Part shown: in pieces, positions 1 through 64,000 of the stretch
How the letters are laid out: each line of letters starts with the position of its first letter
Position numbering within the stretch: position 1 is the first letter of the stretch
From: Setoptus koraiensis
Lineage: Eukaryota; Animalia; Arthropoda
Direction: 5' to 3'
DNA length: 64,000 nucleotides
Assembly (NCBI GenBank): GCA_048013815.1
Contig: CM106585.1
Location: 9,238,001-9,302,000 of the forward strand
Translations under genes and position numbers: made by a program
Notes under the pieces: generated by a model
Told to the model about the DNA's origin: nothing
Databases searched by the model: none
Seen by the model: only the letters and a program-made list of their open reading frames with translations

Positions 1-3000
1 GTGACTGGCTGGCCGACTGGTGAGTTGGGGCCAATTGATTAGGGTCCGAAATGTGGAAACTGGACAACGCTACTTGGCCCGCTGTTTTCGTGCAACTTGC
101 ACATGATCATTATTCATTTTTGAGACAAACACCGCCACTCACTTTGCACGTTACAGCGAAAGAATATATTTCTAGCTGGACTGGGGCTGGCTCCGATTTG
201 GGACAGAAAAACTAAAAACTAAAAATGAAAGTGAAAATGAAAATGAAAATGTAAGGGAAAACAAAAACAAAAACACAAAACGAAAGAGAAGATGAAGATG
301 AAAAAAGAGCGAATGAATTTTGATATTTAACAAAAGTACGAAAAAGACGAAGCAGACCTAGATAGGCGGCGCAAAATAGTGGCCTCCAAGAGCGAGAGAC
401 AACATTTTTCAGTTCACAAAGAGGCAGGAATTAATTTTCCATACATCATCTAGTTGGCAACGGCCACCGGAGCGCCACTACAACCGATTTGGGAGCAACA
501 ACAATTTCAGTTTCGCCCAATGGGGCTCCACGCTGAGCTGGCCATCCAATTGAAATTGAATGAGTCGCTTATGCGGAGCAACAATCCACACCACAATGGG
601 CACCATTTTGCAGTTATACAGCAGGGCTACACTTTTTCTTTGGCGCCCGGCTCGCGGATAGAGAGCCCAATCCCGGGCTGTCTATCCCGGCACCGAACTG
701 ACCAATGACCATGATCTAGTTGTTCCTTAAGCGACCACTTGCCACTTGCCACTGGCTATCTGCAACTTGCTGTCGGCGGAAGATGCGTCCGTGATTATGT
801 CAAATGGGCGCCGTTTTTGTTGTTGTTCGTAGCTGTTGTTGGTTGTTGTTGCTGCTGGTTGTTGTTGCTGGTTGTTGGTTGTTGTTGCTGGTTGTTGGTT
901 GTTGTTGCTGGTGGCGCGTGAGATTCACAAAGCATTCACAAAATTTAAGCAGTACAACTAGAAAAAATGACCGCCACTCCTATTGGGCCATAAATAATAC
1001 GTGCTGCATGTCAAAAGCACACCTCGACAGGGCGCACAACCGACCAATCCGGCGGCTATTCACACGAACTCAATTGGCCCGGCCCCCAATGCACTCCGAT
1101 CCGCCATTCGAATTCGCCATTCGAAATAACCAAAAGCTGAATGGCTGTGCTCGCCAGCGAAAGCCAGTTGTGAGGCCAAAGAGACTTTAAAGTGTTTGCC
1201 TCTTGATGGCTCGTGCAGACTCTGCACTGCACAGGCGCCGCCAGCTCAGCGCCCCTATGTGCCAAATCGGCATCGGCCAATGCCTGGGTGGGCTTGCAGA
1301 AACGTCCGTGTGGCGGCTTTCGACGCTTAGCCAACGCTCCACTGTTGGCGCCACACTGGCAACTGCGGCCTACTTGGGACAACAGTGCAGTGCTGACCAA
1401 GCCAACTTCCGGTGTTTCTTGGTCACACCGAGGCACGCGAATGCGCAAATAGGAAGCGCAGCGGGCTCAGTTGAACTGTGATTGTTGCAGGCTCATGGGT
1501 GTCATCACACTGGCTCGTATGTAATGTACGAAATAACATGTTACACCATTAGCCGCTGATGTTAACACTGGAATTTGACCCAATGGGGTCAAAATCGCGA
1601 AAAAAAATCGTCAGAAGGCCGTTAGTTTGCTGGCGAGCGAACAGTGTGTGCGTGTGAGTGTATTTAAACTAGCTAAGCTTTTTGGGTAGGCAAACACGAG
1701 AGCAGTTGCATCCTAATGAAGGTCTCATGCACTACGATCGGGCCACTAGCTTGCCAACTAGCTCATATGTAACAAGCTCACGTCTTGACCTCAAACTGCA
1801 AACAAACATGCACACGCGAATAAACATGCGAATAACATGAAGACGTTCGCACAACTAACATTAAGACTGTACAAACATTCAGACAGATTGTTGTTATTAT
1901 TTTCACACACCAACGCCAACTGACCGGTTTTGGCTGGGGCGCCGGCCAGTGCGGTGGCCAATGACGGACCGATGATCGATGAGATTATCATTATTATCTA
2001 ACTATCTATCATCTGACAGCATCGCGTTTAGTCACGCGCTACTTTTTGCCAGCTTGCTCCACCGAGCAACCCGAGCCGCGCCTGTCGGGCCGGTTGCTCG
2101 GGTAACGCAGCCGGACCGAGCGACCTGCCAGAGTCGTGTTAATGCGCCAAGAGTTTTTGTCGGGCTACACACACACATATATATATACCCCGACAAGAGC
2201 GAGAGAGAGAGAAGTAAATTTAATTTAGTTTCCTCTCGCCCTCTAGCTGTTGTTGGCCGGGACTCTCTCATGTTGTCAGATGCATGGATTGCGATGAGAT
2301 GGACGCACTGCCCTGGGCATACATTACTATTACTTATTATTATTGTTATTACCATTGACACACAAATTGACAGAGTTTGTTGTTGTTACGTAACGTTGCC
2401 TATGAGACATGAGGCATGATTAACAGCGCAACAGCAACCATAGACACTGTTGCGGCCAATTCGCATATTTCGTCAGCGCCAGTGTGTTTGCAATAATGAT
2501 AACGAAAATAATAATAACCAACACTGTCAAAAAGGAACCCTAATATTTATATATTGGCGCACACAGAATACCATGTTACGCAACAATTCTGCCCGCCACA
2601 CGTCAGCTGTTTACTATTCCTGGCGGCTACTAACTGTTAGACCGTCTAACTTGGACGTGATTGTGTGTTGCCTGGGCCCCCATTCATTCATTTCGTGGTG
2701 AAAATCCACACCGTGTCGGCGGCCGGCATGTTTTATTGGCGGCTGGCGACAGTGGCGCCACTTGTGTCAATTCCGTCAATACTGTCGTCGATCGATGTAG
2801 TAGCTGGAGCTGTCTAATTTGAATTAGTAACCAGCTATTATTATGCAAGCCGACGAGCGGTTCTTGTAGGCGGCTCAGCTGGAGCCCCATACTGGCTTGT
2901 ACGCGACGCAGCCAGTAAGCCACCGTTGCAGGCAAACCATGAGGAGGTGACAGTGGCAAAATATACCCCAAGGTGCTACACGATACATTGCCGCTAGTGC

Positions 3001-3070
3001 TGCCATACCAAGTTATATTTTGGGACACCCCCCAAAATATAGCCCGGCCCATTGTCCGAAAATTGTGCCC

Positions 3071-3126
3071 CGAAATACCCTGGTATTTCGAAATAGCAGG
3101 GTATTTCGAAATAGCAGGGTATTTCG
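3071..3126. repeat. 9-bp perfect hairpin overlapping an 18-bp tandem repeat (2.5 copies); MITE-like internal structure
   Basis: CGAAATACC-CT-GGTATTTCG at 3071-3090. Unit GGTATTTCGAAATAGCAG at 3082-3099 and 3100-3117, partial at 3118-3126. Confidence 0.85.
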
Positions 3127-3440
3127 GCGGGCCACAATATTCGGGACGGACATGAGGGAGGCTGACGAAATGGGACGGGCTTGCACAATGCGATTATGGA
3201 GCGTGCAAGCTAATGTAAAATAGATTAATGAAATGGCTGTCTCGCCAGGGATTTTGTTGTTGGCCGAAGGCGGGGGAACAAACGAACGAAAGAACGAAAC
3301 ACTTTCTACGAGATACTCCCCTTAGGGGCCGCACATATGTGAGGTATGCGGCGAACAAACATCCGACATAATGTGTGTGCGTGCGTGTTCTTGTAGCCAT
3401 AAGCTTATGTAGCTTGCATGCCACGCCATATACGGTGGAT

Positions 3441-3610
3441 AAGTGAACAATGGAAAAATCGTTGGTGCTCCATTCATGTTGACGCCAGCCAAACAAATCT
3501 ATCTGCGTGCGTTCGGCCAAAGACGCAAATCAATTGTCGCTACAAAGTGTCCGACAGTGTGCCGAGATCATTGTCAGGCTCAATAAAATATCATTAGACG
3601 CTTACTTTCT
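3441..3610 (+). repeat. Interspersed repeat, copy 1 (homologous to ~17745-17910)
   Basis: Colinear shared blocks by eye: AAGTGAACAAT, GAAAAAT, CCAAACAAAT, GCAAATCAATTGTC, ACAAAGTGTCCGAC, GATCATT, GCTCAAT, AAATATCAT. Confidence 0.8.
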
Positions 3611-5101
3611 TTCCACTTTTTTCCCGTTTTTTTCTCGGGCACCACCATCACACAATAAGTGTTTGTCGGAGGCTCTCCAACTTGGAGAGTCCAAGCTAAA
3701 CTCAAGGTTGTTTGGGCCAGACACTCACTCGCGTGGGGAAATTCATCATATTTTTCCAATGGATGGGCGCTATAAATTTGTCTGCTCACTGGCTCACTGG
3801 CTCACCGGAGAAACAGGTAATTTCCGCCGCTGGGGTGCCAACGAAGCTCTAACAAGGCCATCGGTCGCGGTCGCTGTCCCTCGGTCGCTCGGCCGATCGG
3901 CCGATCGAGGCATGACACTGGCCACGATTGGCTGACACTGGCCAGAATATCGCCGATATAAGTAGTGGATTTGTTTGAAAGATTTGGGCGATCGCCAGGC
4001 GACCATGAGTGACTCACGCGATTCGCAACAACTCTCTTTGGAATCGATTAACTGACCTCTCGTCACCGCGTCACCACGTAGCCAGCACGTGGCTCGTGGC
4101 GGTTTTCGTGACTGTGCCCACAAGGCAACGACACCCATGGAAATGAGACCGCGCGCCATCATTTTATGCCAGCATCCACTGGCCAGCGCAAAGAAAGGAA
4201 AATAAAATAAATATGCAACAGCGGCATCGGCAGCTTCCAATGTGCGGCACCACGGCGACATTACGCAACCAGCAAACACGTCGCACAAACAAACGCATAT
4301 GACGCTGGTGACAGGCGAGCGTCAAAAAAGCGGCTGCCAAACAGCTCCAGTCACCTGTCATGATGCGTACATGCGTCATTCAGCACGTCGGTTTGCACGT
4401 CAGTACGTGCCAAAACTTGCGCGCTTATTATTATATGACACAAATAACAACGCCGACAACAACAACACCGACAACAACAACACCGACAACGACAGCAACA
4501 AAATGGTGAACGTCGTCAACAAAGACACATTTAGTCGTGCTGAACGGTCGCCAGGGGGCCGCTTGCTAGATGTTGAGCGTCAACATGGCCGACAGCGGCG
4601 GGCAGCAGTTACAGCTAGAGATCACATCATTGCCGATATATACTACATAATGCTGAAGCATTATGTAATATAATATAATATAAAGATAATTGTGTGTTAT
4701 GCGGCGCCTCCGTCAATCCAATCACGGCAATAAATATGGCGAGCGTATATTTATGACACAATCTAATGGCAGCGAATACAGCGCATACATAAATTAGGCC
4801 AAGACGTGGGGCCTCATGAGAGGCATTACTTCCGCCTGTAAGGAGTTTATTTTCTTTTGATTCCGCCCGATTGAATGTCTCACACTAATGAGTCGTTATT
4901 TAATCACTGTTATCTACGGCGGCGCCGGCGGCCAGTTACAGAGGCAAATTGGACAGCAACAACAACAACTATTATATATGTATTATGTGAGCATTATGTA
5001 TGCGTTATTGGTTACGTGATAACTGCCTGTTGTGTCATTTACGCCGTTTACACACACACACACACACCTTGGCAGAGTTGGCTCACCTGGTTGTTGCGAT
5101 A

Positions 5102-5151
5102 CGGTAATACCCAGTGGCTCGCAAGTTGCGAGCCAATGTTGGGTATTACCG
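5102..5151. other. 50-nt imperfect inverted repeat (hairpin)
   Basis: CGGTAATACCCA..TGGCTCGCAA-G-TTGCGAGCCA..TGGGTATTACCG: 12-bp and 10-bp stems separated by an asymmetric internal loop. Confidence 0.8.
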
Positions 5152-5727
5152 ATTACTACCCAATTTGCCGGCCAGCGTATGCGCCAGTGTTGTTGGCCGG
5201 CATGTTCATTAACGATTGTTCAGACACTGGTATTACTGGTACTGCAGAGGGCGCTGCTGCATTTGGGCGAATTGCGTAAGTGGCACCTAGGCGCGCGCAC
5301 GAGTATGCACGCGCAAATTAGTTAAACAGGCCAACAACAGTGATTATGGTGGCGGCGGCGGCCAATAATCACTGCTAGCAGTAAGTAATCAGCAATAATC
5401 GCTTGTATTCGCGGCTACTTCAGGTATTTCAGGTGGGCATTGGCGTGTATTCGTGCACGAGTAAACTACATACTCTGTAGTACAGAGCAAGTGCGAGCAA
5501 GTATGAGATGCAACGTGTCTGCATATTACATCATGCGAGGGGTTTTTATTTTTTGCCGTGTGCGCTGGCGCTGTTTATCTGTTTGTTTTATCTGGTCCAA
5601 TGTCTGGGTATTTATCTGATTTGATATGATGGTTGTAGCCGGTTGGGTGTGTTTGCGCGCTGTGCCCAATCTTGGATGTATCGGGTTTCTTTTCAAATAT
5701 CAACGCAATCACCAGCGGCCAGCCAGC

Positions 5728-5728
5728 C

Positions 5729-5787
<59 letters not shown>
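5728..5787. repeat. (CAA)20 microsatellite
   Basis: Direct reading. It explains the spurious poly-Q/T/L ORFs at 5575-5910. Confidence 0.97.
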
Positions 5788-5789
<2 letters not shown>

Positions 5790-6832
5790 TCAAGATTTAT
5801 TCAGCAGATTAGCCACAGGAGGCAAGCTAACTCGTCGTGTATATCCGAGAGCCACTCGGCGCGGCCATGACCGTGATTCGGCCCCGTGTTACAACGGTTG
5901 TTGCTATTAGTATCATTATTATCATGCAACCAGATGAGATGTTTCACGATAAATACACACATGCCAGCTATAATAATTATACTAACGCGCGATGTAAACT
6001 AACTCGATTTTGTATAGCCATTCCGCCGACTACGCCATGTTTCAGGTGTGTTTGTGTGCCGGCGCCGGTGCTGGTGCTCAACAACGCCGGTGCTGGTGCT
6101 CAACAACGCCAGCGCTGGTAATAATATAATAATCACGGCAGCGTGTTACGGCAAGCCACTGTGGCCAGACTAACGGAAATTGTGTGAGACTTGATAGAGT
6201 TGTTTGTTTGTTTGTGTTTGGTGCTACTCACAATTGAAAGAAGCACAACAACAACAAGGCGCTATTATTGCTTGTTAGCTATCTAGCCAAACAGATCAGA
6301 TAAGGTCAGAGGCCTAGCTTGTCTGGCCAGAATAATAAAGTTAGATAAAGACATCAGAGGTAACAAAGTGAGCAGATAGCTAATTTTAGCAACACCCAAC
6401 ACAGGGGTCATCTTTAGAGGCACGCGCAACTACCAGAGCCAGATAAAACGGGCCGAGCAAGTTAAGAAAGCGAATAGAAAAGAAGCGAAATAAATGATCA
6501 ATGATTAATGATTGCCATTCCGTCACAGCTCATACCTAACCAGTGACCTATATAAATGAGCCGACAGCCATGATACATCGCTACTACGTTCTTTCAGAGA
6601 CGATTCAGCAACTTAGCCGAATTACAGTTGCACATAGGCGAAATTTACAGACAGGCAAACTAATTGGCCCAACTTTTGCAACTATCTCTTTGTCGTATGC
6701 AGCTGAACCATGAGCACCACAAAAAAAAGCCAGACTATTGAACAGATATGTGTATCGAAATTTTGCTTGTTTGCCAAATATCTAAATATATATCTGGCAA
6801 ATGTAAATAGATACACAAGGCAGCATTCGCTA

Positions 6833-6948
6833 TAGGGATGGCAGCGGTTAACCGAACCGAAGTTTTTTTTATGACTGAAAACCGAAACCGAAAAAAGACA
6901 CGCTCAACCCAACGTTTACGCATTTTCGGTGCCGCTTTGGCATCTCTA
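6833..6948. mobile_element. Possible degenerate hAT-type MITE
   Basis: Imperfect terminal inverted repeats TAGGGATGGCAGCGG / CCGCTTTGGCATCTCTA and internal AACCGAA repeats. TAGGGATG resembles Ac-family TIR starts. No clear 8-bp target-site duplication. Confidence 0.35.
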
Positions 6949-9566
6949 ATTTTGAAAAACATCAAACTTTTTGCCACTCTAATACAAAAAAGGTATGATA
7001 GTTTAATTTATTTAATTGTTGTTGAATAATTATCATAGCAATGATTTTTGCCACTTTGTTGCACCTATTGATTGCTTATTTTCAACTGACTGGTGGCCGC
7101 CTCGCAATGTCCTGGAGCTCAATTATTGATCACTGCAACATTTTCTATTCTATAGGATTGGATACATGGAAAGGCCTCTGTTAATTGAGACCAAAGGTGC
7201 AAAGGTGCAAGTTGGATTTCTGGTGCCGAGTCAGTCATAGAATAGCTCATTCGATCAATGATGAGCAACTTTGGCGTTGAACCTGCCCGGTTTACAACCT
7301 CTCACCGAATTGCTCCTACAAAGGCCAACACAATTTTCGAATAAAAAATGAAAATCGATGGACTTCCAACTTTTCGCCAACGTCACTGCGTTCGCCACCG
7401 CGAATCTATTGCGTGGTTCATGGTTGGACGTACTTTCATATGGTAATATATTATTGATAGCACTGGATTTTCTAAAAAAGGGGGAAAAAGAAAATTCCCT
7501 GCTATCACGAGCTGGCTTTTGGCAATTTTGGTATCCATTATTGATATGGTGCAAAATATCAATCGATAATTGATGAAGGTTGCACTCTGATAGATGATAA
7601 CACAGCAAAAACTAATAATGGTCGACAGGTACCAAAAGGTAGATTTTCAAGAGGAAGTGGCTTTTCTCCCAACGGGAACAGATACAATTGTGTGGCGAGT
7701 CCAGAGTGAAATTTGTTTTTAGAGTTAGCTCAGTCCAAATCTCACAGCACTGAGCGTATGACTGGTAAGTTCTTTGATGAACTGACTGACCATCTCTAGA
7801 AAAAAAGAGGAAGAGAAACAGTAAAGTGAGCGTGAAAATAAAGTAAGCTTGTGTGATGGAATATAAATCTAGTGGAGACCGAGACAGGTAATATCGATGA
7901 TACAATTACTAACACTGGACCGAGTTAACTAAGTTGACTGGTTCTTTTTAGAGCAAGTAACCTGGCAACAATATAGTTGCTAGCGTTTTTCTAGGCAACT
8001 TTTTTTCTAGAAAATCGACTTCATCTATTATATAAAATATGTGAGATGAGTTTTCGTCTCGGTCTTGCCCTTTGAAGGCCGAACCCCAACGCAATGCATG
8101 TATCAACGCGAAAAACTTTAAATGCATCAAATTCGAAAAAGCCCTGGGGCCGGTGGCAATTTGTTATGATCGGTATTAGGATATCATCTTGATGTGCAGC
8201 TGGACATTCTTAGATTAATTTCTATTTATTCTGGCCAGAGGAAATTCTGAGCAAAAATGATTGAATTTTGAGTCAGTCGAAAACTAACTGATTATTAGCG
8301 GAAGAAAGAGAAAGCAGATCATTATTATTCAGACTAGTACATTGCTCAACTAACTACCGGGTACCCAGAACATGAAAAAATTACAGGTTTACCATACCGA
8401 AATCACACAAGGAGCTATAAACCATCAAAATCCATGGTTGGCTTCCTTTCATTTCGGAAAATGTTGGGCAGAGAACAATTTTGGAGAAAAAAAAAATTAT
8501 CAGAGAAAAACACTATAATTCAGCTGCATTTTTACACTCGCACAGTCTAATTACTAAGTTATAAGGTTTCAGGCATCTAGCAGTAGGCCAGTATGAGTCA
8601 TTTCCGGTTGATAGTCAAATAAAGCATGTGACATCTGCTGCTAGTTGGAAGGCGCGCATTGCGTGTGCATTATCATTAGCTCGTTTGTTGGATATTGGCG
8701 CCCGCAAGAACAAAATCGTGTCAGATATTATCGGAATGGACGGAACCGAAAACGCGTCTATTTTATGCGTCAAAATAAGACATGGGGATAATAGAGGGAG
8801 GGACAAAATAAATCATTAATGGAGTGGAACTTTTTCTTGCCATCAGTTTCGAATGGATAATAAAGCTAGAGGAAGTAGGGGGATAGTTTCGTGTGGCATA
8901 AGATGGAGCTATCGCAATCGATGTTTCACTCAGATCTTTTGATTCAATGAAACACCATTGAATCATTCATTCGGTATCCCAATAGTGGTATCGTTACTAG
9001 AGATGAGCAGTGATCTGTTCTAGGCTCCTTGCTCGTGTATATCTTCTTGAGCATCGATCCCTCGTTATGGTCGAATAAAAATTTGAGTAAGTTTTACGAA
9101 ACTGCTCACACAAACAAAAATTTCCTCAATCAGGCACTTTTTTGGAGTTGTGACAGCTTAGATTGTATTTGGATATTCGTGCATGTTCTCTGAATCAACC
9201 TGATTAACATGCAAATGAGTTTGATTGTGAATTCGTGCTCACATCGAACGAGTTCGACGACTATTCGAAATTTGATGTTCGATGCTGCATCCAATCAAGC
9301 GAAGCAAACAACCTAAGTGAGTAGTTCCAATTCCAATTCATTGAAGTTACACTGAGGAATTCGAGAGCTGCTCAGTCTGGAAAAACTGACTGGCGGTCAG
9401 CGCAATAACTATATTATTGCGAGTTCTGTCTCTGTGCAGAGGCGATAGCTCACACCAACGCGGTCGAACAGTTAGCATGCGATCATCACATTGTGATGTT
9501 AACTACTGTCGGATAATTATTATGCGCCCTTTGTTATGTCCGAGCGATACTTTTCCGCTTTGCGCG

Positions 9567-9568
<2 letters not shown>

Positions 9569-9632
<64 letters not shown>
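9569..9632. repeat. (CT)32 microsatellite
   Basis: Direct reading. Confidence 0.97.
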
Positions 9633-9635
<3 letters not shown>

Positions 9636-12600
9636 TTGCGATAAATGGCGACGACGGCAAATAAACTCAAACTATTTGAATATATGAGAAATAGTTTAAG
9701 CACCATGAAAGAAAATCTTGAGCGTACTCGTGTGAATCGCCGTACTCGAGCACATCAGATTGTTGTAGTAGCCACGTTTGTGACGTAACATACTTTAATG
9801 GTGTATTTGGTGTTTGTATCTCGGCATGTGGCTTGCAAATAACAATATAGTTAATATATAGCAGCATCGGAGATTATTATCTTGTTTGTTGTCATGTAAA
9901 TTGAGTTGAGCCGAGTGTGGTCTGGTGCAAGTTGAGTTAAGTTGAATTAAGTTAACACCGTTGGCGCCGCCACCACCAACGACAACAGCTTAGGTGCTGT
10001 TCTATTTGACAGCCACCAACAACAACTTGAGCAAGAGAGGGCGCTCACATCCTGGCAGAAAACATTGCGTATAATGTGCTTATAGCAATGTGCATGGAAT
10101 GCATGTATATTCATGAATTAATACGATACATCCATTTACCTAGTCAGGCTCTTTATACAGTGGCATAAAAGTAAGCAAAATAATATATAATTATGTCAAG
10201 ACTGGCACTAGCTTTGGTCACAGCTCATACATAAATGTATGCTCCGTAGCTGTCAGTTGGGCCACTTTGGCCAGTGTCTGACCATCACACAAAGCTCAGA
10301 AAAGTCCAACTAGATTGACAGCATGCTGTTCGAGATGCGGCCAGGTGTCTGCTGGCACGGCTAGACAGAATCAAAAGAGATGGCAACAAAAATGAAACAA
10401 AAGAGCACAAAATTATGTAAATATAAATGTTGAGCCGCGATAATCAATGCTGGTCAATCGGTGATGCTTGTTAGCTGTGGGCTACAGTCAAACAAGTCCG
10501 CATCGTCGACGAACATCTCGAAAGATGTTTTTGTTACATAAAAGAGACGCGTAATAATAAAAATAATGAACCCATAATTTGTGCAATATGATATCGGCTT
10601 TGATTCGAAATTTTTGCGAAATACAAGTACTGTATCATAAAATTACTCTTAATGCATCATCGATCATTAGGGATGAATGGCATCATCGTTAGAACACTCG
10701 TTTAGAGGCGACACATCATATATTCAGTATTTATCCGTACCGTTCAGTTCAAGGCAATCAATGTAACTATTTAATCATTGTTTCATTGATTATTAATTAT
10801 TTATTATTTTGTAGGTTATGCTTGCCATGATGGTTCTATTATCACCCCAACGAATGTCAGTTTCCGGAGTGACAGTTGTAGTCTAGACAGTGTTGACACT
10901 CTTGCCCTGACCTGTCGTTGAACTCGGACATTAAACATCAGATGGGTTAGATGCAAATATGCATCAATAACTATAATGGATCAAACTTCGTAGTGAATTT
11001 CTGCTCCCCAAACTCGGCTGAAATTTTACGATTAAAATAGACAGGATCAGACTCATCTTTTCTGTGTTTTTATGTATCAAATGCAATTCGATATGATATA
11101 ACAAAAAAAAACGAAAAACAAAAAAGTATATGAAAGCATAGCAGAAACCATTGGTTTTTCGGATTTTTAATATATCTTTTCTTGCTCAGCTCGATCAGGG
11201 TAGTCGATTCAATGCAGCGCTTCGTCATCGAGAACGAAGTTCCCATTGTGAGTACATGGAAGATGTGATGCCGACCAGAAACTGACACATAATTTGCACA
11301 ATATCGGATGACTAGGTCTGAAATATGAGGCCTCCACTTTTATGGAAAACAGTGCTGAAATCAATCGTTGATACATCTATCTAACAGCACGAGCTAAATA
11401 TTTATTCACTGGCGAAGAATTTGTCGATAGGTTCAGAGAAAGGGAACGTAACGCTTCCGTTCACATTACTCGATAGCGGGCAAATGTTTTTGTAGAATAT
11501 GTATTTTATAGCTCCACTTTTTAAATTCTACACACTTTACATACTATCATTCGATAGGATTATCGGAAAGTAACTCAAACTCGCATAGGCTCGTTAAGAG
11601 GCTCTTCTCCGGATAGCCGCGATGAATCGCAAGCTGTTGAAGATAATCCAGATTTTGATGCGCCCGAGCCCCAAATTGACGTGACTGATGCCAACAAAGG
11701 TAACATCACGATTCAATAAAGCGCAAAATTTCTCTCGCCAACGAATTGTCACTAGATTCATTACTTCGTTCGACCAGTATTTGTTGTCCGAAACTCGATA
11801 GTGGCATCTGCGAGAAATTTTTCAGTCACATTATCCGCTCAAGGAGAACAATGTTGTTTAACTATCGTATGGCAAATCTCACAGATTCTTTTTTCGCAGA
11901 TAGTCCACAGGCAATCCGGGTAGTTGATGACATTTCTCATCACAGCATATGTCTCATAGCAGCTAGCCAAAAGCCTCTTTGGCCGACATGACAAGAAGAC
12001 TTTTTCGGCCATGATTTATTAGTGATTGTTCGACTTCGGTTGATATCGTGCCCGTGTCAACCAGTCAAGCTGAACCATGAGACAATATATGACTACCAGG
12101 CATCTATCTGAGATACCAGACAGGTGTTGGCGACTTATCTTATCTATGTCGTGTGCATCGCACTCAGATAACTCAAGGAAAAACGTTGAATTGCTAGCAA
12201 CCATTTCCACTTCGAACATCCGTTAACGTCAAATTTAACACGATCAGGCAATGTGATATTCTTGTCTTCTGTGAGAGGGCGATTTTCGTGCTAGCTGTTC
12301 ATTGTGTGAGAGGCCTGGTTTTCCCTTCTAGCAATTGACAACAACACTCATAAAGTATCATTCTGGCTGCTTGATAAAGGGTGCGATAAAGACAACATCC
12401 AACTCTAAATTTCCACAGATCTTGCACATAGAGATCACGATGATAGCCTATGATAGCGGCCCTTTCATATTGGTGTCGGCGATCGGACCATTTAGGGCGG
12501 CGATTTTGATTGGCGAAAATTGGCAGGTTCAGCTGGGGCCAATAGCGCCAGCGAGAATGTGCGGACAAAGGGATTAGACGGTGACTGGCGCACATTTCGA

Positions 12601-15600
12601 TTAGCGGCAGTTCATGAGGCCCCCATCTTAAAGATAGATCTTCAAAGGTTGAAAGTGTGAAAAAGTGCGAAAGAAAACGCACGTGAATAAGACAAATTTG
12701 CCATTGTGTGCGAAATTTCTCCTCCATTAGTGCCACGAGTTACGTAACATTCTTAACGCGCTTTTAATTCTTATTATCTATAGTGGGCGCGTCTGTTGAG
12801 CGTTATATCTCGCCGGCACGAGTGACAGAAAGCAAAGGTGCCCACTAGCCGAAACAGATAGCCGCTAGGAAGAAGTTAATCCGGCTGTCGCTCTAAAATG
12901 ATCTAGCTAGCCTGGCCAGCTAATCTGTTCAGAGGTCGCACCAATCTCAATTGCGCGTACTCTGGAGATTTCGAGAGGCTTATGTTAGCCTAGATGGTAT
13001 GAAAAGAAGGCCCAAAAATTTATCGGTTGACTCTGTGGAACTGGCAACGACAACGCAAATTCTTTTCTCTTTCTTGCGCTGGCCACTAATAAGAATTAAA
13101 CGGGAGCCAGAGGAACAATTTCAAAACTTATATATGATAAAGATATAAACAGAGAAAGAGGAAGGCGCGCACAGCGAAAACAGTTATATCTAGCAGTAAA
13201 ATATTATTGCAGATACTGTCTCACTTGAAATATCTCTTTCGCTTTCTTGATTCGCGTTCTACACGCACCATAAAAAATCACCCATTCAACAACTATATAT
13301 AAGAGCTACGTAATAATGTCCGTTCACATGGCTTAAGGCCCCATTCGAATGATATAAATATCCATGCATTGCACACCACACTAGATATGGGCCCACAAGG
13401 AAGCAAGCTACAACCTGTGTGTTCGATATGAGTTGCACACGCTATATCAGTGTTTTGCAGTTAGAAAACACTCGGAAAAAATAGAGAAATAGAAAATTTT
13501 GCTGCTCGATGAAAAGGTCTCGTTACGTGAGGTGACATCGATCAGTGGCGACGGATCTGATTCGATAAGACATGAGTGATGAGTCATCACTGGGGACGAC
13601 CGAATTCGGTAATTACCGCTCGGCAGTGAAGCGATTCAGCTGATTCTCATACTTTTCTGCTTACAAAATCTTGGTGTGACAGTGCGCAGTTCCCTTGGTA
13701 GTTGAAGCATTTCTCAGGCCATTTATTTTCGCCGTTTTCGCCAGATTTTCAGCTTTCAGAAAAATAGTTGAGATTGTCCAACTTCCACCGTGCCAATTTT
13801 TCAGAGACACCAGAGCCTTTGGCGAATTTATTCAAGAATTTTGGGCAAAATCGGATTCTTCCAGAATGTTCGATTTTCACTGGAATCTTCAAATACAGTG
13901 TGATGATGAGCACCGATTCGGTTGTCCCTATTCATCACATATTGAAAATCTAGTCGGCACGAGAGACGATAGAATGTGAGCAAAGGGAAATGCGCGTGAT
14001 TCGTGCATTCGTTGATTGCATAAATTATACCGTAAATTTATATTAAATTAGATTGCATTGAGTTGTAACAATCTCCGTGCCAATCCACTCATCATTATCT
14101 GATTTCGTAGAATACGTTGGTCCATTTTTTTGTCGGACTGACGAACTTCTCGTATAAGCGCCAGATGTCGGCAAGAGGAACTTATGATCATCATAGTTCG
14201 CTGTCATCTGTTAAATTTCTTTCCCTTCGTGAACTTTACCGTTCCTCATCTTTTGTTGCCTGCGTCCATTGTCCGTTTCTTGGAATCTATAATCCGGCCG
14301 ATCAATTCAGACACCAAAATACGCTTGCGCCCGCAAAAAAAAATATCCCCTGCCTAGTACACCATTAACTTCAAACTGACCGTGCCATATAACACTGGTG
14401 CAGCCCAATCTTCGTGACGGCGATCTGTTAGAGCAAGATTGGAAAAAAATGATCACAGGTTATACCTGTATAGCCATGGTGGCAAACGGGCAGCTCTGAC
14501 AACATCTGTCCATTCAATTTAATCAATGCTAAATCATGCAGGCCATGTGATTTTATCTCCGTCATATCCTATTTTTATTGTGTTCGTCAGCGATTGTTTG
14601 CATTGGATCACACACGCCAGCCCATTCTTTTGAAGATTTATTGAGCTCAGAACTGTGAGCCATCAAAACAATTTGCTTATGTATTGCTTATGATCCACCT
14701 AATTTCTATGAATCAAGTGTTTGTATATTCACTAACATGTGCGCCCACACAATTCTCTCTTGCTCGTGAGGGCTGAGGTTCGTACATTTAAAAGCGGCAA
14801 CTCTTACGATACAGATTTATCTGGTTCATATATCGTTGCCAATTCGATTTAGATCTATACCCTATACACAATAGAACGTAGCTCAACAGGATCGCCTTTT
14901 TTTTTGCTTCGTAAACTCCAGCCTCACAGTCATATCCGGCCAGGCCTGTTGGCTCTAGTTATCGATCAGCACTTGTTGCCAACTGTTCATCCATTAGGAT
15001 CGCCAGTAAAACAAACGTTGCAGCATACGAAAGTGTCTGCCGGAGCTTGTGAGCCATCTTTTCAAATCTCAAACCGGCGATTGACAATCAATTTTTCATT
15101 TTCCCGCTCTGTAGTGTCAAAAGGTAGCAGAAAAGTACTACTTCTCAAATTACCGGCAGAAATACAAGATATAATTGTCTCTTAATCCGCGTGGAGATTA
15201 TAAATCTTTGTTATATTTTGAAAAAATTTTCAAGGGGCAGAACGTCCACCTTGGACTGTCGTCGCTCAGGATTTCCCCTCACAAGTGTGGGATTATCACC
15301 GAAGAGATAGTTCTTCGAACTATCATTAATTAGTCCTTTGCTAACTGGGCAAAGTATCTATGAGAACGTCGAATGTATTTTACGATAGATGTATATTTAT
15401 TTTGTTTGCACAAACAGCAACAAATACACTGGCGGAAAGGATAGATTGTGCAGTGATCATGGCGCGTTTAGCCCCAGTTTCATCTGTGCACCTAACAAGT
15501 TGTATGCTGTAACATGATATCACAAATTGAGTGTGAATTATATATTACAATTCATGTCTAGATCTGTAGACGTCACTTCTAGACAGTACTATTGGTGACT

Positions 15601-15751
15601 GGATTTAAGAAACTTGAAAACTTCACTTTCAATTTAGTTTCTTCAGCGTTCCACTATAGTTGCTTGGCCTGTGTCAGACAACAGTTTATTAGCCATCTAC
15701 GATATTATCTGTTGCTATCACAAATAACCAGTGTGATCACGAAACAATACG

Positions 15752-16418
15752 ATGGGCCCAAGAAAAGGTGTTGCAATTCTTTTGCTGACAGCATTTTGTG
15801 TTGGCTCGCTGTTGACTTCGCAAGCCAAACCACTGAAAGCAAGTGTAAGTGTGATTGAAAATTTGCGTTAATCTGTGCATGATCCCCCAATGATGGCTCA
15901 TCTACAAGTTACATATTAATTAAAAAAACTATCAACATTATCTACGCACTCAAATGTAGAAGCGAACTATCTGCAACATCTATGGTGGTTGCGGTGAGGA
16001 CCCGCCGGAAACACTAAAACCTGATTCAGCAGAGTCTTACAGCGATGATCAAGATGATGTAAGTATAAATGAAAATTTGTCTCACTCATAGCTGCTCTAC
16101 AAGTTACCTCTTAATCAATCAAACAATCAAAATTTTCAACGCATGCGAATGTAGCCGGTCCTTTGCAACCAATGGGGCTGTAACAATGGTGAATATATAA
16201 CAGCACAACCTGCAGCCTACGGCGATGCAGATGACGGTGAAGATGAGTCCACATTAGCGAAACACGCCATGGACCACATTGAGAAACTTATACTGAAAAA
16301 TCCGTCAAATACTGGCTTCCTGGATATAGCCTATGGCGGTTTATCACAATGGGTATCGGGTGCAAAAGGTCCGACGGGCAAAGGAAAGTCTACGAAAAGT
16401 CGTAAACGTCATCATTGA
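15752..16418 (+). CDS. Unannotated 3-exon secreted peptide precursor (151 aa) with two CCAP/conoCAP-like Cys loops; exons 15752-15844, 15960-16058, 16155-16418
   Basis: Both introns are GTAAGT...AATGTAG, phase 0, 115 and 96 nt. The spliced frame is open: MGPRKGVAILLLTAFCVGSLLTSQA (signal-peptide-like) KPLKAS|KR-TICNIYGGCG-EDPPETLKPDSAESYSDDQDD|PVLCNQWGCN-NGEYITAQPAAYGDADDGEDESTLAKHAMDHIEKLILKNPSNTGFLDIAYGGLSQWVSGAKGPTGKGKSTKSRKRHH*. AATAAA lies at ~16675. Confidence 0.72.
15845..16250 (+). repeat. Tandem duplication of an intron+exon unit (~200-bp period) inside the peptide gene
   Basis: Intron 1 and intron 2 share GTAAGT..TGAAAATTTG and TCTACAAGTTAC..TTAAT..AAAC.ATCAA.ATT.TC.ACGCA..C.AATGTAG. 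The following exons share C-N-x(2-3)-G-C and an acidic Tyr motif. Confidence 0.85.
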
Positions 16419-17744
16419 TGATGCCTCAGCCGCATAAGCTGTCGATTGTTCGCCGTGGGCCCATATCAAACAGGTAATAATTGTAAGCCCACAGAGAAGA
16501 TTTTGTGTATATTTGCATCACTTTTGATACTGCAACAACAACCATCGACATACTTTCTCCCCCATACTATCGACAACAGCCTTGCAATTATCAATGTGGA
16601 CGGTCAATTCGTACAAAGTCGACGGTGACGCTGACCGTATGAGGTCTCACTGAAAAGAACTTGTCAAAAGCCCAGAATAAAAGCAACGATTGTTTATGCT
16701 CACATATCCATGTATGTCCACTATTACTTGCTAGAATGTCTCACGCGTAAGCTGTTTAGTAACGTTGTCAGGCGTGATTGTGTGCATCTGATAGAATTAC
16801 ATCACGGCTTCGCTTTTGCTCTGTGAGCAGCGGCCACTTCTTTCAATTATATCAATTCTGTCTGGCAAGTCCGATGTAGATACTAGAATTAGCTACCTGT
16901 CATTACATGTCGTACAAGCCGCAGTCTCAAATGTTTCTTGTTGACTGCGTGATCGATCCATCAAGCCTGCACAAATTGATTATAGCCTTGGCGAAATGCG
17001 ATTCACTTGCAAATTGTGGCAAACGATTATAACCGATCGACTAGTGTAAAATATATTTAAAAAATGGCTGTCTAGCGCACACTGCGACTCGTCGCAGATT
17101 TTGTTGTCGGCTGACGGAAAAAACACACCAGAAAAATGGTCTTTCCAAAATACTTCCCTTCTGAGCGGCTCACGTATGATAGAGGTGTTAAATTAACTCC
17201 AAGGCCAAGATTCATTTGATAAACTTGTTGACTTTGAAGTTCGAGTTGGTTCTCATGAACTGTCAATTTTTTGTTGTTGGATATGCTCGGTTTTCGTTGA
17301 CTGGGGCGAGCACTGTGCTTCATCTCCATTTCACAAGGAGCCAAGTCACCTCGTCTGTGAGGGGCTGCATTGGACAAGCTTCATTTTCGTCAATCATGAA
17401 AATCAAGAGCTGTAACTGGACATTTTTCGACCAGTACAAACTAGAGATGTTTGGCTGCCCATGATTATGCAACGATATTCAAATCTATTCTGGATCTAGA
17501 TGAATGTGATCTCACTATCGCGCATTGTGGATATCCATGAATATCTAGTGATGTGTTAGTTAGTGCGAGATTAAACTAACTAACGTTCGATCAAAAGGCA
17601 GCTTTTGCGTGAATTTTGTCTCTATGGGTTCTTATCCAGCCTGGATATGTATGGATATGGATCGGACGACCATCCGAATTGATTCACATTGGATACCCGA
17701 ACGCATCTCTAGTGTCAATCAAACTTTTCATACACTATCTGTAG

Positions 17745-17910
17745 AAGTGAACAATTGCACCGAAAAATTGTTCTCGCTTTATTCATACCGACAGCAACCA
17801 AACAAATTTATTTACTGGTGTCTTTCCAATTAAGCAAATCAATTGTCACAACAAAGTGTCCGACGATGATCATTATCAAGCTCAATGAAATATCATAAGA
17901 CTAACTCTAA
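17745..17910 (+). repeat. Interspersed repeat, copy 2 (homologous to ~3441-3610)
   Basis: Same colinear blocks as copy 1. Preceded by a GGATAT/GGATACCCG-rich segment ending in CATCTCTA (~17640-17710), which looks like a MITE end. Confidence 0.8.
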
Positions 17911-20900
17911 TAATTCGTCAAATTTTTCTTGCGCAATAGCAATAACGATCTATCGATACATCTAGTGTCATGTCGTCGAGTGTCATATAATATATAGCTT
18001 CGTAACAACAAACAATTGTGCCACTGCTAGCTAACCTAAACATGGCTGTTTCGCCCCAGAGCTTGATCTCTCTACCCGTTAGATCACCAGCAGCGTAAAA
18101 TTAATTAGATGCAACATGATCAACATAAATAACGAATTGTTGGCATGATTCATCTGTGTGTTGTTTGGTGCATTCGCTCCGAGAATAATAATAATAATAA
18201 TGGTAATTAATTGAAGTTTGTGTGGTCTCTTTATTCTGTTGTAGTTGTTGTTGTCGCTGTTAGCTGCAGGGCACAGAAGAGTGGTCAAAAGAAAAAACAT
18301 CCTCTCTACATACACACTCACAACATAAATTGCATTTACACTGACCCATTAACTGTTACTGTTATAAATCAAGTGCTTGGTTGGTTAGCTCACAAACACA
18401 AACCGAGCTAATGTTAGTTACCAACTATCGCCACTGGATCCCCAATACGGCTAATGACACTGTTCAACATACTGGCCCGTATTGGGGCCGAATGTTCACG
18501 CTGCGAGTTGTGCAAATCGATTAATCGAACAGTCAGCTGATTCAATATTCTAAGAAAATTCTTTGGCCATGATTTTTTTGTTTGAAATAAGCACGTAATC
18601 GCAGCCGTGCAATAGTTCAACGTGTAGATTGGGATTTTCCTAGTCCAGCTTGCTGAAAATAATATCCAATTATTAAATGGGCGGATAATATTTTGAGAAA
18701 ATGATTGAATTTTATCAGTGGGCAGATGTTGATTCCTTCTGTTCCGAGACGCTGCAGAAACATTAACTTGACATCATGATAAAGCACGATGGCAAATTGG
18801 TGCCTTGCATCTGGATAGCGCTTCGATGTGAGAAGCCTCAAAAACAAGAGCAAAAAAAACATATATCGAGTCTTGCATCTAGAGATTGTATGTAACGGTT
18901 ACATTGTAGATGCAGAAGGATAAAATCGTATCAACTGCAAGCGTTTGATGCCCACAGATAGAAAAAATCTCATTTAAAACACTGGTAGACAGTTTATCAC
19001 AGATCAGCTAACAATCGTAACGTCGTAGAAACATGAAATGAAATATATAATGAAAAAAATATCGCTCACGCGCGTTCTTGAAATCTTAGCATCTCTAATT
19101 GTTTGATCTTTCGCATTGCTGATTGAGCGATTGAGTTAGCGAATGCATGTGCTATATTCAGCTAAAACGACTTACTGTTACATAACAATTGTCGCATTGA
19201 ATCTCTCTGTAAGCTTTGTGTAAGCTGAGAGTGAGAGAGGGAATAAACGTAGCTGATCAGTTGCCCCAATAGACTTCCTGTTGTGATTTGACGCCACAAT
19301 GAGGCGTTGATCTTGTTTGCAGTTTGTTTTATCTAGACTGTTGAGACAAGTAACGACAACTGGTGAGACAGTTGTTGTTTCTTTTAAAGGGGGGAGCGAG
19401 CTTGATGGCAAGAGTGAGACAGCGAGCACCCGAGGGGTCCGGAACAGTCGCGGATATTCAAACTCATGTGGTGGAGGGCTCGCATTCAAGTGAATTGTTG
19501 TAAGTGGAGCAAGCTTAAGAGCAAGTGACAAGTGACAAGCATCTAGAGGGAGGGAGCGAGCGAGAGAGGGAGAAACAAGTGACAAGTGGCAAGTCGCCAT
19601 TGAGATTGGGGCCCAGAATGTAGTATGCAAAATACTTGTGGACCAACAATGGTGCTAGATACGCAAAGAGGATTAGGAAGTGGCGTTGAGAGATGATGAA
19701 ATCAGAGGTGTGGGCGCGATGGTGCCATAGAAAGAGGCAAAAAGAAAAAGAATGGACTGGCAAAGAATGCGCAAGAGGCTCGCTTGTTTGGTGGCCCACA
19801 TACAGATACATTTACTGTATGTGTCTGTATGTAGAAACTTGTTTTCTAGTTGAGCCAGTGGCCGCCGTGTGCCCGTCGTGACAAGCTGGCCAAGTAATGG
19901 TTTATTAGCCGTCGCTTGGCGAGACAGCCTGAGCCACTGGGCGACGACAACAACAACAACCCGATATTATTAATATCGATAATAATAATAACAGCAGCAA
20001 TAATAATGGTAATAATAGTGTTTTCTGGTGGGCCCGACTGGATGCTTCTCTGACAGTTCGGGGGTCCCCTCCAGGCCGAGCTCGTTTAGTTGGCCGCTTG
20101 CAGCCTGTTTGCGCACAACACAATAGATCATGACACTTATCAGTGATGTTGGGCCCCACTAGCTGACTTGACAGCTACAACTGTTAGTGTCTGCATAGAG
20201 AGATACAATTTGGCTAGACACACAATGTTGTTGGCGAATTTATGATAATTTATACCTTATGCACACACGGCATTGGCAACTTGTCTAGTTTGTGTCGCTC
20301 CACGATGACAATCGACAATCGACATCGATGAGCGAGGGCATTTGTAGCCCTGGCAATTGTGTCATGGCTGCACCCAAACACAACATTGTCGGCCTTGTTT
20401 CGCGTTCATTATTAGTCATTATTATTTGCACAATCATTATTATTTGTCCAACACATGACACTACATGCAATAATGTGGTTACGTAACAACAATTATTTCG
20501 ATTGTCTGGCCACCGCCGACAATCAATGGAATTCGAAGCAATCAATGGAACAATTTTAATTGTCATTGCGTAACACAACTAGCGCCAGACGAGCGAACAA
20601 ACACAGTACAGGTATATCAGGTTGCATCATCAGATCAGATCAGATCAGATACCTGTACGTTACGCAATATCGGGCACGCATCCGGCATCTGTGAGTTGTC
20701 AGTTGACATTGTGTGTCCAGCCAGAACTCGGTCATCGGCCGCGGCCATGGGTAATGGCTAATTTCGGACTCAGTCTGATTGACCCATTAGCGAGGAGAAA
20801 ATACGCGCCAAAATACGTGCAAATGCGTAGATAGTGGGGGCATTATATTATATTATATATATTATATAATATTATGCCGGCATTGTGGTGGTTATATCAT

Positions 20901-23900
20901 TATATAACAAGTCTCACAAAACAAGTCGCTTGCATGCGTTGTGTGTCTGCGGCTGTTTGTTTGTGGACGTAGGTGCAGAAATCAAATTTAAATAGTCATG
21001 AAGTGCACCGCCAGTCGATGGCAAACCACGCTGGTTAATTTGGTTAAGCGATCAGCCAAGCAGAAAGAACAGCCAGCCGTCTATTTGCCGGCCAGTGTGT
21101 GCAGCGCTGTCTGGCGAGTGATTCTTTTTCTTGCCGGCGCTCACTCAATATATATATATATGTCAAGTTATTCCATTACTGGCTCTACAATCGGACCGAA
21201 GAAAAGTAAAAGTGATGAGTTGAGGCGCGCCACCGCCAGCGTCACTGGTCGGCCGGTGCTCATTGAATTGGAATCGTTTCTGTTTGATTCTGTTTCCCTC
21301 TGTGGGGCCCCGTTCGGCTCCGTTCGGCCCCGCTCGGCCCCATTCAGCTGTGCAGGCGCAAACTCAATCGAGCGCCCATGTACGACTCGGTCAAAAGTGG
21401 CGCTGCAATCTTGTGATGGCACGCAGTGTGGGCCCCACAGGGCTCTCCACGCCCCCGCTCACTCGCTCATCTTACTAATACCCCGCTGATAGTTGTGTAA
21501 AAATAGCAAACTAGTTAGTTTACTGGTTAGCTATTTGCGCGGCAGCCATTTCTGGTATTTCTGGCAAGCTGGAAAACTGGAGAATTGCAGCCAGAAACAG
21601 AGCGAGAGAAGTGACTAGCATCCGACAATGGCGTACAATAGATAACAGCTGATACAACTTTATCCAGTGGCGGCCGCCAAGTATGAGGACTCTTCATGCA
21701 GCGGCTACATTTCTTTTTATTCTTATTTTTTTTTTCTTTTCTATAAATGTGTGCCATGCGTATTTATCGGAGCATCGCCGACTTGAGCATCATCATGGTG
21801 GCGCCCAAGTCTCAGCTCGGGCTCACCCATAACCACTGGCTAAGCTCTCGAACGTACGCCAGCGAGGCCTATTAAAGAATCGTTGGTCTCCTTCTTTCTT
21901 TATGCACTTCTCTCGCTGGCTGCTTGCTGGGGCGCCCGGCTGGCTGCTGGTCGCAGTTTGGCCCGGCCGGGGCTCGGCTAGGCGTGTGCAAAGTGGCGCA
22001 AAAATGGCATAATTCAATGGTTCAATTTAAATAATCAAAACTAACACGAGCGCGTGCGCCCACACAGTAAATACCCGTGCCCCACACCACGAGTTTTATA
22101 AGTCCATGATTTAGGTATAATGTGCCTCGGACTGTGCCACTGAGCGAGAGAGAGAGAGTGAGCAAAATCAGCCCGTGCCCATTCAACGGGGGCCCATTGT
22201 GTCTTGGGCGGCATGTGAATTCTCAGGCACTAAGCCGGGTCTTAGCTGAGAAGCAGCAAGTTGAAAAGTTTTCCACTTTTGCCACTGTCAGTCTTGAGCT
22301 TGTTTTGTGTGCTGTCGTCTCGGTGGGCCCCACCGTATGCCCCCACCTAAGCACCAGTGGGCCCTTTCGCGAGCGTCGCTGCGAGCAGCTAGGGACAGTG
22401 TTAAATGCGCAAAAATTTCAGGGGTGCCATTTTCGCTTTTAGCTCTTCCGCTCTCCGCAACCATTATACTTATGTGCTATGCATTTTCAATGACCGATGA
22501 AAACTAAAACATTGAAATATTTGTAAAGCAAAACAAAATCGCGCCAAAACGCATGCGCATAACCTACCCATTCCGAACCCAAATCGCACGCCGTCCGGCT
22601 CAAACGATAGCTTGACTCTGGAATGGGGCCCCCTCCTCCCTTGTGAGTTGGGCCCCCGTCCCCCGTCCCTCAGACTCTGAGGCTCAGAGGGCCTAAGATG
22701 AAATTTTAGGCCGACTAGCATGGTCCGATGTTATAAAAATGTGGCGATAAACCAGCCAACGGTTCTTTGCCGGCCCCCGCAAATAAGACAAGAAACAGTT
22801 GTGTGAATAATGTTAATCGATACTCATCAACATAATCAACTCGTTCGTGTAGCCGCCACTCCGACCGATAACTGTTATCCTGACGCAACTGGGGCCAATG
22901 TCGGTGGGGCCCCAGATAAGTAACATGGCGACCTTAGGCGCGACTTAATGATCGCCTCGCCCTCGACAAGACGGAGTGATGGTGCTGATAGCGGCTCGAT
23001 GCCCACAGATTGCAGCTTACTGGGATTAGAGACAAGATGAGCTGAAACGAAATGAAATGAAACGAGATTGAATGAGACGGGATGAGACGAGATGCACGAG
23101 GCAAGAAAATATGGGCGCTGGCCGCCAGAAAACAAGAACGGCCGCATAATACCGTATAATTTAATTATATAGGAGAGAGGAGCTGCCAGACAAGCTCAAA
23201 CTGATAATGAGAGCAACTTTATCAAATTTTTGCCTCTTTGCTGCCCATATTGATGACTCGCCAGAGCATTGAAAATCAATCTGGATGTTTTTTCAAACTT
23301 GGCCCATACACACACTGGTGCCTATCTTTTCGCGGGCCCAACAGACAGTGTTTTTCGGGGAGCTCGATTAGTGAGTCTGTACACGTTGCGAACGTTGCTT
23401 TTTTGCGCTTCTTTCGTCTCGCAAAACAACAACAATTCTTTCTCGCTTATCTCATTCACTGCGTTATGTAATAATGAAGAGCACATTGACTACATTGTAC
23501 ATGCACAGTGCGATACATCAGACAGTTAACTGGAGATGATTTTAACTAACGTTGCATAACAGTTGCAGTGAGCACGAAAATGAGAGATGGACTGTTTGCC
23601 AATCATCTCTATTTATTTGTATCTTGCATACGTTGCTGCTGCTGCTGCCGGTGCTGCCTATCTCAAGGACTCGTCATTACATAAGCGCTGGCATACGTGC
23701 ATATAATGCATATACCGTTACATGAATTGTATTGTCTACGACGGTACAATGGAGCGGTTTGTTTCTAAACAATAAATGACTGTCAAATGCAGTCTACGTG
23801 ACGTGTTATGACGCCTAGGGCATGGCGCTAGCAGCAAACAAACAACGAGGCAAACAATTGTGTTCGAAGCAAACAAGCGATAGATAGATTTTATTTGGGC

Positions 23901-26900
23901 AACAACAACAGCACAAAAGAACACTATTTACACTTGTCGGATGATGCAATATTGTGTGCAATTGTGTGCCGAATATACAATTGTTGAAGAATGAGCTTCA
24001 ACAATTGGGGCTCTATTTAACGGCAATCACACGCTTATACGGATAGCAGGCAAAACGATGATTAATTTCAAGTATTCGACTTTACAAGTGACTGGCGACA
24101 ATTAATTAATTAAGCGTGCGTCGTTGCCGATTGTGTTGTTGCCAAGAAAACAATCGGTTGTTTTCTTGACATTTGAACAAGGGCTGTTACAATACAATTA
24201 CTATACAATACAATTATTATTGCGCGCGCGCGCGCGCTTACGTAATTAACACATTAATAATTCACGAGCAACGAGCGAATTTCATCGAATCGTGTGACAG
24301 CGATATAAACAACAATTAATGGGGCTCGTTATGCGACAATGCAGCTGGCTGGCCGCAAATAAGGCCGGCCGCTCGCTGTAAACCGCATTCAGATAATATA
24401 TTTATCAGTAAATAATTAGTGTGGCTGTATCATTAGCGAGGTAGAGGCGCCCACTAATGATGGAGTTGACAGTTTTGCGACAGTGTGGCCGCTCGTAACG
24501 AGGCTCTTGTTGGCGCAACGAGGCTCTCGTTGCAGCAAACAAACAAATTTCGAATCATCAAGATCGCACAATTATCATACAGTTATTATTAATTATTATT
24601 ATTCTTGGTGTGCGTTCGCAGCTCATACATTTAGTTGCGTTTGGTCTGGCCAGCGAGCAAGCTGGCCAGACCGCCTCTATGTGCCCGGCGTCCAGTGGCA
24701 AGCTCGCCAGATGCCGGGCTGGCCGCTTTAGATGGGGGCGCCAGTTTGGCGTTGCCGCTCAACGAACGGCTGCCAGACGAGGCCGCCAGACGAGGCTGCC
24801 GGACGGGGCTGCAATTGTAAATCTAGTTAGTTATAACTCTATCTCTGTCGCTAGTTGGCGCACCACTTGTGAGTAATTGATGTTCGCTGTGCTCGAGTGG
24901 AACAATTGTGCCCCCTTTCAATTGAGACACCAAACACAGCTTGAGTGTGGCCAAATTTAGACTAGGCATCAACTGACTGAGCGAATGTGAGAGAAATAGA
25001 GAGTTTACACCAGTATGAGATGATCATTAACTCTACCACCACGGGCGCCACTCTGGCCGTTGCGGCCATTTTGGCCAGTTTGGCCATTTTGGCCTGACAA
25101 ATGGTCAGTTTGAGTGTGGTGCTCGCAATCACGACAACAATGGACAATGGCCAATGCGCAAGTGGCTTGTGATTAGGCACGCTCTGACACGGACATCTTG
25201 CATGGGCATCATTAGACGATTTTGCTGCCGTCGGTTCGGTTTGCCTCTCCCTCTTCGATGAGCTCGAACTGTGAACGGGCGAGAGGGGGCCCCAAAGAGG
25301 GAGCCCCAATGGGAGAGCGAGATGTTTGCTCTTTGATTGAACAGCAACAACAACAACAACAACAAGCGACCATTATTGTTGATTATTGTTGTTGTGCGCG
25401 TTATCAGCCAGGTATTTTAACGAGGCGGACACACAAGGGCCTCGCCGGGGTATCTTCGGATGTGTCGTGGTCGACATGTTGCCCGGTTTCTGGCCGGCAT
25501 AGAAATGCCAGGCCAGAGAGGCCAGTTTGTGCAGCCAGCGACAAACTGGCGCGCCGTGCCAAATCACAAACACCTAATGCCTTTGTTTGCTCAATGATAT
25601 CATCGGCTGGCAAGACACAACAATTGGCAAGAGAAACAAGTGATACACATTGAGATAGCTGCGTTACGTAATGCACTGCACTGATTCGCCATGCCAGCGC
25701 GATATCAGTGATATTATATCAGCGATACTATCATGTCAGTGATATAGATCTGTCAGGAAACGCGCACACCAGCTAGCTAGTCTAGTCTATACAGGTAGGT
25801 ATCCGGTGAGCCAGACGGTGGCGGTCGTGTTTTCTTTTGGAATCAATCAAACTCACTAACATCAGTTACAGTTAGTGCGACGACGCCAGACAAGTGCAAC
25901 CAGCGACATTGTTACATAACAAGCTGTTCGGCCGTCATGTTATCACCAGCCCACCCATTAACGGAAACGATGTTGGCAAATTCGCCAGATTATAACTGTG
26001 TTTCAGATAACGCGCTTGGTGTTGGCAAATTAAGACATCACCAGCCAGACACTTGAGATGTGATATCTCTTTATATATCCAGGTATATCAAGTGGCCACA
26101 TAGATGCTGGCCAGCTACATGTTGTGGCCATCATGTTGCCGATGCGCCGTTATTGAGACACTGACATCGCTGCCGATGCGCTCATGATGCCGATGCGCTC
26201 ATGATGCCGCTGCGCGATAATTCCAAAATAATCACATCATCCAACAAAACATGATGCCCACATTCACAAAAGTTGCCAGCCCTATGGCTGGCCAACTGCA
26301 TCAAAGTAGCTGCTGACATTTCTAACAACACTGGCTCACTAATTTGAGATAGCGACATATTTGGCAAGACGCTGTAAGCTCAAATGACAAACAACTTGTC
26401 AGCGTATAAATTATCGTCGCCACTTTTAATGCTCTCACTTTAACTCAATGCAATGTGGCTCGGCTGTCTATGTGCGCAAACGCACTGGTGAAATCAACTG
26501 GCACTTCCGGCCAAGTCGAAACTCATTGCAAGCAATCCGTCCTCAATTGCAGATGTGGTGGCTAAATTAAATGATGCAGCCTAATACACATATACCGTAC
26601 AATAACTATTCATGTTATTCTAACTGCTATTATCTCATTGTGAGCGTGGGTCAAATTGATCGGCGTTGCTCTTTTCAACGACTCTTTTGAGCAGTCTAAA
26701 CATCTCAGCAAACTCTTATGTATTTCTGTTTCAATAAATATGCAAATATCTACTGGGCCGAGACATATGCCAGCTCACAATAACAGTTGATCAGACATAA
26801 CTACGGCTGGCCAATGTTATGCTAGCGATTTTGCCGCTCTTTATTTTCGTTTCACAAAGAACAAAAAAAAAATAATTTGGTCGTAAAAGTGAAGAATTTA

Positions 26901-27785
26901 TTTCACGGCGAAAATATATATCTATGGTAATATCCTTTGCTCTTGAATGTGGCATTTTTCTCTCTTCTTTCCATTGTTCTCTCCACATTCGCCTCGTTCT
27001 TTTTCTCTGTTTGGCTGCGCGTTTTCTCTTTAGTCGTTAGCTGACGATGATATATTAACATTTGTTTGATCGAGTTTTAAACACAAACACTTTCTTGAAT
27101 ACACTCTTACACATAGACAGAGAAAACACAGTTGTCAAGTAAACAAACTTGATGTGTTTTGTTTCGAAACGAACACCAGAACAGATCAGTTACACGCACA
27201 CTTAATAATGACTTGTTTCTTGAATAGATTGATGGCCATTGAGTTGTTTCTTTGACAAGACTGCTCGCAGTCAGTTGCTGTTATTGTTGCCGTCGTTGTC
27301 AAACAAAGACTACAATACACTTTTTGTTGCCTCCTTTTTTTGCTGACAGGCCCTGGAGAAAAATCCTGTCCCGTCGCGTCAAAAAAACACAAACGCTTAT
27401 TCTAGCCGACGAAAACGAAGGCTTTATTTGAGGAGCCTCGCATATTCACCCAGTTGTCTAGTTACTTCCTGGATGAACATCATAAGCGCGTTAATAGATG
27501 GATGATTCCAACAACTGGCTCCTTATTTCGACACTTGATTGCCTGGAGCTGATTTTTTTCTCATTCTCATCTGTATTAATCGAGCAATCGCAAGATGTTA
27601 CGTGACTTGGTGACCTTATTAACTAGTAAAATTGACACTTCTCAAGGATAGATGCGACTTTTACCTTGCAGCGCGACCTGACGTGAGGTTTTTGTTTTTC
27701 AGCGTAACACCTTCTCCAAACCCTTGCTTGTTTGCGCTGAAAATTCACTATCTGATTTTCGTTGTCTATCGATGAAAATTACAGA

Positions 27786-27986
27786 ACGAGAAAACGCTCA
27801 AGACAGCTTCGCATTCTGGTTTGCCCGAGAAGAAAATTTCGGATGCTCGAATTTTCGGATGCTCGAATTTTCGGATGCTCGAATTTTCGGATGCTCGAAT
27901 TTTCGGATGCTCGAATTTTCGGATGCTCAAATTTTCGGTTTTCGGGCGGCGTTTTCTCGTCAGAATCGAAAATTCTGACGAGAAAA
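27786..27986 (+). mobile_element. HINE/DINE-1-like non-autonomous element candidate (Helentron-associated architecture)
   Basis: 12-bp inverted repeat ACGAGAAAACGC (27786-27797) / GCGTTTTCTCGT (27949-27960) flanks six copies of a 16-bp unit AATTTTCGGATGCTCG. A perfect 15-bp stem-loop follows at 27952-27986 (loop CGAAA). Confidence 0.5.
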
Positions 27987-29701
27987 TTTATTTTGTTTTG
28001 TGCCATCTTTTCATGAACAAAAGAGGCAGTAGGTAGTGGAAAAATGGCGGGCTAAACAAATGGGGTATTAAATTTAGATTGGCACAATTTAATGACCACT
28101 GAAAGGGCCGCACTGCGACGGAATGCAGCCTCTGGCAGAATTGTGACCAGAAAAGGGGCACCCGTTGTCCCAAAGCAGGCCGTCATGTTGGCGGCCCATT
28201 AAAAATTCGGAGTACCGAGCTACAATAATTGATCACAATTAGTGTTTGCTAACCATGACCAATTAGTCATTTGATGGTGTGTTGTTAAATGTTGCCAGAG
28301 CAACGTCGAGCTGTTTCTGGCTGTTCGCGGGCGCCCAACGAGCCAGCAATTGAGCCAATTGAAATAAAACTCCACAAACTAGATGACCCAAAATAAATTG
28401 CTGTCAACGTGCTTTGGGTGGGTGGCCCAGTTGAGATTTGTGAGTGCGAGCTATTATTTATGTGTTCGTTGGGTTGACTAACTGGTTAGAAGTGGCCAAT
28501 TGAACTGTCCACGAAAAGCTCTTGGTGTTGTGTGCTTTTTCTACTTGGTATATTGTAGCTAGAACAACAGTGTTGCCATTGGATTGTGTGTAAGTGTTAG
28601 TCAGATCACTTTTTGGCGTTAATCACTCTCTTGTCTGTCTAGAGTTTGGACAGCAGACATTGGGGCTTATCACTGAGAGTGATAAATTATCAGCAGAAGG
28701 CAGCCGCACTAGCTAGCACTGGCACCGTCCATCTTGATAATTAATGATGGCGCTCGCGTTTAAATTAGGCAGCCCAGATAAAGTTGTTGAAGAATCTAAC
28801 CACTGGCAGATTGAACCTGTCAGCGTCGGTGTTGTTGGCCCAATGCTGGCACTGGGGCCAGCATTGTTGGCGCTGTCTAATTTGCATTTTTGCACTTAAT
28901 GGTAGCTGCAGATTGGCAGAGACCGTGCTGGTAACTATGTGGCCTGGGATATACATGAATATAACGGACAAAAACAGAGCAAAATCGCCCCATTTAGGCG
29001 CACCCACACCCACATGCACATGCACACATCGTAGTGATAGTAGTAGTTGGCAAGTCGTCATTGGAAAGAAACTGACTGACGAGGTTGGCCGCGTTGAGGC
29101 CGCTTGCGCAACCGGGCAAACATGTATGACAGCGACGATCGATTTTATCTGATCAGGAATACAATTGATTAGTCATTCTCATGCCACAACAACAACAGCA
29201 GCAGCGCCACGGAGCCACCAATCTCATGGGCGAGCAGTCAGTTGCGAGCGAAGCGGCACCAGCGATGCAACTGCGGCCCTCTGGCAAGTGCCAACTTGAT
29301 GCCGGGCGAAGAAGCCTCGATAAGATCCAACAGCTCAATCGCTCTTGCGCCCTCTCTAACTGCTGCTTGCCACTAAAACTAATCTAGCCAGAACTAGGCC
29401 ACTACAAAGTGCTCGTGGCCAGACAGCCGCACAGCAGCGTGGCTTGCAACGTGGGGGCCCCACGTTGCAAGCCAAAGAGAAATATGACTAGCCGAGGAAT
29501 AAGAGCTCATCGCTCGTTAACTTGTTCATCAATTATAATTTCCCTGTTAGTTGCCATTCGCTTCACGCTGCCACTTCTGGCCCTGGTTTTAGTTGTTATC
29601 AATTTTGTTGTTGTTGTCGCCGTTGTCGTTGTTGTTGCTGTTTCGGTGGTTGCTGTTGTTTCGGTTGTTGCTGCTGCTGCTGTTACGATTGTTTCGGTTG
29701 T

Positions 29702-29773
29702 GTCGGTCGTGTCGGTTGCGTGGGTTGCGTGGGTTGCGTCGGTTGCGTCGGTTGCGTCGGTTGCGTCGGTTGC
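29702..29773. repeat. 9-bp tandem repeat (GTCGGTTGC)x~8 within a GTT-rich low-complexity tract
   Basis: Direct reading. It produces the periodic ORFs in several frames at 29409-29858. Confidence 0.9.
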
Positions 29774-31523
29774 GACGGAGGTCATTAGTAACAAGCAGCC
29801 ACTAATGTTGCTGTCGATAGGACGGCGGCTCGCCAGCACCGCCGCTAAAACACTCTAACAACACCGACTCATTTGGCTGAAAGCACCAGCAACGCCAAGC
29901 TAGCTAAGCATGACAACGACAACGCCACCAACAACAAACTAGCGTGCCTAGATTGGTCAACTTGAGATCCAACAAATGGCCCAATATACACACAGGCGAG
30001 CACACAAAACAGTAGGCATAAGTTGATGATTTAGCACTGGGCTAACCTAACAAGTCAAACGGGCCCCGTCTTCTATTGGCGATTCGCGATTCGCGATTCG
30101 CCATTCGCCATTCGCGGATAAACAGCAGTACGCAACGATTCGTATGAGCGACCATCGGCAGCAGCAACGATTATACGCGAGTAATAATAAGAAAGGGGGA
30201 TAATAATCCGATCGCTTCTGTCGTCTCTGTGCTCGGACCCACACTGCACACACCAGCGACACTGGCGACACTGGCGACACCGGTGGCCCCAACGGCACCA
30301 GCAACGGCTCGAAATAGTCTTGACATCGGAATAACTGGGGCCCTATGTTGGCGCAGCTGATGGGCGGCCAGTCTGATGGGAAAAATCGCTGAGTTATTGC
30401 CATTCAATGGCCAATAATTCAGCGGTCTAGGTAGACCGGCGTAGGTGCGCCGCAAACTCGACTAGCCACCACTAATGCCGGCTCGTGTGTGGCGCGTTAT
30501 TAGCCTCATTGTTGTCACTTGTCGGCGCGCATCTCGTCGAGCTTCGCCAACTGATCGGCTTAGCTTGATGGCATCAGCTGGCAACATTATCACATCAAAT
30601 CAACATTACACACAGATGGACAGTGTACAGCCGCCACCCAGTGCTCATTGCAAGCTACACAATGAGGCCCCGAAAAAGCCAACAGCAAAGCGGGGCCCCC
30701 GCATCTGGACGATAAAAGAAGCGACAACAATTTCGTTTGAGCGCTCATTGCCGACCATTGTTGAGCGCACATCCAGTAGTTGGTATCTGGCTCGATACCG
30801 CAACTGTAAATACAAGTTCAATTTTACATACAACGTGCATGTATATTTCTGCACACATGTCCAACCCGCGCCCAGTGGGTGCCCAACCCGCCCGGCGAGC
30901 CTTGTCCGGCAGCGCCAAGCGAACGGGCCGAACTCGAATCAAGCCAAACTCGAATCAAATTTCCTCGCAACGATACCCCTGATTGGATTGTATCTGTGGG
31001 CGCTTCGAGCTTCCAACTTCCAAGTTCCAAGGCAAGCGGAATCTCCGATGGGATAGCCGAAATTGAGCTGGACGCCCAAAGAGAAATAGAGCGTTCAAAA
31101 GACATAAATCTGACATTGGTGGCTGCAAATCGATACTTGATACGACCCACTTGATAGTCGATGTGGCCCAATGGCGCGCACGCTATTCCATTGAGTCAGC
31201 CATACTACAAGTCAACAATAGTGGTGTGTTTTTTTTTGCCATTTCGTCATTCGCCGATCCCTATTTGCCTAGCTGAGTGGTCAGTTTTGTGATGTCGATT
31301 GTGTCGGTTCTAGTTCCAGTGATATCCTCAAGGCACCGTTTTGTTTGATTTGGCCGCTCTCGATTTGTTTTGTGTGCCATGTTCAACTCTCACCCGAAAA
31401 CTGAACCCAAACGACAACGAATAGCAAGTTTGTACCAAATTCAACCCTTTGTGTCGAACACAAATCTGGGCCATTTGTTTTCGCTGCTACACTAAATAAT
31501 ATTCCGTGTCTTAGTTTCGTTTC

Positions 31524-31781
31524 TCAGATAATATTCTCCATAAGAATATCATCCAAGTCCATGCTAAACTGATGAGCCGGATGATTTGCTCTGACTTTGC
31601 GACAACCATCGGCAATTTGGTGGTGAAAAAAAAAACGCTGAATAGATAATGTTTGTAAAAACTCACCTTGATGATTGGCTGAATTTTCGTGGTAGTTTTT
31701 TGAGATTTCGGCAGAAATAACGAGATGAAATAACAATGAAAATGTAACTGTCGATATTATAAGAATGCTGAACGTCATCAT
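31524..31781 (-). CDS. Candidate signal-peptide exon or small secreted protein (85 aa if unspliced)
   Basis: ATG at 31781: MMTFSILIISTVTFSLLFHLVISA-EISKNYHENSANHQ, then a consensus phase-1 donor CAAG|GTGAGT at 31667/31666. No convincing downstream exon was found. Confidence 0.3.
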   Translation of the reverse strand: MMTFSILIISTVTFSLLFHLVISAEISKNYHENSANHQGEFLQTLSIQRFFFHHQIADGCRKVRANHPAHQFSMDLDDILMENII

Positions 31782-34700
31782 TGAACGGGCCGTCTTTTTG
31801 ATGCAATTCTCGCTGACATGGCGGTGACATTCTTTAGTTCGTCTTCTTCTCTTCCGTTTTCTTCTTTTCAATACTTGATGGTGAATGCAATGAACTTGTT
31901 TCGACCAGGCGTTGCCTGTCCACTTCGTTGTGATCGAGCAGCTATCTGAATTCTTCATAATGATGATAGTAGCTGGGCCACCTGTTAGCCGTTATTATCA
32001 CTCTGATTATCTAACGCATTATTGGAAATAAACAAGATGGAAGCTGGTGATGAAGTTGCGAAAACGATGATAAAAACTTGCTGCTTTCATCGAACTCTTG
32101 TTGAAGAAGCCCGTGCAATTCAGCGCGTTTTTCTTGTAGCAATTGATGCTAGGAATTATTCTTTATTTAGATCACTGATACTTTAACGATTGGCCCTTTT
32201 TGATGCTTTTCTGTCGAGGACAACAATACTTTGGGATATTTTCGTTTTCAGCAAACAAAAATGTTGATCTTGCTGCTGAGCCGAGACACAATAATAAAGG
32301 CTCGTGTCATGTGAGAACTGTAAGGGATCGATTTGATAAAGATGAAAAGATTGAAGGAAAAACAAGGAATTATAATGAGTTTCTTGCGAATTGATGGGCT
32401 CATCATACAGAATATAAAAATGATAGAATCGGTTTGCATCGAGGACCGAAAGTCTGAGAACAGAAGCTGGTTGAGCTTTTCCGACCAACTAACGATCTTC
32501 GCAATCGTTAAGCTCGATCTCATTTAGTTGCACTATTTAGTTATGCGAGTAACCGTACTGTATAGCTGGGTGACTATTGTGATTAATGAGTGCGATAGCT
32601 AGATGGTAAATGTCGGGTAATTAGTGCGAGGTGTTCGCACAAGCAAAGAAGGGAGCATTTTCGGGAGAAAAGTGATGTTAGCCATTATTGAAGATATCTG
32701 CTTTGGTCACCTTTTTTTATGCCAGCTGTGAGAGTTTCGGGCGATCTTATAAAGTTGCAGCAGTGATTTAAAGACAGACACTTTATCTCTTTTGATGGTG
32801 GGGAACCCTTGGAGATCATTATGCGTTTATTGTCTTAGCAGTTGCTAACTTCTATTAGCTGCATCACAGCGCGCTGAGAGTTTCCAGTAGCCAGCCAAGT
32901 GCGCGAATGAATGGAAAAATCCGATGCGTACATGTATCATTAACTCATGGCAAAATAGCAAGCGTCCGCATTACCTGCACCAATAACCAGCTAACAACGG
33001 CGAGTAAGTCACTAATTCCTGTTGCGTTTGTCACGCCACTTATCTGATGTAACTTATCCGCAAGCAGTACTGTTGGAAAAAGGTGTTTCAAGCTCTAATA
33101 GTGCTGCAATGAGAACAAGAGAGCGACAGACAGAGGTGAGGCTGGATGGATTACAAAAGAGTAAACATGCTAAGGAAGCGCGAGGAAGCGGAAGAGCGGG
33201 GCCCCAAAATGAAAAAATCAAATTCAAACTAAATGACAAGCTGATCGTTGGAAAACCGTTAGCAAGCTTCAAGTTGAAGTTAGTATAAATACACATAGAG
33301 CACAACTATTAGTAGGCGACAACAGTTCAGACAAAGCGGTTTACTCGCATTTAACAAAACAAACATTATCTCAGGCGCGTACCTTCTATACCATTAGCAG
33401 TTGATCTTTAAGTCATTTCGGTGTCTTTCTATTCGCCTCTTTTTGTGCCTTTTGCTCTCGTTCTTTTCAGTGCCGATATAATTCTCCCTACCGAATCAAC
33501 TGCTTTGAATATATTCTAAGTAGCAGCAGAACGACGAGATATTCCGTGCCTCAGTGATGTCGCTAGTCGAAGGTAACAACTTGAAGCTACTGTCAATTGC
33601 CGCGCGCTTGCTAAATACTGCTGACATTTGAAATGCAAACTCAGACAAACATTGCCACTTCCGCATTTGCATTTCAAGTCGATCTTTTTTCGAGTCGCAT
33701 CGGTTGTTAGGCTACAAGTGTATGTGCTTATAGCATGCTGTTACGCAATACACTAACACTTTATCGTCGCGCTCAACAGAGGTAGATAATGATCGCCGAT
33801 TCAGTTTACAACAATATCTCAACTATACTCAAATATCTCAAGTATCTCAAATATCTGGCAAGGTGGTGACAATGACAGCTCTTGGTGCCTGAATCATCAC
33901 AGATTGCATGATCGGACCAAATGCTTTCAAGTTGAGATTTTCAAACTGAGCTTTCGGATTTCAAACTTTACGGAAATGAATTCAACCATTTCTCGATTGA
34001 AATGATTGGCTTCTGTACATTTATGATTACGACATCGAGCGAAAGTGGTGCAATTATGCGTTTTTCCTTAACCAAATAAGATGAAAATTCATTTACATCA
34101 CAGTTTGAGCCATTCGCCGAGAAAATCTTCATATATATATATTGTTGTTCGTGGATCGATTTTTTTTTGTATAAGGTTTCGCTATCGCCTGCTCGATAGA
34201 TGGTGCCTCGGTTTGCATCACAATGCAGATCGATCTTGGTTCGAGTGACTTTTATTGACAAAAGGATGAATCACTTTCAGTATTTTTTCCTTATTTTTCG
34301 AATGGAAGCCATTTGATGATCAAATGATCTGGAAGATGTTGAAAATATGAAAAATAATTGACTCTGATAAATGGATGCTTCGAACAGGATAGAGGGGTAG
34401 TGTCTATTCCTCTGATGACATTTCTTCGACTAACCATCCTCGCAGTGCAGGACCAGTCAGTTGTTGGACACAATTATTTTTCTCTCTTCTGTCTCGTGTA
34501 GCTCACTTCTGAATAGTCAAAATTTCGAGATGACCTAGACGGATCTTACTCAACAGAGAATTGAAGCGAAAATCGATTGTGTCCTGCTTCGAGTCCACTT
34601 GTAGTTCTCGGCAACTTTGGCAAATATAAAATCATGATACGACGAAATGGTTGGTGAAATTTTTCATCTTAATGCACTCCTGCATTAACGAGGAAAATCC

Positions 34701-37700
34701 CCAACTTTGAACCTATTGTTGCCGAATATCTCCAAGAATTTTTCGCAATTCAAAGAGAGCGTAATAATGCGAAAATCCATGTGCAATGTCGCCGCTCCAC
34801 GATTTGACGCTTGTCAAGTTGCCCAATTCGCTAAATAGTAGCTTGGACGATTTAATCGGTTATTGAATTGAATTTATCTTGGTTTCATCAGGGAGAATAC
34901 AGTCAGCCAGAGAAAAGTCTTTCGAAGAATTGCGGCATTCAACAAAAGATGCACCAGCTAGGAAACATTGGAAAGAATGCCGTTCTAATGCTTTGCTCAG
35001 TGCCCCTTTGTCACGTAAATGCATCAAAAGCTGACCTTTGTCAGTAAAACGAATAATCATTTGGACTTCCGGTTGACACAAAAAACAAATGATCGTCTTA
35101 CTGGTCGATATATTTGAAAAATTGTCATTACAACGTGCGTCATTGACTGAACTCCGGCATCCGTGGCTTCTTAAGTCGCCTTTGCAGCGCTCAACTGTGC
35201 AAGAACTAGACAGGGTCGATGACGATTCGTTCGTTTTTAATTAATCTAGTCTATCGGAGGCCAGAATAGAATAGTTTTTCTGTATCTGTCTGGCTGGATT
35301 TTTTATTTTAATTGTACAACCCCAAAGAAACTGACTATGTAAAGTGGCGCTCAGAGTTAGTTTGCGCTGATAGATGGCCTAAAGGTGCTACAGAAGTTGC
35401 GTCAATCGATAACGATTAAATTACTTTAGAGCTGGAACGATTGTTTCAAGAGAACTCTAATTGTGAGTTCGATCGACTGAATAGAAGAGTTGTTTGTTCT
35501 GTTATGATATAAGCAGACGATCAATAGACTAAGCCAACGCCAATATTGACACACATACACTCAATATAAGACAGATAAGCTGAGACCAAGAGAGCGCCTC
35601 ATCGGCTAGATTGTCTTAGCGAACTAGCATGGAGATCGCTACTTAAACTAACTCGTTGCTATTGACACAGAGTGAGCCAATCATGAGGTTGATCGTCTCG
35701 AGCCAACTGACATTTAGTGAATAGCTATGCGATCTAGTGCAATTATCTGCCTAGATAAAACCTATGTAGATGATGCAAATTACAAATTAGAACCTATTTT
35801 TAGACTATTATCAGCCGGCTATTGTGAACTGGTGACGAGACACAGCAACTGATGTGAGGTGTCTCAAGTAAAGAGCGTTTTTGTTGTTTGTGTTGTTGGC
35901 ACACAACGATCAAGCTTGACTGGGCCTGAAGTGAGCGAGTGAGCAAAAGTTAATTAAAAGTAGCTAAGTAAAAGTTAATTCAAAGTTCAACCTACATCAT
36001 AGGGCAACATCTCACATCGGCTGCTCACAGAACAATACCGACTGTGAGAATCTTTTCACAGCCTCACTGTCTTCTCACTGACTTGGCTAATAAAATAATA
36101 AATCCAACAACTACAATCTCTTTTATTGTTACTCTTATTATGCACAATAAAATACATAATAATAACGATAAAATAATACATAATGGCAATGCAATATATG
36201 TATATATTCGCATATTATGTCATTATGTAATATTGGCGTGTAGTTTTGCACAAAACAAAGCAATTGTCTGCTCAACTTGTCTGGCTACCACTGACGTGTT
36301 GACGTTGATACAGATTAGACAGAACATAAATTGGGGGAGATAGTCGTTCCCTATCACTGACAACTGAGCACTCAAAACTATCTCAAATCTTTCTCTTCTG
36401 ATGGCTAACTCGGGCTTGCTGTTTGAAAATATTTGCTCAGTATTCACTCGGTATTCACTCAGTATTCTCTCAGTATGATTACTGTGAAAATATTGACATT
36501 GTCCCGCTTTGGTCTACTTACCAGTGATGCGGCTACCAGCAATGTTGTCGTTGTATGTCTGTGAGTTTTCTATAGTGAGCTGGCCAATTCGACTGGCAAT
36601 TAATTCATTCACACGATATTCATGATTCTCATTTCTTCCAATGGTCTTGCTGAATTTCTCTGATTATTTTGCATTATTTTAACGGTCGTAAATATGAACA
36701 ATAACATTATTTTTGCTGAATAATTGCTGATTTGTTTGAGCCGGAAACAATCGATGAGCACTCAATCGTGCGACAGGGTCCCATCACTCTGCCGATGGCT
36801 AATTGATCGATCTGGAGATCGTATTTGAGAATGAAAGTGCAACTTGAGCGTCACTGATCACTTTTCACGGCTCGACGATGAGTAGTTTTTTTTCGCTGAG
36901 TTACAATTGTATCGTGTTGTGCTTTGTTGTCTGAAAATCAAACTGTGACCGATAATACAAGTGCTGCTCGTTGTATCGGTCGAGTCGTAGATTGTCGTAT
37001 GCCGAGTTCAGTTGAGTTTTGTCACACACCTACAACTTTCATAGCTCAGGTTGTTGTTTGTTGTGGTTGTTGCCAGTGTAAATTAAGTTGTTGTTGATGT
37101 CGTGACGGTCAAATCAATACTACTGTATGTGTGGACTGGAAAAAAGAAAAAGAAAAGTTCCTCTCTCTCTACTTATATGTATGTTATTTGTGAATAACAT
37201 ACACAAAAGAAAAGAACAACGGCACGCGTACCTCTCTCAAAGCAAATGTACAGTTTGTTTCCAGTTTATCAACGCATGCGCCTCATTCGGGCCCCATCAG
37301 AGCGCCATCTATGGTGTGGCCTTTGCGGAAAATAAAGCTTTTGTACGATCGAAACATCAAACCAAGTAAATATGCTGACCTGAAGATGACGAATATGCCA
37401 AAATCGGATATACATGTAATTTTATTTTAAATTGAATTTTACTCTATTGTCACGAGCTACATTCGCGCGATCTTCAGACGTTACGCTGTATCAGAAAATG
37501 ACTTCACTCCACTAGCATCGGCACACTACCTAGCGATCATGATTACATGATGATTCGGCACTTTCAAATGTTCATAATCATTAAATCATCAAACGCTAAT
37601 TACTATTTTTCAGCGGCTACCTTATTTTGTTACGAAAAATACAAGCAAGAATCACGAGAGGAGAGAGAATATGCGTTGATTTTTGAAACGAAAAAGATCC

Positions 37701-37814
37701 GCGAGGGTCATGAAGAAAATATTCAATAAGCTGGATATACAAAAAGAAATCACTCTATTTGTTGTGAAATAATAGTAAAATAATTGTTTTTTGTTTCGCT
37801 GGGTACGGTTCATT

Positions 37815-39833
37815 TCATCCTTTGAATTGTAAAGTAAGTAACACACCAGAGGCTATTGCTGCGACCATCTGGGGTGGAGATATCACGAGAAATTAGTGAG
37901 ATTAAAGGGATCATGACAGGAAAAATATTTCTATGAAATACGTACCTTTGGTATCGATTTGGGCCCTACCGAAGCTTCACCAAATGTAACGAAGGCACGC
38001 GATGATTCGTTAAGAAAGTCCTCACTTATCCGGCACAGTTTAATCATTTGCTTATGATCTATGTGATCATGCTTGTTGACCATTATCACCTGAACATCAT
38101 CACTCAGATCTTCGAACTTTCGAGTGGTTTAGAGTGATTTTATAATCAATGAGAGTGTGCTTTTCCGATACCATATAGGCAAATCGGTTAGAAATAAGAC
38201 TGAAATTTGGCATTCAACTTACAGATTTTTGCACAAAACCGGCGTGGACAGTTATTGGTAGTATGACCAAAGTTAGGATAGAGCCGATGTAAACAGTGTA
38301 TGCCATTTTTGCTGCAAAATCATGATTTTCGCTTGAATTTGAGAACACCAAGTTGCCAAAATACACTGTAGAACCTAGCACTTTCATCAGCATTTCAAAT
38401 GTTAACATTGGCTTAAAAAAAAGGCGTAAATCTTCAAGTTCGTCTCTAACTGCTCCTATACACCGGAAGTTTTCATCCAATGCGGCTGAAATAAGAGCTC
38501 GAAATTTACTTGTGAAAGATTCTTGTGACAGCAAGCGTGGTTCCTTGCTATTACATGTTCTGATTGGGGCATACAAAATAGTTCTATTTATTTTGGAACA
38601 TGATGAGTTTGTTAGGAACTGAGTTGGAATATAACATTTCTCTCTTGTAGAACTTCCACTGATACGAGGTTTGCTCATAGAATCGTCCTTTTCATTCTCT
38701 AGTCGCTTGATAATATATCTACTGTTAGCCAAACATTCAGATATTCTTTTACACTGCATTGAAGTCGTATAGATTCGCTCCCTGAGAATGATGCAGCATA
38801 TTATGTAATGTAATAAATTGACTAAGTAGATAAGGTCGTAGAATGTTATTAGCGCAAAACCGATGACCGTTAGAATTGACTTTATCGAGACGTATGGTCG
38901 AAAATCTTGTCTCAATTGTTCCTCCTCTGATGTTTCAGCTGTTGTATTAATTATTAAATAGAAGTTTAAGATAAGCACTAAATTAGCGATCCAACCTATA
39001 ATAGCAAAGGTAACTGAAAAAAAAGTCGTAAATCCAATTGATCGATCTATCAATCGAATAGTTTTGTCTCTATTTCTCCACCTTGTTTTTGCTGTACATA
39101 GTCGATTGAGTTGAAATTCAACGAAACTAAAATTCAGATCTCGTATACTTGGGCATTCTGATTTTTCGTAAAAATTCTGGTTGGCGTGCATGGTCTGAAA
39201 TGATTCGCAGTCTTTCAACTTATCAGCATTGTGACTTCTCAGTAGTTTCAGATATAAAACAGCAGCGTTGGAATATTGATCCTTGATGTCCCTAACAAAT
39301 GTCAAATAGAATGTTAGTGCACAAGCTGTTCCTTCCAGAAATATATGCAGAACATGTAAATCCGGCAATATTGGTGTTAGGGTCACTAAAAGATCATATT
39401 TTCTAAGCCAAAGCAACCGTTTCCGTTGAAATGGATTGCACACTTCGCCTCTTAGACACTCGTGGCTGATTGATCCATTTTTAATCAATGATATGATAAT
39501 TATAGATCTCACGACATCTAGCATTAAGTAGAGGCAAAAGAATAAGGATATCGTTTTCATGCGACATCTTTTTTTTACATTTCTGTGATAATAGATTAAT
39601 CTTGATGCTTGTTTGAATAACACGGAAAGTCCGTAGCTTTTCTTCCTGATATCACCAATTTTGAGAGGATTACTTAATTTTGTCGATGATTTGATTCCGA
39701 TAGATTCTATCGAAGGTTCGGCTTTATCGTGTGCGCGACTTTTATCCACAAAATCCAAATGAAGGTGGAATACATTATCGAGTAGATAAAGGATTGGCGT
39801 GAGCCAACTAAACAATTCAAAAACCTCCAACAT
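37815..39833 (-). CDS. Gustatory-receptor-like (7tm_7 / OR-GR superfamily) membrane protein A, 611 aa; exons 39833-38223, 38116-37946, 37868-37815
   Basis: Multi-hydrophobic-segment ORF. Phase-0 GT-AG introns of 106 and 77 nt. The last exon MVAAIASGVLLTLQFKG* has the GR-type TM7 ending in QF. Clear paralog of 40848-42893. Confidence 0.75.
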
Positions 39834-40847
39834 GAAAGGGATTCAGCTTGCAAAGTTAGTTGGAGGTCCAATCGAGATAGTGTTTTATAAAATAAATTTG
39901 ATCGATATTGAGCTTTTTCTAAATTTGGTTCGCAACCAAGTCTATTAAGAATTGGTCTTTTGTCCATCGAGATTCCCTAGAAAAGAATGTACGCAGCAAC
40001 TAGAAAATAGAATCCACGAGATACATCGAATGAATATTCATGTTCGCCCATGCAGGACTACCTAAAGGATTTTTAGTCGTTCAGAAATCGAGTCCTCCTC
40101 ACGATTTCTAAGTTGTAAACTGAAATTACTACGGAGACAAGTTCGAACAAGATACTTTATAAACTTGATTGGGTCGAATATTCAATATTGAATATAAGAT
40201 TGTGACCAAAGGCTTTTTAATAACGCACTTCTGTGTCAGCATACTGAAGAATAATTGATTCTCATACGAATTCGAGGATAGAATCACGCATCTCGCTTAT
40301 TTACTCTTGGAAGTAGTTTTACGGCCGAAATACATTCTGGACAAAAGTTCTTTGTAATGTCCAACATGTAACAAGATATCCAGACATCCATTGCATCTTT
40401 ACAACATACCTAGGTGAGTAATGGTAGAATAACATGCTAGAAAGTAAAAAGACTGATACTGTTACCAACATACCCACAAAAACGTTCGAAGATATCGGAG
40501 TCAGACAATCAGTGGTCGGTTCAATTTCATTTATTGAAATGGTTTCTGCTTGAATGTTTACAAAACTTGCAATTCAGACGATATATGTTATGAATAATCG
40601 ATTGTACGTTTCCGTGTGCGTGCGCCGAGTGGATTTGCATTTTCATATTTGTATGTATCAAACATGCGATGAGGATGTGAGGACTATATAAAGAGGAAAT
40701 GAGGTTCAAATTAGTACAATGAATGAAAGACACCACAAGAGACAATTGGTAGTATCAAAACAAATTATCTACAGTCTTCTTCAACCGGCCCACGAATATC
40801 TAGGCTTTCGATCAATATAGCTGATTGAGAATTAACTGGGAATCATC

Positions 40848-42893
40848 ATGCACGTCTCCATATTTAATGATAGGATAGAAACATTCTACTATATCCTTGA
40901 TCGGATACTTCATTTCCATACGGAGATCGAATTCGATAGAGACTATAGCGATGATGAGATCTCATCGATTGAATCAGTTCCTCAGCTCAAGGCAGAAGAT
41001 TTCTCGCCTTTAACTGCATCGAGTAATGTTTGCAGTAATAATCATAATTTCATCAAGAGCGAGAATAACATATTTTCTTCGATAGTGCAACGAAGCTCAA
41101 AATTATTCAATTACCATCGCAATATGAAAACTAGTTGTTCTTTTAAGTTAGCTTCCGCATTTGTTTTCATTTACATGTTGCAGGATGTCATTAGTTCGGC
41201 GTTCTTAATTGCTTGGCTAAAAGACGGAAATATTGGTCCAGAGTGCTTCAAAGGTGAAAAGTGTAGCCAATCTCAACGAAAAAAATTACTTTGGTATAGA
41301 AAGTTTGATTTATTGTGGTCAATAACATATATAATGCCGGAAGTACATCCTCTGAGTTTACTAGTTTCTCTAGGAGTGACTATCATGACCATTTATCACG
41401 GATTCATTAGAGATGTCGCAAGTGAATCAAGAAACACAGCAATCTTATATATAAAATTATTAAAATGTTACAAGATCAATAATCGTGAACGTCCAGGTGA
41501 TCAAGCCCATAACTATGAAGATAAACAACATTTTGATAAGCAAGAAGTATCGGATCTGAATTTTAATTACGATGACTTCCATATCGATAGACGGTGTGTT
41601 GTAAAAACTAGGTGGAGGATTGGCGAGGGAGCTCTCTCAAATTTAGAAAAGGTGTTGAAATATCATTTTATAGTTTTCGTTCCGAGCTTTGTTGCAATTT
41701 GGTGTGGTTACGTGGTGATAAATTGTTTTCATCACCTGAAAATCATGTCACCAGCCACTACACTTGAGGAAGAACAACTGAGAGAAGATTTTCGTCCATT
41801 CGTCGGCATGAGATCAATCACTTCACTCATTGCGATTGGTTTTAAGGTATTTTACGAATTTCTCTATGTTACCCAATTCGTTCATCATGTGGTATGTTGC
41901 ATCATTCTTATGGAAAGACTCTATACGATAGAAAGACAAAGCAAACAAATTTCCGACTATCTAATCAACAACAAAAATCTCATGAAACGATCAGCCAATG
42001 AGAAAGAAAACTCTTTAAACGAACCCTGGTCCGATGAAGGCTGTTCTGGAGGAACAATGCGACTCCGATATCGATCCAGGACAGCTTCGCCATATTTTCG
42101 GTCGCACGAAAGTTATTTAAAATGCTTCGACGAGTTCAATCGGAAGAACTGCCAGCTGCCATCAATGCAACAACAAGAGTTGCGACGGAAAAGACTGCAA
42201 ACTGTCATTTCGAAAGCATTAGATGAAAACTTCCGTTGCCTAGGGGCCGTTAGAACAGAAATCGAAGATCTGCGCAATTTTTTCAGACCATTCTTTTCAG
42301 TGGAATTGTTATCGAAATTACCAATATCTGTAGTCTATATTGGCAGAATTATAGTTTCAAATTCAAATACTAATGAAGATATTTTCACAAAAATTCAAAC
42401 TCTTTTCATTGGTCTCATTTTGCTATTGAACCTCTTACCACCGATTTACCTGACCGGTTTATTACAAAAATCCGTAAGTTCAATACCGAGACGCCTTATT
42501 CACCGAATCGGCCATTAAGTGCTAGAGAATATTTATTAATTAACAAAAATCAATCATTGTCATTTCAGATGAAAAAACTTTGTGATTCACTGGAGGAGAT
42601 AATGCTCAATCATGATAATTTTATAGATTTCTTTCGCATGAATAGATTGATCAGAGTTAGCCAAGATCTCGCACAAGAAACGCCCCTTGTGTTCGACACC
42701 TATAATGGAATTGGCACAGGACCCAAGGCCATGCCGACAGTACGTATCATCCGCATACATATTATGCGTCTACATTTCCGTAATTTTGTTAATCATCTTT
42801 TACTAATCTATTCTCTAATTTTTCCACCATCAGTTCCTTGGAACCATTGCCTCAGGAGTGTTATTGACTTCACAAATACAGATTCGAACGTAA
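40848..42893 (+). CDS. Gustatory-receptor-like membrane protein B, 618 aa; exons 40848-42473, 42569-42739, 42834-42893
   Basis: Same two phase-0 intron positions as paralog A (95 and 94 nt) and an identical 171-nt middle exon. Last exon FLGTIASGVLLTSQIQIRT*. Shared motifs YHRN, QRK.LLW.RK.DLL, KTRWR, EEEQLR.DFRP, ALDENFRC.GAVR. Confidence 0.75.
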
Positions 42894-44720
42894 TGACAGA
42901 AATCACGAAAAAATCTAGCTAGCCAGCTTAATTGATAGCAGAGCCATACTTACTCGGATGTTTACGAAATATGGCTGTCTTGGATCTAGAGGCAATGTAG
43001 GTGGGCGAAAACAGAACCCGCAAGCCCACATTATGGTAACATGTTGCCAGACCGATAGCTGCAGTCAGGGAACCTCATGTGACTATAATAGAACGCAAGA
43101 GTTGGTGAGGCCCAGTGATCATTCGGAGGGAAATCCGCCCCGTATCTTTTTTGGTCTAATCATGACCACAAGGTTTATCCTCGTCGATCATACATGTACG
43201 CAACAAAAGGAGAGAAGGGGATCGAAATGTGAACCTTTTCTCGAGTAGCGACATCAGATCGCTCTATCATTTCACGATCGAAAAACGAATAATTTTAGAT
43301 TGAAAGAAAAATTTTAGCAAAAAAAGATTAGCCGTTTTGGCAGAGATTTGAAAGGTGCCATGCGAGGCACACTTGTAGCTGTACAAGTACGTCGATGAAA
43401 CATTTTCACATTTGCTACAGGTGCGCCAAGAGTAATAAGATACCATGTGGAATATCGCTGACACCCCTGGCTGTATACCGATAAAAAGGTGAGAGGGGCG
43501 CTCGCATGAGCCCATAAATGCATTAAAAAGCTCGAGAGGGAAACAACGTTATCGACGAGTATCACCCTTTATCTTCTTTTTTTTTTCTTGTTGATTTGTT
43601 TTTCGACCTCACTCACACAACACAAGAAGTGACATGAAACGGTTTCTTGTTGAAGTGCGGCCAAAGGTATCAGCAAAACTCAACACGGTATATGCAAAAT
43701 CGCCCACTTGATGAGAACATTCTTGCATTTAATATCGCGATATAGATGGCATCCAGGGCTGCCGAAAAATTTTGCCCGCAACTTGGGATTATGTGACTGA
43801 ATTGAAGTGTGTCAGATACTGATGATATGATATGTCGTCTCCAATATTTGACGATGCTGCAGTCATGATACTATTTTAGCTCGCTGGGATAAAATTTTAT
43901 GGTTAGCGAATCGCAAGCCATACTGTGCTGGCCAGCACAAGTTTGCAAATTGTAATAATTATAAGTTAATACAGTATAATAAGTTGTGAATTATCATTAT
44001 TAGAAATTGAAATTGAAATCGCAACAATGACATGCTGCTACCTCGTTACCTGTCGTTTGCGTCCACTGCCTTCGACAATGCATTCCGACCGATGCACACC
44101 GATGAGGCCTATGCAAGCACAGTTCGTTGCAATGCACATGCCGTCGGATTGGCAGCGCCGAATGTGTTGCTCTACATCATGCGGTTTATAATTCGTTGCT
44201 TTCACTGCACAAACCATCATGTAGTGGGGTGGCTTGCATCAATTTCTAGAATGCCAGTCTTGTAGTTGCCGGTAATGTCGTCTGAGGGCGCTCTAGCTTT
44301 CACCTGCGCGAACATATCAACGTGAACAGAGTGGGCACTGAATATGTGTGCCACAGTTGATTCTCGGCAGCGCGCCAAAAGAGAATAGTTTCTACTTGTC
44401 ATGCCAGTCCAGTGCTGCACCCAAAGCTCCGTGAGCGCCTCAAGCATGAGTGCGCTGAACTAAAAGATTGGCGTTTGGCGAACTGACACACAGCGATAGT
44501 GAACACGCAGCGAATCATGAGTGGCAGATCACTGTGGCATCAATTCCACATTAGTGTGCACATAATTTAATAATACAAATCTAACTATACATCGCTCCCC
44601 TTCCTTATCCAAATCGACATTCAATAGCATCATAATACTTGATATCTTTATTTAACACAAGCATAATTATCCCAATAATAATATAAAATATCTAAATTAG
44701 TGAGTGGGCTGGCTGGCATC

Positions 44721-47700
44721 ATGGCGCAACAACAGCAAACACAAGCGATAGATTATCCCACCCTCATGAGGGCCCTCATAGAGAGTGTTGGCGACCAAAG
44801 AAAACAAGCAGAGGACATCTATGCGACCATTCCACCAGTTGAAAAACTCAATTTGCTCACTATGTTTATTTGTCAACAGAATGGTATTGCAAACATTAGA
44901 GAATTTGCAGCCATTCTACTGAGACGTCTGTTGAGTACATCATGGGAGGATATTAAAACAAACGCCACTCAGGCCCAATTGGATAAGGTCAAGCACGACC
45001 TATTGCAAAACATACAAGTCCAGGGCCAGCATCAGGGTGTTCGCGAAAAAACATGCCAGGCTATAGCCGAGCTAGCGTACAGGCACATTGATGCCAAGAC
45101 ATTACAAAATCATTGGCCGGAATTTTTAACTTTCTTATTTGAATGCATCAGTAGCCAAAATCTCGACCTAAAAGAGTCTGCACTAACAATGTTCTCATCT
45201 GTGCCAACTATATTCGCCAATCAGCAAGAACATTATCTAAATGTCATTCATCAAATGTTATTTAGTTCACTGACAGCCACCAATTCCACTGACGCTATCA
45301 AAGTTGCCGCGGTCAACGCCACTGTTAATTTTATCATTGAGAATAGCTCCAAAAAAGCACTTGTAAAAACGTTCTCTAATTGCTCCATTCCCATGGTGGA
45401 GATCTTCGCAAAACTTGAAGATGAAATGTCCAAAGAGGACGTTGGTCAAAAACTCATCGAGTTAGCCGAAGAGACACCTACTGTGCTAAGGCCCGCCCTA
45501 GAGAATGTCATGCAAACGTGCTTACCAGTGCTCACTTCAGGATCAGAAATAGCCAATACGGCTTTAGAATTGATTGTCTCTTTGGCAGAAGCAGCGCCTG
45601 GCATGATCAAGAAAAGAGCCTCAAACTATATCAGACCCATTGTCAAGGCTATACTCAGCATGATGAGTGAGATCATAGACGACGACGAATGGGAAAACTC
45701 AGATTCTAGTGATGAAGATGAAGAAGATATTCATTCGCTTGGTGAGGTAGCCATGGATAGGATTGCGTTGTCTTTGGGAGGTAAAGCCATATTGCCTATA
45801 CTTATGGAGGAATTGCCACCCATGCTCAGAGATGCGGATTGGAAAAAGAGGCACGCTGCCTTGATGGCATTTTCTAGTTCTGGAGAGGGATGTCGCGCTC
45901 AATTATTGCCAATGCTAGAACAAGTGGTTACTGGTATCACACCATATTTAGGTGACCCGCACCCAAGAGTTAGATATGCCGCCTGTAATACCATAGGTCA
46001 AATGGCCACTGATTTTAGTCCTGATTTTGAAGAACAATTCCACGATAAAATTTTGCCCGCTTTACTTGCTATTTTGAATGACTTCAGTAGCCTGAAAGTT
46101 CAGGCGCATGCAGGAGCAGCCCTAGTTAATGTATTCGAAGAATGCCCCCAAGAAATTTTGGTAAATTATATGGACTCTATAACACAAACAATCGAAACTG
46201 TTCTGAAAACAAGAATGAGCGATGGAATACCCAAAGAGGAAAGCCGAAGACAAGTAGTAGAGCAGCTGATTACAACTTTATCTGGGTTCGCTGATGCTGC
46301 TCAGGAGCATTTCCAAAAATATTATGACAAGTTTATGCCCTGCCTTAAATTTATAATTATTCGTGCCGAGAATAACAAAGAAGCACTCGTGTTGCGCGGT
46401 AAAGCAATCGAATGCTTCAGTCTGATAGGAATGGTTGTTGGCAAAGAGAAGTTCAGTGAGGATGCCAACGATCTAATGAAGCTGTTGATGCCAACATTAA
46501 CCGGACAAGCACAATTGGCTGACGATGATCCACAGTTGTCTTATATGATCACCGCATGGGCTAGGATATGCAGCATATTAGGATCTGATTTTGAGCGTTA
46601 TTTACCTTATGTCATGGGACCGGTACTGAAGGCAGCGTCAATCAAGGTCGAAATTGCGCTTTTCGACGAAGAGGATAGGAAGAATGTTGGAGAACGCGAT
46701 GATTGGGCGTGGAACAAATGGGATGATCAACAGTCACTCGGAATTAGGACGGCTGGACTAGAAGAAAAAGCGACTGCTTGTTCAATGCTTGTCTGCTACG
46801 CCAGGGTCTTGAAACAAGGTTTCGTCAATTATGTCGAAGAAACAGCCAAGGTTCTCGTACCTCTTCTCAAATTTCCATTTCATGACGACGTTAGACTTGC
46901 AGCATCAGAATGTATGCCTTATTTGCTGGAAAGTGCTAAAGCTAGAGGAGATGAATTTGTCCTTCAGTTGTGGGAATTTATCTGCTCAGATTTGTTTGAT
47001 GCGATTACGGTAGAATCAGACTACAAAGTATTGAATGAAATGTTGGAATGTCTAGGCGGATGTATGGAAAAGGTGGGCCCGAAATGTCTCAATGAAGCTA
47101 GAATAGATGTACTCGCCAAATTTCTAGATGAAAAATTCAAAGAACACTTTGATTCCCTGATCAAAGATTTAGAGAACCGTAAGGATGAGGATTACGATAA
47201 TGATAATGAGGATGATGATGATGATTCAGAGGAAGAAGATAATTGTTTGAGGGGTCTGGCGGAAGTCATTCACGCTCTGTTCTGCACATATAAAGAAGGC
47301 TACTTACCATTTTTTGAATTGTTATTACCCCACGTGCTAAAACTAGCGAACGACCAGACAATTCCATGGGTCAATCGGCAAATAGCTATTTGTATATTCG
47401 ATGATTTAATTGAATATTCAGGTGGAGCCAGCATAAAATATCAAGAAGTTTACCTACCCGTTCTGATGAGCGGTATAACAGATAAACGTAAAGAGATAAG
47501 ACAAGCCTCTCTTTACGGTATTGGTCAATTAGCGCAACAGTTGGGTGCAACGTTTGCGCTCTTTTTCCAAACAACGCTACCATCCATTGTACAACTAGTT
47601 AATGATCCACAATCTAGGTCTAGTGAGAATATACTTGCTACGGAAAATGCCATTGCCGCTGTCACACGTATCCTCAAATACTGTCCCAGTATTCCTAATC

Positions 47701-48023
47701 ACGCCGAGCTTATGCAATGCTGGTTACAGTGGTTACCTATATGGGACGATGAAACTGAAGTGCCTGGAGTCTTAGAATACTTTATCACATTAATCGAACA
47801 GAATAACCCTATTATCATGGGACAAAACTCTAGCAATCTCACACGATTGGTATATGTTATCGCGGAAGTATTCGCTCGTACTTTGATTGAGCACAAAAGT
47901 GAATTAGGGCAGCGATTGGTCAATTTCTTGAGACTAGTTCAAGCTGATCCAGCTGCATCAGCGTGTTTTTCTCAGCTATCGACACCACATCAAGAGGCTG
48001 TGAAACAAGTCTTGACATCTTGA
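44721..48023 (+). CDS. IPO5: Importin-5 / karyopherin-beta3 (HEAT repeats), 1100 aa, single exon
   Basis: Family motifs WKKRHAALMA..SSGEGC, DPHPRVRYAACNTIGQMATDF, TAGLEEKATACSMLVCYA, ATENAIAAVTRI. First ATG at 44721 (the ORF track starts at an upstream GTG). AATAAA at ~48084. Confidence 0.95.
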   Translation: MAQQQQTQAIDYPTLMRALIESVGDQRKQAEDIYATIPPVEKLNLLTMFICQQNGIANIREFAAILLRRLLSTSWEDIKTNATQAQLDKVKHDLLQNIQVQGQHQGVREKTCQAIAELAYRHIDAKTLQNHWPEFLTFLFECISSQNLDLKESALTMFSSVPTIFANQQEHYLNVIHQMLFSSLTATNSTDAIKVAAVNATVNFIIENSSKKALVKTFSNCSIPMVEIFAKLEDEMSKEDVGQKLIELAEETPTVLRPALENVMQTCLPVLTSGSEIANTALELIVSLAEAAPGMIKKRASNYIRPIVKAILSMMSEIIDDDEWENSDSSDEDEEDIHSLGEVAMDRIALSLGGKAILPILMEELPPMLRDADWKKRHAALMAFSSSGEGCRAQLLPMLEQVVTGITPYLGDPHPRVRYAACNTIGQMATDFSPDFEEQFHDKILPALLAILNDFSSLKVQAHAGAALVNVFEECPQEILVNYMDSITQTIETVLKTRMSDGIPKEESRRQVVEQLITTLSGFADAAQEHFQKYYDKFMPCLKFIIIRAENNKEALVLRGKAIECFSLIGMVVGKEKFSEDANDLMKLLMPTLTGQAQLADDDPQLSYMITAWARICSILGSDFERYLPYVMGPVLKAASIKVEIALFDEEDRKNVGERDDWAWNKWDDQQSLGIRTAGLEEKATACSMLVCYARVLKQGFVNYVEETAKVLVPLLKFPFHDDVRLAASECMPYLLESAKARGDEFVLQLWEFICSDLFDAITVESDYKVLNEMLECLGGCMEKVGPKCLNEARIDVLAKFLDEKFKEHFDSLIKDLENRKDEDYDNDNEDDDDDSEEEDNCLRGLAEVIHALFCTYKEGYLPFFELLLPHVLKLANDQTIPWVNRQIAICIFDDLIEYSGGASIKYQEVYLPVLMSGITDKRKEIRQASLYGIGQLAQQLGATFALFFQTTLPSIVQLVNDPQSRSSENILATENAIAAVTRILKYCPSIPNHAELMQCWLQWLPIWDDETEVPGVLEYFITLIEQNNPIIMGQNSSNLTRLVYVIAEVFARTLIEHKSELGQRLVNFLRLVQADPAASACFSQLSTPHQEAVKQVLTS

Positions 48024-48312
48024 GCTGAAAATGTTTGGTTCGTACTATGACTGTTCATTAAGAATTCAAGTGATATTAGTTATAATAAAAATATATTAGG
48101 AAAGGATTAAATAAATCAAAGCCGATGCTAATGCTCGATTATATAACTATAATAAACACTAGAAATCTGTTTGACGCGTGAACTCATCTAGGTATTTATT
48201 TGAGTTCTATTAAACTTTGGTAATAATCAAATGTTTGAAAGATCGTGAAAATCATAAATTGTTATAGTGAGGCAGATACGGGTACAACAGCAAAAAAAAA
48301 CTTTGCACTGAT

Positions 48313-48960
48313 CTAGATGCATCCGCAATGCGCCACGGTCATATCTTTGAATAGTCTGAGAGTAAGATCATGATCATCATATATCAGAAAATATTGAGGC
48401 ATTAACTTTATAGGCGAGCAACAGACATGAGGAATACCATCAATTCCCATAGAGTGATAGAGTGATTGAATGAGCGCGTGATTAGTTGCATTTTGGTAGT
48501 CGTCTAGCGGATAAGAGCAGTCTCCGACACAATAGTGGGCGCTAAATTCAGGGGGATGAATAATCCAATCGTCCCATCCTAGCTCTTTCACATTTATCTT
48601 ATATGAATGACGTCGGCATCTCCTGGTTTTCCCTCTGCGAGCAGTTCGCCTTGATCTAGACATTAAGCCATCTTCCTCTCTCCCACCATGCTCTTCGTCG
48701 TCGTATTCATATGGGTCATCCGTATTTTTGATGATTTCATTCTGCTCCTTGTTATACTTTTCTAATAGAGGCCTTGGCACTCTTATAGACGAAGTCAGAT
48801 CTGCTGGTGTGAGAGGGGGATAATGAGATAGTCTTGAACCTCTTAATCCCCATTGAGACTCATGCTTATCTAACTTTTGACGTGCTAATCGGTCAGTGGT
48901 GACAAGTAAGCAACTGTTCATCAATGTTGTCGCAAATAGCATCAAGATGTTCGCATTCAT
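48313..48960 (-). CDS. TGF-beta superfamily ligand, BMP class (divergent, closest in motif to BMP5-8/gbb/screw), 215 aa with a very short prodomain
   Basis: Seven-Cys mature domain C..LGWDDWIIHP..F.AHYCVGDC..NATNHA.IQ..CCSP..MTVAHCGC. Furin-type sites RSRR/RTAR at aa 102-108. N-terminal hydrophobic segment. Confidence 0.92.
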   Translation of the reverse strand: MNANILMLFATTLMNSCLLVTTDRLARQKLDKHESQWGLRGSRLSHYPPLTPADLTSSIRVPRPLLEKYNKEQNEIIKNTDDPYEYDDEEHGGREEDGLMSRSRRTARRGKTRRCRRHSYKINVKELGWDDWIIHPPEFSAHYCVGDCSYPLDDYQNATNHALIQSLYHSMGIDGIPHVCCSPIKLMPQYFLIYDDHDLTLRLFKDMTVAHCGCI

Positions 48961-48968
48961 GTTTATAC

Positions 48969-49070
48969 CTACAGACAGCTTTGAACTTGACTGTTTTCAT
49001 GTATGTCTCGTTATTGTTTACGTCCAACAAAATTATGTTCAGCATCATTACATAATTTGCACCCACTTAC
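48969..49070 (-). other. Predicted 102-nt 5'-UTR intron of the BMP-class gene
   Basis: CTG|GTAAGT donor at 49070 and CTGTCTGTAG acceptor 8 nt before the ATG. The upstream exon has an in-frame stop, so it adds no coding sequence. Confidence 0.6.
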
Positions 49071-49393
49071 CAGTATTAATGACTCGTTAGAAGCCAATGG
49101 TGGTGTCGTCCAGCGACTATACATAGCGACCGGCAATTTTGTGTTTCAAATTGAGCGCGCCATTTTTTACTTGTGATTCGGCGCAGTAGCTACCGGAACA
49201 GTATACAAAAAGTCGTGGTGCATGTGCGCTCCTGTTATTTTACAATCACTTCTTATGTTTGCTGGCGAACCGCATTATAAATCCTAGATTATTATTATTA
49301 TTCTTATTAAAACAAGAATATTTTCTTTTTCCCTCGTTTGGACATTGATTAGGATTAACTTAGCCGTTGCGATAAATAACTATTATTAACAAG

Positions 49394-49855
49394 ATGTCGT
49401 TGGTTGTTCCAGAGAAATTTCAACACATTTTGCGTGTTATGTCCACCAACATTGATGGACGCAAGAAGGTAACATACGCCCTAACAGCCATCAAGGGTTG
49501 CGGAAGAAGATTTGCCTGTTTGGTTTGTAAAAAGGCCGATGTCGACCCGAACAAGAGAGCCGGCGAGCTTTCCGAAGAGGAGGTAGAAAAATTGGTCACC
49601 ATCATGTCCAATCCATTACAATACAAAATACCAACTTGGTTTCTAAATAGACAAAGGGATTTGAAAGATGGAAAGAATTCACAAGTTATGGCCAACGTGC
49701 TTGAGGTGAAGCTTCGTGAAGATTTGGAATTATTGAAAAAGATCCGTGCCCACAGAGGTCTCCGTCATTATTGGGGACTCAGGGTACGTGGACAACACAC
49801 CAAGACCACAGGTAGAAGAGGTAGAACCGTCGGTGTGTCCAAGAAGAAGGCTTAA
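49394..49855 (+). CDS. RPS18: 40S ribosomal protein S18, copy 1 (153 aa, intronless CDS)
   Basis: Canonical uS13 sequence [15 protein letters not shown]...[30 protein letters not shown] just after the stop. Confidence 0.98.
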
Positions 49856-49955
49856 TCTATCAAATAAATTAACGAATGAGATAAGATCACCCATGGGCGT
49901 AGTTTATTAAACAACAAATTTCTAAACAACATTGATCGAGTTTTCGCCCACTTTT

Positions 49956-52853
49956 TCAACGCTCTATCCTTACTTGACTAAACGTCACTGATGAAAGTTG
50001 CTCTATAAGTCTTTTAATATCAGCCACCTCATCTCTGATTTCATCCAAGACCTTCTTGTCAACATGGATAACATTCTTCTCACCATTAACCCCGGACTCG
50101 GACGTACTATCACTCGTGATGTTTCCACTATTTGAAGGCTTCATGTTTAAAGGCGGTGCGTTATTGTTGTTTTGCTGATACCTGACGGAGCTGTGAGCCA
50201 CATTTGTTTGTTGATGTTGAGATCTATGAGGCGATTGCTGGTGATTTTGTTTCACCAACGGCACATTCTGTTCCAAACTACTAGAATCAACAACTGGCAA
50301 TGTGGATGATTGTAGTATCTTTTGACCCGTCGAAGGTACTTGTGCATTAGTCAGTTTGGTGGTTAAAGTTTTTGGAGTAAGTCTGCTATTAATGGTACCC
50401 CGTCCCTGATATAGCGGTTTTATTGAAGATGATGATAAAGGTGATCCAATTTCAGACGAAGGACAATTTACTATATTAATCCCAGTAGGCTTGATTGGAT
50501 TTCTTTGATATGTCAATGATCTTGTGCGGTTGTCATTTGTCGGAGTTGTTGAATCCACAATAGTTTGTCTGCATGGAGGGACCAGTCTAGTGCTCGGTGA
50601 TTTAGTGTTGTGAAATATACTGGATGAAGATATATTTCCGCTACTTCCATTAATGCTATTATTACTGCCAGCATTTTTTCCTGCTCCAGTATGATAGTAA
50701 TGAAGATGATTACCGAAGGTCAATCTGTCAGAAGAGTTATTCTTTGCATTTGTTGCACTGTGTTCATTCAGGCCAAGACCACCAATTGAGCTCGTAGATT
50801 TGACTTTAGCCATCGACAATTGTCTTGAAGTTCTCGATGGTGGGACAAGAGAGGGTGAGTTGCGACAATTAGTGTTGGCACTGCATCCAATGGGTCCTGG
50901 TAATTTGTTGGCTGGTGGTCTGAATGGACTATTCCGTTGTTGTCCAGAATTGGGGACGCTTTGGTCATGATTTCCAACAGTTGTCGTGATGCTACGGTTG
51001 ATATCAACTGTGCTAGCAGTTTGACTATGACTATTGTTTAGATTGGGTTTGTTCTTTGTTGAGTCCGTTATTGTAGTTGATGTTACATGAGTAGCAGCTA
51101 TCGATGGGCTGGAAGACGTAGAGCCAGGTGCATTTCTAGACACTGTAGAGTTTGTAGATCCAAGAAATGAGTGATTTGGTGGTCTAAGGCCAAATCCAAA
51201 GCTTCTAGGTTGTTGCGGTAGTCCACTTGAGGGAGATGCAGAAGAGGACTGCTGCTGATTACGGTCTTGTCCCTGGATCATACTTTTATTTATACAGATA
51301 TCTTTGTTATATTCTACTATCACTGGTTGTATAGATCGACTAGGATGTTTATTATCTATTTGAAATAGGTTCTCTTTGGTGTGTTTTTTTGTTTCTTGTC
51401 CGTTGCTATTATTATTAGTTGTTATTCTATTAGAATTATGATCTTTGCTATCCTTGCTACCTAGTATGACATCGATATAATCTAAGGATGAGAATGATGA
51501 ACTCGACGAAAGTGATAGGCAGTCATTTTTCGTTTTATTTGATTTGAGCGAATCACCAGCTATTTTGCTGCATAGATGATGGTCGCCTTTGGTGATCAAT
51601 ATTGTTGGGGTATAATCAATATTGTTGCTGGTAGATGTACTAGTGGATATACTCTCATCATTTGTACCTCCAGACGATGTTGTTGTTGCTTTGTTGTTGT
51701 TTGTACCATAGTATCCGTCTAATATATTGGCAGCTTTGTCCAAGGCTATCAATTTATTGTAATAATATTGATAATAGTGATATTGATGATCATAACATGG
51801 TCCATCGTAAGAGAAATGTGTATCTAGATCAGTTGATCGGTCAGCTATAAGTGAATCTCGTTGAACTGTATAATAATTGTTGTTGTGATTATCGTTCAAT
51901 TCGTTGGTCATTCCTCCATTTTGTGATATCTTCAATAATGAAACCTCAGCAGCTGATAATACAATATGATGAATTTGTTGGTGATGTCTTTGACTGTGTG
52001 GAAATTCTGATTGTTGCTGCTGCTTCTGTTGATGATGATGTTGTTGTTGTTGTTGCTTGCTGCTACTGATGAGCGTTGTTCGCTCTTGTGCACTAGCTTC
52101 GGATGACAACGCGGCAGGACAAGCGACAGGATCATGTGTTCTATTGCTCCTATTTGACTGCTGTTGCTCTTGTGACTTCTTGCTGGCACTAATGTAACGA
52201 ACACTATGATTATTATTATTATCAAACCTTTTCAAACTTTCATGTGGCAAATAAACCAATGAGCTACACTTTTTACTATTATCATCCTTTCTTTTGTTGC
52301 CTCTTGTACCATCAAAACTAGATTGTCCACCACTCAATGATGATGCGATGATTAACGACTTTGCATAATCAACGGCGGCTCTATTACTGCTGTCAAGACT
52401 CTTTAATAACTTGTCACAGTGTCTATTGGTACCATCAAAAATTTTGTTTTCATTTTTCATTGGTGATTTTATTATTTTTTTTCTCTTCAAATGTTTCGAT
52501 AATGTCGAGTAGCCAATTAGGCTCTTAATGAATGTTTGTTCATTTGGTGGCTGTTTCGCTGAATTGTTGTTGCTGAGCTGCCGTAGTGAGGGGCTACAAT
52601 TAGACGATGCCGATCTACCCAAAACGATATTGTTGTTTTTCGCTTGTTGCCTCTTCATTCTTTTTTTAATACTATAAACATCATTAGTTAATAGTATCGA
52701 TGGGCAACTTTTTTGACTTCGATCCTCAATCCTTGAGTGCTGACTGTAAAGACACGACGATGATCGCCTCAAATGACTGTGATCCATCACTCTAGGTAGA
52801 TATTCGTATCGCATCATCTCGGCCCCCTTCGGACCACTCTGACCGGAGCCCAT
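49956..52853 (-). CDS. 965-aa Ser/Asn/Gln-rich, probably disordered protein of unknown function; N-myristoylation-like start and C-terminal coiled-coil-like segment
   Basis: Uninterrupted 2.9-kb ORF from ATG. Starts MGSGQS (G2, S6) and ends VLDEIRDEVADIKRLIEQLSS. Minus-strand AATAAA at ~49900. Confidence 0.85.
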   Translation of the reverse strand: MGSGQSGPKGAEMMRYEYLPRVMDHSHLRRSSSCLYSQHSRIEDRSQKSCPSILLTNDVYSIKKRMKRQQAKNNNIVLGRSASSNCSPSLRQLSNNNSAKQPPNEQTFIKSLIGYSTLSKHLKRKKIIKSPMKNENKIFDGTNRHCDKLLKSLDSSNRAAVDYAKSLIIASSLSGGQSSFDGTRGNKRKDDNSKKCSSLVYLPHESLKRFDNNNNHSVRYISASKKSQEQQQSNRSNRTHDPVACPAALSSEASAQERTTLISSSKQQQQQHHHQQKQQQQSEFPHSQRHHQQIHHIVLSAAEVSLLKISQNGGMTNELNDNHNNNYYTVQRDSLIADRSTDLDTHFSYDGPCYDHQYHYYQYYYNKLIALDKAANILDGYYGTNNNKATTTSSGGTNDESISTSTSTSNNIDYTPTILITKGDHHLCSKIAGDSLKSNKTKNDCLSLSSSSSFSSLDYIDVILGSKDSKDHNSNRITTNNNSNGQETKKHTKENLFQIDNKHPSRSIQPVIVEYNKDICINKSMIQGQDRNQQQSSSASPSSGLPQQPRSFGFGLRPPNHSFLGSTNSTVSRNAPGSTSSSPSIAATHVTSTTITDSTKNKPNLNNSHSQTASTVDINRSITTTVGNHDQSVPNSGQQRNSPFRPPANKLPGPIGCSANTNCRNSPSLVPPSRTSRQLSMAKVKSTSSIGGLGLNEHSATNAKNNSSDRLTFGNHLHYYHTGAGKNAGSNNSINGSSGNISSSSIFHNTKSPSTRLVPPCRQTIVDSTTPTNDNRTRSLTYQRNPIKPTGINIVNCPSSEIGSPLSSSSIKPLYQGRGTINSRLTPKTLTTKLTNAQVPSTGQKILQSSTLPVVDSSSLEQNVPLVKQNHQQSPHRSQHQQTNVAHSSVRYQQNNNNAPPLNMKPSNSGNITSDSTSESGVNGEKNVIHVDKKVLDEIRDEVADIKRLIEQLSSVTFSQVRIER

Positions 52854-54058
52854 AACTCACTATACTGCTACACTTTGTTTATCTATTTAACTTCACCTCG
52901 ACGTACCTGAAACATGTAAACAAACCAGAGTTAATGTTTTGTTTTTGTTGATATGGAAAATTGTGACATGACTACTGTTGCGACCATTGGTCATTGACGA
53001 ATCAAGATCGCTCAATTTTGCTCTTGTTGTTTTCGTTGTTACAACTTGTTACTGCATTGTAAATTGTTGTTGCAGCAGCCGTTGCGACAGTTATTGCTGG
53101 TACTATTGTTGACGATGTCGTCGTCGTTATGATTGTTGTTGCTTGAGCAATGGTTGCCATAGCTGGTCAGCTCGATGCAAATTGCGCAATGCAGCTACAT
53201 GCAACAACAAGTGTGGAACATTTCTGTTCTGTCGTGACATCAACCTCCTCTTGAATGTTCACTCAGGTATTTTGGTCTTAGCGAGACAAACAACTTACAC
53301 TGTGTTATTGTTGTTGCCTTTGTTGTTGATCACTACCACCACCACCACCATCACCACCACCATGGGTCAACAACAACAAGCTCTTACAAAGTCACAGTAT
53401 ATGAGACTTCCATGTTGAATCCCTGTAGTTTCTGCTCGACTACAGGGTTGCCTTTTGTTTGTTACTCTTGTGTTCTATTATATTCATGAGAGAATATATA
53501 TACATACTCAACGATCCGTTATCTTCCATAAAATCTCTGGGTCATATCACTTTAACCACAGAACAAATGCTGAACAAATCCAACACAGTCCAACTCGACG
53601 AAACTAGTTTTCTTTCATATTCAAGAGAGTCGCTGTTAGCTAACCAGTTCAGGCTAGAGTCATTTGCTCAACATGGAATCTAACATTAATTCAGCTGCAT
53701 CAAGAAATATGATAAGAGTTGTGCTCAATTCCAATTATGCTGGACTAAAAATGAGAGGCTTTTCTGACACGGTCAGAAGTAGTTGATATCTATTGATCAG
53801 TGAAAAAACATTAACACAGTAAGGCACCATATTTTGACATGAAGTCTCAAAATAATGAAAACACCACAAGAAATGGTTCGGGAAAATTATGTCCGTGCAC
53901 ATAAGGAAGTTATGGATGAGTTGTGATCGATATGAAGAGATTTGATTACTGGCACAATGACGACCAGAGCGTTGAATAATCGAGCTAACAATGGTCTAAT
54001 TAAATAATTCAGACAGTCGCAGTTTGAATGGGGTTCATTATTTTGTTTATTTGATAGA

Positions 54059-54520
54059 TTAAGCCTTCTTCTTGGACACACCGACGGTTCTACCTCTTCT
54101 ACCTGTGGTCTTGGTGTGTTGTCCACGTACCCTGAGTCCCCAATAATGACGGAGACCTCTGTGGGCACGGATCTTTTTCAATAATTCCAAATCTTCACGA
54201 AGCTTCACCTCAAGCACGTTGGCCATAACTTGTGAATTCTTTCCATCTTTCAAATCCCTTTGTCTATTTAGAAACCAAGTTGGTATTTTGTATTGTAATG
54301 GATTGGACATGATGGTGACCAATTTTTCTACCTCCTCTTCGGAAAGCTCGCCGGCTCTCTTGTTCGGGTCGACATCGGCCTTTTTACAAACCAAACAGGC
54401 AAATCTTCTTCCGCAACCCTTGATGGCTGTTAGGGCGTATGTTACCTTCTTGCGTCCATCAATGTTGGTGGACATAACACGCAAAATGTGTTGAAATTTC
54501 TCTGGAACAACCAACGACAT
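54059..54520 (-). CDS. RPS18: 40S ribosomal protein S18, copy 2 (153 aa)
   Basis: True ATG at 54520 (the ORF track extends it upstream). Base-by-base comparison shows it is the exact reverse complement of 49394-49855. Confidence 0.98.
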
Positions 54521-55205
54521 CTTGTTAATAACAGTAATTGCAAGGATCCAATAGAGAAAATATCTGAATATTTCTGATAAATAATAATTCACATTCCAGC
54601 AAATGGCAGATACGCTTTTCGAACACATGCACTGCCGTATCCAGTACAGGGTGGCTCAATACTCATGAGCTGAAATGTAGAACCGGCAAGTCTGGAGTTT
54701 AGTTGCAGTAACTGCGTCAAGGGGGCTCTAGTGAAAAGCACAAGTTGTGGTGCACTAGTAGTGCACAACCAGCAAAAGCGTCACCTGCAGGATGACTCCA
54801 GAGCTACATAATGAAGAACGGTTCTGCTCAGGTTCTGTGGAATCATGCGCTTGTTTGCGCATCAGATAAATTAGAATTGTGCGCAGTTGCACTTAAAACT
54901 CAAGAATAATGGCGCACCCTATATACTATTCCGGTGTTTATTGCGCATGGTCACAAGCGTAAAAGGGCCGCGCTTAATTTAAAACACTGTGGGGCCCCAG
55001 ACTGATTCTTGGCAACAATTTGTTGACTTGTGATTCCGAGGAATAACTTCAACAACTAGTGCTATCAGAAGTTTGTGAGATTATCTTCTAGATAATGGTT
55101 TCTACTAGTGATTGAGGTAGTCTGACCATCACATTGCAGCACAAGTCTGCGCAGATTCAACTTAGTTATCTGTGAACGGGAGATACAGTAGTTTCAATAA
55201 TTCCA

Positions 55206-58200
55206 ATGATAAATTTAGTTTCTTGCGCCTTTTCTGCGGGCTCTAAATGGAAACAAACAACTCATTCAGATAGAGTGTTTGATAGCTTTGATAGCCATGA
55301 GAAGAGAGTCGCAATTTTGCCACCTGCAAATTGCGAGCATCAGCCTGCAAAGTCGATGGACAATGACCATCAATCATCATTTGATGTTATGAGCCAATCT
55401 AAACTACAGATTTCATATGCACAACAACAGCGACTATCGGCAAGTAAAACTTGTATTACGATACCAACTACTTGCGAATATAACTGCAACAATATCAACA
55501 AGAGTGAAATCAGAACAGAAACTTTGCCAGTCGATCACGTGTTAAAATATGAAAACAGAGGCAACGGCACAATATCAACATTATCTCATCCTACAGGCCA
55601 CCACGGATGGTTGAATCCTGGTTCGGTAGGTTTCGCTTACGATTGCGATAATAATACCAATATTAGTGAACATCAATCATTTGATAATGTACCTCTCAGA
55701 GAGGAATTGTTACAGCACCATCAACAATCTATTTGTCTCGAATCAATGAACAAGCAAGCCATAGAATCTACGGAACCAAAGTGCAGCAACTCTCCACCGG
55801 ATACAGAAACCAAATGTGACTTGTTAGAGAACAGTAACATTGTCTCATCGTCAGTCAAACCAACAAAAGAAACCATATTTTTTCGCACTGATGAAACGAC
55901 TCTGTCGGAAAACGCAACTATGAATAAGTTAACAAATAATGATTATAATGAACATGAAATACTCGTAATCCATAAAGACAACGGAAGTGCCGCCACTCTA
56001 TTTTCGTCCAACAGTCTATGCAATTCAATTACAACTCGCATGCCAGTGTGGCTGACAAGATTGTTTTCAGGTCGTTGTCGTCAAGATTATTCAAGTGCAC
56101 CGAGAACTAAAATTTGTGACTACGCACCGTCAAAATGGATTGAACCAGACCGCCACCATGGTGGTGGTCAAACTAACCAAGACAGAACTCTCAGATCGCA
56201 TCAATTGTCTATGAGTGTAGATAACAACAGAAACATTTTGAATAAGTCCAATAGTTGTTATTCCAATCAAAACGATTCATCAGCTAATTTTATCAGTGCA
56301 CCCTTGCCCTGCATTGTCGTCAATAGCGATCAACGTGATCACCATCGTTCAATGGTGGATTGGTCCAATTTGAACAAAAACAACAAATATGGTGCGAATG
56401 AATCAGCGGTAATCGAATCACGACGTCAATCAGAGACTATGGTGTCACAAACACACAACACTTGTTTTTGTTGCTGTCGCCTAAAACTTAATCAACCCAA
56501 AGATTACAAATTCTATCTTTTGGTGTGCCTAATGATAATTGGATTGATCTCTGTAGTTATGGTTGCAGTTGCTTCAGTCATGATCTACTTAGGCAATGGT
56601 AAGTATCGCAGTTGAGTAGGTCATTCAGGCTAACAAAGCATGTGCTAGGTTTAACTCGACTAAAGAACTAAGAAAAAGTTTCTATTTGCAGACGGATATC
56701 GCACATCTGGACGTCCGACAAAACAATTCACATCCGTGCCAATATCAACAACAGCAGCGGCTCATAAGAAAAATTTCAACAGAGTTGACGCCACTAATGA
56801 TAGCACTAAATCGGGTCTCTGGATTGTTCACACAGCGGGCAAGTATATTACAAGATGATTGACATTTGATATATTGGATAGATATTAGGAGACGAGAGCG
56901 AGAGTGTTGTTGTTGATTCTGATAATTGTTGATTGTTGTGAGCTGATAGCGACAGTTTTAATTAGCAGAAGATAAGAGCGCAAGAGGACCGTTCGCTCTT
57001 CAGATAAGTTACGTGATGGCAGCTTGAGTGACAGCATTGAAAGTTAACTTGTCTGGTCTATCTTCAAAATGCCTGCACGTGGAGCCCTCATTAGACAGCA
57101 AAGTTGCTCCTCTTTTCAACTTTAGGAAAGCTTATTGCTAAAAAGAGAGAAAACAGTGCAGTGTTGATTATTGTCTGGCGTTAAACATGAGGAGCTTCAA
57201 ACAATTGTTGGCGTTGAAAAGAGAGGGAGAGATAGCGGGCCTCATAGAGGTCTAAAACAAGCCCTAGGTTATGGTTNNNNNNNNNNNNNNNNNNNNNNNN
57301 NNNNNNNNNNNNNNNNNNNNNNNNNNNNNNNNNNNNNNNNNNNNNNNNNNNNNNNNNNNNNNNNNNNNNNNNNNNNNNNNNNNNNNNNNNNNNNNNNNNN
57401 NNNNNNNNNNNNNNNNNNNNNNNNNNNNNNNNNNNNNNNNNNNNNNNNNNNNNNNNNNNNNNNNNNNNNNNNNNNNNNNNNNNNNNNNNNNNNNNNNNNN
57501 NNNNNNNNNNNNNNNNNNNNNNNNNNNNNNNNNNNNNNNNNNNNNNNNNNNNNNNNNNNNNNNNNNNNNNNNNNNNNNNNNNNNNNNNNNNNNNNNNNNN
57601 NNNNNNNNNNNNNNNNNNNNNNNNNNNNNNNNNNNNNNNNNNNNNNNNNNNNNNNNNNNNNNNNNNNNNNNNNNNNNNNNNNNNNNNNNNNNNNNNNNNN
57701 NNNNNNNNNNNNNNNNNNNNNNNNNNNNNNNNNNNNNNNNNNNNNNNNNNNNNNNNNNNNNNNNNNNNNNNNNNNNGCGCGCGGCGAGGGGCGGCGCGGG
57801 AACGAGCGAGGGCGAGAGAGAGACAGAGCGAGGGAGAGAGAGAGAGGGAGAGCGCGAGAGCAGAGGCCGAGGCGCGCCGCGCGCGCGCCGCGCGGGGTTC
57901 TGGGTGCGGTGGGTGCTGCGAGAGGAGAGAGACGGAGGAGAGCGAGAGGAGGGAGCGAGGGAAGAGAGAGAGAGCGAGGGAGAGAGGGACGTGAGTGGGG
58001 TGTGAGGAGGGAGAGCGAGAGAGGGAGGAGCAGAGCGTGTGGGGCTGTGCTAGTGTGGGGTGTGGGCGAGCGTTTGGGGGTGCGCGGCGTGAGGTGGGTG
58101 TGGGGCGGTGAGGTGAGCGTGTGAGCGCGAGTGCAGAAGTGCTGCGAGTGCGAGAGAGAGCGTGGCGTGAGGGACAGGGTCGTAGCGGGCGAGTTGCGTG

Positions 58201-59870
58201 ATGAGGGCGTGGGGTGCGCGTGTGGTCGCGTGGGTGCGCGCGTGTGGTGTGAGGGTGGCGCGCGGGGTGCGAAGAGAGAGAGAGCGGAGCCGGGAGAGAC
58301 AGAGAGGGGCGAGAGAGGGAGAGGAGGCGAGCGCGCGCGGGGGCGGCGGGGCGGGAGAGCGGGAGAGAGCGAGAGAGAGAGAGACGGAGCGAGAGGCGAG
58401 GGAGAAGGAGAGAGGAGCGAGAGAAGAGCAGGGGAGCGCAGGGCGCGAGCGCGGTGTGTGGGCGTTGAGGACGTGGGGGGAGTGAGAGTGGGGTGGGGGC
58501 GTGTGTGTGTGTGGGAGTAGGGGAGGGGTGTGGGGTGGCGTGCGTGGTTTTGTAGAGTGAGGTGGGGGTGGAGTGGGAGCGGCGTGTGTGTGTGTGGGGT
58601 GGGGTGTGGGGGGGTGGGGTGGGGTTGGGGGGTGTGGTGGGGGGGGGGTGTGTGGGGGGGGGTGTGTGGGTGGGGGGGTGGGGTGAGGTGGGGTTGTGTG
58701 GGGTGTGTGGTGGGGGTGGTGGGGTGGGGTGGGGTGTGGGGGGGGTGGGGGTGGGGGTGGGGTGTTGGGGTGTGTGTGTGTGTGTGGTGTGTGTGTGTGG
58801 GTGTGAGTGGGAGGGGGGTGAGGGGTGGAGGGTGTGTGGGGGTGAGTGTGGTGAGTGGGTGGGTTGTGGGTGAGTGGTGTGGAGGGGGGGGTGTGGGGTG
58901 GGGGGGGCGGGGTGTGAGTTGTGGGGGGTGGGTGTGTGTGTGGGTGTGGGTGAGGGGGTGGTGAGTGTGTGGGGTGGGGGAGAGGTGGTGAGTGGGTTGG
59001 GGGTGTGGGGTGGCGTTGGGGGGGGGTGGGGAGGGGGGTGTGGGGGTGTGTGTGTGTGTGTGGGGGGTGGGGGGGGTGTGTGGGGTGTGGGGGGTTGTGG
59101 GGGTGGTGGGGGGGTGTGTGTGGGGTGTTGGTGTGTGTGTGTGGTGTGTGAGGTGTGAGGGGTGTGGGGGTGGGTGGGGTGGTGTGAGGGGTGTGTGGGG
59201 GGTGGGGGGGTGGGGGGGGGTGGGGGAGGGGGGGGTAGGGGGGGGGGTTTGGGGTGGGGGGGGGGGGGGGGTAGGGGTGGGGGTTGGGGGGGGGGGGGGG
59301 GGTTTCGGGGGGGGGGGGGGGGGGGGGGGGTGGGGGGGGGGTGGGGGCGGGGGGGGGGGGGAATATAAATAAAATGCAATTAAAAGATATTAGCTAAAAA
59401 TAATTTTGGAAGAACGAATAGTCACTATTCTGTTTACAACGACAATAATGATGCTGCTGATGATGACAAACGTTACAAAAACAGCACCAAGTTACGTGAT
59501 ACAAAACAATTCAAGAGTGTCGACAAACCACAGCCGCAATCTGCACCAGTGAATCCTTCGGCAAAACTAGTGTCACCAGCATCGTCGAATAACGGACCAG
59601 CGTCGCATTCGATTCAATATCCATTGTGCGGAACGGACGGAAACGATTATTCAACGTTATGTCAGCTATTAAACTCTTCGTGTATTCACCAGATGGACAT
59701 CAGAGTGAAATCGATAGGATCTTGCAGTAAGTTGCACGTTAATTTGTTTTTGTATTTCTATGGTCGCTATATCTATATAAATGATCATTTGACACATATT
59801 TCACAACTTGTGAACCACAAGACAACTACCACTGCAATCCCTTCAGCGAGGTCGCGAGAGATGCAGACAC

Positions 59871-59916
<46 letters not shown>

Positions 59917-62595
59917 GTGCCAGTTCTGACAACATCATTTTTGTCAAATTGGATAATATAACTCAAGAGTGTCACTTTGATTTTCCAATTTCGTGTCATG
60001 CCGTTTGTTCTGTTGTTGCTCGTGCTGCATTGCACTGCATAGAGGCGCAATAACTGTTCTCGTTTATTTATCGCCAGTATAAATGTGTGCCTATGTGTCC
60101 GTTTGCAGTCCGCTCAATCTCAGGTAAATCCAGGTGATTAAGTGACTGAGCACCGAGATACAAGGGTTCGGACCATGAAAAGTGTCGGTGTGACCACACA
60201 ATGTAACCGCAACAAACAAACAGAACAGTTGGTAGGGTTTACTTTTATCGTTTGGTCAATTCGTGTGTCGGAATGACACTAAAAACGCTTTCTGTCTAAA
60301 ATTGCTGGCTGTTTGAGAAATCTATAATAATACAAATGTAATCTTTCGGACACGCATTTTGGACGCAAACAGACGGAGATTGGTGGCGTTTTGTTGCTCG
60401 TTTATTCGATCATTACGTCAAGCTCAGGTGGTCAAAAGTAGAAATAGAAGCCATTTTATTTTGACAAGTACAGAGTTTTGGGGGAATTTTCGAACCTCCT
60501 CACGGATTATTTATTGTTTCCCCTATTAGTTTGCGCTATCGAGCGCCATGAAAACGTTCTTATGCCGTGTGATTTGTAAGCCACACTAAGTTTGGACATT
60601 TATTTTTTTTTGTCCGTCATGAGATGTGCGAATACAATGTAATAGCATTGTGTGGGTCGGCTGGTTGTGTGAGTCTGCCCAAACGGCTGTTTTCAACTTC
60701 TCGAAGACTCTTCTCTGCCAGCCCTAACCCCGATGTCGGATAGAGGCTTCCTTGATCGAAATAGTCTACTCAGCATATCAACTCAAGTGGCCTCTTGTCT
60801 TATCATTTGCCTAGCCTTAATTTGTTTATGGAACAATGTGTTGCTTGCGTATGTTTATATACACCCAAAAGTGAGGATGCCATTTCACTTTGGGTTCATG
60901 AAAGTGAACATGCCGATGACGGATATGCGAGGCATAACTACTTGAACACAAACAGTAGCATGATAACATGATAACAGCGTAGTGTAAACGGGTCCACAGC
61001 AATGAAATTTGCATAAGTAGCTGCCCACTATATAGCTGTATGTATTATCGATATAAAGTATTAGATAAAAGTCACGAGAAGTGCAAGAATCAATCGTCAC
61101 ATTAGTGGCCTCAGCAAACATGCGTCCTATAATTCGAAGATGCGAGATAAGAGCACAAGCATCAAGTAGACCTAATATGATCTAGTCAGTCTAACCTGAG
61201 TGTGAATTTCGTGAATTACCACATTACTGCTGGTCTTTTACACACGAGCATAGAGCGTGATACCGATCTGCCTGTCTATGTCATAATCAAAATTGGTTTA
61301 GCGTTTCTCGAGAGGCTCATCAAGTCCATTACTTAATAAGATTCGTCTGTTGTTCACTTAACACACTTCCGTCCTTTTTCAACTACACAAGTGATCTTCA
61401 GTCATCCTATTCTAATTAGATCATGATCTGTTTTTAGAAAGTAATCGATCACATTGACGAGTCCATATTATTACTATATTGTTATTTGAGCTGCTGCTCC
61501 GTCCTTGTTACAGCTCTATATGACAGCTACCTCATCCGACTGAACATTGCAACTAAACTGAAGGCGCCATCAACTATGAACAGATTAGATTTTTAACTAA
61601 CCCTTATTATCATTGTTTTTCGCCCTGATACCTTATAATGCTCAGAGTCGTGCTTAGACATAGAATGTCTGCACTATTCGAGGTGCCAAATGAGCGAAAA
61701 TCTTGTTCCTCATTGTGTGTGTCCGAGAGATTGTCAGACTGCATTTATCGATGCGGATGGCTCCACTAATGAACGAAACAAGACAACCAATCTTCATATG
61801 GCACCATTTATCAGCACTATTGTATGTGGCTCAAACATGGTTACCTACGACAACGAGTGTCAAATGCGATTGGATTCGTGCAGGATCCAGCAACAAATAA
61901 CAGTGCAATATCTGGGCAAATGTGGTGAGTATTGATGTGGTAATTTGTTGATTGTTTAGTAAGAGTGCAACCTAATCTAGCTAACTGAAAATCATTTCTT
62001 CGCCCATCAATGGCGCCATTGGCACACATGCAAATATCATCTTGGTTGTTACCAAAATACAGACAAGTGTCGCGATGTCACCTGTACCAGAGGTCGTTAT
62101 TGCAAAGAGGGTCGTTGTATTTGTCAAGACAGATGTGAAAGTGAGTCAGAGAACAGCAACAACGTCACTGGCCTTGATGACTTGGCCACAAGTAACGGTG
62201 ACGGTGGTCTGCACAACAGGGCATACCCAAATGAAATTTCACTATCTCACCACAGTAGAATGGACAATCAAGTGAGCGAGTTGAATCAATTCTCTACTGG
62301 CAACAACAACAGCTTGCAACATCATCATCGGCATCGTCATCATCATCGCCACGGGCAACATCACGGTGGAAAACAATTAACGGAAACATTGGCAAGGGGA
62401 CGCCAACAGCAGCAGCAGCAGCATTTATCTATTTGCGCAAACGACGGGAACACCTACAGGAATCAATGCGAGCTGCTACGGCACGCTTGTCTCAATTCTT
62501 TGGATCTTAGACCGTTATTTTACGGCAGTTGCGACGACCAATTCGAAGATCAATTGCTCATCAGCCAGGAGCAGCATCTCTATGGCTCGTCTTGA
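55206..62595 (+). CDS. Type II membrane follistatin/Kazal-repeat protein (agrin N-terminal-like), ~894 aa; exons 55206-56598, 56692-56838, 59394-59726, 61646-61924, 62063-62595 (more may lie in the gap)
   Basis: Long low-complexity N-terminus with no signal peptide, then a single hydrophobic helix (FYLLVCLMIIGLISVVMVAVASVMIYL). Three Kazal motifs (CGTDGNDY..C, CGSNMVTYDNEC, CANDGNTYRNQC), two preceded by FOLN-type Cys blocks. All introns are phase 1 and the joined frame is open. Confidence 0.75.
57277..57776. other. Assembly gap (500 N)
   Basis: Run of n characters. Confidence 1.
57777..59361. other. Extremely G-rich low-complexity tract next to the gap, probably a sequencing/assembly artefact
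   Basis: Aperiodic GA- then GT- then poly-G-rich sequence with strong strand asymmetry. It abuts the N gap and switches abruptly to normal sequence at 59362. Confidence 0.75.
59873..59912. repeat. (AG)20 microsatellite, intronic
   Basis: Direct reading. Confidence 0.95.
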
Positions 62596-63498
62596 TGCGT
62601 CATTGTTTGCGTCGTACAATAAACAGTCAGATATCTCATTCTGTCGTGTGTCCACTTTGTGTGCAATTGCATCCTGTCTGTAATTATCTTTTTGGTGTCG
62701 CAATGTTCATCGAGCAGCCATAGCGACCAATGCAAACATTGCACAAAACTGAAAAGAGAAGCCAGCTGGGGCCAGCTCAGGTAACTCGGGCAGCTATTTG
62801 TTTGATTTTTTGTTTTGATTGTGAGCCACTGTAAAGTGTTTAGAATGGCGACAAATCATCGGAATTCATTGTGGCCCGCTGGCTGGCTAGCTCGCCGGAC
62901 GCCATCTGTGATGCGCGCGGTAAACTAATGGCGCGCGCGCGCGAAGAACCGATGTCTAGCCGCCCCGCGCGAGCTTACCGAAGCGCGCGCCCCATTTCCA
63001 GCCCCGACTCAAGCTGTGGGCAACGAAATTGGTTAGTTCGCTTTGCATACACTAATAGCGGTTGCGTTGTGTGTGCGTGTGTGTGTGTGTTTTGTCGTAG
63101 AATTGTGCGCGTTTGGTTGCACGATGCGCGTTGTGTGCGCGCCGCCAAGTTAGCGCGTTGCATGGCCAAAGGCTTGTGTGTCGGTTGGGTGCGCGGTTCA
63201 CACTTTTACAAGCACCTCTATACTAAACAGTCTATAGCATGCTCGATGCCAGGCTGAAACACTGTACTGGTGCCAGTGTGTGCCTTATGAGTGCATGTTA
63301 TTTGTGTGTGTTCGATTTGTGTGTCGCGCTTTGCAATGCTGCCACTATATCTGCCATAGCAGCTATGCAGCATAGCAGAGGCAACGGCGGGGTAGCAAGG
63401 CCAACGACGATACCGCCATGATGCTGACACTGATGGAATAAGCAGGCAACAGCGACACAACAGTTTAGTTCTGTTCGCTACACAACAGTTCAGTTCGA

Positions 63499-63662
63499 TG
63501 TGTGCGTGTGTGTGTGTGTGTGTGTGCGCGCAACACTCTGTTGTTAGCTCTTGTTAGCTCGCAAATCCGATCGGGCCTCACACAAATGTGTGTGTGTGTG
63601 TGTGTGTGTGTTGCCAATGGCACACTCCGACTGAGCCACTGACTGAGTGTGTGCGTGTGTGT
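63499..63662. repeat. Cluster of (GT)n microsatellites
   Basis: Several TG runs separated by short unique spacers. Confidence 0.9.
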
Positions 63663-64000
63663 GTTTTCGCCAGCTATACAATGTACACAAGCACCCGCTC
63701 GTAATATGCACTTGAACAAGTGCTGCTGCTAACGACAACGAGAGCTGAGGACCGACCGAGCTACATAAACACCTTGCATAACATTGGATCTACACACAGC
63801 ACGTATAACTATAACAATATACGTATGTCAGCTCTAACAGTGTGTGCGTAGTGTGCAAAGAGCACTATGTGTGCTGGGGTGGTTGTGTAAGGCGAACGTG
63901 TAGCGATCGGAGCAGCAATGAGCCAGTTAGCGAGGCACACACACAGTGAAAATTTACCTTCGATCAAAATAATATATATATATAATTTTACTACATTTAG

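Follow-up and report, generated by a model that had tools for sequence, protein, structure and literature searches.

Crustacean cardioactive peptide (CCAP), a hormone of moulting and of the heart, ranks with the best conserved neuropeptides of arthropods, its nonapeptide being identical from crabs to flies, and the KR-PF-C spacing of the CCAP precursor leaves two residues between the KR site and the cysteine. The literature describes it as a cyclic amidated peptide. Published sequences give CCAP as PFCNAFTGC-amide and, for Conus villepinii, conoCAP-a as PFCNSFGCYN, conoCAP-b as VFCNGFTGCG and conoCAP-c as LFCNGYGGCRG (PMC5100318). The conoCAPs are themselves amidated, and they exemplify the recruitment of neuropeptide genes, CCAP included, into secretions (PMC5100318). 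For the eriophyoid mites, a published genome paper predicts 612 secreted proteins, the majority lineage-specific, and leaves neuropeptides aside (PMC7738191); our search of the literature on eriophyoid neuropeptides found no study, and searches with sequence strings returned nothing besides reviews of the conoCAPs.

The gene lies on the plus strand of a 64-kb window, by which we mean the whole stretch of DNA that was analysed (64,000 nucleotides). Like the arthropod CCAP precursor (PF11105), its predicted product is secretory, of a length (about 150 aa) that lies in the range of such precursors, about 120-170 aa, and provided with a KR two residues before the first Cys. In its first ring the two Cys are spaced C-x5-C as in CCAP, and also shared are the Asn that follows the opening Cys, the aromatic residue at ring position 4 and the Gly that precedes the closing Cys. 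A further Gly stands directly after the ring, which is the amide donor position in CCAP. Against these likenesses stand several differences. TICNIYGGC is identical to PFCNAFTGC at 4 of 9 residues (C, N, G and C), plus Y for F; the Gly after ring 1 is followed by Glu-Asp and not by basic residues, so that neither excision nor an amide is expected; the second ring, PVLCNQWGC, is shorter (C-x4-C) and has no KR before it; no exon taken by itself matches Pfam; and a polypeptide of ~113 aa is predicted where CCAP is a nonapeptide.

In the conoCAP precursors, as here, there are several ring variants per precursor, with C-x5-C and C-x4-C forms both present. The conoCAP-c ring (CNGYGGC) and ring 1 (CNIYGGC) are the same but for one residue, and ring 2 with its flanking residues (LCNQWGCNN) shares with conoCAP-a (FCNSFGCYN) a four-residue ring and an Asn two residues past it. 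Since ring 1 resembles conoCAP-c and ring 2 resembles conoCAP-a, both rings lie within the variation seen among natural CCAP-type peptides. This likeness is drawn on the rings alone and reaches into another phylum; the conoCAP copies are amidated, whereas neither release nor amidation is predicted here. Because the phylum differs, we regard the two-ring layout as independent of that in the conoCAP precursors, having arisen here through a local duplication of an intron and an exon (see below).

A transcribed three-exon gene

The gene consists of the following parts, given in window coordinates:

15752..15844, + strand: exon 1, 93 nt, with the start codon, the predicted signal peptide and the propiece; an X1 contig spans 15762-15844
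15845..15959, + strand: intron 1, 115 nt, GTAAGT...AATGTAG, phase 0; precisely absent from the X1 contig
15960..16058, + strand: exon 2, 99 nt, with KR (15960-15965), ring 1 and an acidic linker; the X1 contig spans all of it
16059..16154, + strand: intron 2, 96 nt, GTAAGT...AATGTAG, phase 0, the paralogue of intron 1; precisely absent from the X1 contig
16155..16418, + strand: exon 3, 264 nt including the stop, with ring 2, an acidic linker, predicted helices, the basic tail and the stop codon
16419..16700, + strand: 3' UTR, with AATAAA at 16676-16681; transcript extends to 16574 and the probable end lies near 16700

Joined, the exons amount to 456 nt and form an open frame of 151 codons plus stop. 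The ATG at 15752 is flanked by A at -3 and G at +4 and preceded by in-frame stops 6 and 9 codons away; left unspliced, the frame runs past the first donor for 8 codons and terminates inside intron 1. Splicing is documented by the public run X1, in which a 227-nt contig aligns to 15762-15844, 15960-16058 and 16155-16199 with 0 mismatches and with GT..AG at both skips. Because an intron-free DNA copy missing two GT..AG introns is very unlikely, we take this contig to be cDNA of a spliced plus-strand mRNA. A second X1 contig (16369-16574) crosses the stop codon, bringing the transcript cover of exon 3 to 16155-16199 plus 16369-16574. Runs X6-X8 contain 52-67% of the sampled words of 15650-16700, and may be RNA as well, given that this share is near the 0.73 calculated for a full-length mRNA. 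Three large poly(A) runs of 2026 yielded 0 reads, a count to be read with the mite's presence in those runs not established and with a shared species label that may be another organism's.

The three-exon gene is real and transcribed, and it is missing from the ORF-based annotation. The preliminary description had placed it outside the ORF track, where we find the locus listed only as fragments of 39 aa and 49 aa; it had also read two phase-0 GTAAGT...AATGTAG introns of 115 and 96 nt joining a 151-aa frame, all of which held on re-reading, and had proposed an RNA check of the junctions 15844/15960 and 16058/16155, which are exactly the places where one X1 contig joins all the exons. ORF-based annotation here overlooks short multi-exon peptide genes.

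Across 6000-26000 of the window, no ORF of at least 100 aa carries a Pfam domain, and scans for tRNAs and Rfam families were empty. The interval seems gene-poor for a compact mite genome, and more short multi-exon genes may lie within it.

The precursor, its rings and the search for relatives

The predicted signal peptide occupies residues 1-25 and comprises an n-region MGPRKG, an h-region VAILLLTAFCVGSLL that forms a 15-residue hydrophobic core (mean Kyte-Doolittle 2.6), and a c-region TSQA. Such a leader is typical of a signal peptide, and the -3/-1 rule would place its cleavage after Ala25. A propiece KPLKAS (residues 26-31) leads to KR (residues 32-33), which lies six residues past the predicted signal cleavage and two residues ahead of the first Cys. 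Three features define the remainder of the precursor:

15972..15992, + strand: ring 1, CNIYGGC, Cys36 to Cys42 (putative disulfide), C-x5-C as in CCAP
16164..16181, + strand: ring 2, CNQWGC, Cys68 to Cys73 (putative disulfide), C-x4-C as in conoCAP-a CNSFGC
16401..16409, + strand: RKR, residues 147-149, the sole multibasic site besides KR 32-33

Residues 34-146 contain no basic sites beyond single Lys. They begin with two units, of which unit 1 (residues 34-64) consists of TICNIYGGCG and an acidic linker with Tyr58 amid Asp/Glu, and unit 2 (residues 65-96) of PVLCNQWGCNN and an acidic linker with Tyr78 and Tyr86. Residues 97-131 come next, a region for which two helices are predicted with low confidence (at residues 95-112 and 114-131), the first of them amphipathic; an AlphaFold model of exon 3 reaches a mean pLDDT of 57, too low for a fold search. 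A basic tail, GKGKSTKSRKRHH (residues 132-151), contains the RKR site. Because KR 32-33 and RKR 147-149 are the only multibasic sites, processing is predicted to yield a single acidic polypeptide of ~113 aa (~12 kDa, pI ~4.3) that would carry both rings, and not two small peptides.

In a six-frame translation of the 64-kb window, the motif CN.[FYW].?GC occurs at these two sites only, with 0.05 occurrences expected per shuffled window; the two sites are paralogous and count as one event. The context of that event is a leader, a short propiece, KR, two residues, a C-x5-C ring and Gly. The residues that come next are G-E-D-P-P after ring 1 and N-N-G-E after ring 2. What the preliminary description had read from the letters at this level is borne out: a secreted precursor with a signal-peptide exon, in view of the n-, h- and c-regions and the hydrophobicity of the core; two CCAP/conoCAP-like loops, in view of the uniqueness of the motif against its expectation and of the match to conoCAP-c and conoCAP-a; and no canonical G-basic-basic after either loop, ring 1 running on into G-E-D and ring 2 into N-N-G-E. 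Its further remark that this is not an ordinary CCAP precursor also stands. Judged by its sequence, the gene fails formal membership of the CCAP family, there being no PF11105 or other Pfam match per exon, no G-basic-basic and 4/9 identity to PFCNAFTGC; it is not a CCAP precursor in the strict sense, and at most a remodelled one.

Pfam and database searches were run exon by exon. Pfam-A hmmscan (E up to 10) of each exon separately gave no family, and specifically no CCAP (PF11105), a result to be read with the caveats that 33 residues may lie below its filters and that the whole protein could still have a weak match, the exons having been scanned apart. With exon 3 as the query, a word-based protein search produced no candidate relative, a scan of JGI metagenomes no relative and the ESM Atlas no usable match. 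An exhaustive HMMER comparison of exon 3 with 1.84 billion representatives returned two matches only, both of them FG-GAP repeat proteins. Kinship with these was rejected, since the match rests on DIAYGGLSQW (residues 121-131) against a repeated bacterial AYGGxSQW and was judged a motif coincidence. LDL-receptor class A modules from the PDB were likewise set aside, their matches (E 0.4-1) running through the acidic DGEDES stretch only and being insignificant. Searched against the window by tblastn and blastn, the gene had no paralogue, and among plant peptide-hormone motifs inspected by eye (PSK, PSY, CLE, CEP and RGF) none fits. Exact look-up in a public gene-position collection recovered RPS18 as the only product of the window (one 1-kb Logan contig). 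The collection thus holds hardly any genes of this mite, and all results of the 'no relatives' kind are the weaker for it. RPS18 itself is a single-exon gene at 49394-49855, encoding 153 aa with the Pfam domain Ribosomal_S13.

Divergence between the two ring units

Aligned with each other, the two introns agree at 76 of 96 positions (79%), and 0/1000 shuffles reach their alignment score. Because the two introns are this similar, we conclude that the block of intron plus ring exon was duplicated in tandem, a feature new relative to the preliminary description. A reading of the introns as a dispersed repeat ('introner') was rejected, as blastn in the window finds only intron 1 against intron 2.

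The coding parts of unit 1 and unit 2 share 34% amino-acid identity, with 46% nucleotide identity in the codon alignment and 34% identity at third codon positions. Several indels separate them, all net in frame, and a 6-nt gap in the unit alignment marks the place where unit 2 is without the six bases that encode KR; lacking these codons, the second ring could not be released. In each unit the ring preserves Cys, Asn, an aromatic residue, Gly and Cys, and the linker is acidic and contains Tyr. The pattern fits rings that are constrained and linkers that are not, and would agree with one shared pharmacophore.

In a simple neutral simulation, the low protein identity of the units has P ~0.005; yet a gap-rich nucleotide alignment of the same units gives 76% identity, near the intron value, and we do not claim accelerated exon evolution or positive selection. 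That the introns are 79% alike while the exons following them are 46% alike could reflect constraint on the introns, gene conversion, or many small indels in the exons.

Possible roles of the product

The reading that we prefer, tentatively and with a probability of about 0.45, is that the gene encodes a 151-aa secretory precursor from the CCAP family, and that its product most likely serves this small-genome, eriophyoid-type mite as an endogenous extracellular 'tethered-ring' ligand. Signal peptidase would cleave after Ala25, and Cys36-Cys42 and Cys68-Cys73 would form two small rings in the ER. A prohormone convertase would then cleave after Lys32-Arg33, exposing Thr34 and leaving a CCAP-like ring at a free N-terminus, while cleavage at Arg147-Lys148-Arg149 and carboxypeptidase trimming would take off the end of the basic tail; no product would be amidated. 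The candidate target would be a receptor of the CCAP/NPS type or one descended from that type, the product being a CCAP paralogue with a tethered ring. We arrive at a ligand because both units, diverged as they are, keep the CCAP ring residues, and because KR stands at the prohormone position. Several points count against it. CCAP is described as amidated, and here neither ring is followed by a site for cleavage or amidation; unit 2 lacks KR, no exon has a Pfam match and ring 1 agrees with CCAP at 4/9 residues; and expansion of a neuropeptide family would be unexpected in a streamlined genome, and would suit a family of secreted effectors equally.

A CCAP-derived gene could instead have been co-opted as a secreted non-neuronal product, for example a salivary protein passed into the host plant, in which the two rings would provide a stable framework, the new activity residing in the acidic, Tyr-rich linkers or in the basic tail. 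We consider this unlikely, while giving it more weight than the explanations that follow. A small protein, secreted by prediction and with no detectable relatives, whose internal repeats diverge fast and with indels and whose processing is unlike that of a neuropeptide, is what such an origin would lead one to expect; in eriophyoid genomes, lineage-specific secreted proteins with no assigned role number in the hundreds, and expanded families are few (PMC7738191), and the conoCAPs are a precedent for neuropeptide genes, CCAP among them, entering secretions (PMC5100318). Plants, however, have no CCAP receptor, which leaves the retention of CCAP ring residues in both units unexplained, and a KR site that ends the propiece immediately before a ring is a prohormone hallmark; the basic tail and the contexts of Tyr that resemble sulfation sites are no more than impressions from the sequence.

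More doubtful again is a broader proposal, that in eriophyoids the CCAP gene gave rise to a few secreted 'tethered-ring' proteins, neither amidated nor excised, the two-ring gene among them; this family would either have put a new type of ligand in the place of classical CCAP signalling or have found a non-neural use, as in saliva that acts on the host plant.

That the gene encodes a lineage-specific secreted protein unrelated to CCAP, its rings alike by convergence or chance, seems to us improbable. By chance the motif would turn up 0.05 times in six translated frames of 64 kb; it lies in a precise CCAP precursor context of signal peptide, propiece, KR, two residues, ring and Gly; and its five- and four-residue ring variants equal those of natural CCAP-type peptides. 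The case for chance draws on the failure to detect significant similarity to any CCAP precursor or other protein, on a motif shared at just 5 fixed positions, and on the paralogy of the rings, which makes them one event and not two.

Very unlikely, finally, is a decaying duplicate, that is, a transcribed CCAP paralogue that has lost its processing and amidation sites and its function and whose frame merely persists: the missing G-basic-basic, the loss of KR in unit 2, the fast-diverging linkers and the low assembled depth in X1 (the sole run with transcripts) would accord with it, but the frame is intact across 151 codons and two introns, as are the splice sites, the Kozak context and the signal peptide, the four ring Cys and the N, aromatic and G positions are kept in both units, the indels between units are all net in frame, and a streamlined genome tends to purge dead genes (PMC7738191).

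A transcribed gene that retains the ring, has lost excision and amidation and carries the ring twice in one polypeptide would illustrate the remodelling of a rigidly conserved hormone in a miniaturised animal with a streamlined genome. The surprising part, a CCAP ring that would be neither excised nor amidated, is predicted from sequence. The gene supplies a concrete candidate ligand for tests of eriophyoid receptors, and were its product salivary, it would represent a new kind of candidate for the manipulation of plants by these crop pests.

Elsewhere in the window, a scaffold gap of 500 N occupies 57277-57776, and after it, up to about 59400, come ~1.6 kb of low-complexity tandem repeats rich in GA and in G/GT, among them a run of nearly pure G, 165 nt long, at 59197-59361 (GC 0.62, GC skew 0.68). 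The long ORFs listed there, such as the one at 57181-59379, are probably not genes, and the region resembles assembly-edge sequence.
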